A stretch of 64,000 bases of DNA from Octopus bimaculoides (lineage: Eukaryota): assembly GCF_001194135.2 (NCBI RefSeq), contig NC_068985.1, positions 9,290,752-9,354,751 on the forward strand, in the 5' to 3' direction. A program made the translations under genes and the position numbers. The notes under the pieces were generated by a model, which saw nothing but the letters and a program-made list of their open reading frames with translations, was not told the origin of the DNA and searched no databases. Each line of letters opens with the position of its first letter. Within the stretch, counting starts at the first letter, position 1. Below, piece by piece: positions 1 through 64,000 of the stretch.

Positions 1-261
1 GATTATATAAAATAGTGAGTAGTTTTATTTTGGATAAATTATTGAGATAATTTTGAAAAGAACTATCGAAGACTGTGAAAGGAACTATTAAGAACTGTTG
101 AAATAATTGAAATAACGCGGCCGCCCCGGGGTGGGGCTGGGGTGGCCGTCCCATCATCATTGTTTAATTTCATTGTTCCATTCTATCATGTGTTAATTGT
201 CCCCGCATGTGTGTATTGTCCCATCTGTGTTTAGCCCCTTGTGGGTAATAAAGAAATTGGT

Positions 262-725
262 ATTTCGTCTGCTGCTACGTTCTGACTTCAAATTCCGCCG
301 AGGTCGACTTTGCCTTTCATCCTATCGGAGTCGATTAAATAAGTACCAGTTACGCACTGGGTTCGATGTAATTGACTTAATCCCTTTGTCTGTCCTTGTT
401 TGTTCACTCTATGTTTAACCCCCTGTGGGCAATAAAGAAATAAATTATCATTATTATTTGCATTTCATCCTTTCAGAGTCGATAAATTAAGTACCAGTTG
501 CATACTGGAGTTGATGTAATCGACTGGCTCCATCCAAAAAAAAAATTCGAACCTTGTGCCTGGAGTAGAAAAGAATACCCTTTCTACTAAAGACAGCTGT
601 CCTGAAATTTGAGGGGAGGGAACTAATCGACCATGTTGACCTAAGTGCTTCACTAGATGGACGAAACGTCACTAAGCATTTTGTCCGGCATGCTAACGAT
701 TCTGCCGGTTCACCACCTTGCATTG
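262..725 (+). mobile_element. SINE family 1 copies (tRNA-type head, GTTCAAATTCC B-box); last piece inverted
   Basis: Matches ...GAGTTCAAATTCCGCCGAGGTCGACTTTGCCTTTCATCC... repeated throughout the window. Confidence 0.85.
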
Positions 726-1059
726 ATATCGCTATATTTTTTCTGCATCTCGGCTGCATTTCTTCGATCTGGTATAATACACTTTACCTCTACCCATTCT
801 GTGAATTTGCCTTATGGCGAATTTCCCTACGGCTAAAATGCTTACGGCAAAATTCACTGAAATCGCATTGTTAACAATTCTCTAATGATTCATCAAACGT
901 TGTCGTCGTCGTGGTGTTAGGATCTCCGTCGTACTCGATGTTGTTGTCCCCGCCACCAGACTACCCCTCTGGGCCTCCACGCCAAGTACGAAGTGGTGCA
1001 GAAGAATGCAACGAGTATGGTCGACAATGAAGCTGCCCCGCTGTAGCAGCTCACTTTAC

Positions 1060-1570
1060 TAGTTAAATCGGCCCCAGTACTTGTTTCTCTAACTCTGGTA
1101 CTTTTTCTATCGTTCCTTTTCACTGAACCGCTAAGTTACGGGGACGTAAACACAGTAACATCGGTTGTCAAGCGATGGTGCAGGGACAAACACAGACACA
1201 AACACACACAGACACACATATACATGATGAGCTTCTTTCAGTTTCCGTCTACCAAATCCACTCACAAGGCTTTGGTCGGCTCGAGGCTATAGCTGAAGAC
1301 ACTTGCCCAAGGTGCTACGCAGTGGGACTGAACCCAGAATCATGTAGTCAGTAAGCAAGCTTTTTACCACACAGCCTGCGCCTGTATGAAAACCAGCGCC
1401 AGTTGTCAGGTGGTGGTTGGGGACAAACAAATACAAATACACACAGACATATACGACGGGCTTCGTTCAGTTTTCGTCAACCAAATCCGCTCACAAGGCT
1501 TTGCTCGGCTAGGGGCTTAAGCAAATAACATTTGCCCATGGAGCCACGCAATGACAGCGAACCCAAGTCC
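1060..1570 (-). mobile_element. Two copies of SINE family 3 (CORE-like, internal CA microsatellite)
   Basis: Reverse complement of tRNA-like head plus TTGGGCAAGTGTCTTC core-like block. Other copies near 13155-13545(-), 18560-18720(+), 20990-21770(+), 23095-23232(+), 24420-24550(+), 39050-39440(-), 62955-63355(-), 63360-63895(-). Confidence 0.8.
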
Positions 1571-1674
1571 TGCGCTTTGTTAGTTTTATTATAAAAGATA
1601 TTCTATAGGTAGGGCAAATTATGATAACTGCTTCCATGCTTGTCTCTCTACTTCAATATCTTAATTCCTAAAAG

Positions 1675-2100
1675 ACGGGGAGCTAGCAAAATCGTTAGCA
1701 CGCCGGGCGAAATGCTTGGCGGTATTTCGTCTGCCACTGTGTTCTGAGTTCAAATTCCGCCGAGGTCGACTTTGCCTTTCAGGGTCAATAAATTAAGTAC
1801 CAGTTACGTACTGGGGTCGATCTAAGCGACTTACCCCCTCCCCCAAAATTTTGGCCCTTGAGCCAAGTGTAGAAGCGATTCCTTTTTTTAAGGCAGCGAG
1901 CTGGCAGAAACGTCAGCGGGCGAAATGCTTAGCAGTATTTCATCTGTCTCTATGTTTTGAGTTCAAATTCCGCCGAGGGCGACTTTGCCTTTCATTCTTT
2001 CGGGGTCGATAAATTAAGTACTAGTTGCGTACTGGAGTCGATGTTGTCGACTTGCCCCTTCCCCAAAAATTCCAGGCCTTGTGCCTAGAGTAGAAAAGAT
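1675..2100 (+). mobile_element. Two tandem SINE family 1 copies
   Basis: Head GAGCTGGCAGAA, B-box and TAGAGTAGAAAAGA 3' end. Confidence 0.85.
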
Positions 2101-2924
2101 TCCTAAGATTTGAGGTCTGTACTGTAAGACAAAGAACAGAGATAAGACGTAGGTCCTCCGACCGAAAGCGTTTTCTTTCGTATCTAGTTTTCAAATTGAG
2201 TAAAACCGAATGGCTCAGTGATTCGGGTATTCAGCTCACGACTGTAAGAACGAGAGTTCGATTTCCAGCGGCGCATTGCATCCTTAAACACGACGGTTTA
2301 CTTCACGTTGCTCCCGTCCATGGTACAAATGGACATGATGCATGTCCATTTACCGCTATAACATCAAGTTCAGCGAAATATTTGAAATCTGAATTCTTGG
2401 AACGCTGGTCATTTCTGACCATGAGTCATGGTGGGAGGGAACGTGTGTTTTATTTTTCCAGTGCATTTTTTTTTTTTTTTTGTATTTAATGTGAAATTGG
2501 CTAATTCAGACTATTTGTAAGCGCTCCCTTGATTAAAAAAGAAATGAACAGTATCCACTTGTCAAAGCAATGATGAAAAACAACCGTAAACAAAAGCTTG
2601 CATTGACTGCTTGTCTCTAGAAACACTTCACACCGGAGATGATTCATGTCAAATTGTAATCCGGATTCTGCTTGCTTCAAATTTTGATTCAGGGGCTACG
2701 CAGGAAGTTGCCAGAAATTTCTATCAACAAATAATTCAACTTACTCTGCAGACACACACTAACATACCAAAAGGCTAATCATGTCGGACGCATGCATTTT
2801 CAAACATATACTCACTACTAAATAACATAAGTTTTCTTTCGCTTTCTGTCACATAACAAATATTGATTCCAATCATTTGTGGCGAGCCAACAATTTCAAG
2901 GGAAGCAGAAGTTGTTTCATCGAT

Positions 2925-3076
2925 GGCAGCGCTAAGCTGGTACTTAATTTAGCGACCTCGAAAGCATGAAATGCAAATTTGACCTCGGCGGAATTTGAAC
3001 CCACAACGTAAAGACGGACAAAATTCCGTTAAGCATTTTGCCTAGCCTGCTAACGATTCTGCCAACTCGCCGCCTT
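2925..3076 (-). mobile_element. SINE family 1, 5' half
   Basis: Head AAGGCGGCGAG on minus strand at 3076, abutting a (TAA)n tract. Confidence 0.85.
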
Positions 3077-3119
3077 AAAAAAAAAAAAAATAAATAAATA
3101 AATAAAAAAATAAAAAAAA

Positions 3120-3239
<120 letters not shown>

Positions 3240-3575
3240 AAATGGAGAAACTTTCAAAATACGAAGACCTGGAAATAGAGGTAACTCGAATGTGGAATCT
3301 AAAAACAGAAACAATTCCTATCATAGTAGGTGCCTTAGGTATAATAAAAAAATATTCAGACAAATACATAACAAAAACACCAGGACTTACAAATATATAT
3401 AACATACAGAAAATTTCACTACCGGGCACTGCACACATCCTACGCAAAACACTTTCAATACAGTAACCATAAGAGCATCACAGCAAACCACAGCACATAC
3501 CCAAGGCACACAGAGCTGCGCTCGGTAGTGAAGTGAAAGCACGTTATAAAAATAAAACTACTGAATAATAATGAT
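3240..3575 (+). mobile_element. R4/Dong-like RLE non-LTR retrotransposon, 3' end (subfamily A)
   Basis: EKLSKYEDL...IPIIVGALG...GTAHILRKTLS* plus 3' UTR and (AAT)n tail; close relative at 41018-41300. Confidence 0.85.
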
Positions 3576-3589
3576 AATAATGCAAATAT

Positions 3590-4030
3590 ACTGTGAGATT
3601 GTATGATTCAGTGCGACCATGAGATAGAGAAGTGGAAGCCAGATATAGTCTTAATTGAGAAAGAAAACAAACTATGCTGGATCATAGATGTAGCATGCCC
3701 AGCTGACAACAAGGTATGCGATAAGGAAGAAAGAAAAGTCGAGAGATATGACAGGTTAGCTTGGGAAGTTAAGCAGTTGGGGTCTTTGAAAAAGGTGGTA
3801 GTAGTATTAATAATTATCGGAGCCCTGGGAACAGTGAGTAAAAATCTTGAGAAGTACGTGGAACAAATAGGGGCTGCAATAAGGGTGGAGCAGTTGCAGA
3901 AAACAGCACTGTTTGGAACCGCTTGAATACCCCAGATGGTGCTTGAAAGACAAGGGGTGTTACCTTAGTTCACTGGTAGGGAACAGCTGACATTGTAGTA
4001 CATCTCCAGCGTTAGAAGCTGTGCAAAGGC
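3590..4030 (+). mobile_element. R4/Dong-like RLE retrotransposon, 3' end (subfamily B)
   Basis: KPDIVLIEKENKLCWIIDVACP...K: PD-(D/E)xK-type RLE, IIIGALG, LQKTALFGTA; (AAT)n tail. Confidence 0.85.
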
Positions 4031-4082
4031 AATGATAATAATAATAATAATGATGATAATATTAGTAATAATAATAATGATG

Positions 4083-4120
<38 letters not shown>

Positions 4121-4130
4121 CCTTTCTACT

Positions 4131-4275
4131 GGAAGCACAAGGCCTCAAATTTGTGGGGAGGGAACTAGTCGATTACATCGACCTCAGCGAAATTTGAACT
4201 CAGAACGTAAGGACGGACGAAATGCCGCTAAACATTTCGTCCGGCCTGCTAACGATTCTGCCAGCTCGCCGCCTT
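4131..4275 (-). mobile_element. SINE family 1 with (ATT)n tail
   Basis: Internally deleted copy; its tail merges with the 4032-4130 (AAT)n tract. Confidence 0.8.
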
Positions 4276-5372
4276 ATCAGTGGAAATAACAACAACAAAA
4301 TCGACAATGGCATTTATGAGTTTCCTCTCGACATCCCAGAAATAGTAACCGAACCTACCTTATAATATTGATGGACACATAGACCATAAAAAAAAAATTG
4401 TATGGTCATGGTTGGTAGCACTTGCATGTGCAAGTTGTTTGCAAAACATACATTACAGAAAGCATAAGCCGAAGACAGGTGAGCAAACAGCAAGCGGGAA
4501 GAATGGGAAAATCTTTGACGTTTCGTGTCTGCGCTCTTCGACAAAATAAAAAGAACGCTTTAATCTATTCTTTTCTAGGTTTCTTCACTTTTTCAACAAT
4601 CAACAACTCCAGCATATCAACTAGAACAGCATACATTCTTAAACCAAATGTCTAACTCACAGAGCTGAGTGCAAAATTCCTGCATAAGTAGAACTTTGAG
4701 AAGGTCGGGATCTGCTACTTTGAGTTAATGAAGATCCATTAAATCAAAGGAAAAATCTATCGTAGCTTTTTAACAAGAGATAAAACGAGGTCAAGATGGC
4801 ATCCTCAAGACCAGGAGCAGTAGACTACGGTCCGCACTTTTATTTCAGGCTGATCACCGACTGTATTGTATAAGTGCAGTTGTATACAAAAATGTCTTTG
4901 CTTGTTTTATCCAATTTTTTCTCAAATGGGTTAATGTTTTGTATGAGGAATTCCTACCACGTTTCGTGGTTTGCTACCTCAACAGCTCCTTCATAGGATC
5001 CAGTGGTTAAAGACATCATCAGGAGGAACCACGTCTGGTTTCGGCCCCTACTCATCTACAGTTTTCGACGTGGCGTGCCTACACCTTTAAAAAAAATGAA
5101 ATTTCTTTGCTTAGTAAAATCTGTATCAATATGCACGACATTTTAAAAAGTAAATTCTTTCAGCTTCCTAAATGAAGCAAGGAGGAAATAATAGCGTCTC
5201 ATGCGATGGAAGAATGCAGTTTGCATGAATAATTGGTTCTTAGAAAGGAAAGAGAGATAAAAATAGCTTTAGTAGTCTGCTGAGGAAAGCAGGTAAAATG
5301 GCTGGTGCCAACTCTAAAGTCACAACGACACGTATTCAACATGAATTTACCACTCTTCAATGCATGCCGTAT

Positions 5373-5754
5373 TTGTGGCACTCCGTCGCTTACGACGCCG
5401 AGGCTTCCAGTCGATCCGATCAACGGAACGGCTTGCTCGTGAAATTAACGTGCAAGTTGCTGAGCACTCCACAGACACGTGTACCCTTAACGTAGTTCTC
5501 GGAGATATTCAGCGTGACACAGTGTGACAAGGCTGACCCTTTGAAATACAGGTACAACAGAAACAGGAAGAAAGAGTGAGAGAAAGTTGTGGTGAAAAAG
5601 GTCAGCAGGGTTCACCACCATCCCCTGCTGGAGCCTCGTGGAGCTTTAGATGTTTTCGCTCAATAAACACTCATAACGCCTGGTCTGGGAATCGAAACCA
5701 CAATCCTATGACCGCGAGTCCGCTTCCCTAACCACTGGGCCATTGCGCCTCCAC
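5373..5754 (-). mobile_element. SINE family 2 (tRNA head, RTE-like tail), full length with TSD
   Basis: A-box GGCCCAGTGGTTAG, B-box GGTTTCGATTCC; 11-bp TSD GCATGCCGTAT at 5362-5372 and 5755-5765. Confidence 0.9.
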
Positions 5755-6154
5755 GCATGCCGTATGAATAGGGCACAAACGGAATTTCAGTTCATTAAAT
5801 GGAATACAATTTTGTTTTTTATTGCGAAAAGTGACGTTTAACGTTTTAAAAGAGGCTGTAATTGTGATTTTATTTTCGTTCGCTTTGGCCTGCAAGACAT
5901 AAAAGCATTTTGAATCCAAAAGGTGTTGCCACCCACTGCTCCAGGCAAGGGCTTGAGAACTGTTTAGTGCTAGTTATTAATTGCAAGCGTCTAAAACAAA
6001 ACCCGCAGGGGTGCATCTGTGAATAAAAACATTATGAATTTTTAATTTTACGAATTCATAGTTATGCAACATATTATTTTTTTAATTTTAAAACTTAAGT
6101 TATTGCCTAGCTTAGTTTTATTTAACTTATTTATTTAGAAAGCAGCCAGCTAAC

Positions 6155-6608
6155 AGAATAGTTAGCTACGCCAGAGAAAATGTGTAGCTGTATTTGTTCC
6201 GACTTTACGTTCTGAGTTCGAATTCCACCTAGATGGACTTTGCCTTTCAATTTTTAGCGGTCAATTAAATAAGCACCAATTGAGCACTGAGGTCGATGTA
6301 ATCGATTGGCCCCTACTTCCCACCAAATTTCAAGACTAATGCCTGTAGTAGAAAAGATACATATATTTATATATTTAATATTTTGATGAGATTAAGGCGG
6401 CGAGCTGGCAGAAACGTTAGCACGCCGGGCGAAATGCTTAGCGGTATTTCGTCTGCCGCTACGTTCTGAGTTCAAATTCCGCCGAGGTCGACTTTGCCTT
6501 TCATCCTTTCGAGGTCGATAAATTAAGTACCAGTTGCGTACTGGAGTCGATCTAATCGACTGGTCCCTTCCCTCCAAAATTTCGAGCCCCGTTCCTAGAG
6601 TAGAAACG
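6155..6608 (+). mobile_element. Two tandem SINE family 1 copies (6393-6608 near consensus)
   Basis: Full head-to-tail match to other copies. Confidence 0.9.
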
Positions 6609-7190
6609 AATATTTTTCATGAGATTTTAGACTTCATCATGGATCGATTTCGAATTTTCCTACGAATGAAATATCGCCCCACATTCAGGAAAGGAATATC
6701 TAAACTCTGCTCTAGACATAGGTAAAAAAAAAAGTTCTTTCTCGTTATGGCTTAACTCGAAGCAAATAAAGCTGTGAATGACAGAGTGTAAATATTGAAC
6801 TAAAAGACATTATTTAAAATCCAATACCTACACGCTAATATTGATAGCTTTATTTGCTCCGAGTCAATTCCCAAACAGAATTACTTCACATTCCCTCGAG
6901 CTTTCTAAATGCATATGACGTCAACAAAATGGATGAACATATTAAGTTTGTTTGTCAAAACCCTGTGCATGCAGAATGTTGGAACTAACTTCGATATTAC
7001 ATAGTGGAAGGTTATTGTTCCAGGCAACTGTTTTGCTTATTAATTTCTTGCAATAGGCTAATAACACCTTATGATTATTAATTTGTCAAGCTCTACAAAG
7101 CCGACCAGTGCGTGAGAAGCATATTACGTTTGCGCAAATCTATCATAGCTGCCAGCCTCAGTCTCTTGGCTTTATGCATAAATAGTTTAT

Positions 7191-7235
<45 letters not shown>

Positions 7236-7236
7236 T

Positions 7237-7274
<38 letters not shown>

Positions 7275-7618
7275 TTCGTTAAAAATGCAGCAAAAATATC
7301 ACAAAAGTGGTTACTCGGAGTTTCATGTTCCCGTTCATCGGACAGTTTTGTTAGAAATNNNNNNNNNNNNNNNNNNNNNNNNNNNNNNNNNNNNNNNNNN
7401 NNNNNNNNNNNNNNNNNNNNNNNNNNNNNNNNNNNNNNNNNNNNNNNNNNNNNNNNNNNNNNNNNNNNNNNNNNNNNNNNNNNNNNNNNNNNNNNNNNNN
7501 NNNNNNNNNNNNNNNNNNNNNNNNNNNNNNNNNNNNNNNNNNNNNNNNNNNNNNNNNNNNNNNNNNNNNNNNNNNNNNNNNNNNNNNNNNNNNNNNNNNN
7601 NNNNNNNNNNNNNNNNNN

Positions 7619-7663
<45 letters not shown>

Positions 7664-7739
7664 CTTTCTTTAGTTTCAGCTCAGAGCTGTGGCCATGCTA
7701 GGGCACCGCCGTTTTGCTACACTATTATTACTGAGAGCC

Positions 7740-8146
7740 TCCTCTCATATGTAGCACTTGGTAAAGAATGGAGTTTGATCCTGCCACTCTCATTTGCACT
7801 TCTGGGACTCTCGACAGGATCACAACATATAGATACACTGCGGCATAATTTCTTTTCCTCAACAGGCCCTGCTCTGTTTGACATTGTCCCGAAACAAATA
7901 AAAGAGGAAAAGGGTCCTATCAGCTTAAAACGGAGTCTAGATAGATTTTTTCAGGGAATACCAGACAAGCCACCCATGCCTGGATACAACTCACTCAATA
8001 AGAACTGACTACTTGAATGGACCACAAACAAAACTTGACTGTAAAAAGGATTTAAGATAATCCTATCAGGTTTTGCTATTAAGTTAGACAAGGCCTGGAC
8101 CAATCTTTGGTCGAAACATATCTAAGTTTATCTAAGTCTAAGTTTA
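7740..8146 (+). mobile_element. CR1/L2-group LINE 3' end
   Basis: GPALFDIVPKQIKEEKGPISLKRSLDRFFQGIPDKPPMPGY resembles the ORF2 C-terminus (GPxLFN.LP...FK..LD.FL..IPD.P); short tandem tail (TCTAAGTTTA) runs into a gap. Confidence 0.7.
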
Positions 8147-9161
8147 NNNNNNNNNNNNNNNNNNNNNNNNNNNNNNNNNNNNNNNNNNNNNNNNNNNNNN
8201 NNNNNNNNNNNNNNNNNNNNNNNNNNNNNNNNNNNNNNNNNNNNNNNNNNNNNNNNNNNNNNNNNNNNNNNNNNNNNNNNNNNNNNNNNNNNNNNNNNNN
8301 NNNNNNNNNNNNNNNNNNNNNNNNNNNNNNNNNNNNNNNNNNNNNNNNNNNNNNNNNNNNNNNNNNNNNNNNNNNNNNNNNNNNNNNNNNNNNNNNNNNN
8401 NNNNNNNNNNNNNNNNNNNNNNNNNNNNNNNNNNNNNNNNNNNNNNNNNNNNNNNNNNNNNNNNNNNNNNNNNNNNNNNNNNNNNNNNNNNNNNNNNNNN
8501 NNNNNNNNNNNNNNNNNNNNNNNNNNNNNNNNNNNNNNNNNNNNNNNNNNNNNNNNNNNNNNNNNNNNNNNNNNNNNNNNNNNNNNNNNNNNNNNNNNNN
8601 NNNNNNNNNNNNNNNNNNNNNNNNNNNNNNNNNNNNNNNNNNNNNNNNNNNNNNNNNNNNNNNNNNNNNNNNNNNNNNNNNNNNNNNNNNNNNNNNNNNN
8701 NNNNNNNNNNNNNNNNNNNNNNNNNNNNNNNNNNNNNNNNNNNNNNNNNNNNNNNNNNNNNNNNNNNNNNNNNNNNNNNNNNNNNNNNNNNNNNNNNNNN
8801 NNNNNNNNNNNNNNNNNNNNNNNNNNNNNNNNNNNNNNNNNNNNNNNNNNNNNNNNNNNNNNNNNNNNNNNNNNNNNNNNNNNNNNNNNNNNNNNNNNNN
8901 NNNNNNNNNNNNNNNNNNNNNNNNNNNNNNNNNNNNNNNNNNNNNNNNNNNNNNNNNNNNNNNNNNNNNNNNNNNNNNNNNNNNNNNNNNNNNNNNNNNN
9001 NNNNNNNNAAGGGTGTAATCATCTTCGCCCTTCCTCTCGAAATTGCTGGCATTGTGCTAAAATTAGAAAGAATTATATGAACTAAAAATAGCTGCCAAGT
9101 CTCCTTCAAATTACTCCCATTTCTTTTAATAAAAGAAAGAATGCGTTAACTAATGTAATCT

Positions 9162-9208
<47 letters not shown>

Positions 9209-9240
9209 TTGTTTCTCCGGAGTTAGTCAAATTGATGTAG

Positions 9241-9290
9241 ACGCCTCTGATGAGAATCCAATTGGAATCGAAAATCGATTAAAGTTTATC
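9241..9290 (+). ncRNA. Minimal hammerhead-ribozyme-like motif
   Basis: CTGATGA - GAATCC AATT GGAATC - GAA - palindromic AATCGATT - A; stem I weak. Confidence 0.5.
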
Positions 9291-10019
9291 ATTGCTTTCA
9301 GTCTACGAAGAAACAGTTAAATTTGCCATGTTTATACAAGTACTATATAAGATGCTCACACGCATACACACACACTGACACACACACACGAATGTATGCA
9401 CGTGTGTATGTATGTAGGCGTGAATGTTTTTGACCCCTGCCAACGCTTGATAACCGGTGTTCGTTTGCTTAGGTCTCTGCAACATAGCGGTTCGACTATT
9501 TTCGGATCGATAAAATAAGTACAATATTTAACCAATAACAACTGGGGGCGATTTGTTCGACCAAACCTTTCAGGTGCTGCTCCAGTATGGTGGCAATTCA
9601 ATGACGGAAACAAGCAACAGGTAAAGGATGTAATAATTATATTTCACTTACAGAAGGGTGTTTGCATTGTAAGTAGCCACCCGTATCAAACAAGTACTCG
9701 GAACTAAATTAATCTGACCTGATGTTACATGTATGTACATCAAAATGGTGGCGGGGGTGGCGGTGCATTGTAGGGGGAGTCGACAAAGTGTTATGTAAGG
9801 AATAAGCACTAATTTAATGCACCGTAACCACAAACAGGTGTGTTTCTTTCACCAACAAATTCCACACAATACGATATAGATTATACGTAGTAAAAACAAA
9901 ACCATGCATAATTTGTAATTCCTGATCCAAACCTTTGCTATTATGTTAAACTGTCGTATGTCCAAATTTGGTCAAATACGTTTTTTTTTGTTGTTTTTTT
10001 TCAATATTTATTTTTGCTT

Positions 10020-10255
10020 GAGGGCGGTGAGCTGGCAGAATCGTTAGCACGTCGGACGAAATGCTCAGCGGTATTTTGTCTGCCGTTACGATCTGAGTTC
10101 AAATTCCGCCGAGGTCGACTTTGCCTTTCATCCTTTCGGGGTCGATTAAATAAGTACCAGTTATGCACTGGGGTCGATGTAATCGACTTAATCCCTTTGT
10201 CTGTCCTTGTTTGTCCCCTCTATGTTTAACCCCCTGTGGGCAATAAAGAAATAAA
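10020..10255 (+). mobile_element. SINE family 1, alternative-tail variant (...GGGCAATAAAGAAATAA)
   Basis: Same variant tail at ~380-440, 45480-45530(-), 49470-49540(-), 56280-56345. Confidence 0.9.
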
Positions 10256-10619
10256 TATTTATTTTTGCTTACAATAGCCGGTTCTTTTGGTCGAACTGTC
10301 GTATCTCCAGCTGTTTCAGATGGCAAACTATCAAAAATTGTCAAAGTGTAGTACAACGGTTTTGCTATGGAATGGTGAAACTATTGCTTCGTTTTCTGAA
10401 AAAGCAACATTTTAGACTTACGACACTTTTGCATAATAGCAACAATCTGTAGTCTACATAAAGAATAGATGATATCAAAAGCTGAAGTAACACATCTTAT
10501 ACTCTCTAATAAATTAATATTTATTATATACTTCAAAAGTACAGAACTTTAGAATGTATTTGCCAACAATCCACTAAACTCTAAAACGTCCTCAACCAGG
10601 AAACTTCTGAACTACCGGC

Positions 10620-10880
10620 TCAAACTCGGCCGCTAGTCAGGTCGAGAAGGGCAAACTGTCAAAGTATCAATTACTCTCTGACAGGTTTGTGGTCGGGTAT
10701 GAGACGGTACAGACCTCCGGCGTTCTAGCCTCCCCCATCCCCGACCACACCCCAGCTCACTGCTGTCGGGGCTGAAATGGCTGACTGCAAGTGCGAGACC
10801 CGTGAATCAGAGTGACTGTTTCAATGCAACTCCATCGCCATCCTCCGGGGCAACGCCTTTTCCATTTTATCTGCTGGGAC
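10620..10880 (+). mobile_element. CRE-clade-like RLE retrotransposon C-terminal remnant
   Basis: Own translation: SAASQVEKGKLSKYQLLSDRF..GYET and E*LFQCNSIAILRGNA, matching AA..AE..K..KY...ET and FQR.S.AIQRGNA. Confidence 0.6.
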
Positions 10881-11559
10881 AATAAGGCGGACGGACAAGC
10901 CTTTTTATATAATCCTCTGCTATGAGGAAAAGGAAAATTATGATGATTAAGGCAGGCCGGTTCATCAAAATTAGAAAACTATTTCATTAAGCACTATGGA
11001 ACAAATGCTAAAAATAACCAGAACGACCCCAGCTCGTGTCGACTGAACAAACCTCAAATGACCAATATCCAATATAATTCTAAAATTCATATTCAAAAAT
11101 GAAAGTTATGAACGCCATCTTGGATTGAACGTATTACTACTACATTTTGCTTCTCCTACGGACCAAGAATATGCATTAAGCAGTCACTGCGACACATCAT
11201 ATAATGTAAAAGCGAATCAAAAATAAGCATCTGAGGATATATAAAACAACCAATTTAACAATTTAACAATTAGCAGTGAAACTTTCCAGTGAGACAATAG
11301 CGTCATGATTATTCAGATATCATTACCAACGTCATGCGTTGACATTAGAAATTGTTACACAAACTATGTCTACAATATTCTCTCGACTATCGCAAGCGCT
11401 ACGTTCCAAAAAACCCAGCGATACGTGAAAATCCGTGAAGAAGAAACAGTACTATATTGTATATATTTTTATTATTACTTTTATAATTTGTACATATTAG
11501 TATATTATAAATGCAGATAAGGTGGGTAGGAGTGAAGAGAGACAGTTAGTGTCTGATGA

Positions 11560-12215
11560 AGAAAGGAGAGGAGAGGAATTAGATGAAGAGAGGGGGGAAA
11601 TTGAGCCCTTGTCGTGCAAAGGAGCGAAGAGAGAAGATTAATTTCTGTTCACGGCGAAGGCGTGAGTCCGGATGGCCCTGTCAAAAACAATATGAACACA
11701 GACAGGTGTTGTAGTGAATGACCGGTAGAGCGGAAATGGTGCGAGAGCGGGGTGTCATTGCCGAGTTTGATGTATCGGAGATGCTCCGCGAACCGGTCAG
11801 CCAAGCAGCGTCCCTTTTGACCGATGTACTGAGAAGGGCAGAAAAAGCATCAGAAACAGTCAATGACATTGCTAGAAGTGCAGGTAAAGGAGTCGGTTAT
11901 ATGATAGGGACGATTATGGGTGCCTGGGAAGAAGGTGATGCTGGAGAGGAGGAGCAAGTACGGCAGCGTGGGCGGGAGCGGGGGAATGAGCCATGCTGGT
12001 AGGTAGGGGTTAGGAAAGAAACTGTGGACCATGAGGTCACGCTGCTTGTGGGCTCATTTGAAGGATGGAATCGATAGGCTGGGGAAGATGAGCGAGGTGA
12101 AGGAGTCGGGCTGGAGTCGGCGGAAGACTCAGAGAATGGTTCATTGGAGGGGAGGGATGGTAGGTGATGGAAAGCGGGAGACGAGCAACGGCTGGGCAGC
12201 TGCGGGGAGAGAGAG
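11560..12215 (-). mobile_element. Penelope-like element 3' end (GIY-YIG endonuclease), GC-rich
   Basis: Frameshifted minus-strand peptides RLPLSITYHP, RCRTC, FTCTSSNVI, QYIGQKGRCLADRFAEHLR, HHFRSTGHS, RREQKLIFSLRSFARQGLN. Confidence 0.8.
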
Positions 12216-12429
12216 TAGAGACACAGAACGTAACGGCAGACGAAATACCGCTAAGCATTTTGCCCGGCGCACTAACGATTCTGCCAGCTCGCTGTCTTTG
12301 ATGTTATAATAATTCGGATTCCATCCATACATCCATCTTCTCCACCCACCTTTCCTGAGAGGGTCAAGGGGTCAAGAGGGTAGAATCCTCGAGCACCTTC
12401 TTCATAACGTCCTTCAGAAGCAACCATCC

Positions 12430-12600
12430 ATTACGCTTTGCAACTGGATATCCAACCATGACCATCTCAGACTATGGATATTATCCACTCATCTCGTTCT
12501 TGGTTTTCCTCTTAGGTATCTTGCGAGTCTTTTCCGCGTCGTTCTAATCACATGTCCATAATATTAGAGTCGTGACTTCTCAATGCCTTCTTTTATTTGA
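12430..12600 (-). mobile_element. Decayed RTE-like LINE fragment
   Basis: GHVIRTTRKRLARYLRGKPRTR*VDN resembles GHV.R...R..GRP..RW.D. Confidence 0.4.
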
Positions 12601-13338
12601 TGTACTAGTGTAGATTCCAATTTCTAATGTTGGTACGAGGCCATATTTGAAATAATATAAACTTTTTAATGTTTGCTTCTGTGTCTTTACGTTCTGAGAT
12701 AAATCCTACTCTACTGGTTCTGCAACCCTGCAAATAATAACTTAATACAACATGGTATTTAGCCGTGCATTCCACTGGTCCTGCAATTCCACCGCTGTGT
12801 AAATGATAATGAAATCTAAAATATAGCGCAGCCATAAAAACTCTGTAGGGCTCAACCAATTACAGTTGATTTTCTTTCTTCTGTCCCAATTTATATCGTC
12901 TTTAAACAGTTTTATAGTCTATCCTACCAATATTTATGCATTTACTTTGCGAATTATGCAATAGAAACAGCTGTATAGTAAAACGTGACATACTTAATGA
13001 TGAGTCGTAAAAGTTGAGGTTTTCGTCTAGAAAAAATTCTTTTAGAAATGTATTGTGTTAAAAACTAAAAAAGAAAAACACTATATACTTCAGAGTGATG
13101 GAATTATGATAAAAGCTAGCATGAGCTAAGAGGCGCCTTGTACATCTATATTTTAGCTTTTTACTTGTTTCAGTCATTAGACTGCGGCCATGCTGGGGCA
13201 CAGTTTTGAAGAGATTTTATTCGAACAAATGAACGCCATTACCTTTTTTTTTCAAGCCTTGTACATATTCTATCTCTCCCTCTTGCCAAAACACTAAATT
13301 ACAGGAACGTAAACAAACCACCACCGGTTGTCAAGCAT

Positions 13339-13373
<35 letters not shown>

Positions 13374-13559
13374 CACGCACACGGGGTTCTTTCAGTTTCC
13401 GTCTACCAAATCCACTCACAAGGCTTTGGTCGGCGGGTGGAGGGCTATTTTAGCGGACACTTGCCCAAAGTACCATGGTGTGAGATTGAACTCGGTGCCA
13501 TGTGGTTGAGAAGCAAACCTCTTACCACACAGCCACGCCTAAACAATACGTGTATTAAT

Positions 13560-13772
13560 CCTTTCTACTATAGGCACAAGGTCTGAAAATTTGGGGCAGG
13601 GGGCTAGTCGATTAGCTCGACCCCGGTATGTAACTGGAACTTAATTTATCGACCCCGAAAGGATGAAAAGCAAAGTCGACCTTGGCAGAATTTGAACTCA
13701 GAACACAGCAACGGGCAAAATATCGTTAAACATTTCGCCTGGCGTGCTAGCGATTCTGCCAGCTCGCCGCCT
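13560..13772 (-). mobile_element. SINE family 1
   Basis: Full reverse-complement match to the family. Confidence 0.85.
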
Positions 13773-14668
13773 CGAATATGTGTATTAATAACGAAATGTG
13801 AGGCGCTCTCTGACTGTTTCTGGGAGCATAAGTCGGATTGAATCAAAGCTTAATTCACGTGATCACGTGATCGACCAGACTGTCGGACGTTGTTGTACAT
13901 CGCTGGTCACAATGCGCTTTGCATCGTTTTAGTTTTTTTGAATGGTGCCAACCCGCAGGTTAGGCGAGCAGGCCAACATTGCCTCTAATCAGAAAGCTGG
14001 TCCATCGCAGAGGGACCTATTTACAGCTGAGTAGACTTGAGCCACGTGAAAGGATATATTCTGTCCAAGTACACAACGCCCATCCGGTCTGAAAATCATG
14101 ATCGTGACTACAAGACGCCTAAGTACTAGGCTACGCGCCTTCACCAAAGCTTAAATGGGTTAACTACATTATACTTAAGTATGTGAATTAAAATTAATCA
14201 TTTACAAATGACTAGAGTGAGGTGGAGGGAAAACCCAAATTTTCCGTCCCTCACGAAAGAAATTGAAGCAGCTGTATAACTTGTCATGTGGAAAATCCAA
14301 ACCAAGAAGAAATCATGGTGCGTATCAGCTAGATCCACTGAGCGGCACTTTAGGCAGTTCTACCATACCCTGTAATAGACTTCGGTTGAGCAATTACTAG
14401 TGTGTGGAAATTAGAATATGGAAACTACGTGGAGGATGTCAAATAAATGCGTGCATATAGACACACACGCACACACACACACATATACATACACACACAT
14501 ACACGCACACATACATGCATATACATACATGAGTGCGTATATTAAGACAGAAAAGGAGACAGAGAAAGAAAAATTGAGAGAGAGAGAGAGAGAGAAATGA
14601 AAAAAACTTAATATATGTATGAATGCATATATATATATACATATATATAATATATATATATATAATGC

Positions 14669-14720
<52 letters not shown>

Positions 14721-15047
14721 NNNNNNNNNNNNNNNNNNNNNNNNNNNNNNNNNNNNNNNNNNNNNNNNNNNNNNNNNNNNNNNNNNNNNNNNNNNNNNNN
14801 NNNNNNNNNNNNNNNNNNNNNNNNNNNNNNNNNNNNNNNNNNNNNNNNNNNNNNNNNNNNNNNNNNNNNNNNNNNNNNNNNNNNNNNNNNNNNNNNNNNN
14901 NNNNNNNNNNNNNNNNNNNNNNNNNNNNNNNNNNNNNNNNNNNNNNNNNNNNNNNNNNNNNNNNNNNNNNNNNNNNNNNNNNNNNNNNNNNNNNNNNNNN
15001 NNNNNNNNNNNNNNNNNNNNNNNNNNNNNNNNNNNTATGTATGTATA

Positions 15048-15083
<36 letters not shown>

Positions 15084-15889
15084 TGTATGTATGTGTGTAT
15101 GTATGTATGCATGCATGGCTGTACGTACGTACGTATGGATGGATGGATGGATGAATGGATGGATGAAAAACAAAGTCAGTGAATTCTTTTTATCGATACT
15201 GATTTTGGATGTGACCCTTCAGACGATGTCAGCGAACTGAGAACGATGACGAAACACATTAGGTCCTTGGATGCATTTGTAAAAGTAGGTTCTCACCATA
15301 TAAGGTTAGTTAAATCATCGTACTTGATGCGGTCTACAAATCTTTATTCTTGGACTAAAGTTTATCATTACGGGAAGCAACTCAGTGTTTTTCCCTTGAA
15401 GGGTAATTACTCAACAACGCTAAAATCAGTTTAGAAGCGATTTCCTAAAACCAATTTTTATAGGTTGTGACGTTTGAATAACTGGATTTTTTTAAACGCT
15501 CTAAGAGGAACCTCTGCTGGTAGCGACAACATGACATTATCTTTGGCCTTTAGTTAAGAAACATTGCGGGTTCTTTGATTAGGATTTGGAATTTTTCGTT
15601 AGGCAAGGTCTTTTCTTCTGTACTCCGAGATTATTATTGCTCTAGGAAGGAAGCCTTCTGTTATATTTGTTCTACACCGAATTGAAGACACTCCCCTGTC
15701 ACTGTCACCATCATGAGGGAGCTTGCCTCCCTTGTTTGTCATTAAGATACGATAAATGGCTGCGTGGTTTTAGCTCTTATTTCTAGCAACACTGGTTCTG
15801 ATTTGTGCCCTCTGTCACTTTAGTGATGTATATATTTCTGCCTTTCGGTTATAAGATTGCGAACTAAATAACCAAGAAGAAAGTGGAAA

Positions 15890-17810
15890 TTTATTCACAT
15901 CCAAGACCTTTTCATTAAAAAATTGTCTACAGTATACGAGCGTATATTACAATGACCAACACATGTTTCTACTGCAGTAGCTACACATTGTTCTGTATGC
16001 AATTATGCATCCTAGTCGCTGAAATTTTATCAAGGGTCTATACAAGGATAACGCACTTTTAACCCTCTTTAACTCCTCAAACCTGAACATAGAAAAATAT
16101 AGGAAAAATGTTTTCGTATATTTTTAAAACATAGGACTTTCAATATTAATGGATGAGGCGCATAACTCAGTTAACTTTCTTGATGTTAATTTAGATCAAA
16201 ATACAGATATATACAGGCCATATAATAAACAAACTTACATTCATAAAAATAGCAGTCACCCAAAAAGTATAACCCGATCTATGGTAGAAAATATATCAAT
16301 CCGAATTAATAAACTCTCAGCGAAAGAGGAAGTATTTAAACTAAATGAGGACTTTTATAATTTCGCACTAGAGAAGGCGAGATATAGAGAAAAACTAAAA
16401 TTCTTTAAAGGTAGCAATAATAGAAATAATGTAAGTTGCTGGATGGACCACACTGACAATAATCATAATAGTATGGATAATATGAAGAACACCACTAACC
16501 AAAAAGAACAGAGAGTAGGAAGAGTTAAAGATAGGAAATCTGTGCAATTAGAATGTAACAATAGAGTACCTAGAAACAAAAATAAGAGTACAAATTTACT
16601 TGAATATGTGCCAAATGAAGTACAAAGTGGCTTAGAAATGAACTGACCTACTAAGAGGTCTCGTTCAGATAGGTTAGATAAACAATACATAAACTCTATA
16701 AGTAGTAATATACAAATAATTGACAAATATAATGTCAAATATAATAACAAACTCAATGCCGTGATAAGAACCAGATACAGAGATTACATACTTTTACAAG
16801 AAGCTTAGGTAGAAATAGAAATACATACCTCAGTAACATCGATAACTCTAGCTATGTAGAATGGTATATAATTCCCTTCGGAAAACAAATAACTTCCAGT
16901 ATGCTGAAATTGTTTTATTTGGTATTGACTAAACATTTTCCAAAAGACAGTAAATACTAAAGAATTTTTAATAAAAATCGAGTTAGATGAGCTTTCTGTA
17001 ATAGCAAAAATCTAGCACAAATTATAGCTGCACACAGCGATAGTAAATTTTAAAGTTTTCATCTGAACAATAGCAATAATAGTAACCAGAATTATAATTA
17101 CAGATCAATAAATAGCAACAGTGTCAACACGAGCGGGCAAACCGTTGGTGACACAGCTGGGTATTAGGATAGGAACTATGGTTTGGCAGCCATTGGAGTT
17201 GAAGAGACCCGATGGAGCTCTACAATTAACCTGGAAGTAAAAAATGTGAATCCTAAAAAGCAAAGTACTCAGAATGTTGTTTATGTGGAAAGGGCTAAAA
17301 GCTTAGAAGATAAACAAGAGATTATAGAAATCACATCTAGAGTAGGTGAAGTGGATACTAGTAATAAAAGTAGTAGAACTATTAAATGCGATTGTACAAG
17401 GAACAGGGTCTGTCCGCTTAACTCTAATTGTAGGCATAAAAATATCATATGCAGATGCAAGATTACCTCAGAGAATAGAGAGTATTTCTATATAGGAGCT
17501 AGCTCATTTTATATTAAGAAGAGAATTGCCAATCTTTTAAGTTCGTTTAGAAATAGGGACAAAATTAATACTGCCAGTCTTAGTAACCTAATTTGGACAC
17601 TAAAAGATAGTAACAAAGTATTTTCAATTCCTTGGGAAATAATTAAAACAAAGCCTTATAGAATAGATGGTAATAGACGTGACCTTTGTGTGGAAGAAAT
17701 GTACCAAATTTTCATTTCTAAATTTACTCTTATAAGCACTAGACAGGAACGGGGTGTGAGATGTCCACACTTGATAGAATATACGTTACGTTTAGACGAT
17801 TTATAGAAAC
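15890..17810 (+). mobile_element. Decayed Penelope-like element (RT C-half plus GIY-YIG)
   Basis: GLYKDNAL at 16035 (decayed YRDD), VNFLDV, YIHKNSSHP, KHFPK...RIFN, CDC...CPLNSNC, YIG, LSNLIWTLK, E..RC.H; multiple stops. Confidence 0.9.
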
Positions 17811-17911
17811 ATAATTTACCAGTAAAAGAAGTATTCTTGCTCTATGATAGCATATGATAGCCAATAACTGTATAGAAGCTTTGCAGTGCACGTTATAAGG
17901 TTATCACCGAG

Positions 17912-18060
<149 letters not shown>

Positions 18061-18744
18061 TGTATGTATGTATGTGTGTATTATGTATTTGTGTATGTAT
18101 GCAAGCATTCTTAAATGTACATATATAATTATATGCAAGCAAGTATACATACGTACGTACGTACATACATACATACATACATACATACATACATACATAC
18201 ATACATACATAAAAGGCTGGCTGATTGTTTCACTGTTGCTACAATCATATCAGCCATAAAAGTATTCGAAGAAGCAGGTTGTTGCAAACATATAATTATA
18301 TATACTTGATAACATCAAATTAAGATTAACCAAATATACCCACCAAGAAGTAAGAATAAAAATAAGACAGATTAAACAGTAAAAACGGCGAAGCAACTTA
18401 AAATTTGGGGTTAAGGAAGTAGCGGTATCTTTAAGAAACAGAATAAACATCTTCTAAAGCGACGTAACAGTCAAATACTTTATTTCGTTGTGACTTAAAT
18501 GTTATACATCGTTTACAGAATCTATTTGGAAAGGCTCAAAGCGTGACTGTGTGGTAACAAGTTTGCTTCTCAACCACAGGGTTATGGGATGAGGTTCGTT
18601 GTGTGGCACTTTGAAGAATTGTCTTATACAGTTACTCCGGCCCATAAAAAGACTCGCAAGTGGAATTGGTGGACGGAAACTAAAAGAAACGTCCAGCCAG
18701 CCACCATGATTGACCGCTAGCTCCCAAAGATTTTTCATTCTCTC

Positions 18745-18860
18745 TCTGTTTATTTCCTCGTGTTCCTTTCTGTTGAAGAGCGTAAGCTCGAAACGTAAAA
18801 GACTTTCTCACCTTCCCAAGCATTAAACTAATATATCTGTTTGTTGTTTATATCCAGTTT
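18745..18860 (+). repeat. Dispersed PLE-LTR-like repeat carrying a hammerhead-like core
   Basis: Copies at 23240-23340(+), 36835-37005(+), 4480-4560(-); core CTGT(T/C)GA-A-GAGC-GTA(A/G)-GCTC-GAAACGT. Confidence 0.65.
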
Positions 18861-18902
18861 TAGAAAAGAGATTCTATCAAAATTGTTTGGGAAGGTTATT
18901 AA

Positions 18903-18961
<59 letters not shown>

Positions 18962-19299
18962 GAGAACATTTTAATCAAGATTTCTCGTGTTCATGAATAT
19001 ATTTTTTCTTTTAGAAAATTACTATTTTTAAATGTCACAACGAGAGATATTCAGCAACAGTACTTTGTAGGAAAGATTATTTGCCAACATAACATGGCAG
19101 TCATGGTTTAGGACGAATGTTGCTGTAATTTAGCCCCAGGAGACATTGTCTCCAGCTAGCTATACGACATGATCTGTGTCCTTATATTTCGAACAAGGGA
19201 ATCTAGCACCCACCCCTCAGCTCAAATTACAGCAACATTCGTCCTAAACCAGGACTGCCATGTTATGTAGGCAAGCAATCTTTATTTTTTTCTTTTGTT

Positions 19300-19860
19300 A
19301 TCCGTTTAGTTAGGTGAGAATGTTTTGATAAAATGTAGTTCCATTGCTTTCTTGTACTTTAGGTCATCGACGGGCATTTGAAGAAGGTAAAGATCTTGGA
19401 TCTGCTGTTTCCGCATATTTCCAGATGCTAACTCAGTGAAAACTTACGGAAGTGTTTATATCTGATGTGTTGTCTGTGGATTCTTGCACGTTGGCAAAGG
19501 GAATTGTTGGTTTCGCCAATATAATTTTCATTGCAATTGGAGAATGTTATGCAGTATATGAGATTCTGTGTCTTGCAGTTCATATCTGCATTTGCTTGGA
19601 AAGAGAACCCACTTTTAAATTTTATATGGGAACCATTGTCCAAATATTTGAAGTTGTTATTAAGTGTTCCGCATGTTATCTCAGCAGTCCTTCGTGGAGA
19701 ATTCTGAATTGTTTGTAAGAATTTTTGGATGACGTTCGCCGTTTCGTATAAAGCTATCATCAACCAAACTTTTCATTTTGCTGTTTTGTAGAAGTATTGG
19801 TAGGTTTATTTCTATACTGTGAAAAATGTTGGTCACTCCTGGGACATGTTTATTGATAAA
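19300..19860 (-). mobile_element. Penelope-like GIY-YIG fragment
   Basis: MNCKTQNLIYCITFSNCNENYIGETNNSLCQRARIHRQHI, then EHLEICG. Confidence 0.85.
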
Positions 19861-20345
19861 TGAAATAATATTTTAATTAATCATTTTCTTAGCAGTCCTC
19901 AGTTGTATGGTGTCCAGTTTATAAAAGCGATGAAACTGGATATCGTACAACCGAGGACACAAAAGAAAAAAAATTAAGGAAAATACTATTCCATTTATGA
20001 ATACATGATTCAGGAATGACTAAGAACTCGTTGAGGTTTATTATACAGGGAATGAAGGGTGGCACAAAAACTGGAGTTCTAATGACGTCAGTATGCAGCC
20101 CATGCGTGACTGCACGGGAAGCGTCGTGTTTGAGCTGAAAGAAAACATTTGAATGGCCTGGTTAATTTCATTTCATTTAATTTCAAAGTTTCAGCTCAGA
20201 GCTGCGGCCATAGAACATGCGTGGAGGTTATTTATGAGATTACGTCATTTTTATTCTCGCTTTGTTGCCTCGTTTTGCTCCATTTTGTTTTCTTTCCAAT
20301 TATTCATCACACCGTGCACACACGCGCACAAACATACATAAACAC

Positions 20346-20460
<115 letters not shown>

Positions 20461-20587
20461 TGTTTGTGGGTGTTTCCATGTATATCTCATTACTGTCATC
20501 TACATTCCCACCTCTGTTAAGCACCACTCATAGATCATAAACTTAGGTCACTGAATAATATTATTTACAGCCAATACGTAGCAGTAA

Positions 20588-20800
20588 AGTGGTGAGGTGG
20601 CAGAATCGTTAGCACGGAGGGTGAAATGCTTATCGGTATTTCTCCTGCCGCTACGTTCTGAGTTCAAATTCCGCCGATGTCGACTTCACCTTTTATCCTT
20701 TCGGGGTCGATAAATTAAGTACCAGTTGCGTACTGGGGTTGATCTAATCGACTGGCCCCCTCCCCAACAATTTCGGGCCTTGTGCCTAGAGTAGAAAAGA
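20588..20800 (+). mobile_element. SINE family 1
   Basis: Near-consensus copy. Confidence 0.9.
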
Positions 20801-21194
20801 ATCGTTAGCGTGGTAGTGGTGTCTTTATTTTAATATTTGTTGCATTAATCTATGGCTTTTTACCATCCTTTCCAAATGTCTTGTGACCTACAAACGTTTT
20901 CTTTTTATTTCACTCAGAACGTTATAAGTTTTGTTTATAAAAGATAGAAACCACGTAACCAAATTCATATTCATTTTTCGTCATAAACCTTACCCTGTGG
21001 TAAGAAGTATAATTAACCAACCGCCTGGTTTCATCTAAGTCCCTCGAGACCACAAAAAGCTTTCTTTAATTTGATAAACAGAAACTGAAAGAAGCCCGTC
21101 GTTTATACCTACATATGTCCACATGTGTGCATGTGTGGACTTATGTATGTACGTCTGCGTGTGTATGTATGTATGTATGTATGTATGTATGTAT

Positions 21195-21440
21195 GAAGAG
21201 GCACGTGACTCAGTGATTAAGGTGTTACACTCATGCTCAAAATATTGTGGTTTCGATTCCTAGACATGGCGATGCGTCGTGTTCTTGCGCAAAACGCTTC
21301 ACTTCGTATTGCTCCAGTCCACTCAACTGGCCAGAATGAGTAATACGTATATATTCCCCCTTGACCAGCGTCTCGTCCAGGGGGGAATATATATACGTTA
21401 AGCAATACGGAGAACCGGCTTTATGAGATTATGGCTTGGG
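21195..21440 (+). mobile_element. SINE family 4 (tRNA head, V-domain-like block)
   Basis: Related to the better copy at 52625-52888(-); others at ~2205-2330(+), 13850-14150(-), 40080-40335(-). Confidence 0.65.
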
Positions 21441-21779
21441 AAGGACCATTATGTGTGTGTCTGTCTGTCTGCCGGCGTTTGTGAGTGCGCGCGCATGAGC
21501 GTACGTGTGGATGGATTGACGGATGGATAGATGGATGGATGGATGGACGGGTGGATGGATTCGAATGTGCATGTGACTGTGTGTCTTCCCCATCGCCACC
21601 GCCACCATTTGACAACCGGTTGTGGCTGCTTACGTCACCGAGACTTAACGGTTCAACAAAACAGCAGCGATAGAATAAATACCAGGTTTCAAAAAAGAAA
21701 AGTGCTGGAGGTCGATTTCCTTAAGACAGTGCTGTAGCATGGCCGCAAAAACAGCAATCAAGCTAAACTTTCCCATGTA

Positions 21780-22350
21780 AATGAACACACCACGTGTGCA
21801 CGCGCACGCGCGCACGCACACACACACACACACACACACACAAACACGCACACGCACACACACAAATACACACATACACATATACAAATACACACACACA
21901 TACACACTCGCATGCACATACACACACACAGATACACACACACACACTCTCTCTCACACACACACACACACGCAAACACACACTCACACACACACGCATG
22001 TACACATGTATGCATACAAACACACACATACACACACACACACACACAAACACTCACACAAATGCATACACATGCTCACACACAAATACACACATAACAC
22101 ACACACTCACACACGTATACACACATACGCACACATACACACACATGCACACACACAAGCACTTACGCACACACACTCTCTCTCTCACATACATACATAC
22201 ACACACTCTCTCACACACACATACACACACGCAAACACACATATTCACACACGTACGCATACACACACACATACACACACATATACACATACACATACTC
22301 ACAAACACACACACAACACACACACACATACACATACACACGAACACACA
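21780..22350. repeat. Long imperfect (CA)n-type microsatellite
   Basis: About 570 bp of CA/TA-rich degenerate repeat. Confidence 0.95.
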
Positions 22351-22562
22351 CAATTATCCTACCCTGGTACTGCTAATTACGATTCACTTCCCGTTGTTTT
22401 TTCACATTTTCCAAATTTCCAGCAGCGATTAAACTGATCTGTCACGGTAATTGATCGCAGTTTTAGTTACTCCTGTAAAATAAAACGTCAATGCACAAAG
22501 AATTAGATTCTGTTTTCTAGCTGCTGGAAGAAGCGATTCATAAACAGACAGACAGACAGACA

Positions 22563-22600
<38 letters not shown>

Positions 22601-23336
22601 TAGGTAGGTAGGAAGGTAGGTGGGTGGGTAGGTAGGTAGGTAAACAGACAGACAGACAGACAGACAGATAGATACATACATACATACATACATACATGGT
22701 GGTGGTTGTCTACTCCTTAAACAGAGTTTGACCACCTCCTGCACCTACACCTTAGCCCTTTCATGGCGTCTGATGTGGCTTTTTAAACCACACAGATTGC
22801 ACATACATACATAGAGAGACAGATAGATAGACTGACAGACAGATAGATACGGATTGTCCGTATTTTAAAACTATGATTTAAAAAAGAAATTCGAAGAAAA
22901 ACGAAGTTTTAGGATTTGGGCGGAGAGCTGGGTTAATGAAAAGGGTTTTTTTTAAAATTCAGTATTGTTTTTAAATTAGCTTTCATTTTCCTTTTGAAAA
23001 TAAAGGAAGTGGAGATTGTAATGGTGATCGCCGTAGTGCAAAAAGAGCTTTTGGCCGAAATTGGTACTGAGTGGGGGAGCAGGTTTGGAAAAAAATTCAT
23101 GCGCAGGTAAGAAGCTTGCTTCCCAACCACATGGTTCTGGGTTCAGTCCCACTGGGTGGTACCTAGAGTAAATGTCTTCTACTATAGCCTTGGGCCGACC
23201 AAAGCCTTCGGAGTGGATTTGGTAGACGGAAACATACATATTTCTGTTTTCCTTTTTGTTGAAGAGCGTAGGTTCGAAACGTAAAAGACTTTCTCACTTC
23301 CCGAGCGTTAAACTAATACATCTGTTTCTTGTTTAC

Positions 23337-23372
<36 letters not shown>

Positions 23373-23534
23373 ACACATTGTGTGTATGCATGATTACTCT
23401 TCGCGTATTTATATAAACACATGCAAATGCCAATTCGTTTATTTATATAAATTGGTTTCTATTTTATATGTTACGTTATTCCCGTTTCTCTTTATCCATG
23501 TAGTATAAGTAACCTATTGAGAATAGTAGCATAC

Positions 23535-23694
23535 GGACTCGAGTTTTTGTGTGGTTCCCCGTCCTCAGCGTGTGTTAATCACCAGCTAGTGATGAAAACT
23601 CACCTCACTCGCAAAATGCTATATGCTTTATAATAACACACTACTATATACTAACACACGTTGAGGACGGGTAACCACCCAGAAACTCGAGTCC
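23535..23694. mobile_element. MITE-like inverted repeat
   Basis: 43-bp arms (23535-23577 and 23652-23694), about 4 mismatches. Confidence 0.6.
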
Positions 23695-24348
23695 CTGTGT
23701 ATCCCGTAAGGCTAGGGATGGGAGCGATGACCTTCCCTCGTAAATACTAATCGGACACAGAATGTATGTCGTTAGCCAGTTGGAAGAGATGTCTTCCTGG
23801 GACTATAGCACTGTCCTTTATAGGACGCCACACTTGGTTGGCAATTATATGTTACGATTCCGTATTGCTATTGTTTACACTTCGCTCCAAGATTTAATAT
23901 AGCTTATTTCTCCTATTGAGAATAGTACTAAACCCAGAAAGTCTTACCAATATTTCTCTGAATGTGATATCGATAAATCAACGATGGTTTGACAGGAACA
24001 TCTGTGGTAGGTAAGAGGTTGAAATCTCTTGATAAATATAATAGGAATAGTGGAGCTTGTTAAATGGTGGACGAGGAAATTTGAGATGCATGAATGAATA
24101 CAGAAATAAATCTATAAATGAAAAAGGATTTTCAAGGAAAAATGATAGTTTGTTTTCAAAGCAAACGTTAATTGTAAAGGTTTCTGTAAATTGATCATGC
24201 TAATTATAAGTGACCTCGAAGATTCCATTTGTAAACAATTAGCTCCCAGGATAGCAAACTCAGGTTCCGGCTCAAACTCAAAACGTATAAATGAATGAAT
24301 GACCTACTCTTGTACACATACGCACACGCACGCACGCACACGCACACG

Positions 24349-24416
<68 letters not shown>

Positions 24417-24567
24417 AACGCGGATGCGGTTGTGCTGTAAGAAATTTGCTTCCTAACCACAAGGTTCCGGTTTCAGTTTCACTGAGAAGCACTTTGTTCG
24501 AGAGACTTCTACTATAACCTCAGGCTCATGAGTGGGTTTCGTTGACGAAAATATCTTTTTATGTTTA

Positions 24568-24680
24568 TGAGGGTGGGGGCTGAAAAATTCCTGGCTTTCG
24601 GTAAAAGAAAATACAGGAGTATCAGTTAATCATGATTTTATTCAATATATTCCCCTATCAGATTCGCCCACCACATCTAA
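24568..24680. mobile_element. Mariner-type terminal fragment
   Basis: TA-TGAGGGTGGGGGCTGAAAAATTCCTGGC terminus followed by TTTATTCAATATATTCCCC. Confidence 0.45.
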
Positions 24681-25095
24681 CCTTTGAAAGATGTTTTATT
24701 TTTCCCTTATTTAGAAATTGAAGCTTAGGATAATTATGAATGGGTTCCACGACAAATTTTTTTTTAAATTAACCACATAAAATTCTCTTGACAAGTTATT
24801 TGTCTAATTATATGTGACTCTATATTTATAGAAGGGGAACAACAACACATTTAAACGATCTTTTACCAAGTCCGTTATTAACCGCCGAGTTATTAACCGC
24901 CGAGTACTTATTAGAAGACATTAATTCGCATGTACAACTTATCACTGATAATTTAAACATTCACAGAAGAGCAGAACCATATGATCGAAAGCCTCCATAC
25001 TATACATTCAAAGACCACGAATCTAATTTCGACAAAAATTTACTACAAGATTAATTAAGCCTACTAAAAATCTAATTAGGAAAAATCGGTAAATA

Positions 25096-25323
25096 TTGGG
25101 TTGTCCGGAAAGTTTGTGCCGAATTTTAAAGGAAAGAAAAAGGTCAATAAATACTTGCCATTACATTTTTAATCAACCAAATATGAACCATTTTGTTGCA
25201 CAATGCGTCTCCATCTTTCCTTTAACTTGAAAATACCCTCTTCTCTGAATTGAGGTGGCTTCATGGCAAATATGTTGAAAGGTAAGCTACTATAAATCGG
25301 CACGAACTTTCCGGACAACCCAA
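25096..25323. mobile_element. Mariner-family MITE with TA TSD
   Basis: TIR TTGGGTTGTCCGGAAAGTT(T/C)GTGCCGA at both ends; TA at 25094-25095 and 25324-25325. Confidence 0.9.
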
Positions 25324-25632
25324 TAGAATGTTGACTAAATTATCAGATTATTGACTAAATTATAACAAATGTTGATTAAGGTTAAAGAGGTATCGTTCTT
25401 ATCACTGTGGCAAAATATGCAAGAAAATATTAAAATGTTCCTTTAAATTAATACCAAATTCTTTCACTTTGACTTTAAATGTGATACTATTTTATTTCTC
25501 GTCTGAGCAAAGGCCTTTCTCTTCATCCGATGTAAATAATAAATATAATAATGAATAATAAATTAATAAATATTAATGACTCAGACATAAATATTACTAC
25601 CTGTGCTAGCAAAATAGAACCCAGGCGCACCA

Positions 25633-25850
25633 CAACGCGGTGAGCTGGCAGGAACGTTAGCACGCCGGGCGAAATGCTTAGCGGTATTTCGTCTGCCGTT
25701 ACGTTCTGAGTTCAAATTCCGCCGAAGTCGACTTTGCCTTTCATCCTTTAGGGTCGATAAATTAAGTACCAGTTGCATACTGGAGTCGATCTAATCGACT
25801 GCGTCTCCACCTCCCCTTAAAATTCTGGGCTTTGTGCATAGAGTAAAAAA
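25633..25850 (+). mobile_element. SINE family 1
   Basis: Near-consensus copy inside the PLE remnant. Confidence 0.9.
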
Positions 25851-28324
25851 GAATTACGGTAGCACCACACGGTCTACATCTAACAACTAGAATTTAAATT
25901 TCCAAAGTTAGACGGTGGTCTACACCGATATGATAGTCTAATTGTCTAATTCTACTCATAAATACAAGTTCCAGAAGAGTGATAAAGTAAAAGAAAAAAA
26001 ACAGACATAAATGTATTCTTTAAGGAATTTAAATTACTCATCCTTATTTAAACCAACCTTCTTAAAGTGGACTTGAAACTTGATTTTTCCAGTTCACTAA
26101 ACTAACATCCCAGGAAAACAGTAAAGTCATTAAACAGCATTCACTTCTATAACCATTCTAATAGCGTAATCAATAATCTTGCTGAAATTTTTAACTAAAC
26201 AACTTACTACAATAGAATTGGTTTCAAAGTCAAAAATCTACTACCCTGAAACCACCACAAACGTTTCTATTACTAAGAACAATAACAACTTTTTACTAGA
26301 AATCGAAACAGAACGAGAAATATTACATGGTATAATCTGCTCTTCAATTTAATCGTAATTAACCTTATAGCCATACAAACCTACCTTCTTAGAAAATAAT
26401 CCTACTCACAGCATAAATATTATAGAATTTTTAATAAGTATACCATAAAATTATAATAATCTACTACATTGAATTTTGTACAGCCTTAACATCTTCCCTT
26501 CAATGAAAACTAATTTATAGCGGTTAAATTTATTAGAAATATCAATTTGAAATATATTAAACGTAGTTATTGTCCAATGAAATTATCATAAATACTTAGA
26601 CAATGATATAGCTTTTTGTTTCTGCAATAACTAAATGCGTACTTATATAAATTCCACTATCACATACACATATTGAGGAACCCGAATAGGGGAATGGAAC
26701 ATCACACTAGAAATATCTATGGGAGTTAAAGGAGAAGAAAATTAACTACTCCTTTAAATGGAAAATCATTTTGAAAGCTAAATCATATTGCAGAAAATAA
26801 GATATCTTTCCGATGAAAACTTATTTGCAAATAGAATTTTCCGAAATAAATAAACTGAACTGATTTATTGGGTGCACAGAATCTGTCAGTTATTCCTTCA
26901 TCGGACAACCAAAATTTCAGCTCCTAAATAGTATTTATTTAATCAACCAATTTTTACAATCATAACTTTATCCATTCGTGGTTTTATGTTAATTTCTCAA
27001 TTTTTAAATCGTTATTTTAATTTTTGCTCATATAATGTGGTGTGCCTCCATTCTTCACTTTTCAATCTTCTAAAAATTCTATTTCATATTTTATTTGCTT
27101 CCCTTCCACTTACATCTGAGGTTTAAGTTACTAAACAGTCCTTGTAGCTTATTCAGTTCTCCCCTGCAATATCGGACATTTTTTTTTTACCGTGATTCCG
27201 TTAACTACTTGGTTTACATGTATTTTATCTGTCATATATGCAAGTTTGTGCTTCGCTCTTCTAAGACATTTCTAATATTTTATACAGCTTCCATATAAAA
27301 TATATTCTCACATACACACAGTTTTAATTCACTTCTTCCAATCAACCATATTCTTATACACGAGATTAATCCAACACATTTTACTTCTCTTTTACATCCT
27401 AAAAGAACCGCTTACTATTCTATTATATACATAAGCCTTTTATTATAATATTTTATTTTATTTTATTAATTTCCTTAATTTCATTTTACTTATTTACTCA
27501 TTTATTTATTTATTTTGCTACTTCTCTAACTTAGAATTTTCTTTTTGAATCATTGAAAATACTCCGTTTTCAAGTGTGTGTGTGTGTGTGTGTGTGACAG
27601 AATACCCGACGTTGCCCTGCTTTAAGGCATAGTCGATTTAACAGAATAATATTAAATTCCTCTTGAAAAGTTGTGTGACGTGTAAGAAATGAAACCGATT
27701 GCCAATACATGTACAGCAATCTAGTGTCTAATGTGTTTCAGGTGGATGTTCAATACTTAGCGGCGTTTTGTCCGTCTTTACGTTCTAAGTTCAAATTCCG
27801 CCGAGGTTGACTTTGCTTTTCATACTTTCAGGGTTGATAAAATATGTAACAGTTGAACAGTGGAGTCGATGTAATCGACTAGGCACCCTCCTGCGAACTT
27901 GCTAGTCTCGTCCCAAAATTTGAAACCAATATCAAAATATATTGCATTAATGAAATTATATAAATACCATATCTAATTCAGCCATATTAAAAAAGAACAC
28001 GTGACTAAGTAAATGTGAATGTAGTTTTATTTCAATTATGACTCTTATTGATGATAATATATTTTATTCTAGAAATACTAATTCTTATATTTCCAAGAAG
28101 TAAAACGGCCACAGAAATAACAAACACTCTTATAACCTATGGAAATGTATGTGCTTGGAGGAAACCCATTAATCCAAACAGTGGAACTTCATTATATGCA
28201 GTATATATTATAAGAATTGCAGTGAGCCCAAGTTTTTTATAATGTACCCATCGTAGCTTTGACCATTCTGAACATTGTCATATCCTCCGAAATTCTCAGT
28301 GTTTATTGATTGTCTATGACAGGC

Positions 28325-28700
28325 ATAAAAAAAAAAGAGATTATGGGCTTCCAACCGTTGAGCAGCCTATTATAAATTAGCCATAAATAAAGCAGTATTT
28401 CTGATGCAGACCAGAAATTGTCAATGGTTGTCCTTGAAATTTATTGATTGGCATGGCAAAGCTTAGGTGGTCTGGAAATTAAAGAATTCAAGTCTTTTAA
28501 ATCGAAAGGAGACATCTGTTGTTATGAGTGGAATTCTGAGTAAAACTGCATCTTCTGCTTTGGTGCACTCAGCGAGAACAGTAGCGTCGATGACATAAAG
28601 CAATTAACTTTGCACTATTAGTTTTGTGCCATTGCACAACGAGGATTGATATAAATTTTCGGAGCAACACTATTGGGGACAAGCGAAGGCCCCTGGAAAT
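28325..28700 (-). mobile_element. Helitron RepHel (Pif1-like helicase) C-terminal remnant
   Basis: NLYQSSLCNGTKLIV..VIDATVLAECTKAEDAVLLRIPLITTDVSFRFKRLEF and FAMPINKFQGQPLTISGL...CFIYG*FIIGCSTVGSP match the Helitron motifs LCNGT, RIP, FKRLQFP, FAMTINKSQGQ, HGQLYVACSRV. May extend to ~29200. Confidence 0.85.
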
Positions 28701-29762
28701 GTCATGCGTTTTGCAAGTGAAACTTGAGAACTTTGTCCATTGCTATTGCCATGGCAGAGACGCCAGAAAAGGGCAGGCAAGACAGAGAGAAAGGGAAAGA
28801 AATAAAAGAGGAAGTTGTGACAAGAGTTAGTTGAAAGATAAAAGGAATAAAGAAACACTGGTTAATCGATACAGATGTAAAGTAACACACACGCATGATC
28901 TTTACTCGAGGCACTTCTCTTCAGCTGCTCATGTCTGTATTACTGAAATCGAGTCTTTACTTTTATCTTGATCTGTGAGCTTTCAGCCTTGCTTGAAACT
29001 GCTGTTAGCTTTCGTGGTGTTTATGCGTTGTCTGTCTGTGGGTATTCTGCTGAAGGTGGCCTGTCATTCATGCGGCATTGCTGGTATTCATGGCGTGCTT
29101 CACGTTCACTGTAAATCTCTAGTCTTTTGTAAGATGCATTCTAGACAGTAATAGCCCACAATCTTTATTGTCGTTGATCAGCTGTTTCTGCCCTCAAAGC
29201 TCACTTGCGTTTGGATGTTGTAAGTGTGAGAAATCTTTAACGTGGTTTTAGTGATCGGAACATCACATCCTTTGTAATAAACCACCCAATTAAGAAAGGA
29301 CTAAATTGTGGTTATGACCGAAATTTGAACTTCCACCCACAAAATTCGACTTCCAGTAGCCGACAGCTATTGAAAATGGTGCATCTGCTGATATTAAATA
29401 ATTCAAGCAAGAAGTCGATTTTGGGGGATATGAATTCAAATTGTGGTCACGACCAACAATAGTCCTCCCTTTTTATGAATGATCTGTTACAAACTAATAA
29501 ATATTCAAATGTGAGAGAATTAAAGAAATGTAATTTTAAATAGAAATACAATTGTATGTAAAAGACTTGCATGGTTTTGCAAATGCAAGAACTGGTATTT
29601 CAATAAGAAAAATGAAAGAGTATGAGACAGAGAGTGAGATACAGAAAGCGAGAGGGGAAGAAATTCAACGAATGAAGTAAAGAAGGAGAGTGCGGTGAGG
29701 GAGGGGAAGAGATGGTCGTAGAGTGAATGAAACTGAGAGAATGAAGAGAGAATGGGAGTGGT

Positions 29763-30163
29763 TGTTGTTGTTGTTTTTGGCACTCCGTCGCTTACGACGT
29801 CGAGTGTTCCAGTTGATCCGATCAACGAAACAGCCTGCTCGTGAAATTAACGTGCAAGTGGCCGAGCATTCCACAGACACGTGTACCCTTAAGGTAGTTC
29901 TCGGGGATATTCAGCGTGACACAGAGTGTGACAAGGCTGACCCTTTGAATTACAAGCACAACAGAAACAGAAAGTAAGAGTGAGAGAAAGTTGTGGTGAA
30001 AGAGTACAGCAGGGTTCGCCACCATCCCCTGCCGGAGCCTCGTGGAGCTTTAGGTGTTTTCGCTCAATAAACACTCACAACGCCCGGTCTGGAAATCGAA
30101 ACATGCGATCCTATGACCGTGAGTCCGCTGCCCTAACCACTGGGCCATTCATTGCGCCTCCAC
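29763..30163 (-). mobile_element. SINE family 2, full length with TSD
   Basis: 12-bp TSD AATGGGAGTGGT at 29751-29762 and 30164-30175; (AAC)n tail; inserted in a purine-rich low-complexity tract. Confidence 0.9.
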
Positions 30164-31021
30164 AATGGGAGTGGTAAAGGTCTGCGAAAGTACAGAGCGA
30201 CGATTAAGAGAGAAAAGAAGGGAAAAAGTACGAGACAAGGGGAAAGGTAGAATGAAAGTGAATGAATTTGGTAATGGAAATGAGAGGAAGTAAAGAAAGA
30301 AGGTATGAAGGGAAAGAGAGAGAGGGGGAGAGACAGACAGACAGACAGAAAGAGAGAAAACAAGAAGCGGTAAAAGTTTCAATGGCGAACAGAAAAGACA
30401 GAAAAGTAGAACGCGATTCCGAAGTGAGGTAGCAGAAGAGATGACGATAGGTGCATGCAAATGAAAGTAGACATGCGTGTAAGAGATGCTTAAAGCATTA
30501 CATCAATTATGAGTTTTGGGAGAAGGTGGGAAAATGCACATATATATATATATANNNNNNNNNNNNNNNNNNNNNNNNNNNNNNNNNNNNNNNNNNNNNN
30601 NNNNNNNNNNNNNNNNNNNNNNNNNNNNNNNNNNNNNNNNNNNNNNNNNNNNNNNNNNNNNNNNNNNNNNNNNNNNNNNNNNNNNNNNNNNNNNNNNNNN
30701 NNNNNNNNNNNNNNNNNNNNNNNNNNNNNNNNNNNNNNNNNNNNNNNNNNNNNNNNNNNNNNNNNNNNNNNNNNNNNNNNNNNNNNNNNNNNNNNNNNNN
30801 NNNNNNNNNNNNNNNNNNNNNNNNNNNNNNNNNNNNNNNNNNNNNNNNNNNNNNNNNNNNNNNNNNNNNNNNNNNNNNNNNNNNNNNNNNNNNNNNNNNN
30901 NNNNNNNNNNNNNNNNNNNNNNNNNNNNNNNNNNNNNNNNNNNNNNNNNNNNNNNNNNNNNNNNNNNNNNNNNNNNNNNNNNNNNNNNNNNNNNNNNNNN
31001 NNNNNNNNNNNNNNNNNNNNN

Positions 31022-31085
<64 letters not shown>

Positions 31086-31266
31086 TGTGTGTGTGTGTGT
31101 GTGTGTGTGTCCGTGTATGTGTGAAGAGAGGGAGAGACAAAGAGAGAGGTAGGGTGTTTATATTTAGGATGTAGAACATATTCAAACAAAAGATAAATTT
31201 GTTTATTGAATATGTGTATGAGTGGATAAAGATACACAAAGAAAAACATGTCTCCACAATAAAATA

Positions 31267-31517
31267 TTGGACTGGTGCATAATTATTGCGGCTTTTTTCC
31301 AACAGATTTTATTCAACAAAAACAATAACAACATGTAACAAAAACATCTTTAAATGATTGTTCCGGAGCATATTCCCCATCTACTTCAATTATTGCTTCT
31401 CATTTGCTTGGCAGACGGTCAGACCGGCAGTTAAAGGTGTTTTTGCTAAATATTGTTATTGTTTTTGTTGAATAAAATTTGTTGAAAAAGAGCCGCAATA
31501 ATTATGCACCAAACCAA
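31267..31517. mobile_element. Mariner-family MITE with ~90-bp TIRs
   Basis: TTGG(AC/TT)TGGTGCATAATTATTGCGGCT...TTTTATTCAACAAAAACAATAACAA at both ends in inverted orientation; left TA. Confidence 0.85.
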
Positions 31518-31649
31518 CATTAAGGTTTCTGATTGATATGTATACGTTTATAACCAATGCAGCTTTCGGAATCAACCAGTGGGTTGGTTGGCTGGTTGGT
31601 TAGTTGAAGGGTAAATTGTTTTTTAAATAAAGAAACCATTTGAATATTC

Positions 31650-31803
31650 AGCCAGAATCGGTAGAACGCGGACCAAAAGGCATTGCGTTGTTTGGTTAAT
31701 GCCCTTTACATTCTAGCTTCAAATACCGCCGAGGTCAGCTTTCTCTATCGTCTATCTGGGGTTGATAAAATCGATTAAATCCTTCCTCCAAATTTGAGGC
31801 ACT
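31650..31803 (+). mobile_element. Decayed SINE family 1 copy overlapping the GPCR stop codon
   Basis: CAGAATCGGTAGAACGCG...TTTACATTCTAGCTTCAAATACCGCCGAGGTCAGCTTT...GGGGTTGATAAAA...CCAAATTTGAGGC is collinear with the family consensus. Confidence 0.8.
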
Positions 31804-32669
31804 CTGCTGATGCATTTTATTGTTCATATCGAAGCTTGTGTTCACATTGCTTGTCATTGATGTTCTGCTGGTCTGCTTACTTAATCGCAATGAAACGAGG
31901 TTGTCGAAATTCCTGTTGGTAGTGTTACTACTTATACCATAAATCTTTACTCTTTGCTTCGATTTGGATTCTAGGCACGGTATGTTAAGCAACCTCTTGA
32001 CAGCTTTAACGAACTCTTTGCTGCCGATCCAGTACACTAAGAATCCTGAACTGGAGTGTGAATGCACCAGAAGGGCCACGAATAGATACACTTCTTCCTG
32101 CAGTAGATCCTTTGGATCGCATGCGATAACAAACACATATGGGCACCAGCAAAACATAAAAACCATAAACAGAAGGAAAATCGTCCGAGATGTTCGGAGA
32201 GTTTCAGCCAACCAAGATTTCTTTCCTCGGATCTGGTTGGTATCGCTAAGTTTACATATATCCATTTTGGTCTTCTGTATCTTTCGTAAGATCAACAGGT
32301 TGAGAACACCGACTGAAAAAAGCGGCGACATAATAAGTACAAGCGTTATGTACAAAGTATAAGCGTGGCTGGCTACCCTGTTCCAAACACACGCATGTTG
32401 TTTATAGTCGTATTCGTGTCCATATAAGCCGAATATATTGCCCGATTCCAACAGGAAGGAAACTAGCCACACCAAAAATATAGTCGATAGGGAATTTCGC
32501 CGGTTGAACATTTTCCCACCCATTTGATTATGGCAAACGAAAATATACCTGTTGATAGTTGCCATGGATAAATTGAGGATGGCGCAGACACAAGCCGTGA
32601 AACAAAGCGAACTGACGAATTGACAGTAGGTTGATCTACTTCGAAAGAACTGTTCGCCTTTGATTATAC
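31735..32669 (-). CDS. Class-A GPCR, melatonin-receptor-like, coding exon 2 (ECL1 to C-terminus)
   Basis: Acceptor TTCTTTTTCAG| at 32670 is phase-compatible (G+GT=Gly), giving 422 aa. Motifs: C3.25, NRY (INRYIFVCH, cf. melatonin receptor NRYCYICH), W4.50, ECL2 YDYKQHAC, CWCPY, helix 8 SKEFVKAVKRLL plus Cys. TGA at 31737-31735. Confidence 0.9.
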
Positions 32670-32839
32670 CTGAAAAAGAATACAAATAAAATATCAAACA
32701 GTACTTCGGAAATCGAATGTGTGTGTGTGCGTGTGTGTGTACACGCATGCACATTATGTGTGTGTGTGAGAGAGAGAGTGGGGAGAGTTTATGTGTAAGA
32801 GACTGTGCGCGGGTGTGCTAGTGTCTCTGCATGTATGTA

Positions 32840-34190
32840 TGTATGTATTATGGACAGAGACAAGTAGAATCTCTGCTCGACTTCATAAACATGTTCTTCA
32901 TGGAGCTGAGAATGCTCGACCCAACAAGGGGTAAAAATGTCCTAGACCTCTGCTTCACAAATAATACGGCGCTCATCCATAATGTGACACCGACAATTTT
33001 CTCGGACCTTAACTTAATAGAACTTATAATGTGTGATCCACAGAAAAATTGCAGACACGCACAGTACTAGAAGCAGCCAATTCTTCTCAAGCCTGAACTT
33101 TCATAAAGCTGATTGGAAGGGTATGTATTCAGAAATAGGTCAATGGAAAGAAACTGGGTCCACCAGTCTCACTACGTAAGATATTTACATAGAGCAGCAT
33201 TTGATGAGAATTGTGGATGACGTTGGTTGGCACTCCGTCGGTTACGACGACGAGGGTTCCAGTTAATCCGATCAACGGAACGGCCTGCTCGTGAAATTAA
33301 CGTGCAAGTGGCTGAGCACTCCACAGACACGTGTACCCTTAACGTAGTTCTCGGGGAGATTCAGCGTGACACAGTGTGACAAGGCTGACCCTTTGAGTTA
33401 CGAGCACAACAGAAACAGGAAGAGTGAGAGAAAGTTGTGGTGAAAGAGTACAGCAGAGTTCGCCACCATCCCCTGTCGGAGCCTGGTGGAGCTTTAAGTG
33501 TTTTCGCTCAATAAACACTCACAACGCCCGATCTGGGAATCGAAACCACGATCCTACAACCGCGAGTCCGCTGCCCTAACCACTGGGCCATTGCGCCTCC
33601 ACGATGCAAGACGTACGCAGTCAGTTTTCTCCAGAGAGAATGTTAAACCATCGGAAGAATATAATCCCCATGGATAGGAAGATTTAATGAGACAACAAGC
33701 AAAACTCTCAAACAGTCTAAATGGGCCCCTAAAGCATAGCAAAGGATCCTATCTCAAACAGACATTGCTCGAGATCGAAAATGAACTCAAACTCTCCCAT
33801 GAAAAGGGGAGGGCAGAAAAAGAAGTCAAGGGTGTCAAAAACATAAAGACAAACTCAGAAGCATTGTATAGATTTGCAAAAGAGTTTACTTCAGAGCGGT
33901 ACAAGATAGGGTTACTGCTCGAGAAAAATGGCTCACCGACTGCAGACCCTTAGAATGCGCAATACAGCAATGTTTTCACACCTCCGTTAGGACACTTGCA
34001 AATAGCCATGCCAGATTAGTTCTTCGGCCCCACAGCTCTACACATTGCGATGGCAATTATTGATAACCTCGAAATAGAGGAAACTGATGTAATATCGGCC
34101 ATTGATGGAATGAACTCAAACTCGGCCACAGGCCCTGGTGGATTTCCAGCAGTCCCCCTAAAGAAATACAAAGGGTCTCATTCTTCGTTT
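32840..34190 (+). mobile_element. CR1/L2-group LINE ORF2 remnant (APE end and linker), intronic, split by a SINE
   Basis: PTRGKNVLDLCFTNN...SDLNLI; KNIKTNSEALYRFAK...IGLL; QYSNVFTPP; SATGPGGFPAVPLKK. Confidence 0.8.
33222..33601 (-). mobile_element. SINE family 2
   Basis: Full-length match to the copies at 5373 and 29763. Confidence 0.9.
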
Positions 34191-34997
34191 ATGAAGCACA
34201 GGTCGTTCCGTTCCGTACGCCGGTCAGAGATTTCTGTAACTGTTTTTAAAAACACGAAAGCCCGATTTGTTTTTAGTACAACGGACCTGTGTTACTTCCT
34301 TTTCCTTGGAATTATTCCTAGGGGACACAAACACTGCCTTTCATAATACACCTTCACCATGTAGTTTATCTATTTGTCTATTTATTTACCCGTTATTCAT
34401 TTTACAATAAAATAAATTTTAAGTTTTGTTTAACGGAAGTTTACAAATTGATTATGTTTACTGACAATATTTTACATATATTTGCATTCAAAATGGCCAC
34501 CTTTTTCTTTCGCCATAACCCTAAATCTTTTCTCAACAGAAATGCATGACTTATCATGTTTACATAATAGGTAAATATAATTGCTGCACCCAGTAATTAT
34601 TTATCCGAAGCTGACTCATATCAATGCTCACAAACCATGTACAACATTTGTTAAAAATTTACACTTTCGACTTTTATTTTTGGTAAGGTGTGAATGTCTT
34701 TATTTACAAAGGTGTCCACTCCTGCAATCTTTTCGATTTAACGATTTTTTTCTTTTCAGACTAACATGTTTTTAAACGTGTTTACTGCTACGAGGTTTTT
34801 GACTAGAATTCTCCTCCCATTACCCAAGACCTACATATCTTAACTCTTAAAAAAAAATACTTGTACAACTATTAAAATGTAAAAAATATAGTCATGACGT
34901 ATTCTTTCCTTCAAAATAATAAGATGAGTGTTCAAATGGCTTTAACATACTATTTCTCCCCCTCTGCTTCTCTCTCTCTCTCATACATACATACATG

Positions 34998-35051
<54 letters not shown>

Positions 35052-35433
35052 NNNNNNNNNNNNNNNNNNNNNNNNNNNNNNNNNNNNNNNNNNNNNNNNN
35101 NNNNNNNNNNNNNNNNNNNNNNNNNNNNNNNNNNNNNNNNNNNNNNNNNNNNNNNNNNNNNNNNNNNNNNNNNNNNNNNNNNNNNNNNNNNNNNNNNNNN
35201 NNNNNNNNNNNNNNNNNNNNNNNNNNNNNNNNNNNNNNNNNNNNNNNNNNNNNNNNNNNNNNNNNNNNNNNNNNNNNNNNNNNNNNNNNNNNNNNNNNNN
35301 NNNNNNNNNNNNNNNNNNNNNNNNNNNNNNNNNNNNNNNNNNNNNNNNNNNNNNNNNNNNNNNNNNNNNNNNNNNNNNNNNNNNNNNNNNGTAGTGGTAG
35401 TAGTAAATTTTGTATTATATATATATATAGATA

Positions 35434-36814
35434 TTGGGTCATCCCATAAATAATGCGGGTTTTTTTTCAATTACATGAGCTAAAAGTTGTATGGGGACGG
35501 GACAAACTACCTGCATCAACTTGCTATAAAAGCAGGTAGTAATTTTACATTGTCCTTATTCATAGTGCAAGTTTTAAAGAGTGCAGTTCGATTTTAACAG
35601 TTATTTTTTCAAAGTTATAATGGAAGTGACAAAGGAGCATATTCGGTATATTTTGCTTTATGAGTTCAATAAAGGCAACAACGCAACGGAAAGTGCGAGG
35701 AATATTAATGCAGTATATGGGGATCAGACAATAAACGTAAGCCAGTGTCAACGGTAGTTCTAGAAATCCCGAGCCGGAAACTACAGCCTAGAAAACGAGC
35801 CTCGTCCTGGAAGATCTTGCAAACCCTGGTGGAAAAAAAATCTCATCGTAACTGCTGAGGAACTTGCAGAGAAACTTGGATTTGGTCATTCAACCATTCA
35901 TCGACACCTGCATGCCATGGAAAAGTCAGTAAATTGGGTCGATGGGTTCCTCACAAACTTCCCGAGTCTAATCACGCGTAGAGAGTGAATGTCTGCTCTT
36001 CTTTGCTATCACGTCTCAGGAATGAACCTTTTTTGGACCGAATAGTGACTGGTGACAAGAATGGGTTCTCTATAAAAATGTCAAGCGCTGTAGACAGTGG
36101 GTAGGGAAAGGAAAAACACCGGCACCCCAGACTAAAGGTCTTTACCCACGTAAGGTATTATTATCTGTTTGGTGGAATATGAAAGGTTTATTCCATTTTG
36201 AACTTTTAAACCCAAACCAAACAATAACAAAGGAGATATACTGCGAGCAGCTTGAGCGGTTTAAGTNNNNNNNNNNNNNNNNNNNNNNNNNNNNNNNNNN
36301 NNNNNNNNNNNNNNNNNNNNNNNNNNNNNNNNNNNNNNNNNNNNNNNNNNNNNNNNNNNNNNNNNNNNNNNNNNNNNNNNNNNNNNNNNNNNNNNNNNNN
36401 NNNNNNNNNNNNNNNNNNNNNNNNNNNNNNNNNNNNNNNNNNNNNNNNNNNNNNNNNNNNNNNNNNNNNNNNNNNNNNNNNNNNNNNNNNNNNNNNNNNN
36501 NNNNNNNNNNNNNNNNNNNNNNNNNNNNNNNNNNNNNNNNNNNNNNNNNNNNNNNNNNNNNNNNNNNNNNNNNNNNNNNNNNNNNNNNNNNNNNNNNNNN
36601 NNNNNNNNNNNNNNNNNNNNNNNNNNNNNNNNNNNNNNNNNNNNNNNNNNNNNNNNNNNNNNNNNNNNNNNNNNNNNNNNNNNNNNNNNNNNNNNNNNNN
36701 NNNNNNNNNNNNNNNGGAGAGTATATTTTAGATTAAAAAAGAACTTTGCTTATCTTAATTTTAAAAAATAAAAGAAGCGTAATAAAACCGCATTTTTTAT
36801 GGGATAGATCGTTA
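35434..36814 (+). mobile_element. Mariner transposon with pseudogenised transposase, partly in a gap
   Basis: Left TIR TTGGGTCATCCCATAAATAATGCGG after TA; ATG at 35620 MEVTKEHIRYILLYEFNKGNNATESARNI..., EPRPGR, VTGD, WWNMKG..HFELL..NQTIT...YCEQL, with stops and frameshifts; decayed right TIR near 36785-36814. Confidence 0.9.
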
Positions 36815-37014
36815 GCCACTAAACCTTTTTCTATTTTCTCTCCCTGTTTATTTTTGCGTTCCTGTCTGTCGAAGAGCGTAGGCTCGAAACGTAAAAGACT
36901 TTCTCACTTCCCGATTTCCGAACGTTAAACTAATACATCTGTTTGTTGCTTACACACCCGTCTTCGTCTTTTGGGGGTTTTTTTTTGTAAATTCTCACTG
37001 TATATATATATACA

Positions 37015-37540
37015 AAGGTTTTATCAAAAGGTATCGGGACTGGTGCTATATAAAAGAAGACTATAATATATTTCAATTTGGCATTTACTGTCCTTCGAAG
37101 GTGACCCTTTCTGAAGCCACACACGTTATTCAGCGTCGTTTCCAATGATGAAAGCATTACTGGAACTCTTTTGGGTGGGATAACTAGCAACTGCCTCTTC
37201 GCATTCTCTTGGATTTCATCATCGTCTTGACATCTTGTTGAGGTTTTCCTCAGCAATGGTCATAAATGCACGATTCGTCACCTGATATGACCGTTTTCAA
37301 AACGTTTCCGTCTTTCTTGACACACCCAAGGAGATCCTGCGCAACTGAAACACGATCTTTGTTGTTTTTTTTTCTCGAGACGACCACACTCAACACACTT
37401 TACTTCCAAGCACAACTATAAACAACGGAAGTGGGCGCGAACGTTATAACTTAGTTCGATCTGTCCCAAACGACTTCACTCTGCGTATTTTAGCTCCGTC
37501 ACCATAGCACCAGTTACGATATTTTTGATGAAACCATATG
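37015..37540 (-). mobile_element. Mariner internal-deletion derivative
   Basis: Inverted ends GGTTT(T/C)ATCAAAA..TATCG..ACTGGTGCTAT; internal sequence resembles a transposase C-terminus (FHHWKRR...EG). Confidence 0.65.
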
Positions 37541-37688
37541 TGTGTGTGTGTGTGTAAGCAATTATGGGGATAAGCAAATTAGACACATCAAATATATTAA
37601 ATATATATTAAGTACATCAAATACAAAATATGTAGCACTACTAAGTGTCTTCTATACTGAGAATATCTGGATCTGATCTCATCTGTGA

Positions 37689-37732
<44 letters not shown>

Positions 37733-38563
37733 TGTGTGTATGCGATGGTTTTTTCTTTTTCTTTTTTTTTATTGTTAAGTAGCGTCGATTTTTACAATTC
37801 TGTAAATAATAATAATAATATTTTATAACCTTAAAGCTTATAAGCGACCACCGCTCAATGACTATAGAAAATAGTCTAATAATGGGGCACATAAGCCCTC
37901 GACGGGAAAAAGTAGGTTTTCCCGTCTATGTATGTATGTATACATGTACGCTCTTACACATTGATTGGTATGTGTTGTCCAACCTACTATCCGGCAGCGT
38001 CCAATTCTCTAACGGTTTTTTTCAAATGAATCAAGTCATAACCTTATCCATCTATTGTTTTCATAATCGGTCATAATGTCTTACGTTTAAGATGATTCCC
38101 ATGCTTTCCCTGATGAGGTTACAATTTTAATATCAAAGATCCCTATGGATCACACAGGTTGTAATCCTTTGAAACATATGTAGGAATAAAGTATGCAATT
38201 ATAACATGCGTTTTCTCCAATCCTTAAATTCTTAAATATACTCAAATACCCAAAATTTCAAGGAGTTCCTGCCTTAAAAACAGGAACTAAACCACAGTTA
38301 TTTTGTGTTCTTTGCTACATTGGTTTCTATTAACCCATTTATTCTATCAGAAGAATTTTTATTCATTAAGATAGAAGAAATACACATAAATATATATATA
38401 TATGCATATATATATATATCTGTATGTATGTATGTATGTATGCATACACACGCGCGCGCGCACAGGTGTGTGTGAGATAAAGTGAGAAGAACATGAATAA
38501 CATCAGCTTCAAGTAGGCACGAAGAAGAATGAAAATCAATTAAAAAAGTTCTTGGAAACTTAC

Positions 38564-38897
38564 CAATAGCACAAGCTGGCATGCTGACACAATTCACGCA
38601 CATGTCGGCCAAACAGAGGTTCATCAGAAATATTCGCCCGACTTTATTTAGCTTTTGGTTCTTGTAATGAATAATGAAGCTGATAGGATTGGTCACCATA
38701 CCGAAACAGGACACGGTAAGCAATATTATGAGGTAGATTATGGCTAAGATTGGTTTACTTTGTAGGAGAGGAGTTCTGTATTGAACAGATGCCGTTGAGT
38801 TGAGAGGAGACACTGTAACCACAGAATTTGATGTCATATCTAGGCTGAAGAACGACATGTTAGATGTGGCCACGTCGTGAAGTGAATCAAACATCAT
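38564..38897 (-). CDS. Class-A GPCR, melatonin-receptor-like, coding exon 1 (N-terminus, TM1, TM2)
   Basis: ORF MMFDSLH...PACAI: N-glycosylation sequons NMS and NST, hydrophobic TM1 with N1.50 (GMVTN), TM2 NLCLADMCV. Strong donor ATTG|GTAAGT at 38563 (phase 1); the ORF past it runs into microsatellite. Confidence 0.9.
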
Positions 38898-38965
38898 TGT
38901 GAGACGAATGGAGGTGGAATTGGATATGAGGCCACAACACGTAAATTGAACTCCAATAACGGACT
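38898..38965 (-). other. Probable splice acceptor and 5' UTR part of GPCR exon
   Basis: Minus-strand TTATTTCTATTTTTCAG| (AG at 38965-38964), then 66 nt without ATG before the start codon. Confidence 0.5.
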
Positions 38966-39245
38966 GAAAAATAGAAATAATGGTTTAATAGTTCTGTATT
39001 GAAATTTGTAATGATATTTAGCGTATTCGATCCTTGGTTTGTTTTTGCATTGAACTACGGCCACGCTGGGGCAACCCCTCGAATGGTTTATTTCTACAGG
39101 TCAAAGTATTTATGTCTTAATAAAATCTGGTGCTTATTATATTAGTCACTTTGGTCGAACCGCTATGATATGGGGACGTAAACAAACCAACACCGGTTGT
39201 CAAACGGTAGTGGACATAAAGACATACACACACAAAGACACACAC

Positions 39246-39284
<39 letters not shown>

Positions 39285-39709
39285 CGGCAAGCTTTTTTCA
39301 GTTTCCGCCTGCTGAATCTACTCGGGTGGATTTGGCCGGCCCAGGGTTCTACTAGAAGACATTTAACTTAGGTCCGTCGCAGTGGGACTGAACCCAGAAC
39401 CTGGTGGTAGGAAAGCAAACATCTTACCACACAGCCAGAAAGCATAACTCTCAAATCCTTTAGTATTGAAAAAAATACCAAAGAAACAACTAACCCTTTA
39501 GCATTTAAACCGGCCATATCCAACCGAAATATTCAGCCCTTTTTATATTCAAACCAGCCAGATCTGGCTTGTCACACCTACCTTTCAAATATACAATCAC
39601 ATTATTGAAATTGCTTATCTACAAGATAATGTTTGATTAATTCAAAACAATATGAGTAAATAAACATTGTATTTGCTAGAGTGATCTGAATGCTAAAGGG
39701 TTAAACAGT

Positions 39710-40930
39710 AAGATGGCAAATTAGCAAAAGCCTCGGACAGAGTACTTCACGGTATTTACTCCGATTCACTGACCTCTGAGTTCAAATCCCGCCGAGGTCA
39801 ATTTTGTCTTTCTAAGTCAATAAAATCAGGTATCAGCTAAAAAAACTAGCATAGATTATATCGATTAAACCCACCCTCCACAAATTTGCTAACCATTTGC
39901 CTAAATAAGATACAATTACGTGCAGAAAGCTGTCAGAATCGTTTGACGTCGGAAGAATTACTTGTTTTGACATATTTCTTGTGGGTTTTATGTTCGCAGT
40001 TCATTCAGTGCCGAATACCAGGGTAGATTGTAACAACTAAGGTCCTCCCACTCAAACTTTCCATGTGCCTAAATTCACTCTCGGATGTTGTTACACATCG
40101 CTAGTTATAATGCACTTCGCACCAGTTCTTAGCTTTCCAATGATGCCTCCCTGCATCTGGGAAAAGGCTGATCAGAAGTTAGTTCGTCACAGAGTAAGCC
40201 GTTGACAGCTGGGTGGATGGCAATAACGTGAAATGAAATGTTTTACTCAAGAACACAAAGCACTGCTTGGTCCAGGAATCGAACACACGATCTAGTGATC
40301 GTGAATGTTACACCCTAACCACCAGGTCACGCGCCCAAACAGGTTTTAAATTAGAAAAACCATTATAATGACTTCAAATCCCGCCGAGGCCAACTTTACC
40401 TTTCTTCCTTTCGGGTTTGATATAATCCTATAATCAATCAAGAGCTGTAGGCAGAGGGTATCGATTCACCTCCTTCCTTAAAGCTATTGACCTCATGCCA
40501 AAATTAGAAAGAACTAAAGGCGGTGGGTTGTCAGAATCATTAGCGCGTCGGACAAAATGCTTAGCGGTTTTTCTTCTAGTTTTACATTCTGAGTTCAAAT
40601 TCCGACGAAGGTTGACTTAGCCTTTCTTCCTTTCGGAGTTGATAAAATAAGCACCAGTTACACACTGGGATTGGTGTAATCGACTTACCCCCTGCCTCGA
40701 AATTTCTGGCCTTGTACGAAAATGTGAAATCATTATTATAACGGAAACGAGGAGCAGAATCGTTTAGCAAGCTGGCCAAAATGCTTAGAGCGTTTCTATT
40801 GGCTTTAGGTTTTGAGTTCAAATTTGTCCTCCTTTCGAAGTTGATAAAAAAAAGAAAAATACCAATCAAGCACTGAGGCCGATTTGATCAACTAGACCTC
40901 CAAATTTCAGGCCTTGGTCATATGGTAGAA
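39710..40930 (+). mobile_element. Cluster of decayed SINE family 1 copies (with a family 4 copy on minus)
   Basis: Repeated B-box and 3' segments. Confidence 0.75.
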
Positions 40931-40934
40931 AGGC

Positions 40935-40995
<61 letters not shown>

Positions 40996-41017
40996 CATTA
41001 TTATTATTATTATTATT

Positions 41018-41300
41018 CAGTAGTCTTGGTTTTATCACGTTCTTCCACTGCACTACCGAGCACATCTCTGTGTGCCTTGGGTATGTGCTGTGGTTTGCTC
41101 TGATGCTCTTATGTTTACTGCATTGAAAGTGTTTTGCGTAGGATGTGTGCAGTGCCCAGTAGTGCAATTTTCTGTATGTTGTATATATTTGTAAGTCCTG
41201 GTATTTTTGTTATGCATTTGTCTGAATATTTTTTTATCATACCTAATGCGCCTACTATGATAGGAACTGTTTCTGTTTTTAGAATCCACATTCGATAATT
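41018..41300 (-). mobile_element. R4/Dong-like 3' end (subfamily A) between (TTA)n tracts
   Basis: TETVPIIVGALG...GTAHILRKTLSMQ*; 3' UTR very similar to 3466-3570. Confidence 0.9.
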
Positions 41301-41334
41301 ATTATCATCATCATCATCATTATTATTATTTTTA

Positions 41335-41369
<35 letters not shown>

Positions 41370-42080
41370 AAAGCGACAAGCTGGCACGGCAGAATCGTTA
41401 GCATTAGTAAAGTCGGGCGAAATGCTTAGCAGCATTCTACATTCAGAGTAGAAATTATTATTATTATCGCAAAGACACTAGGGTCGATGTAAACGGTTAT
41501 CTCCTCCCGCCAAAAATCTACAGGCCTTGTGCCTTTAGTAGAAAGAATAGTAAAGTGATGATTAGCAGAATCATAAGAGCATCAAACAAAATGCCAAGCG
41601 TCATTTAATCTGGCTGGTTGTGGACTCAGTTCATGCCTCAGCAGGTTTGCATCTCATTCTTTCATGATCGATCAGTCAAGTACTGGCTCAGTTTAATCGA
41701 TTAACTGATTAATTTGCCTCCACACATTTCAGGCCTTGTGCTTTTGCTAGAAACAGTTATTATCGGCGAGCTGGCAGAACTGGTAGCACGCTGGACGAAA
41801 TGCTTAGCGGCATTTCACCAGTCGCTACGTTCTGAGTTCAAATTCTGTCGAGGTCGACTTTGCCTTTCATCCTTTCGGAGTCGATAAATTAAGTACCAGT
41901 GAAACACTGGCGCCTATGTATTCGATTAATCCCCCTCCGCACAAATTTCAGGCCTTGTGCCTTTAGTAGAAAGGATTATTACTAAAGGCTAAAGTTTTAG
42001 AGCGTCGAATTAATTGTAATACTTTACGTTCTGAGTTCAAATCTCACTGTGGTCAAACTTTGTGTTTTATCCTTACTTGG
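41370..42080 (+). mobile_element. Tandem SINE family 1 copies
   Basis: 41762-41975 is near consensus. Confidence 0.85.
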
Positions 42081-42164
42081 TAGATAAAAAAATAGTACAG
42101 TCTTGTACTGAAATCGATATCGCCGACTAAGCCCTCTTCTAAATTTATTATTAAACAAATCGTC

Positions 42165-42540
42165 GTGGCACTCCGTCTGTTGCGACGACGAGTGTTCCAG
42201 TTGATCCGATCAACGGAACAACCTGCTCGTGAAATTAACGTGCAAGTGGCCGAGCACTCCACAGACACGTGTACCCTTAATGTAGTTCTCGGGGATATTC
42301 AGCGTGACACAGAGTGTGACAAGGCTGGTCCTTTGAAATACAGGTACAACAGAAACAGGAAGAAAGAGTGAGAGAAAGTTGTGGTGAAAGAGTACAGCAA
42401 GGTTCGCCACCAGCCCCTGCCGGAGCCTCGTGGGGCTTTAGATGTTTTCGCTCAATAAACATTCACAACGCCCGGTCTGGGAATCGAAACCGTGATCATA
42501 CGACCGCGGAGTCTACTGCCCTAACCACTGGGCCAATGCT
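42165..42540 (-). mobile_element. SINE family 2
   Basis: Matches the other three copies. Confidence 0.9.
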
Positions 42541-42942
42541 CATCTACTATTATTACATATATTCTTTTAATCAAAGGTAATGTCATTCGTTCAACGCTTG
42601 GTGTATCATTATGCATTTTAGATTAGCTGATAAAACTATTATATACTAATAAGACAAAGAGATTTGAATATATCATATTTGTTTGTTGTTAGCTTATCTG
42701 ATAGACAAATAAATAAAGGACATAGATTTGAATACAAGAGAAGTGTTTTTGTCAGTTGGAGAAGGGCCTAAATATTTGTATTGTTAAATTGATTGACAAT
42801 GTTGTAGAATACCCGATTAAGTTTGGAAATTTTTTAAATGTTCAGAAATTTTTTAAATGTTCACTAATATCTTATTCTTTATCGATAAATTCTAGATAAT
42901 AACCGTAATATTTTTTTTTTTTTAAATAATAAAGTAGATTAG

Positions 42943-43180
42943 TCTTACCTTTGCAAAACACAATGTTCTTTAGTGGTCTGGATCAGCCAAATATATTTTG
43001 GTATATTGATTATGTGAGTTAAACGAGAGCACAGACGGACGAACGCGTCGATGTTGATTTTATGAAGACAAATTATCGTGTTAAGTTCTAGAAGTTACAC
43101 CGAAAAATAAACAGAGCCATTGTTTATGCATGGTTGGGAGATTCTAAGATTGGTGCATCGCAACAAAAGAAAATTTATAT
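42943..43180 (-). promoter_or_regulatory. Candidate non-coding first exon and core promoter of the GPCR
   Basis: Donor AG|GTAAGA at 42948 and TATAAA at 43179-43174 within a TE-free unique block; motif-only inference. Confidence 0.25.
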
Positions 43181-43497
43181 TTCCGTCACAAAGGAGTGGA
43201 ACAAATTGTCCTTATTCTATTTCATTATTTTCTTTGTTTTCATTGACCATTCGTACGTGCGTTGGTCAAGCACAAAATCGTGAATGAATACAGGTTATAT
43301 GATATGGAAGGTTGAAAGCAAAGACATTTTCTTTCTTTTCGATTCGTAGCAATTGAAAACCGACAGACAACAAAGAGCATCCATTTTGAATTTTATGTTT
43401 CGTTTTTCTATGCATATGAATATATTATCCTACGTACAGAATTGTATACCTCCTATCTTTGTGAACCTTCTAGAATTATATTTTGTGTGTCAAATAA

Positions 43498-43539
<42 letters not shown>

Positions 43540-43734
43540 TATAACTCCATTATCTTCCCTGTATCTTCCACTCATACAATATTACAAGATGAAGTGGGTT
43601 TGGTCAATGATTTGGGAACCGCCCATTCTACCAAATATAAATGCTTATATAAACATGGAGAAAAGAAACCAACGAGCAAGTAATACGTAGAGTAAATCTG
43701 TATATGGGAACTTGCGTAGAAGGCTTTAAGTGTG

Positions 43735-43772
<38 letters not shown>

Positions 43773-46273
43773 TACATATATGTGTGGGAGAGGTCGTTGT
43801 GTGTACCAAAGGTCCTTCCCGTTCCATAGGCTCATGAGGCCGTTTTCTCGTCTGTGGCGTGTATATTCACCCATGAGCAGTAATTCCAAAGTTTCGCTGC
43901 CGACCAAACTCCGAGGTCACAATCAACTTTTTTCTTACGAAAAATATGTATGTATGTATTTATACTCACACGTTCATACGCTCACACAACCAAATAACAA
44001 AACACATATTATTAACACATATATATTTCAATGGTATATTGTTCTCTGTTTACATATGAATATGGCCGGCGACTAGCGGACAGAAACCCCTTTTAGGCGT
44101 TTCCCACTCATACACATATACACAAACGTTAAACGATAACAGAGGAGGATCTCAGCACTTCAGCAAATAAACATTTAAACTCCCCCTTCTGATTACTATT
44201 TCGTTGGAACAAACATACATCCATATATATATATAGGTTCATTTATTTATGCGAGTTATGTTTGCAATTGTAAATAAAGTCAAAGTCAGATGGCTAGATA
44301 TCTATACAAGAGGCATCCTGGTTTACATAGCAATTGCGATAGTGATTCTATTCATACGATACAGGATTTAGTAAACAAATTTAATTCTAAATGGAAACCC
44401 GAGAACAAACTTCCTCGTCTAAAAGTCACCATGTTCTTTTGCAAGAAAGAAAACGAATTTTCAAACGACAAGCAAGAAAATGTTTAAATTTGTTTTTAGC
44501 TATAGATCAATATATATTTAATCGATGATCGAATGAATTCGAGATGAATTTCGACTGGTTACTAAACCAGCTATTCAATCATAGGAACGAACGAACGAGC
44601 TCATTGGTTCTCCAACTTCCAGATGCCAGGCCCCACCAAAATATAAACAAAATTCTTTTGAACCCATCCTAATTTATTAGAAGACGAAATTAAATTTGCA
44701 TCTATACAATTTTCCTTTCTTTAAAGAGTCTGATACCATCTTAATGTTATCAAGTATAGCAATTTGTTCGTCTTTTGTCGATCCTCTCTGCTCACACCCG
44801 AGAGTGAGGCTTAGGCTTTGCTATCAGAAACATTGAACTAACCATCATTGACAGAGCTTCTATTTGGTCACAAGACTCGCATGAAAAACAACTAAAACTC
44901 CTTGAAATTATAATTTGCTGCTTTTAATAAAATATCACATTAGATAATATGCTATGTTTTCAGACATATGCACAGCCCTGAAGTTTGGAGATGGGTTTTA
45001 GTCGTGAAAATCGACTAAAGACTTGACTGGTTCTTCATTTTATCGAACCCGGAAGAATGAAATACAAAGCTGACCTCGATGGAGTTTGAACTCAGAATTT
45101 AAAGATCTCGATGTAATTTGAACTCAGAACGTAAAGAGCAGGAAAGATGTTGTAGAGTATTGTTTTCGGACGTTCAAATGATTCTGCTAATCCACCGCCC
45201 TTATGAGATTGCCACACCGGGTCGCTTCTGATTTTACTGGACAAAATGCTTAGCGCCGTTTTTTTCTAACTTTATGTTCTGAGTTCAAATTCTGTCGTTT
45301 AAGTTTTGCCGAGGAAAAAATAGGGGCTGATAATGATCCCTTTGGTCATAGGTCTGTTCTACCTGTTGATTTGAGACTAGACAACAGCTATGATTATAAT
45401 AACCATACAGTAATTCACAGTAGTTATAATTGTTGATGCTGTTGGTGCTTGCCAAGAATAACTTTATTTCAATAAATTTCGCCATTAACGGCGTTACATA
45501 GAGGGGACAGACAAAGACAGACATAAAGTAGCTGCGGGCTAGACATGGACATTAATGAGATGAGGGTGATAAGGATGAAACAAATAATGAGAGAGGCACC
45601 AGCGCCCGCCGACTGATAACCCCTCGAAAACATTGTTTTTTTCTTTTTTCCTTTTAAAATTACAATTTTTACATAATTTCAATATATTAACAATTTCAAT
45701 ATATTAACAATTTCAATATATCATAATTTTCCTCATTCCACCCCTCCGGTGCCAAGAATAACTTACCACCTCATGGAGCCTATTTTCGTTTATCTGGACA
45801 GAGCTAATCAAAGTTACGTGTTACATCCATAGTTTTTGTACTGCGTTAATCTCCAAACACTTCCATCTATATTTTCATAGTTAACTTCTATCGTATCTTT
45901 TCTGTTGCTGTCACACTTTTCTATTTCTTTTTTAATCTTATTCCAATTGTTTTCAAATTTGGTGTACTGATGTAGTTTTGTATGCTAATTATGGAAACGA
46001 AATTCATTTTTGCGATAAACTAGCAATTAAAAAGGTAATAGCTTTTAAAATTTGCAAATTTGGGGTAATTTTAGCCAATCGAAAGCCACAGATATATTGG
46101 TACCTGTTTCCATAGTAACAAGCCAAGGTATAGTTTGCTTAAACTACTACAGCCAGGTGTATTGTCTTTACCTGTCTATTTTCTTTGATAAGTGCCTCTA
46201 TTCTGAACGTTTGGACCACCGCGTTTTTGTCATTTTCACCTGTTTGGGGTTTTTTGTGTTTACTCTTTTATTC

Positions 46274-46551
46274 TTTTACTTGTTTCAGTCATTTGACTGT
46301 AGCCATGCTGGAGCACCGCTTTTAGTCGAGCAAATCGACCCCAGAGCTTATTGTTTGTAAGCCTAGTACTTATTCTATCGGTCTCTTTTGCCGAACTGCT
46401 AAGTTACGGGGACGTAAACACACCACCATCAGTTGTCAAGAAACCGATAGAATAAGTACTAGACTTACAAAGAATAAGTCCTGGGGTCGATTTGCTCGAC
46501 TAAAGGCGGTGCTCCAGCATGGCCGCAGTCAAATGACTGAAACAAGTAAAA
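46274..46551. repeat. Inverted duplication of the SINE family 3 3' end
   Basis: 109-bp arms (46274-46382 and 46443-46551), about 7 mismatches, 60-bp spacer. Confidence 0.9.
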
Positions 46552-47104
46552 AAGTTAAAAAAAGAGTAAAGAGTATACCTGATCCACATTTCACATGACT
46601 TTATTCATTAAAACTTAATTAAAACTTCAAAACTTCTAACGAATTTGTCGTTATAATGACATGATAGACAGTTTTCACGCACAAAATGCGTGATAACTTT
46701 AAACCTCTTTAAAACTCTATAACATTTTCCAAAAATTTTTCTGAAACAAGTGAATAATAACATCAGACTCGGCGAGAAAAAAATACATCTGTATAACAAA
46801 TTTGATCATGTTTACTTTAAAATTTCAAAAGCTTTGTCAGCAACAGAAAGGATCCGTTAATAGCTTTTTTGAAATTTTGGGTAATTTTAGCCAATAGAAA
46901 GCTACAGATACAACAGTGCCTGTTTCCATAGTAACGAGAGAAGCTATAGTGTGCTTAACCAATACCACGTGTATTTTCTTCACTTGTGTATTTTCTTTGA
47001 TGTGTGCCTATTTCCTGGACCTCTGTAGCTCATTTTCATCATTTTCACCTGTATTTTTGAGAATCGGATATTTTTGGTTGCCGCTCTGTCACTACCTCAT
47101 TTTC

Positions 47105-47745
47105 TGTCGTTCTCACAACGCTGCTTTACGGCTGCGAGTCCTAGACGGTCTACCAGCGTCCTGCCAAGAAGCTGAACCACTTTCATACAATACGCCTCAA
47201 AAAATATCTCGGCATAAAGTGGCAGGACAGGATCCCGGATACCGAGGTACTAATACGTACTAACCTGCCCAGCATCGATACCATCTTGATGCAGTCTCAG
47301 CTTCGCTGGGCAGGGCACGTAGCTCGCATATCAGACGATCGATTACCAAAAAGATTGCTCTTTGGCGAGCTGCAGAAGGGAAAGCGCTCACAAGGCGGCC
47401 AGAAGAAGCGCTTTAAGGACACACTGAAAGCCTCACTGAAAGCCTTCAGCATCGACCATGCAACTTGGGAGCAGTCTGCTCTAGACAGAGAAAGATGGCG
47501 ATCAGCTGTCCGCAAGGGTGCCAACACATGCGAGACCAATAGGATCGCTGCTGCAGAAGACCGCAGACAAGCCAGGAAGAACAGAGCTAACAACTCTGTA
47601 GCAGGTGCTACCATTCCCTGTCCACACTGTCAAAGACTCTTTCGGGTGCAGATTGGCCTCACTAGCCATCTGCGGACCCACAAAAAAAGCCCACCCCACC
47701 CCAGGATGACTAGACGGTCTTCGTCGCATCGACGGACAAACTACA
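47105..47745 (+). mobile_element. 5'-truncated RTE-clade LINE with TSD
   Basis: VVLTTLLYGCES*..., LRWAGHVARISDDRLPKRLLFGEL..GKRSQGGQKKRFKD, C2H2 finger CPHC..HLRTH; 12-bp TSD TACCTCATTTTC at 47093-47104 and 47746-47757. Confidence 0.95.
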
Positions 47746-48689
47746 TACCTCATTTTCATAATTTTGAACTGTTTTTTCCTGGACCTTTTCAACATAAATA
47801 GAATTATAGTCACAACCAACTCGTTTAACCTTTCGAGTGTGATGGAGAAATTGAAAGCTAAGGAGGGTGTGGTTTCTTACTTTCAAGAGAAGACTCTCAA
47901 GATAAGACTCTCAAGATAAGACTCTCAAGATAAGACTCTCAAGAGAGTCTTGTCTCTAAAAGAAAAGTATGTAAAGATAGACTCACCACTACGTGTATAC
48001 TCTTTTAGCCTATGTAATTTCTTAGATGATGAGTCAAACCTTTACCATAGCCCTAATCTCTAACCCTAATCCTAAACCTTAACCTTAACCCTAAATCAAC
48101 CCTAAATACTAACATACAGTTTTATTTTTGTAATCTTTTGTAAAATATTTCGTTGGGGAATTTTTTTCCTTTTTAAATTACGTTTGTTCGACCGTTTCAC
48201 ATAACTTTATTTTTTAAAGCTTACTAAAACCTAGCTTCTTAAAACTTTAGTCGTCGTGACGTTTTGCTTTCATTTTGTTTAATGAAAATTCTATGTCGTA
48301 ATGTTTTTGCCTTCATTTTGTGATAGACCGCTACAACGCAAAAGATACCAGCTTCCATTTCTTGTTTTCTGCTTGAGTAAAAATTATCAAACTTTAAACC
48401 TCTGTAACATTTTTCTGGAACAAATGAACACGAAAATTAAATTCAGCATAAACCATTACTTCAATATACCATATTTTCCCACTGTTTTGCAGTGGTGTTT
48501 TTGTTTCTCCCAAGGTCGTTAGATATATGAGTAAACTTAATTAGCACAAACTGTGAATCGCAACTAATAATTCGTTACACTAAAACCATAATCAGAGTAA
48601 TTATATTATTATAAAAACTATTCGTTACATAAGCTCGCTAGTAGTCCAGGATTGGGGTTAACGATGATGTAGTGAGAAATTCTGTTGAT

Positions 48690-50150
48690 CTTTCTTAATG
48701 GCGTAATAGATATAATTAAAATATTGGTAGTTAAAGAGCTGGGAAAAAAACTACCTGCGTGGGATGTTTTTACGGTTGTTTAAGTTTTCGAGTTCAAGCC
48801 TCACACATTTTATCTCTTCAGGGTGGGTGTATAAAAATAAAGTCCCAAAAACTTCCTGTAGTTGATCTAATCGACTATTCCTCTCTTCTCAAATATTGGT
48901 TTCAAATTTTGGCACAAGGCCAGCAGTTGTGAAGAGGGTATGTAAGTCGATTAGATCGACCCCAGTATTCAACTGGTACTTATTTTATTGACCTCCGAAA
49001 GAATAAAAGGCAAAGTGGACCTCGGTGGAATTTGAAATGTTAACGTGCAGACCCACGAATCGCCGCTAAGCATTTTGTCCAGCGTGCTAAAGCCATAATC
49101 AGAGTAATTATATTATTATAAAAACTGTTCGTTACATAATCATACAAGTAGTCCAGGGTGGGGTTAAGTTTGCTGCTCGCCGCCTTAAAATGGAAAAGCA
49201 TAAAGGAAATCATTTGGCCAGGCTAAGAATTTCTCCTCTCAAACATTGCTGCCCTTTTTATAATTGTATGCTTTTCTACTCCGAGCACAAGGCCCGAAAT
49301 TTTGAGGGAAGGGGCCAGTCGATTAGATCGATCCCAGTATGCAACTGATACCTAATTTATCGATCCCTAAAGGATGAAAGGCAAAGTCGACCTCAGCGGA
49401 ATTTGAACTCAGAATGTAAAGAGAGACGAAATATCGCTAAGCATTTTTCCCCGCGTATTAACGTTTCTTATTTCTTTATTGCCCACAAGGGGCTAAAGAT
49501 AGAGAGGACAAACAAGGACAGGCAAATGGGTTAAGTCGATTACATCGACCCCAGTGCATAACTGGTACTTAATTTATCGACCCCAGTGCATAACTGGTAC
49601 GTCATTTATCGACCCCGAAAGGATGAAAGGCAAAGTCGACCTCGGCGGAATTTGAACTCAGAACGTAACGGCAGACGAAATACCGCTAAGCATTTCGCCC
49701 AGCATGCTAACGTTTCTGCCAGCTCGCCGCATTAAGGCAAGAAATATATTCTTCTCTATTCTAGGCACAAGGCCAGAAATTTTGGGTGAGGGGGGCCAGT
49801 CGATTAGATCGACCCCCAGTACGCAACTGGCGGAATTTGAACTCAGAATATAAATATAGACGAAATACTGCTAAGCATTTCGCCCGGCGTGCTAACGATT
49901 CTGCCAGCTCCCCTCCTTTATAATAATTTTAAAATAATTCTATGAGCAAATAAATAGACTTTTTCAAGGATGATATAATGTTGTGATAATCGACCTTAAT
50001 TAGATAACCGATTTAATTATAACACTAAGGATCAGAGTGGCAGACTCATTAGGGGCGTCGGAAACAAAAGGTACCTAAAGACATTTCTTCTGTATTTTTA
50101 CGTTCTGAGTAGAGTTCAAATCTCACTGAGTTCAGCTTTGCTTTACATCC
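48690..50150. mobile_element. Dense SINE family 1 cluster, mixed orientation
   Basis: (+) 48690-48900; (-) 48895-49200, 49270-49470, 49470-49735, 49750-49915; (+) 50030-50150. Confidence 0.85.
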
Positions 50151-50203
50151 CCCACCATTTTAGTGCGGTGAGGGCATAAAATACAGAACTCGTCAAATAC
50201 AAA

Positions 50204-50727
50204 ATTTTTCATTAATGTTTTACGTAGTGTTTTTGGTACCGAAAGACTTTCAAACTTCGTATACTTATCTATTTTGTGTTATAGAACAGAAAAATATTTT
50301 TGTATTCGAATTTATTTCATGTAAAAAATTGTCTTATTTCGATAATTTCAACCAATCACTGACAAGTATTCAGTTGTTTATATTTACTCCTTTGGCTGAT
50401 TAAGCGATGTAAAGCGTATTTAATCTCCATACCTTCGTTTTATTTGCTTTTTTCATTTTAAATTTGCTCTAACCCTAACCCTAACCCTAGGGTTAGGGTT
50501 AGGGTTAGGGTTAATTGTTTCAGAATCGTTTGTTTATGTAGTCGGCACTTAATGTATATCGGCTGAATGGACGTCAGTGATTGGTTGAAATTACAGAAAT
50601 ACGACAACTTTAACATGGAATAGCTTATGGGTTTCTTTTTTTTTTAAGAAGACTAAGAGAAAAAGATGTTTTATATGACACATTCTACCAGTGTTCCAAG
50701 TTTCAAAGTGTTTCGTTAATGAAAAAT
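50204..50727. mobile_element. Foldback element centred on a (TAACCC)3/(GGGTTA)4 palindrome
   Basis: Perfect 38-bp palindrome 50470-50507; perfect 21-bp inverted pair 50343-50363 and 50573-50593; outer arms homologous. Confidence 0.7.
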
Positions 50728-50944
50728 GTGGCCCCCGTTTTAAAAAAGATCCCAAAATTAAGCCCCAGATATGTAATTAACTTTTCGTTTCCTCTCACAA
50801 ATTATGGACTTGTGCTTCAGTTGGAAATGATTACCATTATAATTGTTTGTTGTACTGAATAAACAAGCAAACCATCAGGCAGAAGTTAATGATGACGCAG
50901 GAGGTTTAATTATTATCCTTAATTACTTAATAGCTATGATTAAT

Positions 50945-51550
50945 TTTGGTGACAAATTTTGGCGCATGACCAGTAAGTTTTGGGGAGGAGGTAAGTCAAC
51001 TACATTGACCCCGAAAGTATGAAAAGCAAACTCAACCCCGGCAGCATTTGAACTCAGAAGGTAATGTCGGAAAAAATGCAGCTAGTCGTGTTGTCCGGCA
51101 TGCTAACGATTCTGTCAGCTCTGTTTAATACTAAGAGTTGTAGGGAAGCGAACTGGCAGAATTGTTATCGTTGCAGAAAAAAATACTGAGTAACATTTCG
51201 GCCGTTTTCTGAGTTCAAATCCACCGATGTTGTCTTTGCTTTTTATCATTTCGGGGTCTATAAAATAAGTACCAGTTGAGCACTGGGGTCGATGCAATCA
51301 GCTTGCCTCCAGCCCCGAACTTGCTGGCCTTGTGCTAAAATTTGAAACCAATATTAAGAATTGCCGGAATCGTAAGAGCACCGAACTAAATATCCTGCAG
51401 TATTAAATTATTGTTCTTTATGTTCTGAGTTCAAACTTCTCCGAAGCCGACTTTACCTTTCAGCCCTTCGGGGTCATTAAATAGTGGCCAAACATTGGAT
51501 TCGATATAAGTTACTGCTCTCCACCTTACAAATTTCTGACCTTGTGCTTA
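50945..51550. mobile_element. SINE family 1 copies (head-to-head pair plus a tandem copy)
   Basis: (-) 50945-51125, (+) 51140-51350, (+) 51360-51550. Confidence 0.8.
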
Positions 51551-52624
51551 TTATGAAACTGGGAGTCACAAGACTTGAGTTTTTGTACCTCTTTTCAGAA
51601 ATATCGCGAATTGAAATCTCAAGGTTTTCTAACCTTTCAACGTTTATACTAATTTCACAAACGACATTCTCAAATCTTTTGTTTATAAGTTGAATGATTT
51701 CAATGAAAAATATTCGATATGAACACGAAATTATAATTATAATACTTTTACAAAACCACACAATCGAACGAGGAAAATAAGTACTTATTGAATCTCCGAA
51801 GGCTTTGGTTTGGCAGCATAAAAGATGATGTAACTAAAGACCACACGAGTTGACTTCACTTTTCATTTCTTTAAAATCAATTGTGTTTTGCTAGACCCTA
51901 TTCAACAGACTGTCTCTTTTCCCTATAATCTATAGTCTCGGGGTAACTTGAGATATCGCCTTCGTTATCATCATCGTCATCATCATTATCACCACCACCA
52001 CCATTATCATCATGCTTTCAACAGTTTCACGTGAGCTTCTACACTAGCACCAGCTGGTGCACGTCCATGTTCGTAGATCAGCATTGTCGTTTGAAGCTGT
52101 AGAAAGAATTGTATTTGTATGCTATATCGTTTTCTTTTCTTGATTCTCGTGTTACTTTAGTTTTCCTTGTTGCTTTAGAATTTAGTCTGTAGGTTTTGTA
52201 AGCCATGTTTCTTACGTCAGTTATTCTTTCATACTGTTCCCAACCCGGGTCCACAGAAGCTTTAAGGGTAAAAAATTGTAATTTGTGGGTCCATATATAC
52301 ATTTTGTTTTCTAGGAGAGGTTCCTGTATGTGTATTTGTATTTGGAATTTATGTTATGAATATAACGAAGTTGTTTCATTGTTAGTTTTTACTAACCTAC
52401 AAACTAATATTTTATTTCAAAATTTTACATGTGCATATATGGGGTCCACAGATGATAAGATAGCTTTCAGGGGGTCCACAAGCAAAATAAGGATGAGAAA
52501 CTCTGCTTTAGAATTTAGTCTGTAGGTTTTGTTTCCTATGTCAGTTATTCTTTTTATACTGTTTCCTGTGAGTTGTGTGTGTTTTAATACCGAATGGTAA
52601 TTGCATAAAGCGTATGATCTATGC

Positions 52625-52888
52625 AATATAAAAATAAATGCGCCCTTTTAAAGCCTAGCCGGGCTCATGGGCCCGGTTTCCCAGTTTCAATGGCGTATGT
52701 GTTCCCCAGCTGGACGGGACGCGAGTCCATCGCAGCATTACTCATTGTTGCTAGCTGAGTGAACTGGAGCAACGTGAAATGAAGTGTGTTGCTCAAGAAC
52801 ACAACGCGTCACCCGGTCCAGGAATCGAAACCACAATCTTACGATCATGGTGCTGACACCTTAACCACTAGGCCACGCGCCTCCACAT
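52625..52888 (-). mobile_element. SINE family 4, best copy
   Basis: A-box GGCCTAGTGGTTAAGG, B-box GGTTTCGATTCC, GCGATGGACTCGCGTCCCGTCCAG block reminiscent of the V-SINE domain. Confidence 0.75.
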
Positions 52889-53049
52889 CTCTGCAATATC
52901 CGTTATACTATTGTGTAGTGAGGTTGCAAAGTACGTGGTTTAAGTTCAGTTATTTTGTTGACGTTTAGTTACGTACAGTATGAGTTGTACGTGTAGCGCA
53001 GAAATTATAATACCAAAATTCTATTGAGTTGAAAATATCATAAACAGCT

Positions 53050-53530
53050 TATTTTGCTGGGTATGATGGAAAGTGTCAGCTGTCCACAGCCAGCAGACTA
53101 AGGGTGACACTTGTTTTACTGGTCATGCTTCAAGAACCCTGCGAAGAATTCCTGCAGTTCCAAGCAATGCTGGTTTTTGTAGGTGTTCTACCTTCACACT
53201 TGCACCGATCTTTTTCAGCCATGTTGGTAGTCGAGTGCTGATACTTCCAAGTGCACCATTTACTATTGGTATCACGTCTACTCTCCTCATTGACCACAGC
53301 CTTCGTATTTCCCGCTTCAAATCATCATAGTTATTTATTTCTTCTTCTTTCACATTGATCATGTTGCCACCGTGGCATGCGTTGTCGATCATCATACGTG
53401 TTCTTTCTTTCTCATTCACCCCAACGATGTCCGGTTTCCGATGTCTGGCCAGATGATCGCACTGGATCATTGCAACCCACAGAATTTTGCAATTCTCATT
53501 TTCGGTGACTCCTTCTGGAGTTTTCTCACA
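53050..53530 (-). mobile_element. R4/Dong-like RLE fragment
   Basis: PEGVTENENCKILW..IQCD...RKPDIV...IPIVNGALG...LQKPALLGTAGILRRVL*. Confidence 0.9.
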
Positions 53531-53679
53531 CCACGTCTTTGCTCTTTCGGGGTCGATTAATTAAGTACCAGTGAAACACTGGGGCCTATGTAATCGACTG
53601 GTCCCCTCCCCAAAAATTTCAGGCCTTGCACCTTTAGTAGAAAGGATTATTATTATTATCATTATTATTATTATTATTT

Positions 53680-54035
53680 TATGTTTGACTTTTGCTTTGC
53701 ATTTGTACAAGTTGGATCCAAGTCTCACCCAGAGACCTCAAGAGACAACAAGTTAGAAGTTCATGTAGGTGTTATGCCTAGGGTACCATATATTTGGATT
53801 TGTACAGTTTTGTTCTAGAGAATGTTTAAGAAACCATAAGAAAATTATGTGTTTGTTTTAAAATTTGAGATCACATAGACAGTATTTTACGTAGGATATG
53901 GGCAGTTCCCATGAGCACTATCTTTTGAACTTCAGCCATTTTGGGATTTCCTGGTATCTGAGCTAGGTAGTAATCAGCCCGTTTCGCTATCATTCCCAGG
54001 GCACCTATGACAATAGGTATTGTTTTAGTCGCTTA
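53680..54035 (-). mobile_element. R4/Dong-like 3' end, another subfamily, between (TTA)n tracts
   Basis: TKTIPIVIGALGMIAKRADYYLAQIPGNPKMAEVQKIVLMGTAHILRKILSM*. Confidence 0.85.
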
Positions 54036-54044
54036 TTATTATCA

Positions 54045-54117
<73 letters not shown>

Positions 54118-54118
<1 letters not shown>

Positions 54119-54325
54119 AAGGTAGCGAACTAGCATAATCGCTAACAAGCCAGACAAAATTCTTAGTGGCATTTCTTCCGCCTTTTCGTTCTGAGTTCAA
54201 ATTCCACCGAGGTCGACTTTGCCTTTCATCCTTTTGGGGTCGATAAAATAAGTATCAGTCAAGTGCTAGGGTCAATATAATCGACCAGACCCCTCCCCGA
54301 AAAATTTCAGGTCTTGTGCCTATTG
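54118..54325 (+). mobile_element. SINE family 1
   Basis: Head directly follows an (ATT)n tract. Confidence 0.8.
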
Positions 54326-54449
54326 TAGTAGAAGACACTTGTCCAAGGTGCCATGCAGTGGGATTGACCTCGGAACCATGCGGTTCGGAAACAAACTTCT
54401 TACCAAGGTTCCATTGCATGCATCTTATTGTATGAAGATTAATAAAAAA

Positions 54450-54660
54450 AAAATACTACACTGTGCCAGTGCCGCGTAAAACACACCGGGTACACTCAGT
54501 GAAGTGATTGGCGTTAGGGAGGGCATCCAGTCGTAGAAAGTATGTCAAAGCAGAGAATTGGTGCCAGGTACAGCTCACCGGTTTGCTAGCTGCTGCTAAG
54601 CCGTCCAACCCATCACAGCAAGGAAAACGAATGTTTCATAATGATGATCATGATGATGGT
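54450..54660 (+). mobile_element. Probable SINE/RTE-type 3' tail
   Basis: GGCGTTAGG(G)AGGGCATCCAG ... CCGTCCAACCCAT ... (ATG)n tail. Confidence 0.45.
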
Positions 54661-55560
54661 GACGCCGATCATTGCTCTGAGTCCTGAACTTCTCGTGTTG
54701 TCGAGATTATTCTCCATTTAATCCTTCTGATCTGTTTTATCGTGTCTATGCCTTAAAGAAGCTTTTCTTCTCATTGCTTTACCATGACATTCTGTGACCT
54801 CGTTTTAGTCGCATTTTTAGGTTATTACTTTTTATGTGTTTGTGTGTGTTTTTATTTTTTTCTCTTTTTAGCTTTCCTGTTATTTCTTCTTTATCCCACA
54901 ATTGTATTTCTTTTCTTTTATTAGGTATTTTTTGACTTCTGCGAATATGGAACATAGAATTTTGTTTCCTTCATATTTGGTAGTTGTTTGATTTAGTTTT
55001 TCCACTTTACTTTTACTAAGCATTTGTAGTCCTACTTAGTGTATTTTATTAATTTTTTTGCACAAGGATCCTACGTTTATTTGCTCTCAGCAAATATAAT
55101 ATTTCTCTGTCTGTCATTCGGTGCTGTATTCTAAATACAGTCATTATATTTCTCGTCAACCAAATTTTGCTCATTTCTTGAGATTGTAACTATACATAGT
55201 TACTAGAATTGCTAGCGTACATACGTTTATTACCTTAATCTTAGCATTTAGCTCCGTTTTGACTATCAATTGTATATGTCAATAGTCTATTCTCCTAGCT
55301 TTCAGTTTCATTTATGTGTATTTTTCTCCTCTACAACATCAATTCCTAATTATTTCTAAGTCTGGTATTGGCCAAATCATATCTATTTCTTTGTCAAATA
55401 CGAATTTAGTGTTTCTAATTAATTTCCTTCTCTTCAAAAGCACCTCAATGCATTTTTGTAACCTGAATTTTACATTAGTTCGTCTAATAAATCCGTACCC
55501 TATCTGCAGTAGTGCCTCATCGTTTATTAACTGCCGGGTATGACTTGACGTTTGAGTGCA
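54660..55560 (-). mobile_element. Decayed R4/Dong-like RT C-terminal region
   Basis: KFRLQKCIEVLLKRRKL (FGL.KC...KRGKL) and TELNAKIKVIN (S.LNA.NK..AIN). Confidence 0.6.
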
Positions 55561-56147
55561 CCCATCCCCGTACCTTAGGTATCCAAATCCAATGTTGTTT
55601 AAACGTAAATGGTATTTTCTGCTCGGTGTTAACACCAGGCAGAAAAGAAATGAGGAGCGGTGTCCACCATTGTAATAGAAATGCAAATTGTTTGTATATT
55701 AGCAGAATTATTTACTATTTATTCATGAGATACTTGATCTACCTGCATATTATTGGTTCTACTTTACTTGTGGCTCACGTTTCCAGGATCCATGCCTGAG
55801 TAACAATATCAGAAGTTTACAACGTGCTCAGAATCTCATTTTTCTTTACATAATTTTCCGGTATAGTTTTGTTGGTCGTTAATTAACGTTTACACGCAAA
55901 TGAGCCATTACATCACCCTTCTATATTTCTACAAAGGAGTTGTTTCTCTTTATTCACAAAGATATATATCCACTGCGATATTATCGTAATTAAGGCTTTG
56001 TAGGGTGTAGCTATGCAGGTTATGGATAGATTTTAGAGTCTGCTGTTTCTCAAATCTTGGTAATTAAGATGGTTTTCCTTAACGCGTCCTTTAGATGTTT
56101 TATTCCAAATCTTCCATGGGTTACTTAATATCTTTGCCATCACAAGA

Positions 56148-56450
56148 CGGCAAGCTGGCAGAAACGTTAGCACGCCGGGCGAAATGCTTAGAGGTATTTC
56201 GTCTGCCGCTACGTTATGAGTTCAAATTCCGCCGAGGTCGACTTTGCCTTTCATCCTTTCGAGGTCGATGTAATCGACTTAATCCCTTTGTCTGTCCTTG
56301 TTTGTCCCCTCTATGCTTAGCCCCTTGTGGGCAATGAAGAAATAAGAAATGTTAGCACGCCGAGAGAAATTCTTTGCAGTGTTTCGCCCGTCGCTACGTT
56401 CTGAGTTCAAATTCCGCAGAGGTTGACTTTGCCTTTTATCCTTTCGGATA
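56148..56450 (+). mobile_element. SINE family 1, variant-tail copy plus partial copy
   Basis: Consensus match with an internal deletion between repeated GGTCGAT. Confidence 0.85.
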
Positions 56451-59249
56451 ATCACGACAATTGTTTCGACGCATCTACCATCGATTCCTCTTGTGGGACA
56501 CTCAACAACTGGTTCAGGAGCATCCGGTGGTGCAGATGTATCTCGTTGGGCGATAAATAAATAAAAACAACTCGTTAAAATGACTGTTCCACAATGTAAC
56601 TTGCCGTTTTGTAGAGAGAAAAACTGCCAGACAGAGGAAAAATCTTCATATATATATATACATATAGAAGATCAAAAATAAAATTGCAGATGACAAAAAG
56701 AGAAACGGACACTTAATCCAGCGAGAAAACCGCCCTAACCACTGGGCCATTGCGCCTCCACTCTCAAAAATATAGAAGAGGATTAACAAATATCAGACAG
56801 TCCTTGCTTTTAAAATGTGTTCAGTTGAATTGGTTAAATAAAAATTAGTTCGTTAATTTTCATAGCTTGTATTATATTTTAAGTATATTTTTAGTCTGTC
56901 TCCACAAAACCGGAAAATCCAAAATTCTGGGCCACTTCCGATTCCAAGTTTGTCGAATATTTGGTCTCATATTGTATATGTATATATGTGCATGTTTATG
57001 CACACACACATACACACACATATATGTGTATGTATGTTTTTATGTTTGCATGTATATATATGTATATATATGTATATATGTATGTACCTATGTATATGTG
57101 TATATATATATACACATACATGTATGTGTGTATGTGTGTATGTATGTATATTATCTATATATGTATATATAGATGTATACACGCGTGCGTTTAGAGAATA
57201 AGTTTAGCCGACACGTCAATGTATTAACTCTTATGTGAAATAGTCAAAATATATTCGGACGTGTGGGCCATCGCTACACAAAGATTATTTTGTCTTACTA
57301 AGCTAGCATTTCATTTACACATTTGGCAGTCTATCAAAAGTAACAGATACGCCATATTGTTAGGCTATATATTACGACGTTGCATCAAGTAGTCGAAATA
57401 GATAAAAAATAACTAAACACAATTGAACAATTGAGGCTAAGAACTATTTCGCAAAGACACTATCGAGATAAGTTAAATCTTCTGCCGATGTTCATGCCAT
57501 TTTCTCAAGGCATGTTTAATCTCATAAAACACATTAGCTGACATGCAGACTTATCTAACTGGTCACCACTTATTATATTCTTTTTGTATATTTCATATAT
57601 ATATATATATATATATTGCCACCAGTATCAAACATAAAGGTGATATGCCAACGAGTAAGTGGTCGCATCTTCTGCTAGAAATAGCAGATAAGTTTCACTG
57701 AAATCACACACTATTCTCTTCTATTTAAAAAAATAAAATTAACGACGTGACCAAGGTTGGATTGCCTTTGGTCATTGTTTTTTTCATCAAACGCGCTGGG
57801 ATAATAATCCAATGAGGGAGCAGCCGCACTTCTGCTAGAAACAGCAAACAAAATTCACTCAAATTACACAGCAAGGTTGGATTGCTTTTAGTCATAGGTT
57901 TGTTCACCAGCACTGACCTCGGATTCGGCATTTAGAAGACTGAACCTATAACTTCTTAGAACCAACCAGCAAGAAAGCCTTTACTCGGTCACAGCTGACT
58001 TCGGACCGTTTTTTAATTACGTTAGAGATTCACTTCTCGGAGGTTTCTTTCCTAGGAAGGAACGAAATACCATATCCAAGTCGCTCACAATCTCAAATTC
58101 ATGGTTCGAACAGCGAAGGGAAACTGTAAATAACTTTCAATCGAAGAAGTTACTCGAGACAGTTCTCGCAACCAGCATGTTGTTGGTGCTGACATCTCTA
58201 AACGCTTCCCTACCGTTTCCTTTTTTACCAATAGTTTTCTTTTTTATTGATTTTTCTTTTCGTATTTTTCTGACACTGACTTAATACTCTCTTTCCGATT
58301 TGTTCCCCGCCTGTTATTTATTAAATCCCTCCTTTTTTTAAACTAAGAATAAACTCCCTGATTCGTGGAAATTGGTTCTAGTCTGTGTCAGTTGAGAGAA
58401 CAACGCTAGTTCTCTCTTTTCCTCCACTCCACTCCACTGCGAAGGTCACCCCTGAAGCGTTAGATTCTTTACCTTCACTCATCACAACAAATGAACTTGC
58501 CAAACTCCGACGTCAAACTCTCCTATCTTAAGCCAATGATCTTTTACTAGTAAATCTATCTGTGATGGAAATGAAGCATTAAGTTTCTGATAACGAATTC
58601 TCTGTTGACAATATAGAACACAACTTGTGGTCTGAATAACTGACTATATGACACTATGGACATCCTATAACATTTCTAACTACTGAATAAAGAAACCCTG
58701 TCTAAATAAAATCTGATCGACTGGATTTGATTCAACCACTTTAAAAACAGAGATCGTTACTGCTGAGCCTCAGAATTGGTCGAGAGGACACAGACCATTT
58801 GATGAGCCCGAATAGTGAAGGTGCGGATTACCAACAAAATCACAATTTGGTCTATGAGGGACAATAGTGAGCATTTTCTCTCTGATTCTTAACGTATGTG
58901 CGCAGTTTTCCAGTAACTGAAAAGATTCTGTGCCTGAGCAGTTGAACAGAAGCGGCTAATATCTACATTACTTTAGTGATGTACGGCTGCTTGAGCGTCT
59001 TACTTTATATCAAGACACATCTGACCAGACTGAAGTGCATGCTTTCCTGCATCTTATGGAAGTGGACAAGTTCCCTTGAACAGGAAATTTATTTGCTTCT
59101 AACAACCAATAAGAGGCTGACGTACCGGCAGCAATGGAGACACTGACCAACAATGAACGAGTGAGTCGTCTCTGTTCATCCGTTTTGCTTTTCGGACGAC
59201 CAGGATCGTCCTGGCAGATTTAATCACGCTCGGTTAGTTCGTGCCGGTT

Positions 59250-59900
59250 GACATACCCCGTGTTGGCGGGCACCGAACCCGGTGCTATTGATTGGAACAG
59301 ATCAGAATGTTTTCCTGTTCGTTATTCCCAGTGCCTACACCAAGTGATTCAGCTTCATTTTTCTGGGATGGTAGCGGCATTATTTATTATTGTCTTTAAT
59401 TTTGCTGGTGTTAGGCAGTTATTGCGCATGATGTCTCTGCGTGCGTTGGCTAATTTGTTTGCATCAACATAAACAGGTATGTCCTCCCCTATAATTTCTC
59501 TCCGGATATATTACGTCATGGTTGGTTCAGTGTTGTGTAAAATGTTGTCATGACTTGCTTATACACCTCTCTCGTCCATCTATTTTTCGTGGTTCTTTCG
59601 ACGTTTGTCTTATGGTGTCAATGTTGATTTCTCGGTTCGGATTTCCCTCAAGATCATTTTCAAAAACGTTTGTTCCAATTTTCAAACTTTTGACCTCAAG
59701 TTGGTTCCTCCCTGGGGGACGCGTCTCTTGGTGATCCGTGTGACGGACGATGCAGTATAATCTGTTTCTAGTCAGCATTTTGTTTGAAGAATTCATTTTA
59801 ACCTTACTGGCAAGGAGTGATTTTCGTCACTACTCTAAACAGATTTACTTCATCTGCACGCATTTGAATGCGCTGCGTTTTGCAGGTCAACAACACAGTA
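59250..59900 (-). mobile_element. R4/Dong-like ORF N-terminal remnant
   Basis: RWTREVYKQVMTTFY and YVDANKLANARRDIMRNNCLT resemble N-termini of R4/Dong-type ORFs as I recall them. Confidence 0.55.
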
Positions 59901-60085
59901 TTCACGGCCCAGCAACGGTGGATTATGCATACGTACACAAAATAAACAAATATTGAGCAAAATGCTTAGCTGTATTTCATCCGTCTTTACGTTCTGAATT
60001 CAAATTCCGTCGATAAATTAAGTACCAGTTGAGTACTGGTAACCCCTTCCCAAAATTCTAGGCCTTGTACTCTTAGTAGAAAGAG

Positions 60086-60138
<53 letters not shown>

Positions 60139-60139
60139 T

Positions 60140-60260
60140 TATTGTCTTTGCACAGCTTCTAACGCTGGAGATGTACTACAGTGTCAGCTGTTCAATACCA
60201 GCGAACTAAGGTAACACCTCTTATTTTTCAATCACCATCCGAGGTATTCGAACGGTTCGT
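60140..60260 (-). mobile_element. R4/Dong-like 3' UTR (subfamily B) between (TTA)n tracts
   Basis: Reverse complement of 3920-4030. Confidence 0.8.
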
Positions 60261-60265
60261 TATTA

Positions 60266-60321
<56 letters not shown>

Positions 60322-60413
60322 GAGTGAGAGAGCAGTGACACTGGGGTAAAATATACGAAGCCCAGTATACCCATCATGACTACNNNNNNNNNNTATTATT
60401 ATTATTATTATTA

Positions 60414-60785
60414 TTGAGTGAGAGAGCAGTGACACTGGGGTAAAATATACGAAGCCCAGTATACCCATCATGACTACCCGTCTGATAAGGGTACACCAGG
60501 CACATGCATCACAACCTTATGCGCGCAACATGGTGCTCTCATATCAAGATAAACAGCGCATGACCTTGCAAGTGGGGCCCAGTTAGAATTTTCTTCAGGT
60601 TGAGTTGCCCATCCCGCTGAAAAGGTCCTTGAATAAGGGTTGTTTAAGGATGTTGAACGAAACACCCATGTTTCCAAAGGTAAATTAACCAAACCCCAAA
60701 GAATTCTTTTCAACACATGGCTATGATGCTCCCCCGCTATTTCTACTCGTGATCAAAGATGCACATATCGTCAGCCACTAAATTA
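60414..60785 (-). mobile_element. Non-coding interspersed element ending in (AAT)n
   Basis: Ends CTCTCTCACTC-(AAT)n on minus; no A/B boxes or credible ORF seen. Confidence 0.45.
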
Positions 60786-60799
60786 CTACTACTACTACT

Positions 60800-61690
60800 A
60801 TTTACTTTTCATCTGCATATTTGTTACAATCACTTGCCATCCTAGGACACCCGGCGTCCTAAAGGCGAGTGAAGGATAAGAGATGTTACAGTATGACTGA
60901 AAGGTTGGGGAGGGGAAGTGGCAGGGGCAGTAACGGAATATCTTCATATAATACAACACAGACATTTAAATTGATAGGCCTTTTCTAAGGATGTGGGCAG
61001 TACTTGTCAGCACATGGTTCTCATCAGATGTTATCTAGATGTTTCCGACCTTCCTTTTTTATCATACCTAGCTTTATCATACAGTAGCTTTCTACATAGC
61101 TCCCTGTGGATTACTCTCCCTAGATTGCCATGGCTTTTCTTGTATTCTTTCTGTGCCAACATCCTACATTCACTTACTAAATTAGTAACGCTTTCGTCTT
61201 TTACTTTGCACAATCTACAATGGGAATCTACTTGGTTTTTGCTATCTTGGCCTTTATCCAATTAGTCCTTAATGCTTGATCTTATGCAGCTACTAACAAA
61301 ATTTCTGTCTTCCTCTTCAGCTTTCCTTTCTGCAATCATAACCATGTCTCACTACTATTTGCTACAACTATCTTTGTAGATCTACCACGCAGCGCCTTCT
61401 CGTACCATTCAGATAATTTCTGTTCTTTTTTCTTATCTTTAAGTTCGTTTGGTGTTTTTGGTTTCCCTATGGCTTGCTGTGACTCTAGCAGCTTTTAATA
61501 AACTTCCTTCAGTATTACCTACGTAAGAGTCTATATCAACTCTAGCTAACTCTACGCAATCTTCTACTGATATTAACCCTCTTTCGCCTTCCTTCCTAAG
61601 TAGGTATAATCCTGCTACTCTTGTCCTTCGGTGGAGTCCTCCATTCATATTGAATTCCTTCCTAGTTCTTCTGTCTAGCTTTGCTAATTA
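60800..61690 (-). mobile_element. R4/Dong-like fragment with CCHC knuckle and C-terminus
   Basis: GLYLLRKEGERGLISVEDCV; CRLCKVKDESVTNLVSEC..LAQKEYK..H; TSTAHILRKGLSI* after an internal deletion. Confidence 0.85.
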
Positions 61691-62149
61691 TTATTATCAT
61701 TATTATTATAAGCTAAGAGAAACGAACTATGCATAATAGTAAGTAGAATGTCAGGCGCCATAAGCAAAATAATCAGCTGAATTGAAGATATTCATGAAGA
61801 TGCACCGTGATTCTGTACAGACAAGTCTCTTCATTCCAGAAGGAAATGTCAAATAAAAACAAATCAGATACACGAAAAGAAGACGTGAAAAGAAAACTCT
61901 AAAGTTCTTTGAGAAAAAACAGATGAGGCTTACGTTGTCATCCCACTAGACTCAACATGGCTCGATGTTAGGTTTCGTTTTATTAATTGCTGTTTATTCA
62001 AAGATTTATTTGTTTAATTATTTTTGCAACCGTATAAAGGGTTTCCTTGTTCGAGAAGTCAAAACTAGACACGCTTTTTAATATGGAGTTTGTTTCAATT
62101 AGTGAAACTCTAGACGGGTTAAATTTTTCTCCTTTTATACACACACACT

Positions 62150-62193
<44 letters not shown>

Positions 62194-62761
62194 NNNNNNN
62201 NNNNNNNNNNNNNNNNNNNNNNNNNNNNNNNNNNNNNNNNNNNNNNNNNNNNNNNNNNNNNNNNNNNNNNNNNNNNNNNNNNNNNNNNNNNNNNNNNNNN
62301 NNNNNNNNNNNNNNNNNNNNNNNNNNNNNNNNNNNNNNNNNNNNNNNNNNNNNNNNNNNNNNNNNNNNNNNNNNNNNNNNNNNNNNNNNNNNNNNNNNNN
62401 NNNNNNNNNNNNNNNNNNNNNNNNNNNNNNNNNNNNNNNNNNNNNNNNNNNNNNNNNNNNNNNNNNNNNNNNNNNNNNNNNNNNNNNNNNNNNNNNNNNN
62501 NNNNNNNNNNNNNNNNNNNNNNNNNNNNNNNNNNNNNNNNNNNNNNNNNNNNNNNNNNNNNNNNNNNNNNNNNNNNNNNNNNNNNNNNNNNNNNNNNNNN
62601 NNNNNNNNNNNNNNNNNNNNNNNNNNNNNNNNNNNNNNNNNNNNNNNNNNNNNNNNNNNNNNNNNNNNNNNNNNNNNNNNNNNNNNNNNNNNNNNNNNNN
62701 NNNNNNNNNNNNNNNNNNNNNNNNNNNNNNNNNNNNNNNNNNNNNNNNNNNNNNNNNNNNN

Positions 62762-62861
<100 letters not shown>

Positions 62862-63907
62862 TGTTTTGCGTTCTTTATGGGCGCCTTAAATATTATATGA
62901 AGCTTCTATTAACATTTTATTTGTTTTGTTTATATACCTGTGGTGGGGTATTAACTTTTTACTAGTTTCAGTCATTAGACTGCGGCCACGCTGGGGCACC
63001 GCCTTGAAGAATTATAGTCAAACAAATTAACCCCAGTACTAATTTATATATTTATTTATTCATTTATTCTTTGTTTTGTTTTGTAAGCCTGATACTTATT
63101 CTATAGGTGTCTTTCGCCGAACCGCTAGGCTTCGGGGATTTAAACACACCAACACAAGTTGTCAAGCGGTAGTGAGGGACAAACACAGACACATATGACA
63201 GGCTTCTTTCAGTTTCCGTCAACAAAATCCACTTACAAGGCTTTGATCGGTCAGAGGCTATAGTAGAAAACACTTGCCCAAGGTACCACGCAGTAGGAAT
63301 GAACCCGGAACAATGGGGTTGGGAAGCAAGCTTCTTACCACACAGCCACACCTGCAACCTTTTACTTGTTTTAATTAGACTGAGGCCATACTGGGGCACG
63401 GCCTTGAAGAATTTAGGTTGATCGAATCAACTCCAGGACTTTTTTTTTTTTTAAACCTGGTACTTATCTGCCTCTTGTGCCAAACCATTAAGAGGAGGTA
63501 AACACACCAGCACCGGTTGTCAAGCGGTAGTGGGGNNNNNNNNNNNNNNNNNNNNNNNNNNNNNNNNNNNNNNNNNNNNNNNNNNNNNNNNNNNNNNNNN
63601 NNNNNNNNNNNNNNNNNNNNNNNNNNNNNNNNNNNNNNNNNNNNNNNNNNNNNNNNNNNNNNNNNNNNNNNNNNNNNNNNNNNNNNNNNNNNNNNNNNNN
63701 NNNNNNNNNNNNNNNNNNNNNNNNNNATATATATATATATATACGACGGGCTTCTTTCAGTTTCCGTCTACCAAATCCACTCCGCCCGAGGCTATAGTAG
63801 AAGACACTTGCCCAAAGTGCCACGTAGTAGGACTGAACCCAGAACCATATGGTTGGGAAGCAAGCTTCTTACCACACAGCCACTCATGCGCCTATATATA
63901 TATAGTT

Positions 63908-63947
<40 letters not shown>

Positions 63948-64000
63948 GACCCTCGGTTATATTTTTCAAGGCCAGAATTTTTTTTCCTTTTTGCTTGTTG

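Follow-up and report, generated by a model that had tools for sequence, protein, structure and literature searches.

A decayed antisense SINE supplies the annotated C-terminus and stop codon of a melatonin-receptor-like GPCR gene in Octopus

The extent to which SINEs shape cephalopod proteins is debated. In mammals, TE insertions into last exons have been described together with coding sequence derived from Alu, MIR and B1 elements (Sela, Kim & Ast 2010, PMC2911107), and for most Alu-derived coding exons large surveys give little sign of function (PMC6924539). The locus described here, in Octopus bimaculoides, resembles these mammalian cases in that a short antisense retroposon gives both codons and an in-frame stop to a host protein, the stop having arisen by point decay of the element and the resulting C-terminus being lineage-restricted. 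It differs from them in that no TE splice site is used and no alternatively spliced cassette is formed, the element lying instead in the only terminal coding exon, and in that the host is a mollusc. Moreover, whereas most Alu exons are without coding-type constraint, the octopus segment displays such constraint and is shared by at least four octopod species. A literature search found no published description of this SINE-derived receptor tail.

The window, i.e., the whole 64,000-nucleotide stretch of O. bimaculoides DNA that was analyzed, contains a minus-strand open reading frame (ORF, 32754-31735) ending in ...QSASNLEEGFNRFYQPQIDDRES-TGA, with the stop at 31737-31735. Its portion past the AG acceptor (32671-32670) corresponds with 100% identity to residues 112-422 of XP_014781651.1, a protein of 422 aa entitled 'melatonin receptor type 1B-B [Octopus bimaculoides]', whose gene consists of two coding exons on the minus strand (Table 1). 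A profile search of the single intron for copies of the SINE family described below gave none at E<1e-5. The receptor carries PF00001 (7tm_1), as precomputed for the protein, and its best PDB matches are MT2 (7vh0, 4.9e-22) and MT1 (7vgy, 2.4e-21), GPR50 being matched as well; all these alignments end at approximately residue 343, corresponding to helix 8, and a counterpart of the 79-residue tail that follows was found by protein and PDB searches in Octopus only. The predicted O. bimaculoides C-terminus includes ...MHQQSASNLEEGFNR and FYQPQIDDRES.

Hallmarks of the melatonin receptor family are NRY following TM3 and NAxxY in TM7. NRY follows TM3 in the octopus gene (ATINRY), identity to MT1, MT2 and GPR50 is low across the 7TM core, and TM7 reads SGFLVY in all octopus sequences, in contrast with N(F/C)IIY in the bivalve relatives. 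These bivalve 'melatonin receptor-like' proteins are the nearest relatives, with 35-41% identity depending on the comparison. By similarity, the product is a predicted melatonin-receptor-like class A GPCR.

Table 1. Positions of the features discussed, numbered within the window.
Feature	Position	Strand	Evidence or remark
Decayed SINE copy, antisense to the gene	31651..31807	+	nhmmer 62.6 bits, E=1.1e-20; envelope 31646-31823; model positions 10-197 of 217
Proximal 3'UTR, derived from the SINE head in antisense	31651..31734	-	Conserved above neutral flanks, without codon periodicity
TGA stop inside the SINE, at a consensus CpG, kept in all four species	31735..31737	-	CGA in 20/27 copies
SINE-derived coding segment, last 23 codons, QSASNLEEGFNRFYQPQIDDRES	31738..31807	-	Profile alignment and codon-position pattern
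Codon CAG (Gln), TAG in the Logan SRR11869384 octopod, where the protein ends ...NNKTHQ	31804..31806	-	20/27 SINE copies give C there
C-terminal tail, non-SINE part, ~56 codons past helix 8 (...KRLLN)	31808..31977	-	PDB and relative alignments stop near residue 343
AATAAA hexamer within the coding tail (AAC AAT AAA), kept as codons in four species	31816..31821	-	Possible early poly(A) signal
Donor-like AA/GTAAGC	31875..31882	-	Read from the sequence; frame beyond it open and free of indels in four species, with coding-type constraint in the SINE part
Exon 2, coding part: TM3-TM7, helix 8, C-terminal tail, TGA	31735..32669	-	Matches XP_014781651.1 residues 112-422 at 100% identity
Single intron, GT...AG, 5894 nt	32670..38563	-	
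Exon 1, coding part, M1 to first base of codon 112	38564..38897	-	tblastn 100% identity over residues 1-112, then donor G/GTAAGT

Comparison of the window with itself shows that 31653-31771/82 matches more than 20 other sites, and a multiple alignment of the window copies gives a repeat of ~220 nt. A profile of 217 positions was built from 37 copies collected by nhmmer with the copy in the receptor gene (the target) masked; the family amounts to these 37 copies plus the target in 64 kb, distributed over both strands at 65-95% identity to the consensus, and has the size, copy number and dispersion of a SINE. SINEs are non-coding repeats, shorter than ~600 nt, that occur in many dispersed copies of either orientation; their heads are of Pol III type, derived from tRNA, 5S or 7SL RNA and provided with A and B boxes. 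In the consensus, GAGTTCAAATTCC resembles a B box and TTAGCACGCCGG, weakly, an A box; no tRNA is detected by ARAGORN anywhere in the window, nor by Rfam, whether at the gathering threshold or at E<=10 on an intact copy. Members of the CORE-SINE superfamily have in common a central CORE domain of ~60 bp, and a local alignment to a MIR consensus, an uncurated query that makes this a weak test, scored 10 versus a shuffle mean of 9.7.

Three SINE families, OK, OR1 and OR2, have been described from octopus (Ohshima & Okada 1994, via PMC4758252 and PMC4824008), and the latter two articles place OR1 and OR2 in the CORE-SINE superfamily. The repeat of the window is similar to these families in being ~217 nt long and interspersed, with 38 copies per 64 kb in both orientations and the B-box-like GAGTTCAAATTCC. 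It is not assigned to any of them, because ARAGORN and Rfam give no tRNA and its likeness to MIR/CORE does not exceed that of shuffled sequence. SINEs make up ~11.6% of the O. vulgaris genome (PMC13282606).

The decayed plus-strand SINE that the initial annotation had placed at the 3' end of the receptor gene is recovered by the profile at 31651-31807, and it aligns to the family far better than shuffled sequence does, with 62.6 bits as opposed to at most 4.4 bits in 1000 dinucleotide-preserving shuffles of 31640-31830. For 31738-31810, the coding part on its own, the score is 16.2 bits, the shuffle maximum being 3.4. With 72% identity to the consensus the target is near the old end of the 65-95% range; it has lost ~32 nt bounded by two GGGGTCGAT direct repeats, and nothing recognizable in it corresponds to the final ~20 positions of the consensus. 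The best flanking repeat in the search for a target-site duplication, CATTTGAATATTCA (31637-31650) against CATTTTATTGTTCA (31813-31826), matches at 11/14 positions and is equalled by 53% of shuffles.

This antisense copy supplies the annotated C-terminus together with its stop codon, as had been proposed, since the last 23 codons and the TGA lie inside the aligned copy; the SINE-encoded part is slightly longer than the ~21 residues first estimated. In the frame of the gene, AGG CAA AGT CGA of the consensus corresponds to AGA GAA AGC TGA in the receptor, and the suggested origin of the stop by a CpG-type CGA>TGA change is borne out by the other copies as well as by the orthologues. The site is a CpG at which 20/27 copies read CGA, the base at 31737 being G in these 20 (C of CGA on the minus strand) and A, as in the gene, in 6/27. 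O. vulgaris, O. sinensis and the octopod of Logan SRR11869384 all read AGT TGA, a single C>T step from AGT CGA, to which O. bimaculoides has added a synonymous AGT>AGC change before the TGA. The antisense consensus also has a TGA at 31797-31795, where the three lineages show TCA, GCA and TTG (an alignment-dependent reading), so the present ORF may have needed the removal of one stop as well as the creation of another.

Exonization is the formation of a new exon through splice sites inside a TE. This term, used in the initial annotation, does not apply to the receptor gene, since no splice site of the SINE is involved and no junction separates receptor from SINE sequence: from the exon-2 acceptor (32670/32669) onwards, the ORF spans TM3-TM7 and helix 8 and enters the SINE without a break. 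The element is a TE-derived C-terminal coding segment in a terminal exon, i.e., a SINE within the annotated CDS that contains the stop. No recognizable motif was found in the 23-residue peptide. A search of predicted proteins for the consensus antisense-SINE peptide gave no candidate with enough 5-residue words in common, an outcome that does not bear on how widespread such peptides are. Canonical PDZ ligands end in a hydrophobic residue; the tail ends in -RES, without a hydrophobic last residue, and is not canonical in this respect. Read-through past the TGA is not supported, the 12 in-frame codons before a TAA showing no periodicity and a mixture of synonymous and non-synonymous changes. Folding of the SINE region as RNA, in mRNA sense, is unremarkable (z=-0.87; compensatory pairs 1/46).

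Orthologous loci were compared in O. vulgaris, O. sinensis and the Logan SRR11869384 octopod (hereafter the Logan octopod). They align straight across the SINE at 93%, 93% and 88% identity, respectively, with no indel in exon 2 or the SINE across the four species, while the adjacent flank has indels; the SINE profile also matches the Logan locus at the orthologous position. The O. sinensis protein XP_029636769.1 is likewise 422 aa long with the same tail (...QQRAANLEEGFNRFYQPQIDERES), and the Logan ORF encodes 264 aa, 87% identical and ending in ...NNKTHQ. The O. vulgaris protein is modelled differently from that of O. bimaculoides, the annotation (CAI9723392.1) having another structure that exits exon 2 early and is probably spurious. 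The description of the SINE as lineage-specific holds at the level of the genus or deeper, and fails for O. bimaculoides alone, the same site being occupied, without indels, in the three other octopods. Because the copy is at the same site in O. vulgaris, O. sinensis and the Logan octopod, its insertion predates the split of O. bimaculoides and O. vulgaris, placed at 13-33 Myr (PMC13282606), and is common to at least four octopus species.

The exact 422-aa product was found by protein search in the NCBI genome only, and a word-indexed protein search for the receptor gave octopus sequences only. An exhaustive HMMER search added bivalve and other relatives, with at most 43% identity and with tails that do not align. 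Neither protein nor DNA searches found an orthologue without the SINE in squid or another outgroup. The 43%-identical protein of Logan ERR14857104 was considered as a SINE-free orthologue and rejected, as its DNA shows neither similarity to the octopus locus nor a match to the SINE. Reconstruction of the pre-insertion tail by removal of the SINE was uninformative: it gives open frames of 38, 63 and 16 codons in three species, but these cross a length-variable (AACC)n microsatellite.

O. bimaculoides, O. vulgaris and O. sinensis share a foldback element of ~270 bp (arms 31263-31356 and 31428-31521) that is absent from the Logan octopod, which is therefore the outgroup to the other three. In this species the SINE-derived tail is cut short by a TAG, 22 codons upstream of the TGA, and the same shortened protein occurs on three contigs; the SINE tail is therefore dispensable there. 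That 20/27 SINE copies back the original C favours a derived nonsense mutation (CAG>TAG) in the Logan octopod, at a site on the edge of the alignment. Two histories would lead to this distribution, namely insertion into an old coding tail followed by a TAG in the outgroup, or insertion behind an old TAG followed by stop loss in the ingroup, so that the SINE may have rewritten the tail, as put forward in the initial annotation, or extended it once a stop was lost. The second would have the SINE first reside in the 3'UTR behind an original TAG (31806-31804), kept in the Logan octopod, until TAG>CAG, in the lineage ancestral to O. bimaculoides and O. vulgaris/sinensis, added 22 codons. It is a variant of the main explanation, giving the same present anatomy with another history and another age of the coding tail. 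The position of the TAG, 3-4 nt from the alignable edge of the SINE, speaks for it, and so does the outgroup status of the Logan octopod based on the foldback, with which the tree alone accommodates either polarity of TAG and CAG. Furthermore, the tail changes on the outgroup branch are spread 1, 2 and 4 over the codon positions (hand count), in agreement with relaxed or UTR-type constraint on that branch, and the tail and the UTR part are conserved to a similar degree, which also agrees with UTR-type constraint. It is opposed by the C (CAG-like) that 20/27 copies give at 31806, making TAG an extra step, although the alignment posterior probability at that edge is only moderate. We regard this order of events as unlikely, while giving it serious weight.

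Selection on the tail was assessed by dN/dS (NG86), as the initial annotation had suggested, in the four species, representing three independent lineages. The ratio is 0.10-0.22 in the SINE tail, similar to that of the 7TM core (0.13-0.20) and alongside 0.14-0.24 in the non-SINE tail, all values being probably biased downwards because NG86 dS, at 0.2-0.4, is higher than the mismatch rate of noncoding sequence (~7-9% between O. bimaculoides and O. vulgaris). The distribution of variable sites over codon positions 1, 2 and 3 is 23, 11 and 54 in the core, 6, 5 and 13 in the non-SINE tail and 2, 2 and 10 in the SINE tail, with positions 1+2 variable at 7.4%, 9.8% and 8.3% (4/48), respectively, and position 3 of the SINE tail at 42%. 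When the frame is continued into the SINE-derived 3'UTR, the counts become 5, 2 and 4, with 13% of sites variable (11/84), compared with 32% (49/153) in a neutral reference made of intron and 3' flank. The third-position excess of the SINE tail (10/14 variable sites) has P(>=10 of 14)=0.004, in a test picked after inspection of the data and with only 14 variable sites. Positions 1+2 of this tail are conserved relative to neutral sequence (p=0.0007) and position 3 is approximately neutral; between O. bimaculoides and O. vulgaris, 6/7 differences in the SINE tail are at third positions (hand count). No such excess is seen in the 24 codons directly upstream of the SINE (31881-31810), with 3, 3 and 3 variable sites (hand count). 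The SINE-derived 3'UTR is itself conserved relative to neutral sequence (p=0.0016) without periodicity, and part of the constraint may thus be exerted on the nucleotide sequence. Overall, substitutions in the SINE tail are of coding type, which points to purifying selection on TE-derived codons, as judged from four species, 14 variable sites and one premature TAG.

The same data bear on the reading that the tail is a default of annotation, in which the ORF merely enters the SINE and continues until a chance stop, without selective value, the apparent constraint being sampling noise or local nucleotide conservation of the 3' end of the gene. Both 422-aa NCBI proteins are labelled 'PREDICTED', and their models run to the first in-frame stop, as any ORF-based model does. 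Such a reading would be in line with the very small counts, with the shortening of the tail in one species (the Logan octopod), with the conservation of the SINE-derived UTR at an overall level like that of the tail, with a peptide devoid of known motif and with the little functional evidence for most Alu-derived coding exons in large surveys (PMC6924539). It has difficulty with a third-position excess that is limited to the coding part (2, 2 and 10 against 5, 2 and 4 in the UTR), with positions 1+2 being conserved like those of the 7TM core (8.3% versus 7.4%) and with 72 nt devoid of indels over four species next to a flank that has them. We consider it improbable.

The SINE might also lie outside the mature coding sequence, either because the main transcript uses the donor-like motif at 31880 for splicing to an exon further downstream or because it is cleaved after the AATAAA (31821-31816). 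The motif AA/GTAAGC, noted in the initial annotation as beginning at 31880, is indeed present and offers a fair donor match (TAA/GTAAGC), the AATAAA is kept in four species, and the O. vulgaris annotation links exon 2, through another internal donor, with exons located 7-12 kb downstream. However, both signals sit in conserved codons, so their conservation is uninformative, and coding-type constraint is found downstream of both; the peptide encoded by the downstream O. vulgaris exons is of low complexity, its conservation in the window being only 52-83%, and cleavage after 31816 would produce a non-stop mRNA. Exclusion of the SINE from the transcript in this way is very improbable, and this reading and that of an annotation default agree less well with the periodicity data than the main one, in which the SINE codons are translated and maintained.

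According to this main explanation, an old copy of the abundant SINE family (~217 nt) lies antisense in the terminal coding exon of a two-exon melatonin-receptor-like GPCR gene and is older than the split of O. bimaculoides, O. vulgaris/sinensis and the Logan octopod. The anatomy is settled, the SINE giving the annotated last 23 residues, the stop and, with its antisense head, the first ~85 nt of the 3'UTR. Translation would pass from the receptor's own cytoplasmic tail directly into the SINE, continue for 23 codons and end at the TGA that a CpG transition (CGA>TGA) produced within the body of the element. In the clade of O. bimaculoides, O. vulgaris and O. sinensis, the SINE peptide would have been retained by purifying selection as part of a disordered receptor tail, and a nonsense mutation would have removed it in the Logan octopod. 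We hold this explanation as a whole to be probable, with room for doubt. That the segment is translated and under weak to moderate constraint in the clade of the three species has a somewhat better than even chance; the mature mRNA and protein would then contain it, and the peptide may have a function.

The receptor gene is a clean invertebrate example of TE-derived coding sequence, through a mechanism that is not itself new. As TE-derived C-termini are well documented in other animals, the general picture is unchanged; what the locus provides is a small and well-delimited case in which the origin of the element, the mutation that made the stop and a minimum age can all be read from the sequence. 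The naturally shortened orthologue of the Logan octopod offers a comparison with and without the tail, and with it a concrete test of whether a TE-born tail alters the behaviour of a GPCR. More tentatively, and with the odds rather against it, the whole SINE remnant may have become, in the Octopus lineage, a domesticated module of two parts, with its 3' half forming a maintained 23-residue tail that would alter GPCR trafficking or desensitization and its 5' half a conserved proximal 3'UTR element, with the coding half lost by nonsense mutation in one octopod. If this were true, these octopuses would hold a natural tail/no-tail comparison for a TE-born cephalopod GPCR tail.

The antisense SINE head that forms the proximal 3'UTR of the melatonin-receptor-like gene is markedly conserved, with 11 of 84 sites variable versus 49 of 153 in intron and flank (p=0.0016), and this 3'UTR segment carries no codon periodicity. 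A 10-bp hairpin (AAAGGGCAUU...AAUGCCUUU) lies within it, and its overall fold is ordinary (z=-0.87). Upstream of the stop, the antisense SINE consensus reads TGA in the frame of the gene at 31795-31797, while this codon is a sense codon in O. bimaculoides, in O. vulgaris/O. sinensis and in the octopod of Logan SRR11869384; these three lineages carry three different sense codons (TCA, GCA and TTG), so that no other tail codon varies as much. The coding tail also includes a canonical AATAAA (in AAC AAT AAA), located ~80 nt 5' of the stop and identical in sequence in four species, the next such hexamers on the minus strand being at 31313-31308 and 31207-31202.

The annotated O. vulgaris protein, CAI9723392.1, departs from exon 2 past ...ATINR, exon 2 being joined to two exons 7-12 kb downstream that code for a low-complexity peptide. 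The counterparts of these downstream exons in the window show only 52-83% conservation at the protein level, and the annotated structure is probably spurious or a non-coding isoform. Within the receptor itself, an alignment of TM7 of octopus receptors and bivalve relatives (window ~32040-32025) shows SGFLVY in all octopus sequences and N(F/C)IIY in the bivalve relatives, i.e., a Gly in octopus where the latter keep a conserved Asn.

Features of the receptor gene and its surroundings (window coordinates unless a locus is named)
Feature	Coordinates	Strand	Location
Canonical AATAAA	31816-31821	minus	coding tail
Antisense SINE head	31651-31734	minus	proximal 3'UTR
Foldback/MITE-like element, ~270 bp	arms 31263-31356 and 31428-31521		3' flank of the gene
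Assembly gap, a run of N bordered by (CA)n/(TG)n microsatellite	~30560-31050		just 3' of the gene
Second (CA)n-rich stretch	32700-32860		immediately upstream of exon-2 acceptor
Short ORFs of retroelement-like appearance, e.g. ...SATGPGGFPAVPLKKY...	33687-33953 and 34050-34346	plus	inside the intron of the gene
CAI9723392.1, annotated structure	O. vulgaris locus (L002) 19414-19542, 27261-27431, 32221-32451		
Counterparts of CAI9723392.1 downstream exons	~24178-23946 and 19956-19795		

A profile search of the 64-kb window found one ~217-nt SINE family in 38 copies, some of them grouped into several clusters, tandem or nested (e.g., 49266-49915, 40369-40941 and 41377-41987). Within the 5.9-kb intron of the gene the search detected no copy; the short ORFs there are possibly fragments of a non-LTR retrotransposon. 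The foldback element in the 3' flank consists of a 94-nt inverted repeat, 88% complementary, with a 71-nt spacer. Comparison of orthologous sites shows it in three species (O. bimaculoides, O. vulgaris and O. sinensis) but not on the Logan SRR11869384 contig; the element thus provides a presence/absence marker that places the SRR11869384 octopod outside those three species.
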